Assembly: GCA_028697455.1 (NCBI GenBank)
Contig: JAQVEZ010000004.1
Span: 1-47,080, forward strand
Origin: Minisyncoccota bacterium
GTDB taxonomy: Bacteria; Patescibacteriota; Minisyncoccia; Phycocordibacterales; UBA1006
Length of the DNA stretch: 47,080 nucleotides
Direction: 5' to 3'
Part shown: piece by piece, positions 1 through 47,080 of the stretch
How the letters are laid out: every line of letters begins with the position of its first letter
How positions within the stretch are numbered: the first letter of the stretch is position 1
Notes under the pieces: generated by a model
Seen by the model: only the letters and a program-made list of their open reading frames with translations
Told to the model about the DNA's origin: nothing
Database searches by the model: none
Program-made: the position numbers and the translations under genes

Positions 1-1316
1 CCAAAATACTTACAAGCAGCGGTAGCATAGCTTGCACGATTTACTTCTGTAACAGGAGTCCCCGATGCACCAAGATCTCTGGCATAAATTGCTGCTGCCA
101 TCACAGCATGTTTTGGATCCCAAGGATTTGCAACCGCAACTCCAAGATTACTTCGAACACGCGCTTCTACCAATACCCAGGTACTTGGAATAAACTGGGT
201 ATACCCCATAGCTCCTCCGTATCCTCTTCCTTGATAATATTTGGTAGCAGTTCCTACTCTAAGCATATCAATGGGACAAGACACTGGGGTTTTTTGCCAA
301 TCAAGTCCCAGATTTTTGGTAATCACTCCAAAATGAGGAAGACTTCCTGTTCCCATCACCTTTTCGTAAAAAGCTCCCGTATTAATTCCCTTTCCATCTC
401 CTGTTGTGAGATCCGTGATATAACACCCTCCAACATTTTGTCCGAGTCCAGTTTCCTGTTGCATAATGGCAATGAGAAAAGCCGCACTTACTCCTGTTTT
501 TTGTTCAGCAAATTTTGCAAAATCATACGCCTCTCCAAAGGAAATTGGCTTACTATTAATTCCACTCCCTTGGAATTTAATCATTTCTGCTCGGATCTTT
601 TTAATCTCTTCTTCGTGAGCTTTTTTAAGTTGTTCATATCCTGCGGAGGTCTGCTTACTTATAGAAAGGGCCGTATCTCTGTCTTTCTTTTGTGTTTCTA
701 TTTTGTTTTTTTCAAGCTGAAGAGCATATTTTGCATCATCTTCTTCTTTTTGCTTCATTTCAAGATACTCTTTTTCTCCATAGATATCTTTTTTGAGACT
801 TTCAATGGCGGAAAAGGTATCAGAAAGTGAGTTCTGGACTGATGAATAGGACGAGAGATCCTGATAAAAGTCAGAAATCTGTTCCGAAGAAAGAATCAGC
901 TCCAAAATAGTCGCATCAGAAACCTGATCTCTTTGTCGAATAATATCGGCAAGGGATTCTTTATCTCGTTTGAGTTTCTTGTTCAACTCCTCAATGGTTT
1001 CTTGTTTCCCTGTTATTTCTCCCTTGAGGTTTTGAATCAGTTTGTTTTTTCGGTTAATTTCTGCAGACGTTTGCTGAATATTTGAATTAAGCTTGCTTAT
1101 CTCTGTGGTGAGCTTCTGTTGGTTTTGGTTTTCACTCTTGATATTTCCTTCGAGTTTTTTGATTTCTTTTTCAAGTTCATCAAGTCTTTTTTTACAATCT
1201 GCTTCTTTTTCTTGTTGATTACACTGGTTAACGTCAAAAGCATTTGCCTTATCCGACGTAAGAACAAATGAGCCGAGAGCAACGAGTATTACTAAGTACA
1301 AAAAACCTTGTTTCAT
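1..1316 (-). CDS. Secreted coiled-coil protein with C-terminal lytic murein transglycosylase (SLT/MltB-like) domain; partial, runs off the left edge
   Basis: Not in the ORF track. Manual translation from ATG 1316 gives MKQGFLYLVILVALGSFVLTSDKANAF (signal peptide), a long E/K/Q coiled coil, then IMQQETGLG (catalytic Glu) and GYGGAMGYTQFIPSTW, with the frame open to base 1 (...ACKYFG). Confidence 0.85.
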   Translation of the reverse strand, partial: MKQGFLYLVILVALGSFVLTSDKANAFDVNQCNQQEKEADCKKRLDELEKEIKKLEGNIKSENQNQQKLTTEISKLNSNIQQTSAEINRKNKLIQNLKGEITGKQETIEELNKKLKRDKESLADIIRQRDQVSDATILELILSSEQISDFYQDLSSYSSVQNSLSDTFSAIESLKKDIYGEKEYLEMKQKEEDDAKYALQLEKNKIETQKKDRDTALSISKQTSAGYEQLKKAHEEEIKKIRAEMIKFQGSGINSKPISFGEAYDFAKFAEQKTGVSAAFLIAIMQQETGLGQNVGGCYITDLTTGDGKGINTGAFYEKVMGTGSLPHFGVITKNLGLDWQKTPVSCPIDMLRVGTATKYYQGRGYGGAMGYTQFIPSTWVLVEARVRSNLGVAVANPWDPKHAVMAAAIYARDLGASGTPVTEVNRASYATAACKYF

Positions 1317-1366
1317 ATACAGGAATTATATCAAAATTAAAAAAACAAGGAAATTTTTCCTCGTTT

Positions 1367-1648
1367 TTAGCCTTGAATAAGAAAATCAATGTGGAGAATA
1401 TTCCCAGAAACAACATGAACTTGCATATCCTTCATAATAACCGTATAACTTTCTCCTCCCTCAACTTTAATGTGGAATGGTTCTGTATCTCGAACATCTC
1501 GCCATAAAGAACGAACTTCATTTTCCTTTACTGCGACCAAAATGTTCGCTACCCCCTTTCCATAAATCACAGCAGGAACATTTCCTTTCTCTCGAAGAAA
1601 CTCATTTGACTCTGATAATTCTCGTTTAAGCGCATTTAAACTTTTCAT
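1367..1648 (-). CDS. rplY: 50S ribosomal protein L25, short single-domain form
   Basis: LREKGNVPAVIYG and KDMQVHVVSGNILHIDF match L25 motifs; 93 aa, no CTC extension. Confidence 0.9.
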   Translation of the reverse strand: MKSLNALKRELSESNEFLREKGNVPAVIYGKGVANILVAVKENEVRSLWRDVRDTEPFHIKVEGGESYTVIMKDMQVHVVSGNILHIDFLIQG

Positions 1649-1712
1649 ATCTTGGCATTATAGAGAAATTGTTAAAAAACGCAAGTTTTCGCCACAAAAA
1701 GTGTTTTTGTTA

Positions 1713-1740
1713 TTGACAAATATGTTATTTTTGCTATGAT
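1713..1740 (+). promoter_or_regulatory. Consensus sigma70 promoter with no downstream plus-strand gene
   Basis: TTGACA (1713-1718), 16-nt spacer, TGc-TATGAT (1735-1740). Confidence 0.55.
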
Positions 1741-1761
1741 TACTTCAAACAATTTAAAATC

Positions 1762-1795
1762 AAAAGCCGAATTACATACTTGTAATTCGGCTTTT
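1762..1795. terminator. Bidirectional intrinsic terminator at the 3' end of pheT
   Basis: Perfect 15-bp inverted repeat AAAAGCCGAATTACA-TACT-TGTAATTCGGCTTTT. Confidence 0.8.
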
Positions 1796-3710
1796 ATCGT
1801 ATCTCAGCTCCTAATTGTTCAAGCTTTTGAATAATAAGATTCATATCGTTATTGATATCATCATCGCTTAAGGTTTTTTCATCTGATTGAAATACCAACG
1901 AGAACGCATATGAAACTCTTCCTTCTTTTTCAAATTGATCAAAGAGAAAAATTTTCTTTAGATAATGTACATCAGTACCTTTTATAATCTTTTCATATTT
2001 ATCAGCTCCTATTTCCGTATTGGGTGACCAAAAGGACACATCACGAACACTAAAAGGATACGCCGATACATGATGGTAATAAGAAGACTCAGAATAACTT
2101 GTATCATCAAAAGTAGAACCATACTCCTTAGAACTCGTGAGAATATCATTCAAACGAAAAACCAAGAAATTCCCTTTTTCAATTCGCGCTGATAAGGAAA
2201 CCTTAAATTTTTCTTCTATTTGGGTGATGAGACTTTCTAGTTGGACGGTTTCAGCTCCGTATTTTTTATTTGCTTGTTTGTCTTTGTTTTTTACAGCAAC
2301 AAGGCACTCGGTATATTCTCCCTCTTTGGTATATACTCGTCCAATTTCAAAAGTTCTCAAAATATCAGCGCCAAAGAAATCAAGATAATGAAGATTTTTT
2401 TCTAGGGCTTCTTCGTTAAGCGACAGAAGATTTTTTCGAAGTGCCTTTTTATCAGAAGCAAGGGGATTATATAACTCGACCTCTCCCTTATTAACGAAAC
2501 TATAGCTCTTGAGTTCGGTATATCCAGCATGTATCAAAAGATTCTTTAATTCGTTCTCAACAAAACTCAGCTGGTGTAATTCGGGTTCAAAAGAATAATC
2601 TTCGAGACCTTGTACTGGAATATTGTGGTATCCATAAAGTCGCCCCACTTCTTCAATAAGGTCTTCTTTGATAATGAGATCTTTCCGTTCAAGAGGAATT
2701 TTTACTCGGAAACTCTTTTTGTCTAGAGAATAAACAAAAGCCAAGCGGTCAAAAATATCAAGAACTTCTTTTTCTGTAATTTTAAGCCCTAAAAGGTTTT
2801 GTATATCAGAAAGAGAACATTCAATCTCTCGTTCTGTTTCTTTGTTTGGGTAGATATCCGTAACAGCCCCCAGATTTTTAAGTTTGTGGATATCAGAGAC
2901 AAGCATAGAAAGAGCTTCCATCCCTTTTTCAACATAGAGAGAAGAAATTCCGTTTTCATATCGTTTTGAAGCATCGGTAAAAAGCTTCAACCGTCGCGCT
3001 GTCTTGCGCACGGTCACCGAATCAAAATTTGCAACTTCAAGAAGAATGTTTTTGGTTTCGCGAGTAACTTCTGCCTTGGTTCCTCCCTTGATCCCTGCAA
3101 GAGCCAAGACCCCTTCATCATCAGCAATCACAAGATCCGTTGAAGAAAGAACGTACTCCTCATCAGAACTGAGAAGAAAAACTTTCTCCCCTTCCTCTGC
3201 ATTGCGCACCGTAATTCCTCCTACAATTTTATCAGTATCAAAAACATGCGTTGGTTGCCCTATATCAAAAAGCACAAAGTTTGTCGCATCAACAACCGAG
3301 TTGATACTTTTCTGCCCGAGGGTATTCAAGGATTCTGCAAGCCACTCTGGAGAATCAGTAATATTAATATTTTGTATGAGGCGAGCACTGTAACGCAAAC
3401 ATGCTTTTTTGTTGAGAATTTTTACAGGAAAAGAACTTTCTGTATCAAAAGTAATCCCATCAGGGTATTGGTAGGTCATCGGTATAAAGCTATTTCCTGT
3501 AACAGCTGCGTATTCTCGTGCGATTCCTTGATGCCCCAAACAATCATGTGCTCGATTAGGGAGCACGTCGATATCAATAACGCTATCTCCATTTTTTTCT
3601 TCGATTCCTTCTATTTCAAAACTATGAAGTAACAAGCTCTCGGCAATTACTTCGGCTTTGGGGAGTTTTTGTTCAATATGTCGTTGTAACCAATTTCGTG
3701 AAATAAGCAT
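1794..3710 (-). CDS. pheT: Phenylalanine--tRNA ligase beta subunit, shortened (no B2 OB-fold insert)
   Basis: MLISRNWL N-terminus, DIDVLPNRAHDCL, B3/4 motifs (VVDATNFV, GQPTHVFD, LFTDASKRYE) and C-terminal FDX-ACB domain (RDVSF...SYAFSLVFQSDEKTL). Confidence 0.95.
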   Translation of the reverse strand: MLISRNWLQRHIEQKLPKAEVIAESLLLHSFEIEGIEEKNGDSVIDIDVLPNRAHDCLGHQGIAREYAAVTGNSFIPMTYQYPDGITFDTESSFPVKILNKKACLRYSARLIQNINITDSPEWLAESLNTLGQKSINSVVDATNFVLFDIGQPTHVFDTDKIVGGITVRNAEEGEKVFLLSSDEEYVLSSTDLVIADDEGVLALAGIKGGTKAEVTRETKNILLEVANFDSVTVRKTARRLKLFTDASKRYENGISSLYVEKGMEALSMLVSDIHKLKNLGAVTDIYPNKETEREIECSLSDIQNLLGLKITEKEVLDIFDRLAFVYSLDKKSFRVKIPLERKDLIIKEDLIEEVGRLYGYHNIPVQGLEDYSFEPELHQLSFVENELKNLLIHAGYTELKSYSFVNKGEVELYNPLASDKKALRKNLLSLNEEALEKNLHYLDFFGADILRTFEIGRVYTKEGEYTECLVAVKNKDKQANKKYGAETVQLESLITQIEEKFKVSLSARIEKGNFLVFRLNDILTSSKEYGSTFDDTSYSESSYYHHVSAYPFSVRDVSFWSPNTEIGADKYEKIIKGTDVHYLKKIFLFDQFEKEGRVSYAFSLVFQSDEKTLSDDDINNDMNLIIQKLEQLGAEIR

Positions 3711-3715
3711 ATGTT

Positions 3716-4438
3716 TTATTGTGTATCATCAGCGTGCAAAGCATCGTGAAGTCTCATATCCGCTTGATACAAGAGACGAATATCGTCAATGTTGTATTTC
3801 ATCATGGTAAGTCGATCAACACCAACACCAAAAGCAAAACCAGAATATTTTTCTGGATCAATACCAACATTTTTTAGAACATTTGGGTGTACCATTCCTG
3901 CACCAAGGACTTCCATCCAGGTGTCTCCAAATTTCAAATCAATTTCAATTCCTGGCTCCACAAAAGGAAAATACCCAGGACGAAAACGAAACTCTATCGG
4001 TCTCCCATAATAACTGTGAAGAAAAGTTTCGAGGGTTCCTTTCAGGTGAGCGAGACTTATCCCTTCACCAACGACAAGTCCCTCTACCTGAAAAAACTGT
4101 GCCTCGTGCGTTCGGTCAGTCGCTTCCTGTCGAAACACCTGCCCTGGAACAATAATTTTGAAAGGAGGTTTCTTTCCAGCCTTTACATATTCTTCCATAA
4201 AACGAATTTGTACCGATGAGGTATGCGTTCGTAAGACTGTCTTTTCTTTTCCTCGAATAAAAAAAGTATCCTGCATATCTCGCGCAGGATGATCCTGAGG
4301 AACATTCAAAGCATCAAAATTATGCCATTCATCCTCAATGTGAGGGCCGTCAGCAATCTGAAATCCCATATCAACAAAAATCTTACTGATAGTTCGTATG
4401 GTCTGAGAAAGTGGATGAAGTTTTCCTCTTGTGTTCAT
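3716..4438 (-). CDS. pheS: Phenylalanine--tRNA ligase alpha subunit, lacking the N-terminal coiled coil
   Basis: GKLHPL, NFDALNVPQDHPARDMQDTF, LRTHTS, FRPGYFPFVEP, GFAFGVGVDRL. Confidence 0.97.
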   Translation of the reverse strand: MNTRGKLHPLSQTIRTISKIFVDMGFQIADGPHIEDEWHNFDALNVPQDHPARDMQDTFFIRGKEKTVLRTHTSSVQIRFMEEYVKAGKKPPFKIIVPGQVFRQEATDRTHEAQFFQVEGLVVGEGISLAHLKGTLETFLHSYYGRPIEFRFRPGYFPFVEPGIEIDLKFGDTWMEVLGAGMVHPNVLKNVGIDPEKYSGFAFGVGVDRLTMMKYNIDDIRLLYQADMRLHDALHADDTQ

Positions 4439-4542
4439 AGTTTCTAGTGTAGCCTAAACAAAAGGCTTTGTTAACCCTCAAAAATAAGTTGACATATTAC
4501 CATGAATATGATAGTATATATATGAACTTAAAATTTAAAAGT

Positions 4543-4725
4543 ATGAAAAAGACAATTTTTGGGGCCATCCTCCTGGTGGTCCTCTTATCTCTATTTGCAA
4601 TAGGGATAAGCCTTGGAACAGTTTGGGGAGCCACCCTAATTCTTCTCTCTCTGGGAGGTTTTTATCTCCTGAGAAAGAACCAAGAGGTGATAAACTTCTT
4701 GGAGGAGCTCTCCGAGGGATTATGA
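4543..4725 (+). CDS. Small two-TM membrane protein (60 aa)
   Basis: MKKTIFGAILLVVLLSLFAIG...; upstream TTGACA-17-TAGTAT promoter and downstream terminator hairpin at 4737-4765. Start re-chosen downstream of the promoter. Confidence 0.6.
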   Translation: MKKTIFGAILLVVLLSLFAIGISLGTVWGATLILLSLGGFYLLRKNQEVINFLEELSEGL

Positions 4726-4736
4726 AAATACAAAAC

Positions 4737-4765
4737 AAAAAGCGAGCTTTATGCTTGCTTTTTTT
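4737..4765. terminator. Bidirectional terminator between the small membrane gene and gatB
   Basis: AAAAAGCGAGC-TTTAT-GCTTGCTTTTTTT between convergent stops. Confidence 0.7.
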
Positions 4766-6182
4766 ATAATAATTCCAAGAAAAGTTCTTTGAGAATTTCT
4801 GGATTTGCAGAACCTTTTGTTTCTTTCATCCCCTGCCCTACAAAATACTGGATAAGAGTTTCTTTTCCTGATTGATAATCAGCAACTTGAGTTGGGTTGT
4901 TTTCAATAATCTTTTGAACAATAATTTTGAGAGCTTCTGTGTCGTTTTGCTGAAGAAGTCCTTTCTCTTTGGCAATCATCATTGGATCTTTTTGATCAAA
5001 AACAACATCAGGCAAAATATCTTTCGCTCCGCGGGAGTTCAAATCTCCCGCCTGGATCATTTGAATAAGGCTCGCAAAATTTTCTGGGTTGAGATTTTCT
5101 AACAGAGCATTTCTCTCTTCTTCCTCCTTCTCCTTAAGGAGTCCAACGAGATCAGAGCTTATATAGTTTGAAAGAATTTGATAGGAATCCTGTGATACTT
5201 TTTTGGCTACTTTTTCAAAAAAATGAGCATATTCAAAATTATGAATATAAAACTCAATATCATCACCCTTGATCCGATATTCTTTTGCAAGACGTTCTCG
5301 TTTTGCTCGAGGAAGTTCTGGGAGTTCTGACGTTATTTCTTCAAGATTAAAGAGCTCATGAAGATAGAGTTTCGGTAAATCAGGCTCAGGAAAATAGCGG
5401 TAATCTTTTGCATCTTCTTTTGAACGCTGTGAGAAGGTTTCTTGTTTTTGATCATGCCAACCACGAGTTTCCTGAGCAATAGTTCCTCCAGATTCAAGAA
5501 TCTCAATTTGTCGTGCAATTTCATATTCGGTTGCTTTCCCTGCAGCAGAAATTGAACCAATGTTTTTTACTTCAACCTTTGTTCCTAATTGATCCGTCTT
5601 TGAAACTGAAAGATTTACCTCAACACGCATTTCTCCTTTTTCAATATTAGCGTCACTCGCCCCAAGATAACGGAGTAAAAGCTGCAACTCTCGTGCAAAA
5701 GTAACCACGTCTTCAGCGCTGTGAAGAACAGGCTCTGTCACAAGCTCCATCAAAGGAGCTCCTGCTCGGTTAAAATCAAGAAGTGAGTAAGTATCAAAAT
5801 GTTTTGAGGTTGCTGTGTCCTCTTCGAGGTGAATTCGAGTAAGCTTAAAGCCAGCAAGTTCTCCTCCTGAAACCACGGGATATTTATATTGAGAAATCTG
5901 ATATCCTTTTGGAATATCTGGATAAAAATAATTTTTTCGATCAAACTCAGTAAAATTTGCAATATCTCCTCCGACGGCAAGCCCTATGCGAACCATATGT
6001 TCAAGGGCTTTTTTGTTAATAGTTGGGAGAGTTCCTGGGTGAGCAAGATCAATTGGAGAGATGTTTGTATTTGGTTCTGCGTGAAAGGGGTTGTTAGGAG
6101 AAGACGAAAACATTTTTGTTTTTGTCTTGAGGTGTGCATGTATCTCGAGACCTATTGTTACCGTGTAGCCTTGGTGTTCCAT
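4764..6182 (-). CDS. gatB: Asp/Glu-tRNA amidotransferase subunit B
   Basis: TIGLEIHAHL, FDRKNYFYPDIPKGYQISQ, HLEEDTA, DFNRAGAPLMELVTEP, YRYFPEPDLP. Start set at ATG 6182. Confidence 0.97.
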   Translation of the reverse strand: MEHQGYTVTIGLEIHAHLKTKTKMFSSSPNNPFHAEPNTNISPIDLAHPGTLPTINKKALEHMVRIGLAVGGDIANFTEFDRKNYFYPDIPKGYQISQYKYPVVSGGELAGFKLTRIHLEEDTATSKHFDTYSLLDFNRAGAPLMELVTEPVLHSAEDVVTFARELQLLLRYLGASDANIEKGEMRVEVNLSVSKTDQLGTKVEVKNIGSISAAGKATEYEIARQIEILESGGTIAQETRGWHDQKQETFSQRSKEDAKDYRYFPEPDLPKLYLHELFNLEEITSELPELPRAKRERLAKEYRIKGDDIEFYIHNFEYAHFFEKVAKKVSQDSYQILSNYISSDLVGLLKEKEEEERNALLENLNPENFASLIQMIQAGDLNSRGAKDILPDVVFDQKDPMMIAKEKGLLQQNDTEALKIIVQKIIENNPTQVADYQSGKETLIQYFVGQGMKETKGSANPEILKELFLELL

Positions 6183-6279
6183 ATAAAAGCTATTGTAAAC
6201 AAAGAAAAAGAAAAAACAAATACCCAAAGTATTGAAAAAGATAAAAAAATACGCTATGCTAAGAAAAAATAAGCTAGGT

Positions 6280-6564
6280 ATGAGTTTTAAGCTCTTTGTT
6301 CCAAAAGCTTGGGCACAGCAAGGAAAAATTGAAGTCGTTTTTTCAGAAAAAGAAACATTTCCTGAAATGATTTCAAAAGATAGTTATGAACATCAAGTCA
6401 TCTTGGACCGCGCTCGTGCTATCGGGATAACAGAATCCGTTTGGGAGAATAGTAAGGTTATCTTAAAGCTAAGCCCTCAGCAACTTGTTCATTTTATGAA
6501 CTTTGAGAAAATAAATAAAATGAAAGAAGAAATGATCCAACACTTTTGGAAAAGGATGGTCTAA
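6280..6564 (+). CDS. Hypothetical protein (94 aa)
   Basis: Open frame with TTGAAA-17-TATGCT promoter (6232-6260) upstream and a terminator at 6576-6603; no recognised motif. Confidence 0.6.
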   Translation: MSFKLFVPKAWAQQGKIEVVFSEKETFPEMISKDSYEHQVILDRARAIGITESVWENSKVILKLSPQQLVHFMNFEKINKMKEEMIQHFWKRMV

Positions 6565-6575
6565 CCACACAAAAC

Positions 6576-6603
6576 AAAAAGCCTCTTACACAGAGGCTTT
6601 TTT
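6576..6603. terminator. Bidirectional terminator
   Basis: AAAAAGCCTCT-TACAC-AGAGGCTTTTT between convergent genes. Confidence 0.8.
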
Positions 6604-7572
6604 ATCAAGGAATTTCCAAAGTTCTTTTTGAAAATCCTTAATACTCTCATTATCAAAAGCAGAGATAGTAAAAAGAAATTTGGAAGATATTTTTTGTTTA
6701 AACTCTTGAACAATTTTTTCAAGATCTTTTGTATCAAGAAGGTCGGCTTTAGTTAAAACGACAATTTCATCCTTGTCCAAAAGTGCTGGATCATAATTTT
6801 CAAGCTCTCGTCTTATCGTACGATAATCCTCCCACGGCTCAGGAGATTCAAGAGAAACAAGGTGCACCAAGGTCCGTGTTCTTTGGATATGTTTCAAAAA
6901 CTTATACCCAAGCCCTTTTCCTGATGAAGCTCCTCCAATAATTCCAGGAATATCCGCAAGAACATACGGACCCATTGCTCCCAAATGAGGATCTAGGGTG
7001 GTAAAATGATAGTCCCCTATTTTTGATTTCGCATTCGTAAGCTCGTTGAGCAGTGTTGATTTCCCAGCATTAGGAAACCCCACAAAACCAACATCAGCAA
7101 AAAGTTTAAGCTCTACGAGAAAATCAGCCTCCTCTCCTGGCTCTCCTGGTGTCCATTCATAAGGAGTCGTATTGGTTGAAGATTTGAAATATTCATTTCC
7201 TAAACCACCACGACCTCCTTTGAGGATACGCAACTTTTCGCCTACTTCGGCAAGCTCAAATTCTTCTCCTGTTGAGAGGTTTTTAATAACACTTCCACGA
7301 GGAAATTTAAGCACAAGATCATTCCCGTCTTTCCCTTCTCGGCTACGACTTCCGCCTGCTTCTCCATGTTCAGCCTGAAAATTCCGTGAACGTAAATAAA
7401 GACTCAAATAAGCAAGATCGGAAATAGCCTCAGCGTACACATCAGCCCCTCGCCCACCGTTTCCACCGTTAGGACCTCCTTTAGGTTGAAATTTTTCGCG
7501 ACGCCAACGAACAACGCCGTCTCCACCGTTTCCTGATTGAATATGAATTTGTACTTCATCAACTAATGCCAT
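6586..7572 (-). CDS. obgE: Obg family GTPase (ObgE/CgtA)
   Basis: GNGGDG, GPNGGNGGRG, GFPNAGKST, YHFTTL, DIPG, LTKAD. Confidence 0.97.
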   Translation of the reverse strand: MALVDEVQIHIQSGNGGDGVVRWRREKFQPKGGPNGGNGGRGADVYAEAISDLAYLSLYLRSRNFQAEHGEAGGSRSREGKDGNDLVLKFPRGSVIKNLSTGEEFELAEVGEKLRILKGGRGGLGNEYFKSSTNTTPYEWTPGEPGEEADFLVELKLFADVGFVGFPNAGKSTLLNELTNAKSKIGDYHFTTLDPHLGAMGPYVLADIPGIIGGASSGKGLGYKFLKHIQRTRTLVHLVSLESPEPWEDYRTIRRELENYDPALLDKDEIVVLTKADLLDTKDLEKIVQEFKQKISSKFLFTISAFDNESIKDFQKELWKFLDKKASV

Positions 7573-7626
7573 AGTAAGCAAAGTCTATTGTTTTCTTCTT
7601 TTTTTGCAAGGAAAGAATGCTCTTTA

Positions 7627-8550
7627 TTAATTTTCAAGAGCGCGTCGCGCAAGCTCCCAAGCCCCTTCTTTGGTTTCAGCAACCGCAAGAAATCGAGCGT
7701 TATGACAAAAGACCGCATCAGAAACTCCCGAAATTTGAGCCAATTCTGCTCCTTTCTTTCCTCCCCATTCAAGAGGAAATGATTTTCTATTTTCAAAAGA
7801 ACAAGGATTTTTTCTCATAGCAAGTGCTTTCCATTGGGTGTTGCTCTTTGAAACAATAAACATAATTTCTTTGTGTTTATCGAGTGCTTGGTTCAAAATA
7901 CCTGTTGTCACATGAAAAGGTATTTCAAGAATAACTTTTTCAGAAGAGTTTTCGTAAATTTCTTCAATCATACGAACCATTTCAATACGGTCAGACGATC
8001 GTTCGATTTCTCTTTTGAGAAGTTTCTTGAAAAAACGTACAAGAAAAAGAAAATTTTCTAATTGTTTGTCCGTTGCCCCTGCTTCTTTCCAAGTATTCTG
8101 GTAGGCACCAATAATTCCATAAAGTCCATAGTCACACACAGAAATATTTCGCGGCTCACTGATACTAATTCCGTTATCTATTGCATCGATAGGTTCAACA
8201 ATTCTTTTATCGATATCAATAACGATTTCTTGGCTCTTGCACAAAAGGGGTCCGAATTTTTTCCATACAAGACCAAAAGACGCATACGGAATACCTTCTC
8301 CATCCCGAGCTCCTGCCCCACCAATTTGATGGTGGTCAAAAAGATTTTTTTCAGGATTATACTCGCCACCAACATCAACGACAAAATCAGCTTTGTGAAT
8401 CTCAGCCTCATCTCGTGTTCGTATAATACGATAGCGTTCTCCCTTCTGCTCTAAAAAAAGCATCAGAGTCGCACAAGCAAAAATATCATCAGCGTGAAAA
8501 GACCCATTGTGAGTTACTATTATTTTTTTCTTTTTAAAAAGAGGAAACAT
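7627..8550 (-). CDS. MYG1-family (DHH) exonuclease/hydrolase
   Basis: IVTHNGSFHADD, VVDVGGEY, FDHHQ, PIDAIDNG, FCHNARF. Confidence 0.9.
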   Translation of the reverse strand: MFPLFKKKKIIVTHNGSFHADDIFACATLMLFLEQKGERYRIIRTRDEAEIHKADFVVDVGGEYNPEKNLFDHHQIGGAGARDGEGIPYASFGLVWKKFGPLLCKSQEIVIDIDKRIVEPIDAIDNGISISEPRNISVCDYGLYGIIGAYQNTWKEAGATDKQLENFLFLVRFFKKLLKREIERSSDRIEMVRMIEEIYENSSEKVILEIPFHVTTGILNQALDKHKEIMFIVSKSNTQWKALAMRKNPCSFENRKSFPLEWGGKKGAELAQISGVSDAVFCHNARFLAVAETKEGAWELARRALEN

Positions 8551-8597
8551 AATTTTAGTATAGCGTTTTTTTATATTCTCGCAAAAGAAAAACAGCC

Positions 8598-9875
8598 TTA
8601 GCTGTTTTGTCCCTGCATTGCAGAAAGGAGTTGTTGGTAGAGCCCCAAGAGTTCGGTATAGACACTGATCAATGGATTATTATTAGTAAATCCGTTTTGT
8701 GGTCGACAGAAAGTCGTAACTCCCGCTGAACAGAATCTGGTTCCGAAGATGCTTGAGGATTTAGAGGATAGATCTATTTTTTTATCGGGATACTTTCCTA
8801 TCAATAAATCTCTTGGACTTAATGCAATGAACATATTATTCCCAAAAGTAATAACACTCGTTTCCCAAAAATCTCCCTCAGGTTCCTGCAAAGACTCCCA
8901 ATCCTCACCATTTTCTGAAATTAAAATTTGGTTAGCAAGCCCATATCCATTATCTCCTCCAACAGCAACAAATATATCATTACCATAAGCAACAGAGCTC
9001 CATAGTATATTTTCTGTCTCAGTATCGTTGAGAGACTAATTTTTTCCATCCTCTGATGTCATAACCATCCCATAAAAAGTAGGGTTAGAATATCGGTATC
9101 CCACAGCAACAAAAAGTCCTTTTTCTTTTGAATAAGTTACAGACATCCATGCTGATCCAAAAGGTTCTGGTGTTTCTTGTATTTCCCAGTTCAAACCATC
9201 ATTTGATGTCGAAATTTGATTTCCACTGTATCCTCCCGCAGCAACAAAAAGTCCTTTTTCTTTTGAATAAGTTACAGAAAATAATTCAGCTTGCCCTTCT
9301 ATTACTTGAGGGTCTGACCAAGCTATTCCATTGGTTGATGTCATAGACACACCACTATCTCCACTAGTTCTTCCAACGGCAACAAAAAGCCCGTCTCCAT
9401 CATCGTCATAACCATAGGTTACAGAGCTCCAATAAATATTCTCTGTTTTAGCGTCTTCATTAATAAGCCAAGATTCTCCATCTTCTGATGTCATAACATA
9501 ACCAGTCTGATCATAATAACCCTTCCCAACAGCAACAAAAAGTCCTTTTTCTTTTGAGTAAATAGCAGATCCCCAGCTTACTTGACTAGGGTCTTCTTCT
9601 GACTGTGGATTAAGAGGTGTCGTCCAATTTAATCCGTCTTTTGAAGTAGAAATAACGTCCTGATCGTGTTCCGAATCATAACCAAAAACAATAAACAGAT
9701 CTTGCCCTAGGTTATTGTATCCATGCGTTATAGAACCCCACCTTATATCGTAACTAAAACTATTGGGAACCTTTGACCACTCAATCTCCTGTGCTGATAA
9801 TATTCCAGCTCCTCCAAAGAGAAAAGCTGCTGCTAGTAAAAAGCTATAAATGTGTTTGTATATATGTTTTGTCAT
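8598..9875 (-). pseudogene. Secreted BNR/YVTN-like beta-propeller repeat protein (425 codons) interrupted by one in-frame TAG at 9036-9038
   Basis: Signal peptide plus repeats of W-x-S-V-T-Y...FVAVG...(M)TS-x-DG-x-x-W. The frame continues after the TAG (SLNDTETENILWSSVAYGNDIFVAVGG...) and joins track ORF 8598..8891 in phase. Confidence 0.8.
9106..9278. repeat. Two identical 38-bp intragenic direct repeats (9106-9143, 9241-9278) plus a 26-bp partial copy at 9532-9557
   Basis: GCAACAAAAAGTCCTTTTTCTTTTGAATAAGTTACAGA occurs twice exactly; it encodes SVTYSKEKGLFVA on the minus strand. Confidence 0.85.
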
Positions 9876-9883
9876 ACCCTCCT

Positions 9884-9915
9884 AGTATATCATTCTGCCC
9901 CCCCCCCCGAGTCAA
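9884..9915 (-). promoter_or_regulatory. Promoter with a G11 homopolymer in the -35/-10 spacer
   Basis: TTGACT (9915-9910), 20-nt spacer containing G11 (9908-9898), then TGa-TATACT (9889-9884), 8 nt before ATG 9875. Confidence 0.75.
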
Positions 9916-9980
9916 GCCTTTTATGAGAAATAAAAATAATCTGTGGATAAATAAAAAACACCTTTATACAAAAGTGTTTT

Positions 9981-12437
9981 TTATTTTACCTCTTCCCAAC
10001 CTGCAGAAAGGAAGTTATCGAGTTTTTTCTTTTTGATAGTTTTTATCTCTCCTCCTTTTCTAATCTTGATGTGATTATCAGAAGCAAAGCTTGGAGTTTC
10101 TTCTGCGACCTCTTTCGTTGATTCATTATTGTTTTGAATTTCAACATAAGAAAGAAGCTCAGAAACCTTGGCATAAAACTGATGATTCATTTCTTGATAG
10201 AGTCTCAATCCTTCCTTTTTATACTCAACAAGTGGATCTCTTTGTCCATAGGCACGAAGGTTCACTGATTGACGCGTGTATTCCATAACTTGGAGATGCT
10301 CCATCCAGAGCATATCAATCACGTACAAAGCAATACGAACCAAAGCATCTTCAAACTGTTCTTCGGTAAAGGCTTTTTTCTTCTCTTCAAGTTTTTGAGC
10401 AAAATCTCCTGCATTGAGAAAGACTTCTTCTTCTAGCTTTGCAATCTCTTCTTTATCTCGCAAGAGTATTTTTCTCCGCCGTTCATAAACGGTGTCTCGT
10501 TGATGAGAGAGAACGTTATCATAATCAAGCGTTGATTTTCGTGAGTCAAAGTGAAACCCTTCAACTTTTGCCTGAGCATTTTCGAGCTGGCGAGAAATCA
10601 TCTTGTTCTGAATAGCTTCGTCATCAGCAAGCTTCAAGGTTCCAATAATAGACTTCATTCGATCTCCTCCAAAAATTCTCATGAGAGAATCTTCAAGAGA
10701 AACGTAGAATTGTGTTTCTCCAACATCCCCCTGTCGCCCTGATCGTCCTCGTAGCTGGTCATCGATTCTTCGCGCGTCGTGACGCTCAGTTCCCAGAACA
10801 AAGAGTCCTCCGAGATCTTTAACCTCTTGCTCTTCTTCTGGGGTTGCTGGATTTCCTCCAAGCTTAATATCAACTCCTCGTCCTGCCATGTTAGTTGCAA
10901 TAACAACAGATCCTGGTTTCCCTGCTTGCGCAATAATTTCCCCTTCTCGCTCGTGGTTCTTTGCGTTCAAAAGCTCATGCTTTACTCCTGCCTGAGTAAG
11001 ATACGCAGAAAGAAGCTCATTGTTCTCAACCGAAACAGTACCCACGAGAACAGGTTGGCCCTTTTTTTGTTTTTCTTTTACTTTTTCAGCAATGGCTTTG
11101 AATTTTGCTTCTTCCGTTTGATAGATTAAATCGATATTATCAATTCTCTGAATGGGTCGATTTGTTGGGATAACCACAACATCAAGTCCATAAACCTTTT
11201 GGAATTCTTCTTCTGAAGTCTTCCCTGTTCCTGTCATACCAGAAAGTTTTCGATAAAACTTAAAATAATTTTGATAGGTAATAGAGGCGAGTGTTTTTGA
11301 CTCTTGTTGAATAGGAACTCGCTCTTTAGCTTCGAGCGCTTGGTGAAGTCCGTCTGAATATCGTCGCCCTTCTTGGAGTCGCCCAGTAAACTGATCGACA
11401 ATAATCACCTCATTGTTTTGGATAACATAATCTCGATCTCGCTGGAAAACAGCATGTGCTCTCAAGGCAGTTTCAAGATGGTGGACGAGTTTGATATTTT
11501 CTTGGGTATAAATATTTTTTATTTTGAGAGCTTTTTCAGCTTTAGAGATTCCTTGGTCAGTAATAGAAACCGCCCGAAGCTTTTCATCAAGGGTATAGTC
11601 AGTTCCCAACACTAAAGACTTTGCAAGAGAGTCCATTGCCATGTAAAGACCTTCTGCATCTTCTGCAGCCGTAGAGAGAATAAGTGGAACTCTCGCCTCG
11701 TCGATAAGAATCGAATCGACCTCGTCAACTACAGCAAAGACATGCCCTCGTTGAACGAGTTGGAGTTTTTGTTGTGCAGTATTATCCCGCAAGTAATCAA
11801 AACCAAACTGGCTGTTGGTTCCGTAGGTAATATCACAAGCGTATGATTGTCTTCGAGTACTTGGCTTGAGAAAGTCGTGAAAAACTCGGAAAGATCCCAA
11901 TTCATCTCGTTCTTTGTCTACCTCTGATTGTACGTGTTCTGCTTCGTATACAAAAGAAAGATTTTGGTCATTAATAACACCAACACTCAAACCATGGAAA
12001 TCAAATATCTGTCCCATCCACTGAGCATCTCTTCGTGCAAGGTAGTCATTGACCGTAACCACATGAACCCCTTCTCCGGTTAGGGCGTTGAGATACACGG
12101 CAAGGGTTGATACCAAGGTCTTTCCTTCTCCTGTTCTCATTTCTGCTATTTTTCCCCAGTGGAGAACCATTCCTCCTATCATCTGAACATCATAATGTCG
12201 CTGCCCTAAGGTTCGTACTGAGGTTTCTCGAACAACAGCAAAAGCCTCGGGCAACAAATCATCAAGACTCTCTCCCTGTGAAAGTCGTTCTTTGAACTCA
12301 GCGGTTTTGAGTTTGAGATCTGCGTTTGATAATTTTTGGAGTTCTGGTTCGTAGGCATTGATTGTTTCAACAATTTTTCGTGCCTTTTTGAGGACTCTCG
12401 TATTTTCATTAGAAATAAGGTTTAAAAGTATATTCAT
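9981..12437 (-). CDS. secA: Preprotein translocase ATPase SecA
   Basis: MRTGEGKT, VHVVTVNDYLARRD, DEVDSILIDEARVPL, TNMAGRGVDIKLG, QLRGRSGRQGD, QRDPLVEYK. Confidence 0.98.
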   Translation of the reverse strand: MNILLNLISNENTRVLKKARKIVETINAYEPELQKLSNADLKLKTAEFKERLSQGESLDDLLPEAFAVVRETSVRTLGQRHYDVQMIGGMVLHWGKIAEMRTGEGKTLVSTLAVYLNALTGEGVHVVTVNDYLARRDAQWMGQIFDFHGLSVGVINDQNLSFVYEAEHVQSEVDKERDELGSFRVFHDFLKPSTRRQSYACDITYGTNSQFGFDYLRDNTAQQKLQLVQRGHVFAVVDEVDSILIDEARVPLILSTAAEDAEGLYMAMDSLAKSLVLGTDYTLDEKLRAVSITDQGISKAEKALKIKNIYTQENIKLVHHLETALRAHAVFQRDRDYVIQNNEVIIVDQFTGRLQEGRRYSDGLHQALEAKERVPIQQESKTLASITYQNYFKFYRKLSGMTGTGKTSEEEFQKVYGLDVVVIPTNRPIQRIDNIDLIYQTEEAKFKAIAEKVKEKQKKGQPVLVGTVSVENNELLSAYLTQAGVKHELLNAKNHEREGEIIAQAGKPGSVVIATNMAGRGVDIKLGGNPATPEEEQEVKDLGGLFVLGTERHDARRIDDQLRGRSGRQGDVGETQFYVSLEDSLMRIFGGDRMKSIIGTLKLADDEAIQNKMISRQLENAQAKVEGFHFDSRKSTLDYDNVLSHQRDTVYERRRKILLRDKEEIAKLEEEVFLNAGDFAQKLEEKKKAFTEEQFEDALVRIALYVIDMLWMEHLQVMEYTRQSVNLRAYGQRDPLVEYKKEGLRLYQEMNHQFYAKVSELLSYVEIQNNNESTKEVAEETPSFASDNHIKIRKGGEIKTIKKKKLDNFLSAGWEEVK

Positions 12438-12463
12438 AGAGCAAAGTGTAGCATAAAATAATC

Positions 12464-12491
12464 AAAAAAACAGATGCAAAAACATCTGTTT
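12464..12491 (-). terminator. Intrinsic terminator of the candidate ncRNA
   Basis: Minus strand AAACAGATG-TTTTTG-CATCTGTTT followed by a T run. Confidence 0.75.
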
Positions 12492-12495
12492 CCCT

Positions 12496-12578
12496 TCCCC
12501 TCCAAAGAGAGCCAACGGGTGCGAGCTCCACTAAACATCCTATGTGAGTGCCGCCGTTGGCTCTCTTTAGAGAGGACT
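12496..12578 (-). ncRNA. Candidate rod-shaped structured RNA (SRP-RNA-like size and shape, or novel)
   Basis: 23-bp basal stem (12576-12554 with 12518-12496) that is fully paired only on the minus strand via G-U wobbles, a 35-nt apical region, an extended -10 TGt-TATACT at 12593-12585 and a downstream terminator. Confidence 0.6.
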
Positions 12579-12643
12579 CAATAAAGTATAACAAAGCTCA
12601 AATAAAAAACCAAAGATAAAAGCTTGTTTATCAATGGGTTTCT

Positions 12644-13120
12644 TTACTCTGCGGGAGTTTCTTCTGCTCCCTCAGGTTCTGCCCTTACTTCTTCCTCGGA
12701 AGTCTCTTCAGCAGGAGCTTCTTCATTTTCAGCAGGGGCTTCTACTGGAGCTTCCTCTACTCCTTCTGTTTTTTCAGTCTGTGCTTCTTCTGCAGGAGCT
12801 GCCACTTCAGGCTGAGCTACCTCAGACTCTGGTTCTTCTTTCTTGATAGCTGTCTTTTTAGGAAGAACATTTTTCTTTCTTCCAGAAACAATACCTTGAT
12901 CAACAAGCATATTATAAACGGTATCAGAGATTTGAACCCCTTTTGCTATCCAAGATTGAATACTTTCTTTATCCAAAGAAATTGTTCCCATTTTTGGATT
13001 ATAAGAACCAACAATGTCTATATACTTTCGTGACTTTGGTCCTTTTGTTTTTTCAATAACTACCACCTTAAAATGTGGTTGGTTTCTTCTTCCAATTCGC
13101 TGTAATCTTAACATCAACAT
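12644..13120 (-). CDS. rpsP: 30S ribosomal protein S16 with acidic A/E/P-rich C-terminal tail
   Basis: MLRLQRIGRRNQPHFKVVV, GSYNP, WIAKGVQISDTV. Confidence 0.96.
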   Translation of the reverse strand: MLMLRLQRIGRRNQPHFKVVVIEKTKGPKSRKYIDIVGSYNPKMGTISLDKESIQSWIAKGVQISDTVYNMLVDQGIVSGRKKNVLPKKTAIKKEEPESEVAQPEVAAPAEEAQTEKTEGVEEAPVEAPAENEEAPAEETSEEEVRAEPEGAEETPAE

Positions 13121-13210
13121 ATGGACTAGATAGTACCGAATTATTTTTTTTTGGCAAGCTTTCTCTCAAAAATAAATGCGAAAAAGGAATTTATGCTATA
13201 ATAGCCCAAT

Positions 13211-15139
13211 ATGAAAGAAAAGCAGGATTTTGAAGGTGTTTTTTCGCTTGGAAAAAACGGAGTCGCTTTCGTAAAAAATAAGAAAAACGGAGAAACGATA
13301 GAAATCCCTTCTCACGAGGGAAATACGGCTCTCCACAAAGATATTGTTCTTGTCGCTATCACAAAGCCTGAATTAAACGAAGGAAGGGTTCTCAAGGTTC
13401 TCGAAAGGGCTCATAAAGGTTTTGTTGGTATTCTGAGAGAGCTCAATGGGAAATTTATTCTTGAACCTGATAATTTCAAAATACCTCATATTGAAATTAC
13501 AAACCCTCCCAAAAACACCAAGAGTATTGGGAATAAAGTTTTCGTAAACATAACGCAATATAAACCGAATCTCAAAGGAATAATGGAAGCTGATCTTGGA
13601 GACCCAAAATCAAATGATGCCATTATGAAAGGAATAGCACGAGAAGAAGGTTTTACTGATACGTTTCCTCAAAAGGTACTCGATGAGGGGGAGAAACTTC
13701 GAGCAGAAAAAATTGAAGAAGATGAAAAGAAAAAAAGACGGGATATGCGATCGGTAACAACTTTTACAATTGACCCCCAAGATGCCAAAGATTTTGACGA
13801 TGCTCTTTCTATTCAAAAACTTAAAAATAATAATTATGAAATAGGAATCCATATCGCAGATGTTTCTCACTATGTGAGAATGAACTCCCCCATCGATATC
13901 GAAGCTCAAGAAAGAACGACTTCGGTTTACCTCGTTGACAGGACTATCCCGATGCTCCCAGAGGTTCTTTCAAACGATCTATGTTCCTTGAGACCTAACG
14001 AGGAACGACTCGCTTTTTCGGTTGTTCTTGAGGTTCACCCAAGCTCAGGAAAAATTCTCAATCAATGGTTTGGAAAAACTCTTATTAAATCCGATAAGAG
14101 GTTTTCTTATGAAGAAGCTCAAGAAATTATTGATAAGAAACAGGGAGATTTTGTTGAAGAACTCTTGACGCTCGATGCTCTTGCAAAAATATACGAAAAA
14201 GAACGATACAAAGATGGTTCTCTTGACTTTGAAACCAATGAAGTAAAATTTGTCCTCGATGAAAATGGTGTTCCCCTCAAGGTGGCGCTCAAAAAACGTA
14301 TTGATACGAACAAACTCATTGAAGAGTTCATGCTCTTGGCAAACAGGAGGGTTTCTGAATACATGCAAAAATCCCCGTTCTTTATTTATCGTGTTCATGA
14401 TAAACCCGAGCCAGAACGAGTAGAAACCCTCAAAGAATTTCTTAACATTCTGGGTTATCACCCAAAACTCGTAGATGGTATTATAGAAAAAAAAGAACTC
14501 CAAAGAATTATCAAAGACGCTGAAGGAAAAGCGATTTCAGATGCTCTTCAAACGGTCATTGTTCGGTCTATGCAGAAGGCTGTATACACGACAAAAAACA
14601 TTGGGCACTTTGGGCTTTCCTTTAAGTTTTATTCGCATTTTACATCTCCTATTCGAAGATACCCTGACGTTGTTGCTCATCGACTTCTCTACGCACAATT
14701 ACAGCACCAAGAGCTCCCCTACACCCAAGATTGGGTTGAGAAAATCTGTTCAAAAAGCTCTCAGCAAGAACAAAAAGCCGTGAATGCAGAAAGAAACTCC
14801 ATCAAGCTCAAGCAGGTTGAATACATGGCGCAAAAGAAGGCTAGCGAAATTTTCTCAGGAGTTGTCACAGGAGCAAGTAAGTTTGGTGTTTTTGTTGCGG
14901 AAGAAAAGTCTCTCTCAGAAGGAATGATTCGGCTTTTTGATCTTGGAGATGATTTTTGGGAATATAAAGAAAAAGCAGGAATTATTGTTGGGAAAAAAAC
15001 CAAAAAAATCTTTAAAATTGGAGATATTGTTAAAATAAAAATCAAAAGAATTGATATCCCCAAAAAACTTATTGATTACGAATTAGCAAAGGAAACAAAT
15101 CAAAAAACCGATACAAAGAAGTTCTATGAAAAAAAATAG
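13211..15139 (+). CDS. rnr: Ribonuclease R (RNB and S1 domains)
   Basis: FTIDPQDAKDFDDALS, HIADVSHYV, IEEFMLLAN, HFTSPIRRYPD, C-terminal S1 domain. Confidence 0.95.
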   Translation: MKEKQDFEGVFSLGKNGVAFVKNKKNGETIEIPSHEGNTALHKDIVLVAITKPELNEGRVLKVLERAHKGFVGILRELNGKFILEPDNFKIPHIEITNPPKNTKSIGNKVFVNITQYKPNLKGIMEADLGDPKSNDAIMKGIAREEGFTDTFPQKVLDEGEKLRAEKIEEDEKKKRRDMRSVTTFTIDPQDAKDFDDALSIQKLKNNNYEIGIHIADVSHYVRMNSPIDIEAQERTTSVYLVDRTIPMLPEVLSNDLCSLRPNEERLAFSVVLEVHPSSGKILNQWFGKTLIKSDKRFSYEEAQEIIDKKQGDFVEELLTLDALAKIYEKERYKDGSLDFETNEVKFVLDENGVPLKVALKKRIDTNKLIEEFMLLANRRVSEYMQKSPFFIYRVHDKPEPERVETLKEFLNILGYHPKLVDGIIEKKELQRIIKDAEGKAISDALQTVIVRSMQKAVYTTKNIGHFGLSFKFYSHFTSPIRRYPDVVAHRLLYAQLQHQELPYTQDWVEKICSKSSQQEQKAVNAERNSIKLKQVEYMAQKKASEIFSGVVTGASKFGVFVAEEKSLSEGMIRLFDLGDDFWEYKEKAGIIVGKKTKKIFKIGDIVKIKIKRIDIPKKLIDYELAKETNQKTDTKKFYEKK

Positions 15140-16098
15140 AAAAAACATTTTAATACAAAGCACTCTAGCTCTCTTGTTTATTCTCGCGAGCTTCTTTTTG
15201 TTTTCTCTTGCTTTTGGCCTCCAAAAAAACGATACTTTTTCTTTTTTTACCCCTCCAGAAAAAACAGGTGAAAGAAAATCAATTACGAGCACCAAACAAC
15301 TTGATTTTATTAATTTTCAAAGAAATGGGTATGAAAGAAATGATCTTGAGTATATTCTCCAACACAAAGAAGAGCTTTCGTCTCTCAGTGCACAAAGTTT
15401 TTTAATTGGAGATCTTGATACAGGAGAAATTATTTTTGAAAAAAAATCCAATACTATTTTTCCTATTGCTTCGGTGACCAAGTTTATGACAGCACTCACT
15501 GCGATTGAGACGCTTGGTCCAAACGAACTTGCAACCATAACAAAAGAAAAAGTTGCTGTTCCAGGAGGAAATCGTGCTCAGTTTGTTATCGGGGACACCC
15601 TCACCATTCGTGAACTTATCTACCCTCTTCTTCTTGTGTCTGCGAATGACGCTGGGGAAATTATTGCTCAACAACATAACCACGATATTTTTATGAGCAA
15701 TATGAATCAATATGCAAAAAGGATTGGTATGGAGCAAAGTTTTTTTGAAGATCCAACAGGGCTCTCAAATAAAAATACCTCAACAGCACAAGACCTCTTT
15801 AAAATGATGATTTTTGTGAAAGAGCAAAACCCAGAAATTATTGAAGTTTCTCGATTAAATTTTAAAAGAATTGGAAAATACCTTTGGCAAAATATCAACA
15901 AAGCAGCGGCGTTTCCAGGATTCTTTGGAGGAAAAACTGGATTTACCAGCGCTGCAAAATACACCAGCATTGGTTATTACAAGGTAACTCTTGCCAATGA
16001 CCAAACAAGGAACATTGGGGTTGTAATTCTCCAATCAAACTCACGAGAAAGTGATACGAAGAAAATTCTTCTCTACCTTTCAAAATATGTTGCCTATT

Positions 16099-16103
<5 letters not shown>
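15126..16103 (+). CDS. Membrane-anchored D-alanyl-D-alanine carboxypeptidase (peptidase S11)
   Basis: N-terminal TM segment; SxxK (IASVTK), SxN (SAN), KTG (GKTGFT). Confidence 0.9.
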
Positions 16104-18112
<2,009 letters not shown>

Positions 18113-18132
<20 letters not shown>

Positions 18133-19171
18133 CGTCTTGGTGAATAAGTACTTGTTTATAAAGGTCAATATCTTCAAAAACAGCTCCTGTTCCGTGAGAA
18201 ACAACAAGGAGCGGTGTTTCTGAAATATATACGGGAATATCAAGCTCTTGTGACAAAAGCTCATCGAGTCCTCCAATGAGAGCTCCTCCCCCAACGAGAT
18301 AAATTCCTCGTTGCATAACGTCAGAAACTATTTCTGGTGGAGTTTTTTCAAGAACTTCTTTTGTTCCATCAATAAGATTTTCAATAGAAAAGTAGATAGC
18401 TTCTCGAATATCGTGATTATTTACAAGAATCTGTCGAGGGAGTCCGGTAATAACATCTCGACCTCGAACTTCTGATTCGAGATTTTCATGGTTGTGAATA
18501 ACACCAATTTTAATTTTGATATCTTCTGCTGTTTTTTCTCCAACGGAGACTTTAAACTCATCACGAAGATAACTGATGATATCTTGATTAAGTTTATCTC
18601 CTGCGATCTTGAGATTCTTTGATTGCACAACTCCCCCAAGAGAAATTACCGCGATATCGGTTGTTCCTCCTCCGATGTCAATAATCATGGAACCAACTGC
18701 ATCGAGAATAGGAAGTCCTAATCCAATAGCTGCAGCCATGGGTTCCTCAATAATATAAACTTCACGTGCCCCAGCATTTCGTGCGGCATCATAAACCGCT
18801 CGATGCTCAACGTTGGTAATCCCCGAAGGAACGCCAATAACAACTCGAGGACGGAAAAATCTCCTTGAGCTCTTTTCTGCCTTACGAATAAAATATGCAA
18901 GCATTTCTTCGGTGACATCAAAATCCGAAATTACCCCATCAACAAGGGGTCGAACGATTTTAATATGAGAAGGATTTCTTCCAAGCATTTCTTTGGCGTC
19001 TTTTCCGACAGCAACAACACGCCCAGTCTTTACATTAAGGGCAACAACAGAAGGTTCGTTGATAATAACTCCTGTTCCTTGGATATAAACCAAAGTATTC
19101 GCTGTTCCTAAATCAATTCCAATATGATTTGAAAAACGGTTATAAATTTTATGTAATAAATTATTCAACAT
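18113..19171 (-). CDS. mreB: Rod shape-determining protein MreB
   Basis: GIDLGTANT, INEPSVVA, IEEPMAAAIG, DIGGGTTD, LVGGGALI. Confidence 0.97.
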
Positions 19172-19177
19172 ATAGTT

Positions 19178-20431
19178 CTATCCTTCCATTAAATACGAAA
19201 CCAAGCGAGAGGGGTCGAGGTACTCTTTCTCTCCTGTTTTTCTATGGGTTATTTCTATTCCTCCATTCTGAGATGCTTTTTCTGAAACAACAACGCGATA
19301 CGGGATACCAACAAGGTCAGCATCTTGAAGTTTTTGTGCTGGTGGAATATCACGATCGTCAAACAAGACCTCAATTCCTGCATTTTTTAAATCAAAATAA
19401 AGATTTTCAGCTTCTCGAAAAAGATTTTCATTATTACCAAGAGCCAAAATATGCACACTAAAAGGAGCAATTTCTTCTGGCATCACGATTCCCTTGTCGT
19501 CACTGAGCGTTTCAACGACAACACCCAAAAGACGAGAAATTCCGATACCATAGGACCCCATAAAAACATTTTTTTGGGTTCCTGTTTCATCCATATAGCG
19601 GAGCTCTAGAGGTTCAGAAAACCGCTCTCCCAGAGAAAAGATATTCCCCACCTCAACGGCGCGAAATTCACTGAGCTCTCCTCTATTGAGAGAAAGATCA
19701 TTGAGAACTTCATCATTAAAGACTTCTTTGTTAATAGCGATCTTTTTTTCTTGTGAGAGAAAAATAGTATCTTCTCCTGCGTCACAGATAGTTTGAAACT
19801 CATGAGAATATTTTGAAAAGGTTCCTCCTGAAGCAAAGGTAACAAAAGTTTTGTCTCCAATTCCTACTCGTTCATAAATATTGAGATAGGCTTGTTTGAT
19901 TTTTTCATAAAACTCATCATGCTGCTCTTTGTCTTTAGAAAAAGAATACAGAGCTTTCCAAAAAAACTCACGACCTCTCAAGATTCCTGATTTTGCTCGT
20001 TCTTCATTGCGAAAAATAGTACGAATGTCATAAGGGTATGCGGGAAGATCTTTGTATGAACTAATAAAACTCTTCATAAGATCAGTCATCGGTTCTTCGT
20101 GAGTAAAAGCAAGTGCAAGCTCACTCCCATTTTTGAGTTTGGTTTTGAACCAATTATCAACAACAGCATCATCCCAGCGACCAGTCTTTTGCCAAAGTTC
20201 TTTCCGCTGAAGAGCTGTAGATTGAACCTCCTGCCCTCCGATAGCATCCATTTCTTCTCGAATGATATCAGCAATATTATTGAGAACACGTAAACCAAGC
20301 GGAAGAAAAACATAAGCTCCAGCAAGCTCTTTATAAATATAACCAGCACGAATAAGGAGCTCTGCATTTTTTGAATTCTCATCTGCAGGAGCTTCTTTTC
20401 TTGTTTTAGTAAATAACTGAGACTGTTTCAT
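19178..20431 (-). CDS. proS: Proline--tRNA ligase, short form without the INS editing domain
   Basis: MKQSQLF, LLIRAGYI, THEE, FRNEERAKSGILRGREF, EVGNIFSLG, GSYGIGISRL. Start set at ATG 20431. Confidence 0.95.
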   Translation of the reverse strand: MKQSQLFTKTRKEAPADENSKNAELLIRAGYIYKELAGAYVFLPLGLRVLNNIADIIREEMDAIGGQEVQSTALQRKELWQKTGRWDDAVVDNWFKTKLKNGSELALAFTHEEPMTDLMKSFISSYKDLPAYPYDIRTIFRNEERAKSGILRGREFFWKALYSFSKDKEQHDEFYEKIKQAYLNIYERVGIGDKTFVTFASGGTFSKYSHEFQTICDAGEDTIFLSQEKKIAINKEVFNDEVLNDLSLNRGELSEFRAVEVGNIFSLGERFSEPLELRYMDETGTQKNVFMGSYGIGISRLLGVVVETLSDDKGIVMPEEIAPFSVHILALGNNENLFREAENLYFDLKNAGIEVLFDDRDIPPAQKLQDADLVGIPYRVVVSEKASQNGGIEITHRKTGEKEYLDPSRLVSYLMEG

Positions 20432-20472
20432 ATATTGATATAGTACTGGAATATAAGGATATTTCAACCAAC

Positions 20473-20500
20473 AAAAAAAGCGCTCTTTACAAAGCGCTTT
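20473..20500 (-). terminator. Terminator downstream of the 20518 reading frame
   Basis: Minus strand AAAGCGCT-TTGTAAAG-AGCGCTTTTTTT. Confidence 0.65.
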
Positions 20501-20517
20501 ACTTATTTTCAATTTTT

Positions 20518-20828
20518 TCACTCACCCCCTGCCCATTCAAGAAGGTTTTTTTGAATCTCTATCTCCTTTTGAAGATACTCAGCATATTCTTCCTGAAGAA
20601 GGATTTGCTTTTCTTGAAGGCCAATATTCTCTTCAAGAAGAACGGTGTACTCCTCGATCCCCTTACGAAGCCTTACAAGGGCTTCTTTCAATTCTTCGTA
20701 ACTTTCCTCCCCTCTTTCTTTATCGGTTAAAGGCTTGAAAAATATATTTTTATGAGTAATATAAGCTTGGTAAACCTGTGTGGTTTCTTTGAGAAACCTC
20801 CTTGCTCAGCAAGAATGAACGATAGCAT
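20518..20828 (-). pseudogene. Acidic coiled-coil reading frame (95 codons, 20805-20518) without an in-frame ATG; upstream ATG 20828 is one base out of phase
   Basis: Manual translation ...ERGEESYEELKEALVRLRKGIEEYTVLLEENIGLQEKQILLQEEYAEYLQKEIEIQKNLLEWAGGE*, followed by a terminator. Confidence 0.4.
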
Positions 20829-20875
20829 TTTTTATTCGTCGCTATTGTGCAGGGTTTTCTTTAAAATACAATTAC

Positions 20876-21547
20876 ATGCAAAACAAAGAATTAATACAAG
20901 AACTTTTTGATGCGGGTTCACATATTGGATATTCACGAACACGACGACATCCATCCGCAAAATCTTTCATCGTAGAAAATCGAGGGAGAAAAGATATTAT
21001 TAACCTTGAAACTACTGTAGGACAACTTGAGAAAGCTTTTGAATTCCTCAAGACTCTTCATGAAACCGACGGGCAAGTCCTCTTTGTAGGAACCAAACCT
21101 GAAGCTCGACGACTTGTACGCGAGGCTGCTGAACTTATCGAAATGCCCTTCGTTACTGAACGATGGGTTGGAGGGACCCTTACCAACAACAAAGAGCTCC
21201 GTCGCAGAGTTGATCACCTTGTTGACCTTCAGACCAAAGCTGAAAAAGGAGAACTCGTGTTCCAAACAAAAAAAGAAAAACTCATGATCGAACGAGAAAT
21301 CGAACGACTTGAGAAAAAGTTTGGAGGACTTAAAACCCTTCGACGTTTACCAAAAGCACTCTTTATCGTTGACCCACGAAAAGAACATATCGCAGTAACT
21401 GAGGCTCTTCAAATGAATATCCCAATCATTGCTATTGCAAATACTGATTGTAATATTTCAATCCTCAACTACCCTATTGTTGCAAACGATACCAATATTT
21501 CTTCGATTAGTCTTTTTACAAAAAAAATATCTAACTCGCTTAAATAA
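20876..21547 (+). CDS. rpsB: 30S ribosomal protein S2
   Basis: LFDAGSHIG, LFVGTK, ERWVGGTLTN, ANTDCN, IVAND. Confidence 0.97.
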   Translation: MQNKELIQELFDAGSHIGYSRTRRHPSAKSFIVENRGRKDIINLETTVGQLEKAFEFLKTLHETDGQVLFVGTKPEARRLVREAAELIEMPFVTERWVGGTLTNNKELRRRVDHLVDLQTKAEKGELVFQTKKEKLMIEREIERLEKKFGGLKTLRRLPKALFIVDPRKEHIAVTEALQMNIPIIAIANTDCNISILNYPIVANDTNISSISLFTKKISNSLK

Positions 21548-21548
21548 T

Positions 21549-22004
21549 ATGGAAATTTCTTTAGAACAAATTAAAACACTTCGAGAAGAAACTGGAGTTT
21601 CTATTGGAAAATGTAAAGAAGCTCTCGTTGAAGCTAACGGAGATATGGAAAAAGCACGAGAACTTCTTCGTGATATCTCAGCCAAAGCTGCGGCAAAAAA
21701 ATCTGACCGAGAACTTGCAGCTGGGGTGATTCAATCTTATATCCACAATAACAACAACACCGGAACTCTTGTTAAACTTTCCTGCGAGACTGATTATGTT
21801 GCTCGAAATGAGGATTTCATTGCTCTTGCTCAAGATATTGCTCTCCACATTACAGCGATGGGAGGAGCAGAATCTGTTGAAGAGCTTTTATCTCAGCCTT
21901 TCATCAAGAACCCTGAAATAACTATTGCGCAACTTATCGAAGAAGCAGTACTCAAGATAGGAGAACGTATTGAAATAAGTGATTTTGTAAATCTTAGCGT
22001 TTAG
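21549..22004 (+). CDS. tsf: Elongation factor Ts, short form (151 aa)
   Basis: IKTLREETGVSIGKCKEAL, SYIH, KLSCETDYVAR, LLSQPFIK, KIGERIEI. Confidence 0.95.
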   Translation: MEISLEQIKTLREETGVSIGKCKEALVEANGDMEKARELLRDISAKAAAKKSDRELAAGVIQSYIHNNNNTGTLVKLSCETDYVARNEDFIALAQDIALHITAMGGAESVEELLSQPFIKNPEITIAQLIEEAVLKIGERIEISDFVNLSV

Positions 22005-22073
22005 CTCAGGTTTACAAAATAACAATAATTAGGTATCATCTTAATTTGTTGAACACCTTTGAGGTGTTCTCTT

Positions 22074-22146
22074 GCCACTTTAGCTCAGTTGGTAGAGCAA
22101 CGGTTTTGTAAACCGTAGGTCGTCGGTTCGAGGCCGACAAGTGGCT
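22074..22146 (+). tRNA. tRNA-Thr(UGU); CCA not encoded
   Basis: Cloverleaf GCCACTT/AAGTGGC, D arm GCTC/GAGC, anticodon arm ACGGT-TTTGTAA-ACCGT, T arm GTCGG-TTCGAGG-CCGAC. Confidence 0.97.
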
Positions 22147-22154
22147 CAGAAAAA

Positions 22155-22181
22155 ATAAAATACCCTTTCGGGGTATTTTAT
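22155..22181. terminator. Bidirectional terminator after the tRNA
   Basis: AAAATACCC-TTTCG-GGGTATTTT. Confidence 0.75.
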
Positions 22182-23032
22182 TTATGGTTTTCTTTAGGGG
22201 CTTGAAAAGATTTTGTAATAGGATCAAACAAAAGAACAACGGAATCTATAATTTTTTCATCCTCATCATAGATATCATAGAAAAATTGGTTATCTTTTTC
22301 TTTGTCAAAAACTATTTGCTTGGAATCAAGCTGATTAAATTCATCAAGCTCAAGAAGAGTATTCTTTCCTTGGATTGAAAGCTTTTCTATCTCTTTTTTC
22401 TTCACGGCTTCTGGAAACAAAGCTTTCAGATCATCAAGTCCTTTAAATTCTTGATAAATATTATCTTTAACAATAAGCGTTGGATATTTTTTATCAAAAG
22501 AATACAGAGCAGCAAAAGTATTTATCACAGAAAAATCAAGATCTCCGTCAAAAGAATAAATTCTTATCTCGGGGTATTCTTTTTTAAATTCAGTAAGAAT
22601 ATATCCTTGTTTAATACATTCGGGACAGTTATCTCCATAAAAATAAAGAAGTGCATCTACCTGTTGTCCACATTTTGCAGAAAGCTCTTGCATAAGCAGA
22701 TAATCTTTAATTTGGAGAAGCGAATAATGTTTCTTAAGCTCAACAACATCAGCACTTCTCGCTCCCTGTCGTGACTCTGTGTAGTCTAATTTTTGACCAA
22801 ACTCCCCAAGTTCTTGTGAAAGAACAGAGCTTCCAAGTGCTGAACAAGGAGCTGATTTAAGCAAGTCAAACTGTGTTTCATTTGCAATAAGGTCAATACT
22901 TATTTTTTGTTGGAGCTCAACAAGGTGAGACAACTTACGATTGTTCACAAGATACACAAGGGCAAAAACAACAATAAAGACACCAAGAGTAATAACAAAC
23001 GCATTTATATATTTTTTAAAATCTGTTTTCAT
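22178..23032 (-). CDS. Membrane-anchored coiled-coil protein with a thioredoxin-like CxxC domain
   Basis: N-terminal TM segment, helical region, LLYFYGDNCPECIKQGYIL, and YPTLIV (cis-Pro-like position). Confidence 0.7.
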   Translation of the reverse strand: MKTDFKKYINAFVITLGVFIVVFALVYLVNNRKLSHLVELQQKISIDLIANETQFDLLKSAPCSALGSSVLSQELGEFGQKLDYTESRQGARSADVVELKKHYSLLQIKDYLLMQELSAKCGQQVDALLYFYGDNCPECIKQGYILTEFKKEYPEIRIYSFDGDLDFSVINTFAALYSFDKKYPTLIVKDNIYQEFKGLDDLKALFPEAVKKKEIEKLSIQGKNTLLELDEFNQLDSKQIVFDKEKDNQFFYDIYDEDEKIIDSVVLLFDPITKSFQAPKENHK

Positions 23033-23045
23033 AATATCAATAAAA

Positions 23046-24287
23046 CTATCTCCATGTTCCTTTTTTTGCAGTAAGCGCATTATAAGAAGACTGAATAAGC
23101 CAAAGAGGAGAAATAAAAGTATACATAATAATCATAGAAATAATATCGAAGCTAACTCTCTTTTTATCGCGGACAAGGTCTCTCCCTACCCACAAACTTA
23201 CAATCATCAAAACAAGAGCAATAAAAGAGAAGATTTGTAGTTGATTAACCCCTACAAAAAACCAATCAAAGGTAAAGGAGGATGGGAAAGAAAAACCAAC
23301 AACCATTTTCTTTTGAATCCATTCCCAGAGTGGAAAGAAGAAGAGCCAAAGAGAAAGGGGGAACAGAACTGCTGTCAAAAAAATACGAAAGAGCCCAATA
23401 GGAAGAATGATAAGTCCGAGCGAACGATATTTTTTATTAAAGAGAAATTCTCTGTAATCAAAAACATTTCGAATAAATCCATACGTCCACCGAACTCTCT
23501 GCTTAATCAAGGCCCCAAGTCCTTTTGGGCCTACGGTATAAACAATAGAGTTTTCGCTATAGGCAATCTTATAGCCATTTTTTTGCATACGTAGCGCTAT
23601 TTCAGCATCTTCGGTGTGGTGTGCCTCTTTGTAAGGTCCGAGGGTATCAAAAACGTATTTTCGGAAAACAGAAAACGGACCTGGTGTAATATAAATAGCA
23701 TTGAGCTTTGAGAAGGCTTTCCTTGCAAAAAGCCCAACATCATACTCAGCCTTTTGAGCATGTCTCAAGAAAGAATCAGGCTCTGCAATAACCATTGATG
23801 GAATAGTTGCCATAACCTCAGGATCAGCGAAGAATTCCATATAATTTTTTAAAGCATCTGAAGACACCCACGAATCGGCATCCAGAACCCCAACCAGATC
23901 GGAGTCAATGTATTGAAGCGCAAAATTTAAAGCTGCGAACTTTGAACCTTCATTTTCTTTTTGCATGAGCTTAATACGAGGTTCATGCTTATATGCCTGC
24001 AAAACTTCCCATGTTTTATCAGTCGAACCATCATCTACAACAAGAATAGTAATTTTATCAAGAGGTCCTTCAAGTTCAAGCAAGGATTGTAAAGTACGAT
24101 GAACCGTTGCTTCTTCGTTATAACACGGTACAATGATGGTCGTTGAAAGAAAAGGTACCTTTTCAATAGATGAGGTGGTCTCTTTATTTTCTCTTTTATT
24201 ATTTTCAGTTTTTTCCCAAACGCTTAAAAGGAGAAAAATTTGGAAATAAAGCGTCAAAAAAAGGGAAAAATATAAGAAATATTCCAT
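23046..24287 (-). CDS. Processive GT2 glycosyltransferase (cellulose/PNAG-synthase-like)
   Basis: IVPCYNEE, DDGSTD, DADS, TED and QRVRW motifs; N- and C-terminal TM helices. Confidence 0.9.
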   Translation of the reverse strand: MEYFLYFSLFLTLYFQIFLLLSVWEKTENNKRENKETTSSIEKVPFLSTTIIVPCYNEEATVHRTLQSLLELEGPLDKITILVVDDGSTDKTWEVLQAYKHEPRIKLMQKENEGSKFAALNFALQYIDSDLVGVLDADSWVSSDALKNYMEFFADPEVMATIPSMVIAEPDSFLRHAQKAEYDVGLFARKAFSKLNAIYITPGPFSVFRKYVFDTLGPYKEAHHTEDAEIALRMQKNGYKIAYSENSIVYTVGPKGLGALIKQRVRWTYGFIRNVFDYREFLFNKKYRSLGLIILPIGLFRIFLTAVLFPLSLWLFFFPLWEWIQKKMVVGFSFPSSFTFDWFFVGVNQLQIFSFIALVLMIVSLWVGRDLVRDKKRVSFDIISMIIMYTFISPLWLIQSSYNALTAKKGTWR

Positions 24288-24322
24288 ATATGCGCTCTAT
24301 CATATCACGAGAGGTCTTTTTA

Positions 24323-24769
24323 TCAAGGAATGTTTTTTACCTTTGATCTTCCTCCTTTAACCTTCTTTTGAGACTTGAATGCTTTTTCCTTTAAAAGAGT
24401 CTCTCCTCTATCAAATATATCATCAAGTTTAGTATGAATATTATCAACGAGTTTTATTAAAACAGAATAAATCTTGTTACTTGTTTGGACAAGAACTGTT
24501 TGAACCCTAACAAACTCAGAATCAAGATGTTCTTTTGTCAGATTTTCATCTTCGTCATCCCCACGTAAAAAAACCTGCCTAAAAAGATACACCGCAATAA
24601 AAATATACCCTATACCAAAAATAACTTTTGTTAGACTCCCGAGCAAAAGAGCCAGTGCGTGAAAATCAAAACCAAGTATCATACTAATTCCGACACTTGC
24701 AATATCAATTGCAAGAATAATCCGTACCCAATCTTTCCAAGTAATGTTTTGCAAAATATTCCATTTCAT
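24323..24769 (-). CDS. Hypothetical membrane protein (two TM helices plus helical tail)
   Basis: Hydrophobic N-terminal half; TATAAT 9 nt before the ATG; TGA-TAA tandem stop. Confidence 0.7.
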   Translation of the reverse strand: MKWNILQNITWKDWVRIILAIDIASVGISMILGFDFHALALLLGSLTKVIFGIGYIFIAVYLFRQVFLRGDDEDENLTKEHLDSEFVRVQTVLVQTSNKIYSVLIKLVDNIHTKLDDIFDRGETLLKEKAFKSQKKVKGGRSKVKNIP

Positions 24770-24821
24770 ATATTTATTATTATATAGTGGGTAAAATAAA
24801 AAAACACTAAGAATCGTGTTT

Positions 24822-26021
24822 TTATTGTGCTATTTGAATTGCAATAATTTGCTGAAGAAGTGAAATAATCTGTTCCATAAAATATCTTTTTACAATAGTC
24901 TCTTCTTCGGAAGACAAACTATTCAAATCGTAATTTACCCCATCAATAAGAAGGCTATCAGTTACAACAGGAATTATTGGATTTTGTGTTACGTGTGTTG
25001 TTCCAGATCGAGACCCCCCTCCTCCACTACTCCCTTTTGATGGAGATTTTTTCTTTTCGGTAAGGGTGTATGAAAAAGTATTTTCTGGTGTTGTTGGAGT
25101 CATTGATCCAAAAAGAGACTCCCCCTCAATATTTTTTAATACAAGATAGAAAGTAATCCCCTTTTCAAGAAAAATTTGTGTAAGAGTATTTCCAAAATCT
25201 ATTGTCCATTTATCACCATCCCAAGAAGTATTAACACCAGAAGTTTCAAACTGCTCACAGTCTGATTCATCTCCACAAACATCTTGAAAGTTAGCTCCTT
25301 CGATACCAGGAACATATAAAGAAAATTCTGGTACTTCATTTTCAAGAGAGTGGTCAACTTCAAGTTCATAAAGATCAACACTAGATGACGGGGTCACGGT
25401 TAAAATGAAATTATTATTTTTTTCTAATTCAATATCCCCACGAGTAGGAGAAACAGCTATTGAGTAATCTATTATCTCTTGATTTTCCTCATCATTAGAA
25501 TAACCAGGGCATTCGTCAGAGGTTTTTTCTTCCATCGTTCCTTCCCCTTCATTAAGTACCAAAGAAGCACATGTATGAGAACCGTCATACATAGAACCTA
25601 AAAGGTATGCATCATTGTTATCTGTCAAAGCAAAATAAAATTCCGCGTCTTGAATAAGGTCAAAAGCGCTTGGACCTTCTCCCTCACTATCAGTGAAAAC
25701 AAGAGTCCATATCCCATTTGAATAAGTAACGGTAACCCCAGCATTATTGAATTGTTCTTTATCGTCAGCGTCTCCGTAAGCTCCGTCACCTTCTATCGCA
25801 TAAATATGAAATTCAGGTAATACTGATGATTTATTATGATCAACTTCAAGAGCTCCAAGTATCTCCCCTTCTTCTGCTGTAGCTGTAATTGTTAGAGTAG
25901 TAGCAAGAGAATTTTCTCCTGTCTCTGTTGTCCCTGTTGCTGATAATGTTGCAGCATCAGCAATACGTGCCCCCCCTACAAAGAAAATTGAAAGAGCAAA
26001 GAGTGTGAATATTTTTTTCAT
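24822..26021 (-). CDS. Secreted acidic surface protein with two tandem ~110-aa domains
   Basis: Signal peptide MKKIFTLFALSIFFVGGARIADA; the pattern LEVDH...PEF..Y...EQF...GV...WT..F...FY..L...GSM occurs twice; S/G-rich linker. Confidence 0.8.
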   Translation of the reverse strand: MKKIFTLFALSIFFVGGARIADAATLSATGTTETGENSLATTLTITATAEEGEILGALEVDHNKSSVLPEFHIYAIEGDGAYGDADDKEQFNNAGVTVTYSNGIWTLVFTDSEGEGPSAFDLIQDAEFYFALTDNNDAYLLGSMYDGSHTCASLVLNEGEGTMEEKTSDECPGYSNDEENQEIIDYSIAVSPTRGDIELEKNNNFILTVTPSSSVDLYELEVDHSLENEVPEFSLYVPGIEGANFQDVCGDESDCEQFETSGVNTSWDGDKWTIDFGNTLTQIFLEKGITFYLVLKNIEGESLFGSMTPTTPENTFSYTLTEKKKSPSKGSSGGGGSRSGTTHVTQNPIIPVVTDSLLIDGVNYDLNSLSSEEETIVKRYFMEQIISLLQQIIAIQIAQ

Positions 26022-26377
26022 TATAGTTTTACGAAATTAATCTTTATATGAATAAAATCTGTACTCCTTAAATGATGGGTACATTATTAACACTTTATCA
26101 CAAAAAAAAAACTTTCAAGATATCAATGAATGTACATACTCTCCTATTAAACCCTTCTCTTTATTTGAGAAAAAACCTTTTCTTTTTTATAAATTTTTTT
26201 TAAAAATACATTCTTCAAAAAAGTAATGATAGTAAAGGATAAAAGCTTTCATAAAAGACATTATTTCTTTAAGAGACAGGACAGAAAATTACCCATAAAT
26301 AAAAATCAATCAGTGATATTTGACATATCAAATAAATTGTTTGATTTTACAAAAATTAAAAAACCGAAAACGGTTTT

Positions 26378-27523
26378 TTAATAATCCTGAAGTTTTCTAA
26401 TTTTATCATTCATCCTTATTTTTTCATGAACCTTGGCTTCAATCTGACGAATACGTTCACGCGTAACATCAAACTTTCTCCCCACTTCTTCAAGAGTATG
26501 CGAAATACCATCATTTAATCCATAGCGGAGTTCGATAATAACTCGTTCTTTTTCTGAGAGTTCATCAAGAATTTCATGAAGCTGTTCTTTCAAAATCATC
26601 TTTGCAGATTCTCTATCTGGAGAAGGAATGGTTTCATCAGCAATAAATTCTCCTCTCGTAGACTTCTCTTCTCCGTCAGAACCAATTGGTTCTTCAAGGG
26701 ACATCGTTGCTTGGTTGATTTTTCCAATCATATGAATCTTTTCTACATCCAGATCCATCTCTTTTGCAACTTCTTCTGCAGTAGGCTCTCTCCCAAGATC
26801 TTGGGTCATCCTTTTAAAAACTTGTTTGTATTTAGAAATAGTCTCCACCATGTGGACCGGGATACGAATGGTTCTTGATTGATCAGCAAGAGCTCTCGTT
26901 ATTGACTGTCGGATCCACCACGTAGCATAGGTTGAAAATTTAAATCCTTTTGTCCAATCAAACTTTTCAACAGCCTTAAAGAGTCCAATATTTCCCTCCT
27001 GAATGAGATCAAGCAGGGTAAGATCTGGACTTCGTCCAACGTATTTCTTTGCATGGGAAACAACGAGTCTCAAATTCGCTTTTGCAAGAAGATTCTTTGC
27101 TTCTTCGTCTCCTTGTTCAATTCGTTTCGCAAGGGCAACTTCTTCTGCTGCCTTAATCAATGGATACTTCCCTATCTCTCTAAGATACATCTGTACCGAA
27201 TCTTTTGTTTCTGATTGCCTTTTTGTTCCAAAATCTTTTTCGAGAAGCTCTTCATCACTTACTCCCAGATTTAATAGCCCTCCTCCACTTGCCTGAACTC
27301 CTCCTTCAATGACTTCAACCTCAGCATTAGCAAGCTGTGTGTAAAAATCATCAAGAAAAATCACATCTTCTTCAATGTCAGGAAAAACATTTAAGATTTC
27401 AGCATAGGTAAGGAAACGTCGTTTCTTCCCTTTCTCTATGAGTTCGTGAGCTTTTTTATCACGAAGCTCGATAAGTGTTTGAGCTTCTAGTTCAGATTGA
27501 ACTTTTTTTTGTTTTTTATTCAT
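26378..27523 (-). CDS. rpoD: RNA polymerase primary sigma factor
   Basis: DSVQMYLREIG, ANLRLVVSHAK, DLIQEGNIGL, FSTYATWWIRQ, RTIRIPVHM, TRERIRQIE. Confidence 0.97.
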   Translation of the reverse strand: MNKKQKKVQSELEAQTLIELRDKKAHELIEKGKKRRFLTYAEILNVFPDIEEDVIFLDDFYTQLANAEVEVIEGGVQASGGGLLNLGVSDEELLEKDFGTKRQSETKDSVQMYLREIGKYPLIKAAEEVALAKRIEQGDEEAKNLLAKANLRLVVSHAKKYVGRSPDLTLLDLIQEGNIGLFKAVEKFDWTKGFKFSTYATWWIRQSITRALADQSRTIRIPVHMVETISKYKQVFKRMTQDLGREPTAEEVAKEMDLDVEKIHMIGKINQATMSLEEPIGSDGEEKSTRGEFIADETIPSPDRESAKMILKEQLHEILDELSEKERVIIELRYGLNDGISHTLEEVGRKFDVTRERIRQIEAKVHEKIRMNDKIRKLQDY

Positions 27524-27537
27524 GGCACTATGGGTAA

Positions 27538-29289
27538 TTAATGGTGATTTAAATGATTTTGTAATTCTCTTTTTTCGGCACTCAAATCCTGCGTTGCTTG
27601 GAGAAGGGATCTCACGGTATCAATATCCTTTCGAAGTTCAGCTTTTTTTATAAACTTATTATTCTCATCAATATGTTTTTCTATTTCAAAAATTCTTTGG
27701 ATATAGAGATCGTGAAGAAGTGATTCCAAGATATCTTTTGGATTTTGATTAAGATGATACTTTTCAGATAAAACAAAGAAATCTATGTTTTTCTTCGTTT
27801 GGTCAACTGCAGAAAAATCTTCTTCGAGTTTAGATTGAAATAGCTGAGAATAAAGATTGGAAATTTTTTTAAGAAAATCTTCTTGTATATCAATCCCGAG
27901 CTCTCTAAGAAAAATATATTTAGATAAAATTTGCTCTTTGGGTGACTCTTTTTCTTTGTGTCTCATTATTTTTTCATTCTCTTTTTCCTGAGGGAGAAAT
28001 TCTTCTTTTTCTTGAGAAAAAAATTCTGAAAAATCAAGTCTTACTGAATCAACATCAACCCCCAAGAATAAAGCTATTTTTTGAAGATATTTATCTCTGG
28101 TAATCGCGCTTTGAACAAAACCCAAGAAACTAAAAATATCTTCATAAATAACTTTCCTTTTTTCTTCAAAAGACAGCTGTTCAGAAAATTCTAATAATTC
28201 AAGCCTATAATCGATATAATTTTTTGCGTCTCGAATAGCAACCTCCCAAAGTTCTTTTGACTTTTTTATAATACTTGCCGGATCCTCTCCTTGCGGAAGC
28301 GTGATAATTGACACAGAAGCTCCCATTGAATACGCAAGAGAGACGCTTCTTTTCGTTGCTTGTATCCCCGCGGAATCAGCATCAAGTGCAAGATAAAGGT
28401 TGTTTGAAAAACGAAGAAGCTGTTCAAGATGATTCTTTGTAAGTCCCGTCCCAGAGATTGCAACGGTATTAGCAAACCCTACCTGTTGAGAAAGGATTGC
28501 ATCAAACTGCCCTTCAACCAAAATACAAAAATCTTTTTTTGTAATTTCTTTTTTCGCGGTATGGAAACCATAAAGAACATCAGATTTATGGAAGAGAACG
28601 CTTTCAGGACTATTGACATATTTTGCATTTTTCTCATCCTTTTCTCCTGGAAAAATCCTCCCAGAAAAGCCAACAATTCTCCCCTGAGAATCAAAAAGTG
28701 GGAACATAATCCGCGAACGAAAACGATCATAAAAACTAGTTCCGCCTTGTTTTTTGGTACTCATCCCTGAAGCATAGATTTCTTCATCTTGATAATTTTT
28801 TTGTTTCAAAAAATCATAAGCTGATGTCCAAGCGTCTGGGGCAAAACCCAAACGAAAAGTTTGGACCGTTTCTCGATTAAGTCCTCTTTCTGAGAGGTAC
28901 TGCAACGCTTCTTTGTTTTGAGAAAGTTGTATTGAGTACCATCGAGAAACCTCATCAATAAGTTTATAGAGTTTTGTTTTTTTATTTGTACTTTCTTGAG
29001 ACTGTTTCCCCGAAGAAAGCGAAACGTTTGCTCGTTCAGCAAGCAAAACCAAAGCCTCTTTAAAACTGATTTTTTCTATTTCTTGAATAAAGGTAAAGAT
29101 ATCTCCGCCTTTCCCGCTAGAAAAACAATAGAAGAAGCCTTTTTCTGGTGAAACAAAAAAAGAAGGTGTTTTTTCGCTCGTAAAAGGAGATCTTCCTTTG
29201 TAAGAGCCTCCTGCTTTTTCTAGTTTGACATAAGAAGACACGACATCAAGAATATTTAATTTATCTTTAATGAGATCTATATCTGTCAT
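27538..29289 (-). CDS. dnaG: DNA primase
   Basis: Degenerate zinc-binding region GRSPFTSEKTPSF...FYCFSSG, FRSRIMFP, KYVNSPES, LVEGQFD, ALDADSAG. Confidence 0.95.
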   Translation of the reverse strand: MTDIDLIKDKLNILDVVSSYVKLEKAGGSYKGRSPFTSEKTPSFFVSPEKGFFYCFSSGKGGDIFTFIQEIEKISFKEALVLLAERANVSLSSGKQSQESTNKKTKLYKLIDEVSRWYSIQLSQNKEALQYLSERGLNRETVQTFRLGFAPDAWTSAYDFLKQKNYQDEEIYASGMSTKKQGGTSFYDRFRSRIMFPLFDSQGRIVGFSGRIFPGEKDEKNAKYVNSPESVLFHKSDVLYGFHTAKKEITKKDFCILVEGQFDAILSQQVGFANTVAISGTGLTKNHLEQLLRFSNNLYLALDADSAGIQATKRSVSLAYSMGASVSIITLPQGEDPASIIKKSKELWEVAIRDAKNYIDYRLELLEFSEQLSFEEKRKVIYEDIFSFLGFVQSAITRDKYLQKIALFLGVDVDSVRLDFSEFFSQEKEEFLPQEKENEKIMRHKEKESPKEQILSKYIFLRELGIDIQEDFLKKISNLYSQLFQSKLEEDFSAVDQTKKNIDFFVLSEKYHLNQNPKDILESLLHDLYIQRIFEIEKHIDENNKFIKKAELRKDIDTVRSLLQATQDLSAEKRELQNHLNHH

Positions 29290-29342
29290 ACCTTTTAAGA
29301 AATTAAATGAAATAAAACAATGCTCAACCTTTGTTAAGGGCT

Positions 29343-32300
29343 TTACTCTTCGTCTTCTTCTGTGGAATTATCAAGCTCTCCCATATCAATAAAATCATCT
29401 CGGAGACCTGTTCCAGCAGGGATAAGATTTCCGATAATAACATTCTCTTTGAGCCCACGGAGCTGGTCTTTTTCTCCAGCAATAGCAGCAGAGACAAGAA
29501 TACGAGTTGTATGCTGGAAAGACGCAGAAGAAAGCCATGAGGTTGTGCTCAAGGCAACTTCAGAAATTCCTTTCACAACAATTTTTGATTTTGCTGGAAG
29601 TTTTCCTTGCTCTTCAACAAGATTATTTTCTTCAACAAAATCGATATTTTCAACGATATCTCCCGTTGAGAATTTTGTATCTCCTGGATTAACAATTCTC
29701 CTTCGAGAAAACATGAGGCGCGCAATAATTTCAATATGTTTTTTAGCAACAGGAGCTGAGTTCAGCTCATATACCTTGGCAACTTCAGAAACAATATACG
29801 CCTGAGCAACATCTACTCCCGCAATATTAAAGAGGGTTTCAATGTCAGCAGACCCATCAGTAAGGAGCATCCCAACAGAAACTCGCTGCCCTTTTTCAAC
29901 GGCAAGTGTTCTTCGTCGGTCAATTTCATATTCAACGGTTTTTGTTTTTTTATTTGAAACCTGAATCTCAGCATCAGAAAGAATTTCAATATATTTTATC
30001 CCTTCTCGAAGAAAGACATCAGAAACAACCCCATCAACTTCTGAAATAAGTGCTGGTGATTTAATATTTGACCGCTTCTCAAAAAGCTCTTCTATTCGAG
30101 GAAGTCCAGTGGTGATATCAAGACCAGTAACCCCTCCTGCGTGGAAGGTTCGTAGAGTAAGCTGGGTTCCCGGCTCACCAATAGACTGTGAAGCAATCGT
30201 ACCAACAGCTTCACCGACGCGAACTAAAGAGTTTCTACCAAGATCAAGACCATAACACTGCTGGCAAATTCCATGAAGACTTTCACACTTTAAAGGAGAA
30301 CGAACAGGAACTTCCTGAAGCTTTAACTCGAGAATCTTTGAAACTTCTTCTTTTCCAAGAAGGACTCCTTTTTTGAGAACAACCTCTCCTTTCTTGTCTA
30401 CGATCTTATCAGCAAGAACTCTTCCCACAAGGTTTTGTTCTAGTGTTCGAACAACTCCATCGAAATTCTCTTCTCGGGCTAGGATGTATTTCTTTGTTCC
30501 ACAATCTTCCTGAGTAACGACAACATCTTGTGCAACATCATGAAGTCTACGAGTAAGGTATCCAGCTGATGCTGTTTTCAACGCTGTATCGGTTAACCCT
30601 TTTCGGGAACCGTGAGTGGTAATAAAATATTCAATTGGAGAAAGTCCTTCCTTGTAAGAATTTAAGATAGGAAAATCAATAGCATGACCTGTTGCACTTA
30701 CAATGATTCCTTTCATACCTGCCATCTGGAGCATGTTTGAACTTGTTCCTCGTGCACCAGAGGTAATCATGTCTGATATTGACTCTGATTTGCCAATATT
30801 CTTGACAATAAGGGTCTCAATGTCTCCTTTCACACCTTCCCATAGTTCAATAGTTTTTCGATAACGTTCCCCGTCAGAGATAAGACCTTCTTCAAACTGC
30901 TCCTGAATTTCAAGAGCTTTTTCTTTGGCAGGTTGAATAATATCTTCTTTTTCTTTTGGAACAATTGCATCAGCATACGAGAAGGTTGATCCTGAAAAGG
31001 TTACATACTTAAACCCAAAATTCTTAATTTTATCAAGAACTTCTGATGATTCTTCAACTCCGTATTTTTCAATAAGTTTAATGATGATATTTGAAAGATC
31101 TTTCTTCTTAATATCCTTATTAAGAAATCCAAAATCTTCTGGCAAAATACTATTAAAAAGCAATCTTCCGATGGTTGTTTCAAAAGGTTTCCCTTCAAAT
31201 TCAGAATATCGTATTGATTCAGTCCCAATAACTCTTATACGTGCTCTAAAATCAACTTTTTCAAAATCATAAGCAGTAATAGCTTCATTTGGAGAAGAAA
31301 AGATCTTTCCTTCTCCTTTCTTACCTTCTACAAGTCGTGTCATCCAATATACCCCCAAAACCATATCTTGAGAGGGAGAAACAATTGGATCCCCAGAAGA
31401 TGGTTTTAAAAGGTTTTTCCCTGCTGCCATAAGAAGCTCTGATTCTTTTTGTGCTTCGTCAGAAAGAGGAACGTGAACTGCCATTTGATCTCCGTCAAAG
31501 TCAGCGTTGAATCCCGCACAAGAAAGAGGGTGAAGCTGTATCGCTTTTCCTTCAATAAGGATAGGTCTGAAAGCTCTAATTGAAAGTCGGTGAAGCGTTG
31601 GCGCTCGGTTCAAGAGAATATATTTCCCCTTAATAACTTCCTCCAAAATAGCCCAGACTTCATCAGTCGGTTGCTCTAAGAGCTTTCCTCCTCCACGAAC
31701 GTTAAAGGCCATTTCTCGTTCTATAATTTTTGAAATAACGAAAGGTCTAAAGAGCTCCAAAGCCATGTGTTTTGGAATTCCACACTCATCAATATTGAGA
31801 TTTGGACCAACCACGATAACAGACCTTCCAGAATAATCTACTCGTTTTCCAAGAAGGTTTTGGCGGAATAATCCTTGTTTCCCCTTAAGGTTGTCAGAAA
31901 GTGATTTCAAAGATCTTTTCTGGGAAATTGACTTTGCTACGGTTCCTGAATGTTTTCTAATGGTGTTGTCAATAAGAGAATCAACGGCCTCTTGAAGAAT
32001 ACGTTTTTCGTTCCTCAAAATAACATCAGGAGCATCAATGGTCATGAGTTTTTTAAGACGGTTGTTTCTGTTGATAACTCTTCGGTAAAGATCATTCACG
32101 TCAGAGGTTGCGTATCGTCCTCCTTCAAGAGCCACCATAGGGCGCAAAGCTGGAGGAATGACTGGGATAGCGCTCAAAAACATCCATTCAGGTCGAATAT
32201 TTTCACGATTGAGCGCCTTAATAAGACTTAAACGTTTTTCTATTTTTGTTCGAGAAATAACAGATTTTGTTGTATGAGCTTCTTGAACCAGCTGTTCTTC

Positions 32301-32996
32301 AAGGGCATTAAGATCAAGGTTTTGAAAAATGCGGTGGATTGCCTCAGCTCCAATTCCAGCCTCAAAAATAGAACCAAACTTAAATGAAAAGATATTATAC
32401 TCATCTTCGGTAATTATCTTATGAGGAACAATATCTTGGATATCTTTTTTTGTTTTATCAAAAAGCTCCTTTAGTTTGTCTTTTTCTTCTGATGAGGAAA
32501 TTGTTTTTAACTTTGTTTTGTATTCTTTTTGAAGATCTCGAAGAACTTTTTCTTTAACGTCTTCGTGAACTTCCGTAATAATATAACTTGCAAAATACAC
32601 AACCTTTTCAAGTTGAGAAACAGAAACATCTAAAATGAGTCCCATTCGTGAGGGAATACCTCGAAGAAACCAAATATGAGCAACAGGAGAAGCAAGCTCA
32701 ATGTGTCCCATTCGTGAACGACGAACAATAGAGCGGGTTACTTCAACTCCACACTTTTCACAAACGATATCTTTGTATCGTATTCCTTTATATTTTCCAC
32801 AATAACATTCATAATCTTTTTCTGGACCAAAAATTCTCTCATCGAAGAGTCCATTTCTTTCAGATCTACCGGTTCGATAGTTAATTGTTTCTGGTTTTAC
32901 TACCTCACCATAAGACCAGTCTCGTACGGTATCTGGAGAAGCGAGGCGTAGCGATACAATTTTATCCTGAGAATTATTTTGTTTATTCTTTATCAT
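29343..32996 (-). CDS. rpoC: RNA polymerase beta' subunit
   Basis: CYCGKYK, LLGKRVDYSGRSV, NADFDGD catalytic motif, SIGEPGTQLTLRTFH. Confidence 0.99.
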   Translation of the reverse strand: MIKNKQNNSQDKIVSLRLASPDTVRDWSYGEVVKPETINYRTGRSERNGLFDERIFGPEKDYECYCGKYKGIRYKDIVCEKCGVEVTRSIVRRSRMGHIELASPVAHIWFLRGIPSRMGLILDVSVSQLEKVVYFASYIITEVHEDVKEKVLRDLQKEYKTKLKTISSSEEKDKLKELFDKTKKDIQDIVPHKIITEDEYNIFSFKFGSIFEAGIGAEAIHRIFQNLDLNALEEQLVQEAHTTKSVISRTKIEKRLSLIKALNRENIRPEWMFLSAIPVIPPALRPMVALEGGRYATSDVNDLYRRVINRNNRLKKLMTIDAPDVILRNEKRILQEAVDSLIDNTIRKHSGTVAKSISQKRSLKSLSDNLKGKQGLFRQNLLGKRVDYSGRSVIVVGPNLNIDECGIPKHMALELFRPFVISKIIEREMAFNVRGGGKLLEQPTDEVWAILEEVIKGKYILLNRAPTLHRLSIRAFRPILIEGKAIQLHPLSCAGFNADFDGDQMAVHVPLSDEAQKESELLMAAGKNLLKPSSGDPIVSPSQDMVLGVYWMTRLVEGKKGEGKIFSSPNEAITAYDFEKVDFRARIRVIGTESIRYSEFEGKPFETTIGRLLFNSILPEDFGFLNKDIKKKDLSNIIIKLIEKYGVEESSEVLDKIKNFGFKYVTFSGSTFSYADAIVPKEKEDIIQPAKEKALEIQEQFEEGLISDGERYRKTIELWEGVKGDIETLIVKNIGKSESISDMITSGARGTSSNMLQMAGMKGIIVSATGHAIDFPILNSYKEGLSPIEYFITTHGSRKGLTDTALKTASAGYLTRRLHDVAQDVVVTQEDCGTKKYILAREENFDGVVRTLEQNLVGRVLADKIVDKKGEVVLKKGVLLGKEEVSKILELKLQEVPVRSPLKCESLHGICQQCYGLDLGRNSLVRVGEAVGTIASQSIGEPGTQLTLRTFHAGGVTGLDITTGLPRIEELFEKRSNIKSPALISEVDGVVSDVFLREGIKYIEILSDAEIQVSNKKTKTVEYEIDRRRTLAVEKGQRVSVGMLLTDGSADIETLFNIAGVDVAQAYIVSEVAKVYELNSAPVAKKHIEIIARLMFSRRRIVNPGDTKFSTGDIVENIDFVEENNLVEEQGKLPAKSKIVVKGISEVALSTTSWLSSASFQHTTRILVSAAIAGEKDQLRGLKENVIIGNLIPAGTGLRDDFIDMGELDNSTEEDEE

Positions 32997-33025
32997 AATA
33001 ATTTATTATTTAGCTACCAAGATTT

Positions 33026-36000
33026 TTAAAGGGTCTCTTCTGGAGATTCAATTCCCAGAACTTTATTGTGAGCCAAGGAAATTAAGTTCTCTCCTTTTAG
33101 GGTTTCAAGATTAACATCAAGTGAAAGCCCTCTCAGGTAATTAACGAGAACCTCAAAGGAGGCAGGAATTCCTTGTTGAGATATTCTCTCTCCCTTAATA
33201 ATCGCATCAAAAGCAGCTGATCTTCCGGCAACATCATCTGATTTTATGGTGAGCATCTCTCTTAGCGTGTGAGCGGCACCGTATCCTTCAAGGGCCCAAA
33301 CTTCCATTTCTCCAAACCGCTGCCCTCCTGATTGGGCTTTTCCTCCAAGAGGTTGTTGAGTAATAAGTGAGTATGGCCCAATAGATCGTGCGTGAAGTTT
33401 ATCGTCAACCATGTGATGGAGTTTAAGAATGTACATGTATCCAACAGCAACATCTTGATCAAATTTCTGCCCTGTTCTTCCATCGTACAGGGTTACTTTC
33501 CCTGTTGAAGAAAGCCCAGCTTTTTCAAGCTCTGCGGCGATTTCATCCGGTGTTGCCCCAGCAAAAGAGGGAACAATGGCTTGATATCCAAGAGAGTTTG
33601 CTGCCATACCAAGGTGAAGTTCAAGAATTTGCCCAAGGTTCATACGCGAAGGAATTCCCAATGGAGTCAAAATAACATCAACAGATGTTCCATCTTCCAT
33701 GTATGGCATATCCTCTTCTGGGAGAATAATAGAAATAACCCCCTTATTTCCATGTCGTCCTGCAAGTTTGTCTCCAACCTTAACATTGCGCAACTGAGCT
33801 ACTTCAATATAAATCTTTTTGAGAACCCCTGATTCAAGTTTGTGTCCAAGATCTCGAGAAAATATTTTTACTCCAATAACACGACCTCGCTCTCCATAAC
33901 CAAGACGAAGAGAAGTATCTTTTACGTCTCGTGATTTTTCTCCAAAAATTGAGCGCAGAAGTTTTTCTTCTGGGGTAAGTTCTGTTTCTCCCTTAGGAGT
34001 TACCTTCCCAACAAGAATATCGTTTTCTCCAACATAAGCTCCGACACGAACAATTCCGTCTGCATCAAGATTTGCAAGACGTGACTCTCCAACATTTGGA
34101 ATGTCAGTGGTTATTTGCTCTTCCCCAAGCTTAGTATCTCGAACGACACATTCATACTCATCAATTCGAATTGAAGTGAAAATTGAATTTTTTACTAGTC
34201 GCTCTGAGAGAATAATCGCATCCTCGTAGTTTTGCCCATTCCAACACATAAAAGCAACAAGGACATTCTGCCCAATGGCTAATTGTCCTCCGTCAGTTGT
34301 TGAGGTGTCGGCAAGAACCTGTCCTTTTTTCACCTTATCCCCTACCGTAACAATAGGTCGCTGGTGGAAGAAGGAGTTTGAGTTTGTTCGGATAAAGTTT
34401 ATGAGATTATAGTGTTCAAGATTCCCTTTTGAATCTTTAACAACAATGTGTTTTCCGTCTGATTCGGTGACAACTCCAACACCACGAGAAATAACAACTC
34501 TTCCTGTATCAAGAGCAGCTTTCTCTTCCATTCCTGTAGCTACTAAAGGAGCTTCAGGAACAATAAGAGGCACTCCTTGCTTCATCATGTTTGATCCCAT
34601 AAGCGATCGGTTGGCATCATCAGCCTCAAGGAAAGGAATCAACGAGGTTGCAACAGAAAACGCCATGTTGGTTGCAACATCAATAAAATCAACTTCGTCT
34701 TTTGTACAAATTCCTGGGTGAGTCTTAACACGCGCCTCAACAAATTCATCTAAAAACTCTCCTTTTTCGTTATAAGGATTTGAAGCGTGCGCAATATTAT
34801 ATTTTTCTTCCTCCATGGCATTAAGATATACAATCTCTCCAGTTATTTTTCCTTTTTCTACTTTTGCATAAGGAGATTCAATCATACCAAAATCATTAAT
34901 ACGAGCATACACAGAAAGCCTTAAAATAAGCCCAATATTTTGCCCTTCTGGGGTATGAATAGGACACACGCGACCATAATGAGATGGGTGAACATCTCGA
35001 ACTTCAAACCCTGCCCGCTCACGAACAAGCCCTCCTGGACCAAGAGCTGAAAGGGTTCGAAGACTCTCAATCTCTGCAAGAGTATTTTCTTGATCCATAT
35101 ATTGTGAGAGCTGACTTGTTGCGAAAAATTCCTTAATTCGAGCCTGAAGAGGTCGTTGGTTTATAAGATGAATTGCTTGAGTTGTTTCTGCATCAACCGT
35201 AGACATTCTGTCTCGAATATTTCTTTTCATCTGGGACATTGCTTGTCGAACTTTTTGTTCGAGCAATTCCCCGACAAAACGAACACGCCGTGAACCAAGG
35301 TGATCAATATCATCTTCTTTGGCACGAGGGTCGATATTCATTTCCGCTATCTTCTTAAAAATAATAATGAGATCATCGGAAGAAAGTGTCTGTTTGTATG
35401 AACCTTTTTTAGGAAGACTCAAATCAAAACGCTTATTAAAATGAAAGCGTCCAACTTCAGAAAGATCATAAAGATCTTCTCCAAAAATTGCATCAAAATA
35501 TTCAACAAGAGCATCCGCGGAAGCGATCTCTCCGTCTCGAATACGACGATAAATATCAACATACGCTTCTTGTTTATTTTTTGAACTATCTTTTGCAAGG
35601 GTTGCTTTCATTTGCTCAAGAGCAACAGGGTGATCTTCAACGGCTTTGAGTATTTGTTCATTAGATTCAAGGCCAAAAACTCTTAACAGTGCTGACGCAG
35701 CAAATTTTCTTTTTTTATCGATTCGAACATAAACTGCTCCGTCTTTGTTTGTTTCAAATTCAATCCACGCTCCTCGAGCTGGAATAATCTTCGCTCCAAA
35801 AAAAGGTCCTTTTGGGTGATCATCGGCAGTAAAGAACACTCCGTAACTACGAGCAAGCTGAGGAACAACAACCCTCTCGATACCATTAATAATAAAAGTA
35901 CCATGCGGAGTCATATAAGGAACTTCAGTCAAAAAGATTTCCTCTTCTTTTGTGGTATTGAGAGTTTTGTTATGTAAAGAAACTCGAGCTTTTAATTTAA

Positions 36001-36253
36001 GCTCAAGACTTTCTTTATTTTCTCGTGCATAGTATTCATCAAACTCAGGTTGCTCCATTGAAAAATCAAGAAACTTGAGTTCAAATTTCTTTTCCGAATA
36101 GTCAATAATAGGAGAAAAGTCCATTATTGCTTTCTGGATATCTTTTTCAATAAAACCTTCAAAAGAAGCAAGTTGGTTTTCAACCAAATTTGGCATTTCA
36201 ATTAGAGGTTTTTGATACTTTGAAAAATATTTTTTTTCTTTAATTTTTTTCAT
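33026..36253 (-). CDS. rpoB: RNA polymerase beta subunit
   Basis: GRVCPIHTPEGQNIGL, GDKLAGRHGNKG, GGQRFGEMEVWALE. Start set at ATG 36253. Confidence 0.99.
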   Translation of the reverse strand: MKKIKEKKYFSKYQKPLIEMPNLVENQLASFEGFIEKDIQKAIMDFSPIIDYSEKKFELKFLDFSMEQPEFDEYYARENKESLELKLKARVSLHNKTLNTTKEEEIFLTEVPYMTPHGTFIINGIERVVVPQLARSYGVFFTADDHPKGPFFGAKIIPARGAWIEFETNKDGAVYVRIDKKRKFAASALLRVFGLESNEQILKAVEDHPVALEQMKATLAKDSSKNKQEAYVDIYRRIRDGEIASADALVEYFDAIFGEDLYDLSEVGRFHFNKRFDLSLPKKGSYKQTLSSDDLIIIFKKIAEMNIDPRAKEDDIDHLGSRRVRFVGELLEQKVRQAMSQMKRNIRDRMSTVDAETTQAIHLINQRPLQARIKEFFATSQLSQYMDQENTLAEIESLRTLSALGPGGLVRERAGFEVRDVHPSHYGRVCPIHTPEGQNIGLILRLSVYARINDFGMIESPYAKVEKGKITGEIVYLNAMEEEKYNIAHASNPYNEKGEFLDEFVEARVKTHPGICTKDEVDFIDVATNMAFSVATSLIPFLEADDANRSLMGSNMMKQGVPLIVPEAPLVATGMEEKAALDTGRVVISRGVGVVTESDGKHIVVKDSKGNLEHYNLINFIRTNSNSFFHQRPIVTVGDKVKKGQVLADTSTTDGGQLAIGQNVLVAFMCWNGQNYEDAIILSERLVKNSIFTSIRIDEYECVVRDTKLGEEQITTDIPNVGESRLANLDADGIVRVGAYVGENDILVGKVTPKGETELTPEEKLLRSIFGEKSRDVKDTSLRLGYGERGRVIGVKIFSRDLGHKLESGVLKKIYIEVAQLRNVKVGDKLAGRHGNKGVISIILPEEDMPYMEDGTSVDVILTPLGIPSRMNLGQILELHLGMAANSLGYQAIVPSFAGATPDEIAAELEKAGLSSTGKVTLYDGRTGQKFDQDVAVGYMYILKLHHMVDDKLHARSIGPYSLITQQPLGGKAQSGGQRFGEMEVWALEGYGAAHTLREMLTIKSDDVAGRSAAFDAIIKGERISQQGIPASFEVLVNYLRGLSLDVNLETLKGENLISLAHNKVLGIESPEETL

Positions 36254-36384
36254 ATAATGCAGAAAAGACACCAAGATACTTGGTGTTTCTTAAATTAAGC
36301 TTAGGGGTGAGTAAGAAGTCTGAACAATCATATCCAAAGGGCCCAACGGTAACCACAACTCAATCGTTCTATTAGGTATTCTCT

Positions 36385-36412
36385 ATACTACTTATATATT
36401 CATTTTTGTCAA
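36385..36412 (-). promoter_or_regulatory. sigma70 promoter upstream of rpoB
   Basis: TTGACA (36412-36407), 16-nt spacer, TAGTAT (36390-36385). Confidence 0.6.
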
Positions 36413-36429
36413 AAAGTACTTATAATTCT

Positions 36430-37077
36430 CTATCTTTCAGATCTCCAGAGGTCAATTTCTTTGTGATTTCCAGACAAAAGAACCTTAGGGACTTTATATG
36501 TTTTTTTATCAAACTGAATCTCTGCTGGCTTTGTGTACATTTCATGGGAAGAAATTCTTTCTTCCTCAAGAGATTCTTTATTCCCCAAAACACCAGGAAC
36601 AAAGCGACTCATTGCATCAATCATAACAAGAGCAGGAAGCTCTCCTCCCGTTAAAATATATTCTCCGATTGAGACGTCTTCTGCTTGTCTTCCTAGAACT
36701 TTTTTAACACGAGCGTCAATCCCTTCGTATCTTCCACAGATAAAAATAATATCAGTATATTTTTTAACAGAACTTTTTGCGTACGAAGAAGAAAATATTG
36801 TTCCCCCAGGGCTCAAAATAATTGTCTTGTATTTTTTTAAGGTGCTTTTCCCCCGAGCTTTCTTCCATGCAGCAAGAATTGGGAGAGCCGCCATTACCAT
36901 ACCAGGGCCTCCTCCATAAGGAGTATCATCAACTTTCTTATGTTTGTCTTTTGAAAAATCCCGCGGATTATAAAAACTTATTTTTATTTTCTTTGCTTCC
37001 TGTGCTCTTTTTAAGATAGAGTCAGAAAGATATGAAGAAAACATTTCTGGGAAAATACTAATAATATGAAAATGCAT
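36430..37077 (-). CDS. trmD: tRNA (guanine37-N1)-methyltransferase
   Basis: VDDTPYGGGPGMVM, CGRYEGIDAR, SIGEYILTGGELPA, LLSGNH. Confidence 0.97.
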   Translation of the reverse strand: MHFHIISIFPEMFSSYLSDSILKRAQEAKKIKISFYNPRDFSKDKHKKVDDTPYGGGPGMVMAALPILAAWKKARGKSTLKKYKTIILSPGGTIFSSSYAKSSVKKYTDIIFICGRYEGIDARVKKVLGRQAEDVSIGEYILTGGELPALVMIDAMSRFVPGVLGNKESLEEERISSHEMYTKPAEIQFDKKTYKVPKVLLSGNHKEIDLWRSER

Positions 37078-37157
37078 ATTCTCAGTATAGAAAAAAATAT
37101 CTTTTTTAAAAGGTAGAAAACTTTACGAAAAAAAATATTATGGCAAAATATATTCGT

Positions 37158-37462
37158 GGTATCGGGTAATCGCGCGACTGGAACACCAGAGTGAGGAAAG
37201 TCCGGACATGATTTTTTAAATAAAAAAGATAGCAGGTAACCCCTGTCCGTGGAAACACGCGAGGTGCGAACAGAGACGCTTAATCTGAAAAGAGAGAGTA
37301 CCCCTTGTGGGTAAGCTTCTTAGCAATAAGAAGTTGAAACGGCTAAATCCTTATCTTCATGCAAGGTCGAGTTTGCCTTGAGCATTCGTACCGCAAAGAA
37401 TATCTTGGTGACAAGATATCAAGACTAATGATTACCACAACAGAATCCGGCTTATAGATACC
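37158..37462 (+). ncRNA. rnpB: RNase P RNA
   Basis: GAGGAAAGTCCGG near the 5' end, ACAGAATCCGGCTTA near the 3' end, terminal pairing GGTATC/GATACC, followed by a terminator. Confidence 0.93.
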
Positions 37463-37464
37463 TA

Positions 37465-37500
37465 AAAACAAAATGCAAACAGATGTTTGCATTTTGTTTT
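37465..37500. terminator. Bidirectional terminator between rnpB and the DUF192 gene
   Basis: AAAACAAAATGCAAACA-GA-TGTTTGCATTTTGTTTT, long perfect inverted repeat. Confidence 0.8.
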
Positions 37501-37948
37501 ACCAAGAAACCTTATCACCAATCTGAATTCCTCGTTCCTCCGAAAGACCCGCAGTCGTCTCAAGAACATACTTTGCTTTTTCGCTTGGATAATAAATTTC
37601 TGGATAATCCTCAGGAAGGGCATTTTGTTTAATGCTTATGATTTTTTTATTGTTATCGATCCAAAAAATATCAATAGGAAAATTCATGTCTGGCATATGA
37701 AATCCATATACTCCCTCCCTATCAAAAATAAATAGCATCCCCTCATCTTCTGCAAGACTTTCTCGGAACGAGAGCCCTTGGTGACGTTTTGCCTCGGTAT
37801 TTGCCACATCAACAAAAAGAACAATATCATTATTAATAACAAGTTTTTGTTTTTCCCCATCCTTAAAGTAAAAAATTCCAAAAATGACAATAATAGCGAT
37901 AAAGACAAGGGTAAAAAACCCTTGTGATCTTTTGAAAAAACTTCTCAT
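37499..37948 (-). CDS. DUF192 family membrane-anchored protein
   Basis: VDVANTEAKRHQGLSFRESL...GMLFIF...FHMPDMNFPIDIFWID...YVLET. Confidence 0.88.
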   Translation of the reverse strand: MRSFFKRSQGFFTLVFIAIIVIFGIFYFKDGEKQKLVINNDIVLFVDVANTEAKRHQGLSFRESLAEDEGMLFIFDREGVYGFHMPDMNFPIDIFWIDNNKKIISIKQNALPEDYPEIYYPSEKAKYVLETTAGLSEERGIQIGDKVSW

Positions 37949-37949
37949 A

Positions 37950-37965
37950 TGCTATGATCATACCA
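37950..37965. promoter_or_regulatory. Palindromic bidirectional extended -10 element serving lepB and the DUF192 gene
   Basis: TATGATCATA (37953-37962) is self-complementary, giving TATGAT on both strands, each preceded by TGn and 6 or 8 nt from an ATG. Confidence 0.65.
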
Positions 37966-38549
37966 TGAATACAAACTCTGGAAAAAGAAGTCTTAGATAT
38001 GAAATATTTGACCTCATCAAATTTACTCTCGTTATCCTTGCTATCGTCATCCCCATCCGGGCATTTATTGCTCAGCCTTTTATTGTCAACGGTGAGTCAA
38101 TGGTCCCAACCTTTGAAAATGGGGACTATCTCATCATTGATGAGATAAGCTATCGAGGGTCAGAACCTGAACGAGGTGATGTTATCGTGTTTAGATTCCC
38201 TACTGACCAAAAAAGATTCCTTATCAAACGAGTCATCGGCCTTCCCGGAGAAGAAGTTGTTATAACAGGAAATAAAATCACCATAACAAAAAATGACGGA
38301 GAGATTATCCAACTCTATGAAGACTATCTTAATGGGGAATTTTCTAGCTATGGAACCTGGGAACTTCGTGAAAATGAGTATTTTGTCCTCGGTGACAACA
38401 GACAAAAAAGCTCAGACTCAAGACAGTGGGGTATTGTTACAAGAGACCTTATTGTAGGAAAAACACTCTTGCGTCTCTTCCCTCTTTCTGGATTAAAATG
38501 GCGGCCAGGAACCGAGTCTCCAAGTAATATTGAGACCGTACTCGAATAG
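37965..38549 (+). CDS. lepB: Signal peptidase I
   Basis: VNGESMVPTF (catalytic Ser), IKRVIGLPG (catalytic Lys), FVLGDNRQKSSDSR. Confidence 0.96.
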   Translation: MNTNSGKRSLRYEIFDLIKFTLVILAIVIPIRAFIAQPFIVNGESMVPTFENGDYLIIDEISYRGSEPERGDVIVFRFPTDQKRFLIKRVIGLPGEEVVITGNKITITKNDGEIIQLYEDYLNGEFSSYGTWELRENEYFVLGDNRQKSSDSRQWGIVTRDLIVGKTLLRLFPLSGLKWRPGTESPSNIETVLE

Positions 38550-38552
38550 ATC

Positions 38553-39857
38553 ATGCCAAAGGAATCAAAAAACAAAAATAATTTATTCCAAAGTCCAAAA
38601 GGAATGCGGGATTTTTTAGGTGAAAAATTCTACGAGAAACAAGGTTTTTACACTCGAGCAGAAAGTATAGCTGGATACTATGGTTTTTCTGGTATTGAAA
38701 CCCCTATCGTGGAACATGCTGAAGTTTTTACCAAAGGTGTTGGTGAACACACTGATATTGTTGAGAAAGAAATGTATGATCTTCACACTCGTGGAGGCGA
38801 TCACCTCGTGATGAGACCCGAAGGAACTGCTGGGGTAATGCGCTCATATATTGAGCACGGGATGTCTTCTCTTCCACAACCTATAATGCTTTATTATGGA
38901 GGACCATTTTTCCGTCACGACAAGCCTCAAAAAGGTCGCTATCGACAACTCTACCAATTTGGTCTTGAAATTATTGGTTCACAAAAACCAGAATATGATG
39001 TTCTCATTATCCAAACAGGATTCCGAATTCTCAAAGAAACAGGAAGAAATATTGTTGTCAAAATCAATAGCCTTGGAGATTCCGAAACGCGAAAAAACTA
39101 CCTCAAAAAACTCATAAACTATTATCAAAAACACGAAAACGAAATTTCTAAAAAAGACCGAGGAAGACTCTCGACCAATCCTCTCCGCGTCCTTGATTCC
39201 AAAGAACCCGAAACCAAAGAAGTAAACAAAAATGCGCCAACCTGTCTTGAAACACTTAACACTTCAAGTAAAGCTCATTTTGATATGGTAATAAAAGGGC
39301 TTTCAGAAGCGGGTATCAATTACGAAATCGATCATACACTTGTTCGAGGGCTCGATTATTATTCTCACACGGTGTTTGAATTTATCGTCTATGATGAAAA
39401 TGGGCAACCTTCTCACGCGCTTGGCGGAGGTGGCCGCTACGACGGACTTGCGCGGGCCATGGGATACAACAAAGATATCCCAGCGGTAGGGCTCGGAATC
39501 GGAGTCGACAGAACCATAGAAAGTGCGAAGAAAAAAGTATTTATTCCACAAAACAAACAACATCCTGATTTCTATTTTATCCAAACCGGAGAAGAGCTTA
39601 ATAACGCAAGCTTCCACCTAAGAGAAATTCTCTATCAAAATAATGCCAAGGTTGTTTTTGCCCCACAAAAAGGAAGCATCGGGCAAGGACTTGGAATTGC
39701 TGAAAATTTGAAAATTCCTTTTGTACTTATTTTGGGAAAAGACGAAGCACAGGACAAAACCATAACCCTCCGAAATATGAATAACCGTGAGCAACAAACT
39801 CTCACCTTTGATGAGTTTGATAATTACCTCAAATTAATGAAAAAAAATCCAGCATAA
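38553..39857 (+). CDS. hisS: Histidine--tRNA ligase
   Basis: PKGMRDF, MRPEGTA, FRHDKPQKGRYRQ, VRGLDYY, GGGRYDGL. Confidence 0.97.
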   Translation: MPKESKNKNNLFQSPKGMRDFLGEKFYEKQGFYTRAESIAGYYGFSGIETPIVEHAEVFTKGVGEHTDIVEKEMYDLHTRGGDHLVMRPEGTAGVMRSYIEHGMSSLPQPIMLYYGGPFFRHDKPQKGRYRQLYQFGLEIIGSQKPEYDVLIIQTGFRILKETGRNIVVKINSLGDSETRKNYLKKLINYYQKHENEISKKDRGRLSTNPLRVLDSKEPETKEVNKNAPTCLETLNTSSKAHFDMVIKGLSEAGINYEIDHTLVRGLDYYSHTVFEFIVYDENGQPSHALGGGGRYDGLARAMGYNKDIPAVGLGIGVDRTIESAKKKVFIPQNKQHPDFYFIQTGEELNNASFHLREILYQNNAKVVFAPQKGSIGQGLGIAENLKIPFVLILGKDEAQDKTITLRNMNNREQQTLTFDEFDNYLKLMKKNPA

Positions 39858-39960
39858 CAGCAGGATTTTTTCTTAATACTTTTGCATTCATAAGCACTTC
39901 TTATATAAAAAGCTCAATTACCTATTGCAGAACTTGCTTTTTCTTTTAGACTGAAGCTAT

Positions 39961-40479
39961 ATGAAAAAAATCGTACAAATGGATAACAAGGTCCTTCGCA
40001 CGAAAGCACAAGAGGTCGCAAAAGAAGATATCACCAGTAAAAAAATCAAAGATATCATCAAAAACATGAATCAAGCCCTCCAGACACAGAACGACGGAGT
40101 TGCTATTGCCGCACCTCAAATAGGAGAAGCCTATAGAATTTTTACGGTAAGCCCTGTTCTTTTTGAAAAGCCAGAAGAAGAAAATCTCGTTTTTATTAAC
40201 CCAACGATTGTCAAAAAATCCAAAGAATCAACATGGCTCGATGAAGGCTGCCTTTCTTGTCGATGGAAAGTTGGTCAGGTAAAACGCCATGATGCTGTCC
40301 ACATTCATGCCTATGATGAAAACGGTGAAGAGTTTCTTCTCTTTGCTGAGGGTTTGCTAGCTCATATCTTTCAACACGAAACCGACCATCTTGAAGGAAT
40401 TCTTTTTGTTGATAAGGCACGCAATCTACGCGACATGACCCAAGAAGAAATTGATGAAGTTCTCAGTGGGAGTGAGTAG
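39961..40479 (+). CDS. def: Peptide deformylase
   Basis: GVAIAAPQIG, EGCLS, QHETDHLEG. Confidence 0.96.
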   Translation: MKKIVQMDNKVLRTKAQEVAKEDITSKKIKDIIKNMNQALQTQNDGVAIAAPQIGEAYRIFTVSPVLFEKPEEENLVFINPTIVKKSKESTWLDEGCLSCRWKVGQVKRHDAVHIHAYDENGEEFLLFAEGLLAHIFQHETDHLEGILFVDKARNLRDMTQEEIDEVLSGSE

Positions 40480-40518
40480 CTTTATGCTCTTTTTTCTTTT
40501 TAAAGCTATACTAGAAAT

Positions 40519-41334
40519 ATGAAAAAAATTGATTTTGTTTTTTTTGGAACACCAGAATTCTCCGCCATTGTCCTCGAAGAATTAAAAAAGGAAGGCTTTC
40601 TCCCTTCTCTCATCATCACTGCTCCCGATAAAGCTGTGGGGAGAAAACACATCGTAACTCCTCCAGCGGTAAAACTCTGGGCTGATGAGCACAATATTGA
40701 ATGCTGGCAACCAAACCACCCACGAGAAATAATAGAAGGCCTTGCTTCTCGTGGAGCTGAGCTTTTTATCGTTGCCTCTTATGGGTATATTCTCTCTCAA
40801 AAAATATTAGATATACCACAACACGGAACTTTGAACGTACACACTTCCCTTTTGCCAAAATACCGAGGAGCCTCCCCTATTGAATCAGCTCTCCTCAATA
40901 ATGACCCTGTAACAGGTTCGACCATTATGCAAATGACTCTTGGTATGGATGAAGGACCCATTATCACCCAGTCTATTGTAGAAATAGAACCTGATATGAC
41001 AAAACCTGATCTCTTTCACCTTCTCGCACATGACGGAGGAAAGCTCCTCACAAGTATCTTGGGTGATTACGTTACTGGAAAATGTACTGCAATTCCACAA
41101 AATGATGCAGAAGCAAGCTACTCCCACAAAATAACCAAAGCCGACGGTGATATCACGAATAACGACGACCAAACCCGTTGGAACAAATATCGCGCTTATT
41201 ATGGCTGGCCAGGAGTTTTCTTCTTTGAAGATGGAAAGCGTATCAAAGTAACTAAAGCTCGTTTTGAAAATGAAGAATTTATTATTGAACGCATTATTCC
41301 TGAAGGAAAAAATGAAATGGGGTATAAAAAATAA
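40519..41334 (+). CDS. fmt: Methionyl-tRNA formyltransferase
   Basis: FFGTPEFS, VASYG, NVHTSLLPKYRGASPI, MDEGPI. Confidence 0.96.
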   Translation: MKKIDFVFFGTPEFSAIVLEELKKEGFLPSLIITAPDKAVGRKHIVTPPAVKLWADEHNIECWQPNHPREIIEGLASRGAELFIVASYGYILSQKILDIPQHGTLNVHTSLLPKYRGASPIESALLNNDPVTGSTIMQMTLGMDEGPIITQSIVEIEPDMTKPDLFHLLAHDGGKLLTSILGDYVTGKCTAIPQNDAEASYSHKITKADGDITNNDDQTRWNKYRAYYGWPGVFFFEDGKRIKVTKARFENEEFIIERIIPEGKNEMGYKK

Positions 41335-41350
41335 TCCATTATGTCAAAAC

Positions 41351-41379
41351 AAAAGCCCCACATTCATGGGGCTTTTTTT
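41351..41379. terminator. Bidirectional terminator
   Basis: AAAAGCCCCA-CATTCA-TGGGGCTTTTTTT. Confidence 0.8.
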
Positions 41380-42058
41380 ACATACTTTCAATTTTTTTCA
41401 TTTCGTTCTTAACTTCTTTTGAATAAGAAGGCTGTTTGACCTTGTTATAAGTTTTAAGAATCCCATCAAGATCTTTTCCTTTATACGCCTTATACCCACC
41501 ACTTAATTTCATCGTGATGGTAGCAATCGCCTCTTCATAAGAGCTAAAAGAAATACTACACCCACCCCAGCCAAAAGCATTAAAACTTGCTTTTTTGCAG
41601 GCGTGTTTTCCCCCTGTTGATTCGACAAAGCTTATCGCAGGAAGAAGTTTCCAATCAACTCCGTTCTGATCAGCATACCGAACAAAATTCTCAGCCTCAC
41701 TTTCAAGTGGAAGCGATTCCTTTGCAAAATATCGTTGAAGCTTCTCAACTCTCTCATCTTTTAAATTAAGAGGAATTAAAAAACCAACACTAGCTGAGTC
41801 CCTTACCGAATCAAGAGTGTCAGAGATGATGGTATCCCGAGCAGCCCTTAAGGAAGCATCAAGAAAAAATGTGTGTGATACAAGAGACTCTCTTCCAAAC
41901 AATTCATTGGCGTGTGATAGTTCTCCGTCTTCAAGAGAAGCATAGAGAACATCACGGTCGACATCTGCCGACAATGAGTTATTTTGAAAAGATTTTTTAG
42001 AATCCTCACAAGAGAAAATAATAAGGGTGGCACCAATAATGCCAAAAACTTTTTTCAT
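41378..42058 (-). CDS. Lysozyme-fold (glucosaminidase-like) putative peptidoglycan hydrolase with a lipoprotein-type signal; paralog A
   Basis: MKKVFGIIGATLIIFSC; DWKLLPAISFVESTGGKHAC...NAFGWG...Y. Confidence 0.75.
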   Translation of the reverse strand: MKKVFGIIGATLIIFSCEDSKKSFQNNSLSADVDRDVLYASLEDGELSHANELFGRESLVSHTFFLDASLRAARDTIISDTLDSVRDSASVGFLIPLNLKDERVEKLQRYFAKESLPLESEAENFVRYADQNGVDWKLLPAISFVESTGGKHACKKASFNAFGWGGCSISFSSYEEAIATITMKLSGGYKAYKGKDLDGILKTYNKVKQPSYSKEVKNEMKKIESM

Positions 42059-42173
42059 AATTTATTTAATTTTTATATGGTTTCAAAAAGAAAATATCAT
42101 AATTCTCAAAAAATGTCAAATTTAAAGAAAAAATCCTGTTTTGTCCTAAACAAAACAGGATTCCTTGAGATTT

Positions 42174-42560
42174 TTATAGCCTTACTGCCATCTTAAACCC
42201 TATATAACCAAGGGAAACTCCCATGGTTAGGTAAGGGGGCACTCCAATCTCATAGAGAGCCCATGCCAAAACTCCTCCCAAACCGGTAATGAGCATTTCG
42301 TTTGTATCGAAACGATTCCCTGGTTGAGCAGAGTCATACCACTCTTTAACAGCACCAGCAACAAGAGCTGATGCCGTTGCAACGCAGATTTTACAATCTA
42401 TCTTTGCTATGTTCTCATTAAAAACAAGAGCGCCCGTGCCAATAAAAGCTCCAGCAGATAGATGCAGGGTGTCATCTGCTTTTTTGAGGTCATAAAACTG
42501 TGCCTGTGAGACTCCCAAGAATCCTACAAACACACAAATTAGCATTTTAATTTTGACCAT
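42174..42560 (-). CDS. YfiM/VanZ-like small membrane protein
   Basis: D..LH.SAG, AGAVKEWYDS, FDTNEML pattern within hydrophobic helices; family call from memory of the motif. Confidence 0.55.
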   Translation of the reverse strand: MVKIKMLICVFVGFLGVSQAQFYDLKKADDTLHLSAGAFIGTGALVFNENIAKIDCKICVATASALVAGAVKEWYDSAQPGNRFDTNEMLITGLGGVLAWALYEIGVPPYLTMGVSLGYIGFKMAVRL

Positions 42561-42660
42561 GTATTTGTTTCTTTGTCTTAAAGAATAGCATAAATATTAA
42601 TAAAATCAAGTTAGCTCTTTTCTCTGCAGAGCCCCCTTTCTCTCCAAAAGAAAGGAAAAT

Positions 42661-42687
42661 AAAAAAACCCTCTTTTGCAAGAGGGTT
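42661..42687 (-). terminator. Terminator downstream of the 42746 gene
   Basis: Minus strand AACCCTCTT-GCAA-AAGAGGGTTTTTTT. Confidence 0.75.
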
Positions 42688-42745
42688 CAATGATTCTCGG
42701 TGGTCTTGATATGTTAAACATTCAAGTTTCTTTCATCGAGATTTG

Positions 42746-43498
42746 TTATTTGTTTTTTAGTACCTCTCCTATGGAGTAAGTCGCTCTCGGGAGCTCATTC
42801 CCCCAATTCTCCGAATAGATTTTCAATGCAGCACGTGCATCGTCAAAATATCCAGAAAACTGTACCCCAGGGAGAGTATCAAAGAGATACTTCCAGGCGC
42901 CAGCCTTGCTAGCAATTTTTCCAGCAAAACCAGGAAGAACTTTTTTTGAAGAAAGTTCCAGAAGGTTCCAGATATCCAGTTCATCTCTTCCGACAACTAG
43001 AGCTTTCTTCACATCCGAAAGACCTGTCTCTGCTCCAGTGTCAGCCAGGGCAGTCAAAATAGCCAACACTTGTCCTTTTTTCTTCAGGGCAAGTTTGAAG
43101 GTTTCCTCGTCGTATCTTTCGAGAACGATTTGGGAAAGCTCATCGAATTTCTCCCTTCTTGACGCCTTTTCTTTGTCGAGCAATTTCTCAATTTCCATCT
43201 GCGTCTCCTTGAAGACATCGACACCATCGATGAGAACCCAACCTTCTTTGAGGCTGGTTGATCAGATTTTTTTGTGTCCCCAGCTTTGACTATTGCACCA
43301 ACTCTTCCAAGTTAGTACATTGATTTCCGGATGACGACCACTGTCGAAAACGGTCAACTCCAATGGAGTTCCTTTCCAGTAAAAATGGTAAGACTCCGTC
43401 ACTGACCACCCTCCATCTGGGTATATGACACCATTTGCAGGACAGTCTTTGGTGATGGTAGCGTCGCCATCCCATTTTGTTACCTTCATCTTTTTCAC
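42746..43498 (-). pseudogene. Hypothetical protein (250 codons) split by an in-frame TGA at 43262-43264
   Basis: Track ORFs 43262..43498 and 42746..43198 are in the same frame; the 21 codons between them are open (STSLKEGWVLIDGVDVFKETQ). Confidence 0.6.
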
Positions 43499-43829
43499 TC
43501 GCCTAGTCGAGAATTCGAATTTAGTCTAGGATTTAAATCGGTACTATTCTCCGCAGTCAACTGTTTACCTCACTCGTCTTCCTGCCTGGCGTGGCTTTTA
43601 CGAGAATCGTTTTAAAGGAAGGTACTCACACAAAAGTGTTTCCCTTGGTAAGAGTACAAAACGCTTATAAAAGCACTTTGTACTCTTACCAAAGATTTTT
43701 CAAAGAACTACTTCAATTAAAGTATAGCAAATATATACTTATATGTCAAGTAATTTATAAGATCTTATGTCATAAAAAGCCTTATTTTATATAGAAAAAA
43801 CCCTTTGAAAGGGCTTTTCTCGTACTATT

Positions 43830-44504
43830 TTATTGAGTAATTTCAATAGATGAAATAGTTACTGTCTCAACGGGACGATCGTTAGGAAATGTTGCAACAG
43901 CTTCAATCGCCTTGATAGTATCCATTCCTGAAATAACTTTTCCAAATACCGTATGTTTCGTATCAAGGAAATTGTTATCAGCAGTATTGATAAAGAATTG
44001 TGAACCATTGGTGTTTGGTCCAGCATTCGCCATTGAAATTGTTCCTATCACATTGTGATTTTCTGGGTGGATTTCATCAGCAAAAGTATATCCAGGCCCC
44101 CCTGTTCCCCAAAAATCTTCTTGGGTGTCATCTTTTGTAAGAGGATCCCCTCCTTGAATCATAAATCCGGCGATAACTCGGTGGAACTTCACTCCGTTAT
44201 AAAATCCTTCTTGCGCAAGTTTTACAAAATTCTCTACAGTTTTTGGAGCAAGTTCATGAAAAAGTTCAAGTTCAAAGTCTCCTTTATTGGTACTAATATG
44301 TGCTTTCATAGTCTGTTCATTTGGTATTATAGCCTCTTCTTGAGGACTGGTTTGGTAATAGGGGTTTGTTTCTGCAAAAATTTCCGGGATGCTGATGTCA
44401 ACAATCTCTTTAATAGAAAAAAGATCTGAAGAAACTCTCAGGTGTAAAACGAGAGCACAAACAAGAATTAAAAAATAAGAGAAAAAAGTTGAGATATTTT
44501 TCAT
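43830..44504 (-). CDS. Cyclophilin-type peptidyl-prolyl cis-trans isomerase with N-terminal membrane anchor
   Basis: [46 protein letters not shown]. Confidence 0.95.
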
Positions 44505-44510
44505 AAGAGT

Positions 44511-44861
44511 TTATTTTTGAATAAAAAAGTTTTTAATATTATCACCTGCTCTTCTCAAAAGGTTTTGAGATTTTCCTTTTTTGTCCTTAATCATTTTTAC
44601 AATTTCTTTATAAGTTTTATCGAAGGAAACCTGTGGTGAAGGAGACTTCTCTTCGCTAAAAAAATTACCGAGCGAAGATTGAATATTCATGGTAACCCGA
44701 AAGAGGTTTGGTCCTGATTGAATTCCTTGATTTTTTTCAACACCGACAAGAACAAAAGCATCATGTGGAAGAAATTTATCGAGCTTATCAATCTTTTTTT
44801 GAAAATATTCACCAATTCTTTCTTCGAGAGAATAGTTTTTCAGTTGAAATTCTGTTTTCAT
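44511..44861 (-). CDS. hpf: Ribosome hibernation factor HPF/RaiA
   Basis: KNYSLEERIGEYFQKKIDKLDKF...FRVTMNI...SFDKTYKEI...K pattern. Confidence 0.8.
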   Translation of the reverse strand: MKTEFQLKNYSLEERIGEYFQKKIDKLDKFLPHDAFVLVGVEKNQGIQSGPNLFRVTMNIQSSLGNFFSEEKSPSPQVSFDKTYKEIVKMIKDKKGKSQNLLRRAGDNIKNFFIQK

Positions 44862-44865
44862 AGCT

Positions 44866-45615
44866 TTATTTAAAAAGATTCTTTAATAATATTCTTATTT
44901 TATCATAAAGAAGAGCCTTTGAACATTTGCCTCTTGATTCAAAAGAAAAAGCATTGTAATCAGAATATTCACCTATACGGATACGATATAAATTCTCAAG
45001 ACTTGCTGGGAGGGATAATTTTTCACCGATTTTCTCAGCAAGCGTTCGAATATAGGTCCCTGACCCTACCTCAACACGAATCTTGAGAATAAGAAAATTT
45101 TCTTTTTGAAAAAAATCCAATAATTGAATATTTTTGATGAGCATTTTTTTTGTTGGAATAAAAGGAGGTTCTTTCCCCTCTCGTGCATATCGATAGAGAG
45201 GCTTCCCATTTACCTTCACTGCAGAGTAAAGGGGTGCCGGAAATTCAAACTCACCAAGCATCTCTTTGAGGGTTTCTTCTAGTTTTTCTTTTGAGAAATC
45301 TTGAAGGAAAACATCTTTGGTTTCGAGTGGGTCTCCCTCTTGATCTCCTGTTGTGGTAGATTTACCCAAAAGAACTTCGGCAAGATATATCTTCGGAAGG
45401 CCTAAATATTGAGTCATTTTTTTTGTTCCTTTCCCTATTCCAACAATCATCAAGCCACTTGCCAAAGGATCAAGAGTCCCAGCATGTCCAATTTTTTTGA
45501 TACCCAAACGGGTGCGAACTTTTTTAAGGAGACCAAAAGAAGAAATCCCCACGGGTTTGTGAGCAAGAAAAACATCAGACTCAATAAAATATTTTTTTGG
45601 AATTGTTTTTCTCAT
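44866..45615 (-). CDS. truB: tRNA pseudouridine(55) synthase
   Basis: HKPVGISS, KIGHAGTLDPLASG, PAPLYSAVKVNGKPLY, GSGTYIRTL. Start set at ATG 45615. Confidence 0.96.
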   Translation of the reverse strand: MRKTIPKKYFIESDVFLAHKPVGISSFGLLKKVRTRLGIKKIGHAGTLDPLASGLMIVGIGKGTKKMTQYLGLPKIYLAEVLLGKSTTTGDQEGDPLETKDVFLQDFSKEKLEETLKEMLGEFEFPAPLYSAVKVNGKPLYRYAREGKEPPFIPTKKMLIKNIQLLDFFQKENFLILKIRVEVGSGTYIRTLAEKIGEKLSLPASLENLYRIRIGEYSDYNAFSFESRGKCSKALLYDKIRILLKNLFK

Positions 45616-45692
45616 CGTTTTAAATTTTATCATAACAAAAACTTGACTTATGGGGTTAATTATTGTTATAGTTAAACCAAAGAAGAAAAAAT

Positions 45693-45968
45693 ATGGGAAA
45701 AAAGAAATGGACAATTCTTGAAATCCAAGAAAAAGTCCAAAAATATGAGAACTGGAAGGAAAAAGGGACCTTCCCATTTCTTAAAAAAGTCCTTGGACTT
45801 AAAAAAGAAATGAGCTTCGATGAACTTCGAAGCAGAAAAACAGGCCTTGCTCTGTTCAACAGAATTTATGGAACAAACTACCGTTTCATCTATTCTCAGA
45901 TTGGAGAATCCCTTCTGTACGAAGTTACGGATGTCATTGAGTCTAACGGCCAAAGACTTCTGATATAA
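45693..45968 (+). CDS. Hypothetical protein (91 aa)
   Basis: Fills the gap divergent from truB and ends at a bidirectional terminator; no recognised motif. Confidence 0.6.
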   Translation: MGKKKWTILEIQEKVQKYENWKEKGTFPFLKKVLGLKKEMSFDELRSRKTGLALFNRIYGTNYRFIYSQIGESLLYEVTDVIESNGQRLLI

Positions 45969-45976
45969 AATAAAAT

Positions 45977-46004
45977 AAAAACCACCTCAAAAGAGGCGGT
46001 TTTT
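45977..46004. terminator. Bidirectional terminator
   Basis: AAAAACCACCTC-AAAA-GAGGCGGTTTTT. Confidence 0.75.
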
Positions 46005-46005
46005 A

Positions 46006-46620
46006 TTATTGTGCATCAATAATGTCCATTTGGCGCATCACTTTACTTGCGTAATTAGGCACAATATGAGGAGGGTTATAGGTTTCTAAAATTCCTTTTA
46101 CATCCTTTCCTGCGTAATAACGTGCAGTGTTTGGGTTGTGTCCCCCAAGGTTTTGAGAAACAACATCAATAGACTCTTCGTATGAAGCGAAGTTAATCTT
46201 ACATGAACCCCAGCCAAAAGCACTGTAGCTAGCTGACTGACAAGCAAACTTCCCTCCGGTAGATTCAACGAACCCAATCGCGGCAAGGAGACGCCAGTCA
46301 ATCTCATATTTATGTGCATACTCAACAAAGTGTTCTGCCTCGTGTTGTAAAGGAAGGTTGTATCGAGCAAAATACTTTCGTATTTTTTCTACTCGCTCTT
46401 GATCAAGAGCATCCAGTTCCTTTTGAGATGGATCACCTTTTACCAGTTTATCAACAATGATTTGCTTGAAATTAGTTGTTCCCGAAGGAGCTTCTGCTGT
46501 TAAAGCAAGGGCGTTTGTTGAAAAAGCAAGGTAAAAAGAATAAGCAACAATAAGAGATTTATAAAAATTCTTAATAAAAGATTTTAAAATAGCTTTTTTA
46601 GTGTTTATATTTTTCGTCAT
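46006..46620 (-). CDS. Lysozyme-fold (glucosaminidase-like) putative peptidoglycan hydrolase; paralog B
   Basis: N-terminal signal/anchor; DWRLLAAIGFVESTGGKFAC...SAFGWG...YNPP...Y. Confidence 0.75.
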   Translation of the reverse strand: MTKNINTKKAILKSFIKNFYKSLIVAYSFYLAFSTNALALTAEAPSGTTNFKQIIVDKLVKGDPSQKELDALDQERVEKIRKYFARYNLPLQHEAEHFVEYAHKYEIDWRLLAAIGFVESTGGKFACQSASYSAFGWGSCKINFASYEESIDVVSQNLGGHNPNTARYYAGKDVKGILETYNPPHIVPNYASKVMRQMDIIDAQ

Positions 46621-46757
46621 AAGGTGCGATGTGTGCTCCGCGAAACTCCAAAACTAAAAAAGTTCCCACGAAAGGAACTCTCAAAATGATAGCAAGACCA
46701 TTTCTTTTGTCAATATGTCAATAGTTTTATGTAACAAAATACAAGTTTTGTCAAGTT

Positions 46758-47080
46758 TTATGAAATCTTCCAAAAAAGCTTCATTCTTGAATATGCTATC
46801 TCCCCTACGAGCTCTTTACTCAGGGAAACAAATGAATAAGGAGCAAGGTCTTGAGGTTTTTCTCTGAAAGTATCCTCGAGCCCCTTGCGATACGCAACTC
46901 TCAATTCAGTACTAATGTGGATAAGAACAATTCCTTCATCAATCGCACGAAGTAAGTCTTCATCTGATATCCCTGAACCTCCATGGAGAACCAAAGGTAT
47001 CTTTGAATTCTCCCTAATATCACGAATTCTTTGTGGGTTGAGTGCTGGGTTTCCTGTTTTGATAAGCCCATGAACATTCC
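46758..47080 (-). CDS. fba: Class II fructose-bisphosphate aldolase, C-terminal part (partial at right edge)
   Basis: GNVHG, PLVLHGGSGI, IHISTELR. Confidence 0.9.
   Translation of the reverse strand, partial: NVHGLIKTGNPALNPQRIRDIRENSKIPLVLHGGSGISDEDLLRAIDEGIVLIHISTELRVAYRKGLEDTFREKPQDLAPYSFVSLSKELVGEIAYSRMKLFWKIS

What the first reader, a model, noticed from the sequence alone, without database searches (positions are those of the whole stretch)
12464..12593. Unannotated stand-alone rod-shaped RNA directly upstream of secA
Seen in the sequence: an extended -10 (TGt-TATACT), a predicted start at about 12578 right at the base of a 23-bp stem, a 35-nt apical region (CGGCACUCACAUAGGAUGUUUAGUGGAGCUCGCAC), then an intrinsic terminator. 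The stem has G-U wobbles that pair only on the minus strand, which argues for RNA-level selection. secA has its own -10 (TGc-TACACT) after the terminator, so this looks like an independent transcript. Established knowledge: minimal bacterial SRP RNAs such as those of Mycoplasma are ~80-nt rods with a UAGG...GNRA...AGCAG domain IV. Inference: UAGG-A...U-GGAGC faintly echoes that motif but has no GNRA tetraloop, so this is either a highly degenerate SRP RNA beside the Sec ATPase or a new CPR ncRNA class.
Basis: partly seen in the sequence, partly recalled or inferred. Interest (0 to 1): 0.72.

Follow-up and report, generated by a model that had tools for sequence, protein, structure and literature searches.

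The report
New rod-shaped small RNA beside secA
This is a real small RNA gene, about 115 nt long and folded as a long hairpin, that is conserved across Paceibacteria (CPR bacteria), matches no catalogued RNA family including SRP RNA, and stays next to the secA/murB cell-envelope genes; its job is still unknown.

Summary
On the minus strand, between rpsP and secA, there is an extended -10, a 23-bp stem with a 35-nt apical domain, and an intrinsic terminator. The fold z-score is -9.3.

The element is the founding copy of a large RNA family. A covariance model finds it in 42 of 80 Paceibacteria secA loci and in all 93 full-length metagenome loci tested of the 120 fetched with its core motif.
- All 24 rod pairs covary: 93% of cells are paired, against about 40-46% in slid controls.
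- G-U outnumbers A-C 254 to 57, so the RNA is read from the secA strand.
- Rod length is fixed at 24 nt per arm.
- The internal loop GCA-CUC-ACAUA / UGGAG-YUM-GC is nearly invariant.
- The apical loop is variable and U-rich.

It has its own promoter. It ends either in a terminator or directly at the murB start codon. It lies upstream of secA in most loci.

Rfam gives no SRP or 6S hit at E<=10 for 21 members. There is no GNRA tetraloop, and the SRP-like "AGG" is not conserved.

The best reading is a new, trans-acting, probably protein-bound RNA class. A rebuilt SRP RNA (about 0.15) and a cis leader or RNase III signal (about 0.2) remain possible.

The parts
12585..12593 (-). Extended -10 promoter element TGTTATACT of the RNA gene. 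The predicted start is about 12578-12577.
   Evidence: Read directly. A TGnTAnnnT, TATACT or TATAAT element lies at the equivalent place, 5-25 nt before the rod, in nearly all homologous loci. Several have a full TTGACA-17-TATACT. The start site is inferred, not measured.
12554..12576 (-). 5' arm of the rod (23 nt here; 24 nt in about 90% of family members).
   Evidence: All rod pairs covary. Arm length is conserved.
12541..12551 (-). Invariant 5' strand of the apical internal loop: GCA-CUC-ACAUA.
   Evidence: In the 40 loci found through secA, which are unbiased for this motif, C, CUC and A are 40/40, and the neighbouring positions are at least 33/40.
12531..12540 (-). Variable, U-rich apical hairpin or loop (GGAUGUUUAG here).
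   Evidence: The segment between the two conserved strands is 11-17 nt long and highly variable in sequence. 79 variants were listed, with no GNRA consensus.
12521..12530 (-). Invariant 3' strand of the apical internal loop: U-GGAG-CUC-GC.
   Evidence: GGAG is 40/40, U (col 74) 40/40 and G (col 77) 40/40 in the unbiased set. The 3-nt bulge reads Y-U-M. CUC/GAG is predicted to form a 3-bp helix, but it never varies, so covariation cannot test it.
12496..12518 (-). 3' arm of the rod. Its base is purine-rich (GGAGGGG).
   Evidence: In close relatives the base reads GGAGGUGAU. In other lineages the murB start codon lies -6 to +27 nt from the last rod pair.
12464..12495 (-). Intrinsic terminator of the RNA gene (14-pair stem plus U7).
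   Evidence: A hairpin plus U-run follows the rod in about 61 of 135 unique family members.
12445..12453 (-). The separate extended -10 of secA (TGCTACACT), 7 nt before the ATG at 12437. secA is therefore probably a leaderless mRNA.
   Evidence: The motif TGnTAcACT-N7-ATG is conserved in relatives with the RNA and in L007 and L010, which lack it.
9981..12437 (-). secA, the conserved downstream neighbour.
   Evidence: Pfam SecA_DEAD, E = 1.9e-120. secA lies within about 80-3600 nt downstream on the same strand in most loci, 107 of 156, including loci fetched through the RNA motif alone.
12644..13120 (-). rpsP (S16 with an acidic C-terminal extension), the upstream neighbour in this clade only.
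   Evidence: Pfam Ribosomal_S16. It is adjacent to the RNA in only 15 of 156 loci. A weak hairpin plus U-run at about 12604-12644 could terminate rpsP.

Best explanation
This is a previously uncatalogued small RNA gene that founds an RNA family spread across Paceibacteria (Parcubacteria/Minisyncoccia, CPR).

It is transcribed on the secA strand from its own extended -10 promoter, starting at the foot of the hairpin. In this genome it ends at an intrinsic terminator, giving an RNA of about 115 nt.

The molecule has three parts:
- a rigid 24-bp helix whose sequence is free but whose length is fixed;
- a nearly invariant asymmetric internal loop (5' GCA-CUC-ACAUA / 3' U-GGAG-YUM-GC);
- a small, variable U-rich cap.

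My reading is that the RNA acts in trans as a stable RNA. The invariant loop would be a sequence-specific docking site, most likely for a protein. The fixed-length helix would be a spacer that sets the distance between that site and the RNA's ends.

The role is probably tied to the envelope/secretion gene block it travels with (Wzy_C-TPR protein, then the RNA, then murB, a small Lys-rich protein and secA). It is not a canonical SRP RNA.

Shown: the structure, the strand, the conservation, the single copy, the synteny, and the absence from Rfam.

Inferred: the transcript ends, trans action, protein binding, and any link to secretion.
For: Structure and selection:
- Fold z = -9.3.
- 25 of 31 pairs covary on an independent MAFFT alignment.
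- 24 of 24 rod pairs covary on 98 sequences: 93.4% of cells paired against 39-46% for slid controls, and 0 of 500 shuffles reach the score.

Strand:
- G-U/U-G 254 against A-C/C-A 57.
- The model scores 40-95 bits on this strand against at most 36 bits on the reverse.
- Promoter-like elements lie upstream and terminators downstream.

Functional core:
- CUC-A and GGAG are 40/40 in loci found through secA, not through the motif.
- The arms are 24 nt in about 90% of members.

Trans action:
- Many lineages have a terminator after the rod and then a fresh promoter for the next gene. This holds for the window clade and for L032/L033, and L199/L200 also carry a hairpin between the rod and murB.
- In L062 and L036 the next gene is on the other strand.
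- secA keeps its own promoter with or without the RNA.
- Even so, the core stays invariant.

Not a repeat: there is one copy per locus in 1.5 Mb, and none in viral contigs.

Not a known family.

Synteny: secA in 107 of 156 loci, Wzy_C-TPR in 65, murB in 54.
Against: - There are no expression data, so the transcript and its ends are predicted.
- No partner protein has been identified.
- In about a quarter to a third of lineages the rod abuts the murB start codon with no terminator. That looks like a 5' leader and fits a cis role at least there.
- A near-perfect 24-bp duplex is what RNase III cuts, so the mature species could be different from the primary transcript.
- 23 of 80 secA loci, with 860-3000 nt of upstream sequence available, lack the RNA. 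Whether those genomes carry it elsewhere could not be checked.
- Part of the core's apparent invariance in the metagenome set is by construction, because that motif was the search pattern.
- Ffh of this lineage was never retrieved, so SRP identity is excluded only at the RNA level.
Confidence: 0.55

Rival explanations
1. It is the SRP (4.5S-like) RNA of Paceibacteria, with a rebuilt Ffh-binding domain that has lost the GNRA tetraloop and the canonical symmetric loop.
For: - It is a rod-shaped stable RNA of the right size, with a conserved apical internal loop and a variable helix.
- Conservation is class-wide and single copy, as expected for a housekeeping RNA.
- It is persistently linked to secA, the other protein-export motor.
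- The 3' strand GGAGC faintly resembles SRP GGAAGCA.
- No canonical SRP RNA was seen in the window, in about 134 kb of additional loci, mostly from related genomes (Rfam gathering threshold), or by a motif scan of all 1.5 Mb held.
- RNase P RNA in this genome only just passes its Rfam threshold, at 103.6 against 100 bits. RNAs of this lineage therefore diverge from the models.
- ffh and ftsY are absent from the position between smc and rpsP, where Bacillus keeps them according to general knowledge.
Against: - Rfam SRP models give nothing at E<=10 for 21 members, even with permissive filters.
- The apical loop, the most conserved part of every known SRP RNA, is here the most variable part: 11-17 nt with no GNRA.
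- The 5' 'AGG' varies freely.
- The invariant CUC/GAG helix uses up the 'AG' that an SRP-like symmetric loop would need.
- The helix has no conserved internal loops.
- In many lineages the rod is fused to the murB start codon.
- From general knowledge, CPR Ffh proteins are recognised by the ordinary Pfam M-domain model. That argues for an ordinary RNA partner. This was not tested here.
Confidence: 0.15
2. It is primarily a cis-acting 5' leader of an ancestral murB-(Lys-rich protein)-secA operon. The long duplex would hide the murB ribosome-binding region, and RNase III cleavage or a bound factor at the invariant loop would release a short-leader or leaderless mRNA. The window copy would then be a decoupled descendant.
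For: - The RNA is the first element after the promoter.
- In at least 28 unique sequences the murB start codon lies -6 to +27 nt from the last rod pair, sometimes with GGAGG or GGGGAG in the 3' arm 4-8 nt before the ATG.
- Of the 11 unbiased loci with murB upstream of secA, 9 have the RNA directly upstream of murB.
- A fixed duplex of about 24 bp matches the footprint of an RNase III dimer (general knowledge), and rnc is present in relatives.
- The window clade keeps a perfect Shine-Dalgarno-like GGAGGUGAU at the base of the 3' arm with no ORF behind it, which looks like a relic.
- A GC-rich subclade has downstream segments complementary to the 3' half of the RNA, as attenuators do.
Against: - In the window and many other lineages the rod is followed by a terminator and then a separate promoter, or by a gene on the other strand. 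The core is nonetheless still invariant.
- A purely cis element should decay once uncoupled.
- The rod is far too stable (-66 kcal/mol for the transcript with its terminator) and does not overlap the terminator, so no switch is evident.
- RNase III sites do not normally need an 18-nt invariant loop.
Confidence: 0.2
3. It is not an RNA gene: a DNA-level palindrome (protein-binding site, REP/MITE remnant) or simply an elaborate terminator of rpsP.
For: It is an inverted repeat in an intergenic region downstream of rpsP.
Against: - The stem sequence varies freely while pairing is kept.
- G-U outnumbers A-C 4.5 to 1, which is strand-specific.
- There is one copy per locus.
- rpsP is a neighbour in only 15 of 156 loci and has its own weak terminator upstream of the RNA promoter.
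- The element has its own promoter-like element and terminator.
Confidence: 0.02

Closest known systems
Bacterial small SRP RNA (4.5S RNA; Rfam RF00169, clan CL00003)
   Same: It is a stable RNA of about 100 nt folded as one long hairpin. The helix sequence is free and covarying, the functional site is an internal-loop region near the apex, the gene is single copy, and conservation is lineage-wide. Here it also sits next to a protein-export gene.
   Different: There is no Rfam SRP score at all. There is no GNRA tetraloop, and the cap is the least conserved part. The 5' AGG is not conserved. The loop asymmetry is different (1x3 and about 5x1 instead of 4x1 and 4x4). The helix lacks conserved internal loops. 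The element is often fused to the murB start codon.
RNase III processing hairpins in mRNA leaders (phage T7 R1.1-type signals; E. coli adhE 5' UTR) - from general knowledge
   Same: It is a duplex of two or more helical turns with an internal loop, placed at the 5' end of or between coding regions. Cleavage of such hairpins can free an occluded ribosome-binding site. The fixed length of about 24 bp fits.
   Different: Those signals are not deeply conserved in sequence and are not kept as stand-alone units with a promoter and terminator. Cleavage was not tested here.
Orphan structured bacterial ncRNA motifs found by comparative genomics (Breaker/Weinberg-type motifs in Rfam)
   Same: It is defined by covariation and gene context, restricted to one lineage, and of unknown function.
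   Different: It is not among the 4227 Rfam 15 families, and nothing was found in the searched literature.
6S RNA
   Same: It is a rod-like stable RNA with an internal loop.
   Different: It is half the size, has no large central bubble, and gives no Rfam hit.

Membership tests
Bacterial small SRP RNA (RF00169 / SRP clan) | Scores with the Rfam SRP covariance models | tested here: not met
   There was no SRP hit at the gathering threshold in the window. There was none at E<=10 with permissive filters on 12380-12700, and none on 20 loci holding other members.
Bacterial small SRP RNA (RF00169 / SRP clan) | Conserved GNRA tetraloop capping helix 8 | tested here: not met
   The apical segment is 11-17 nt, U-rich and appears in 79 different versions. 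No GNRA consensus is present.
Bacterial small SRP RNA (RF00169 / SRP clan) | Symmetric loop with conserved 5' AGG and 3' AGCA | tested here: not met
   The 5' triplet varies (AGG, AGA, AAG, UAG, GGG, AAA). The 3' strand is GGAG-YUM, not AGCA, and its GAG is predicted to pair with the invariant CUC.
Bacterial small SRP RNA (RF00169 / SRP clan) | Bound by the Ffh M domain, with ffh and ftsY present in the genome | not testable with these tools
   No ffh or ftsY was found in the window, in +-10 kb walks, in 4 other rpsP neighbourhoods, or in any of the 1.5 Mb held. Whole genomes could not be read.
Bacterial small SRP RNA (RF00169 / SRP clan) | It is the only SRP-like RNA in the genome (no canonical copy elsewhere) | tested here: inconclusive
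   No canonical SRP RNA was found in the window, in 134 kb of related sequence (Rfam gathering threshold), or by a motif scan of all 1.5 Mb held. This covers only a small part of any one genome.
6S RNA | About 180 nt with a large central bubble, and an Rfam 6S score | tested here: not met
   The transcript is about 115 nt including its terminator, with small loops only. There was no 6S hit.
REP/MITE-like repeat | Many dispersed copies per genome | tested here: not met
   There is one copy in the 47-kb window and one per locus in 206 loci. Whole-genome copy number was not testable.
Cis-regulatory leader (riboswitch or attenuator) | Lies in the 5' UTR of the regulated gene, with an expression platform that overlaps the sensor | tested here: not met
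   This refers to the window copy. The terminator does not overlap the rod. secA has its own conserved promoter 7 nt before the ATG, which is kept in relatives without the RNA. In the lineages where the rod abuts murB the question stays open.
RNase III processing signal | A duplex of at least about 20 bp that RNase III cleaves | tested here: inconclusive
   The duplex requirement is met, with 23-24 bp of fixed length, and rnc is present in relatives. Cleavage cannot be tested in silico.

The most novel reading that the evidence does not exclude
The rod is the RNA subunit of a rebuilt protein-targeting particle in Paceibacteria. Either it is an SRP RNA whose Ffh- and FtsY-contacting domain has been replaced (no GNRA tetraloop, no canonical symmetric loop), or it is an RNA partner of SecA itself. 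That would break what has been regarded as a universally conserved RNA-protein interface.
Probability: 0.15. Interest if true: 0.9.

Novelty: categorically new. Interest (0 to 1): 0.68.

Why it matters
Paceibacteria and the wider CPR make up a large share of bacterial diversity. They have tiny genomes, and almost no non-coding RNAs are known from them beyond tRNA, rRNA, RNase P and tmRNA.

An RNA kept across lineages whose SecA proteins are only 53-76% identical is unlikely to be a minor regulator. It has an 18-nt invariant loop, a helix of fixed length and its own strong promoter. Together these features point to an unrecognised ribonucleoprotein or control step, sitting beside the cell-wall (murB) and secretion (secA) genes.

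The covariance model built here could be used directly to annotate these genomes. It also gives a concrete bait for finding the partner. If the partner is Ffh or SecA, the finding touches the universality of the SRP RNA-protein interface.

Tried and rejected
- SRP and 6S identity through Rfam, at the gathering threshold and at E<=10, on the window copy and 20 other members. Nothing was found.
- A hand alignment of the apical domain to E. coli and human SRP helix 8. The AGG/AGC match in the window copy disappears across the family. Rejected.
- K-turn, loop E, T-loop, tetraloop-receptor and T-box 'UGGN' readings of the invariant loop, judged by eye. None fits. Not pursued.
- Repeat or MITE. Single copy, and 0 hits in viral contigs.
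- rpsP 3' UTR or terminator. rpsP is a neighbour only in the window clade, and the RNA is absent from rpsP regions of four other lineages.
- Small ORF 12409-12594. No Pfam hit. It overlaps a covarying stem whose sequence varies freely, so it is not coding.
- Getting Ffh or FtsY of this lineage. I annotated the window with Pfam. I walked +-10 kb beyond both window ends. I searched for S16 homologues and looked up four of them, hoping for an ffh-rpsP linkage. I scanned the unknown ORFs that occupy the ffh and ftsY positions with relaxed Pfam settings. None was found, so the Ffh M-domain test could not be done.
- A canonical SRP motif scan (AGG-stem-GNRA-stem-AGC) over 1.5 Mb. Only 3 isolated matches appeared, none with an SRP-like context.
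- A search for a different rod in the RNA-less secA loci. Only L021 has one, with an unrelated apical domain.
- Literature. Eight full-text searches and three papers were checked. I found no description of this motif or of CPR SRP RNA.

Full report
**What is in the window**

Read on the minus strand, the rpsP-secA spacer holds these features in order:
- a weak hairpin plus U-run just after the rpsP stop codon (z = -3.9);
- TGTTATACT at 12593-12585;
- a 23-bp stem, with arms 12576-12554 and 12518-12496, enclosing 35 nt (12553-12519);
- a 14-pair hairpin followed by U7 (12495-12464);
- TGCTACACT at 12453-12445;
- the secA ATG at 12437, 7 nt later.

Pfam confirms S16 upstream and SecA downstream. 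The minus-strand transcript folds to -66 kcal/mol, with z = -9.26 and 0 of 200 shuffles as good. The plus strand is 14 kcal/mol weaker. The repeat is the top-ranked inverted repeat listed for the window and is single copy.

**It is a conserved RNA, not a chance hairpin**

I used SecA to fetch 80 loci from one-genome-per-species Paceibacteria/Parcubacteria MAGs. The same element lies upstream of secA in the closest relatives. Its apical sequence is almost unchanged, and its stem sequences differ but stay complementary.

RNAalifold on a MAFFT alignment of 21 copies predicts 31 pairs, of which 25 show compensatory double changes. A covariance model built from that alignment (R1) finds the element in 42 of the 80 loci at 38-95 bits. 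Reverse-strand scores are at most 36 bits.

Of the first 100 searched with the model, 93 carry the whole 95-position model at 50-91 bits, and two more carry copies cut off at a contig end. The same pattern has no match in viral contigs.

On 98 distinct sequences:
- 93.4% of cells form standard pairs, against 39-46% when the partner is slid by 1-3 columns;
- all 24 rod pairs have double changes;
- 778 cells carry compensatory changes, against a shuffle mean of 235 (0 of 500 shuffles reach it).

G-U/U-G pairs outnumber A-C/C-A by 254 to 57 in the rod. The selected molecule is therefore RNA read from the secA strand.

**Anatomy of the family**

The arms are 24 nt in about 90% of members, so helix length is conserved while helix sequence is not.

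Above the rod lie one or two loosely paired positions and a G-C/C-G clamp. Then comes the conserved core: 5' GC-A-CUC-A-CA-UA and 3' U-G-GAG-YUM-GC. In the 40 loci found through secA, which are unbiased with respect to the motif, CUC-A and GGAG are 40/40 and most neighbours are at least 33/40. The predicted CUC/GAG helix and the C-G pair never vary, so covariation can neither support nor reject them.

Between the two conserved strands lies an 11-17-nt, U-rich, highly variable segment. It forms small hairpins in different registers.

One caveat applies. The metagenome loci were selected with the core motif, so their invariance at those positions is by construction.

**Transcription unit and context**

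A -10-like element (TGnTATACT, TATAAT, TACGCT) lies 5-25 nt before the rod in nearly all loci. Some have a full TTGACA-17-TATACT, and the element often follows the terminator of the upstream gene.

Downstream there are two arrangements:
- an intrinsic terminator, in about 61 of 135 unique sequences, including the window clade;
- the murB ORF with no terminator, its start codon -6 to +27 nt from the last rod pair (at least 28 unique sequences), sometimes with GGAGG or GGGGAG in the 3' arm.

Several lineages place a terminator and a fresh promoter between the rod and murB or secA (L032/L033 and the window clade; L199/L200 also carry a hairpin there). L062 and L036 have a gene on the other strand next.

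secA has its own conserved TGnTAcACT 7 nt before the ATG. This motif is kept in L007 and L010, close relatives that have no RNA there. secA therefore looks like a leaderless mRNA that does not depend on the rod.

Neighbour statistics over 156 loci:
- secA downstream in 107, including loci fetched through the RNA alone;
- an O-antigen-ligase-like (Wzy_C) plus TPR membrane protein upstream on the same strand in 65;
- murB immediately downstream in 54;
- S16 in only 15.

In the unbiased secA set, 9 of the 11 loci with murB upstream of secA have the RNA in front of murB, and 31 have the RNA in front of secA without murB. A small Lys/Ala-rich ORF often sits just before secA. It is absent from the window.

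**Is it SRP RNA?**

- Rfam at the gathering threshold finds only RNase P RNA and one tRNA in the window.
- With permissive filters and E<=10 there is no SRP or 6S hit on the element or on 20 loci carrying diverse members. The only hits there are hairpin noise such as miRNA models.
- The feature that is most conserved in every SRP RNA, the GNRA-capped tip, is the least conserved part here.
- The invariant GAG of 'GGAGC' is predicted to pair with the invariant CUC and so would not form an SRP-type symmetric loop.

The protein side could not be tested. No ffh or ftsY is present in:
- the window;
- about 10 kb beyond each end;
- four other Paceibacteria rpsP neighbourhoods;
- any of the 1.5 Mb held.

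No canonical SRP RNA was seen either, but the sample covers only a small part of any one genome.

From general knowledge, CPR Ffh proteins are recognised by the ordinary Pfam M-domain model, which argues for an ordinary RNA partner elsewhere. I put SRP identity at about 0.15.

**Best explanation**

The core stays invariant in lineages where the RNA is insulated from downstream genes by a terminator and a new promoter. A purely cis role does not explain its retention in those lineages.

The simplest reading is a stable, trans-acting RNA. Its invariant asymmetric loop would be a sequence-specific docking site, most likely for a protein. Its fixed-length helix would act as a spacer.

The persistent placement at the head of a Wzy_C-TPR / murB / secA block suggests a role in envelope biogenesis or export. 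That link is an inference.

The main rival, at about 0.2, is a 5' leader or RNase III processing signal for an ancestral murB-secA operon. It would occlude the murB start region until cleaved. The arrangements in which the rod abuts murB, the duplex of about 24 bp, and the Shine-Dalgarno-like relic GGAGGUGAU at the base of the rod in the window clade all speak for it. Both roles could coexist.

**Novelty**

There is no Rfam 15 family for this element and no description in the searched literature. I therefore rate it a new RNA class.

It is abundant in environmental data. The scan hit its limit at 120 contigs, from groundwater, sediment and marine metagenomes among others. It spans groups labelled Nomura-, Yonath-, Campbell- and Ryanbacteria.

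The decisive work would be whole-genome co-occurrence with canonical SRP RNA, inspection of the Ffh M domain, transcript mapping and partner pull-down. None of this could be done with the tools available here.

Noticed in passing
window 12435-12453 (-), and the equivalent sites in L001-L017, L007 and L010: secA appears to be a leaderless mRNA. A conserved extended -10 (TGnTAcACT) ends 7 nt before the ATG, and there is no Shine-Dalgarno sequence. The same layout (TGATATAAT-N7-ATG) precedes a pilin-like gene in L159, so leaderless starts may be common in this lineage.
   Followed up: partly
window 37154-37470 (+): Bacterial RNase P RNA class A scores 103.6 bits, only just above Rfam's gathering score of 100. 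Housekeeping RNAs of this lineage are therefore divergent from the standard models.
   Followed up: no
L112, L195, L205, L108, L131, L184, L183 (about 20-250 nt after the rod): In a GC-rich subclade the rod is followed by GGACGGGUGCGAGC(UCCA). This is complementary to the RNA's own 3' core plus inner 3' arm. Repeated partial copies of the 3' arm, hairpin and anti-sequence module follow, along with a conserved GCUCACAUACGCA stretch. It looks like alternative-pairing or attenuator architecture, or a tandem second element.
   Followed up: partly
L062 2656-2886; L036 2607-2858; L093, L106, L111, L126, L153, L176, L196, L206 (between the rod or murB and secA): A small, extremely basic Lys/Ala-rich ORF (about 27-76 aa, MAAKKKAAKK...) recurs immediately upstream of secA. 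It is a possible nucleic-acid-binding partner. None is present in the window.
   Followed up: partly
L021 2798-2870: This relative lacks the family but has a different, equally long rod hairpin (about 17+5 bp, fully paired apical hairpin) followed by a terminator, at the same position upstream of secA. It may be an analogue or a replacement.
   Followed up: no
L207, L209, L211/L212 (rpsP neighbourhoods of other Paceibacteria): The gene order is rnc-smc-...-RNase R-x-rpsP-khpA-trmD-rpoB-rpoC-dnaG. It resembles the Bacillus rnc-smc-ftsY-ffh-rpsP-khpA-trmD block, but ftsY and ffh are missing from it. Unknown ORFs of 171-278 aa with no Pfam hit sit at those positions.
   Followed up: partly
window 12644-13120 (-): Ribosomal protein S16 carries a C-terminal extension of about 65 aa that is very acidic and rich in Glu, Ala and Pro. 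The protein is 158 aa, against about 97 aa in many relatives.
   Followed up: no
L001, L003-L005, L008, L009, L017 (base of the 3' arm); window 12496-12503: The base of the rod's 3' arm in the window clade reads GGAGGUGAU, a perfect Shine-Dalgarno / anti-16S-3'-end sequence. It pairs with AUCGUCUC in the 5' arm, and a second CACCUC lies in the 5' leader. No ORF follows.
   Followed up: partly
window 9036-9875 (-): Downstream of secA is a 279-aa protein with a signal peptide and internal repeats (…YSKEKGLFVAVG…). It has no Pfam hit and no relatives in the held loci.
   Followed up: partly
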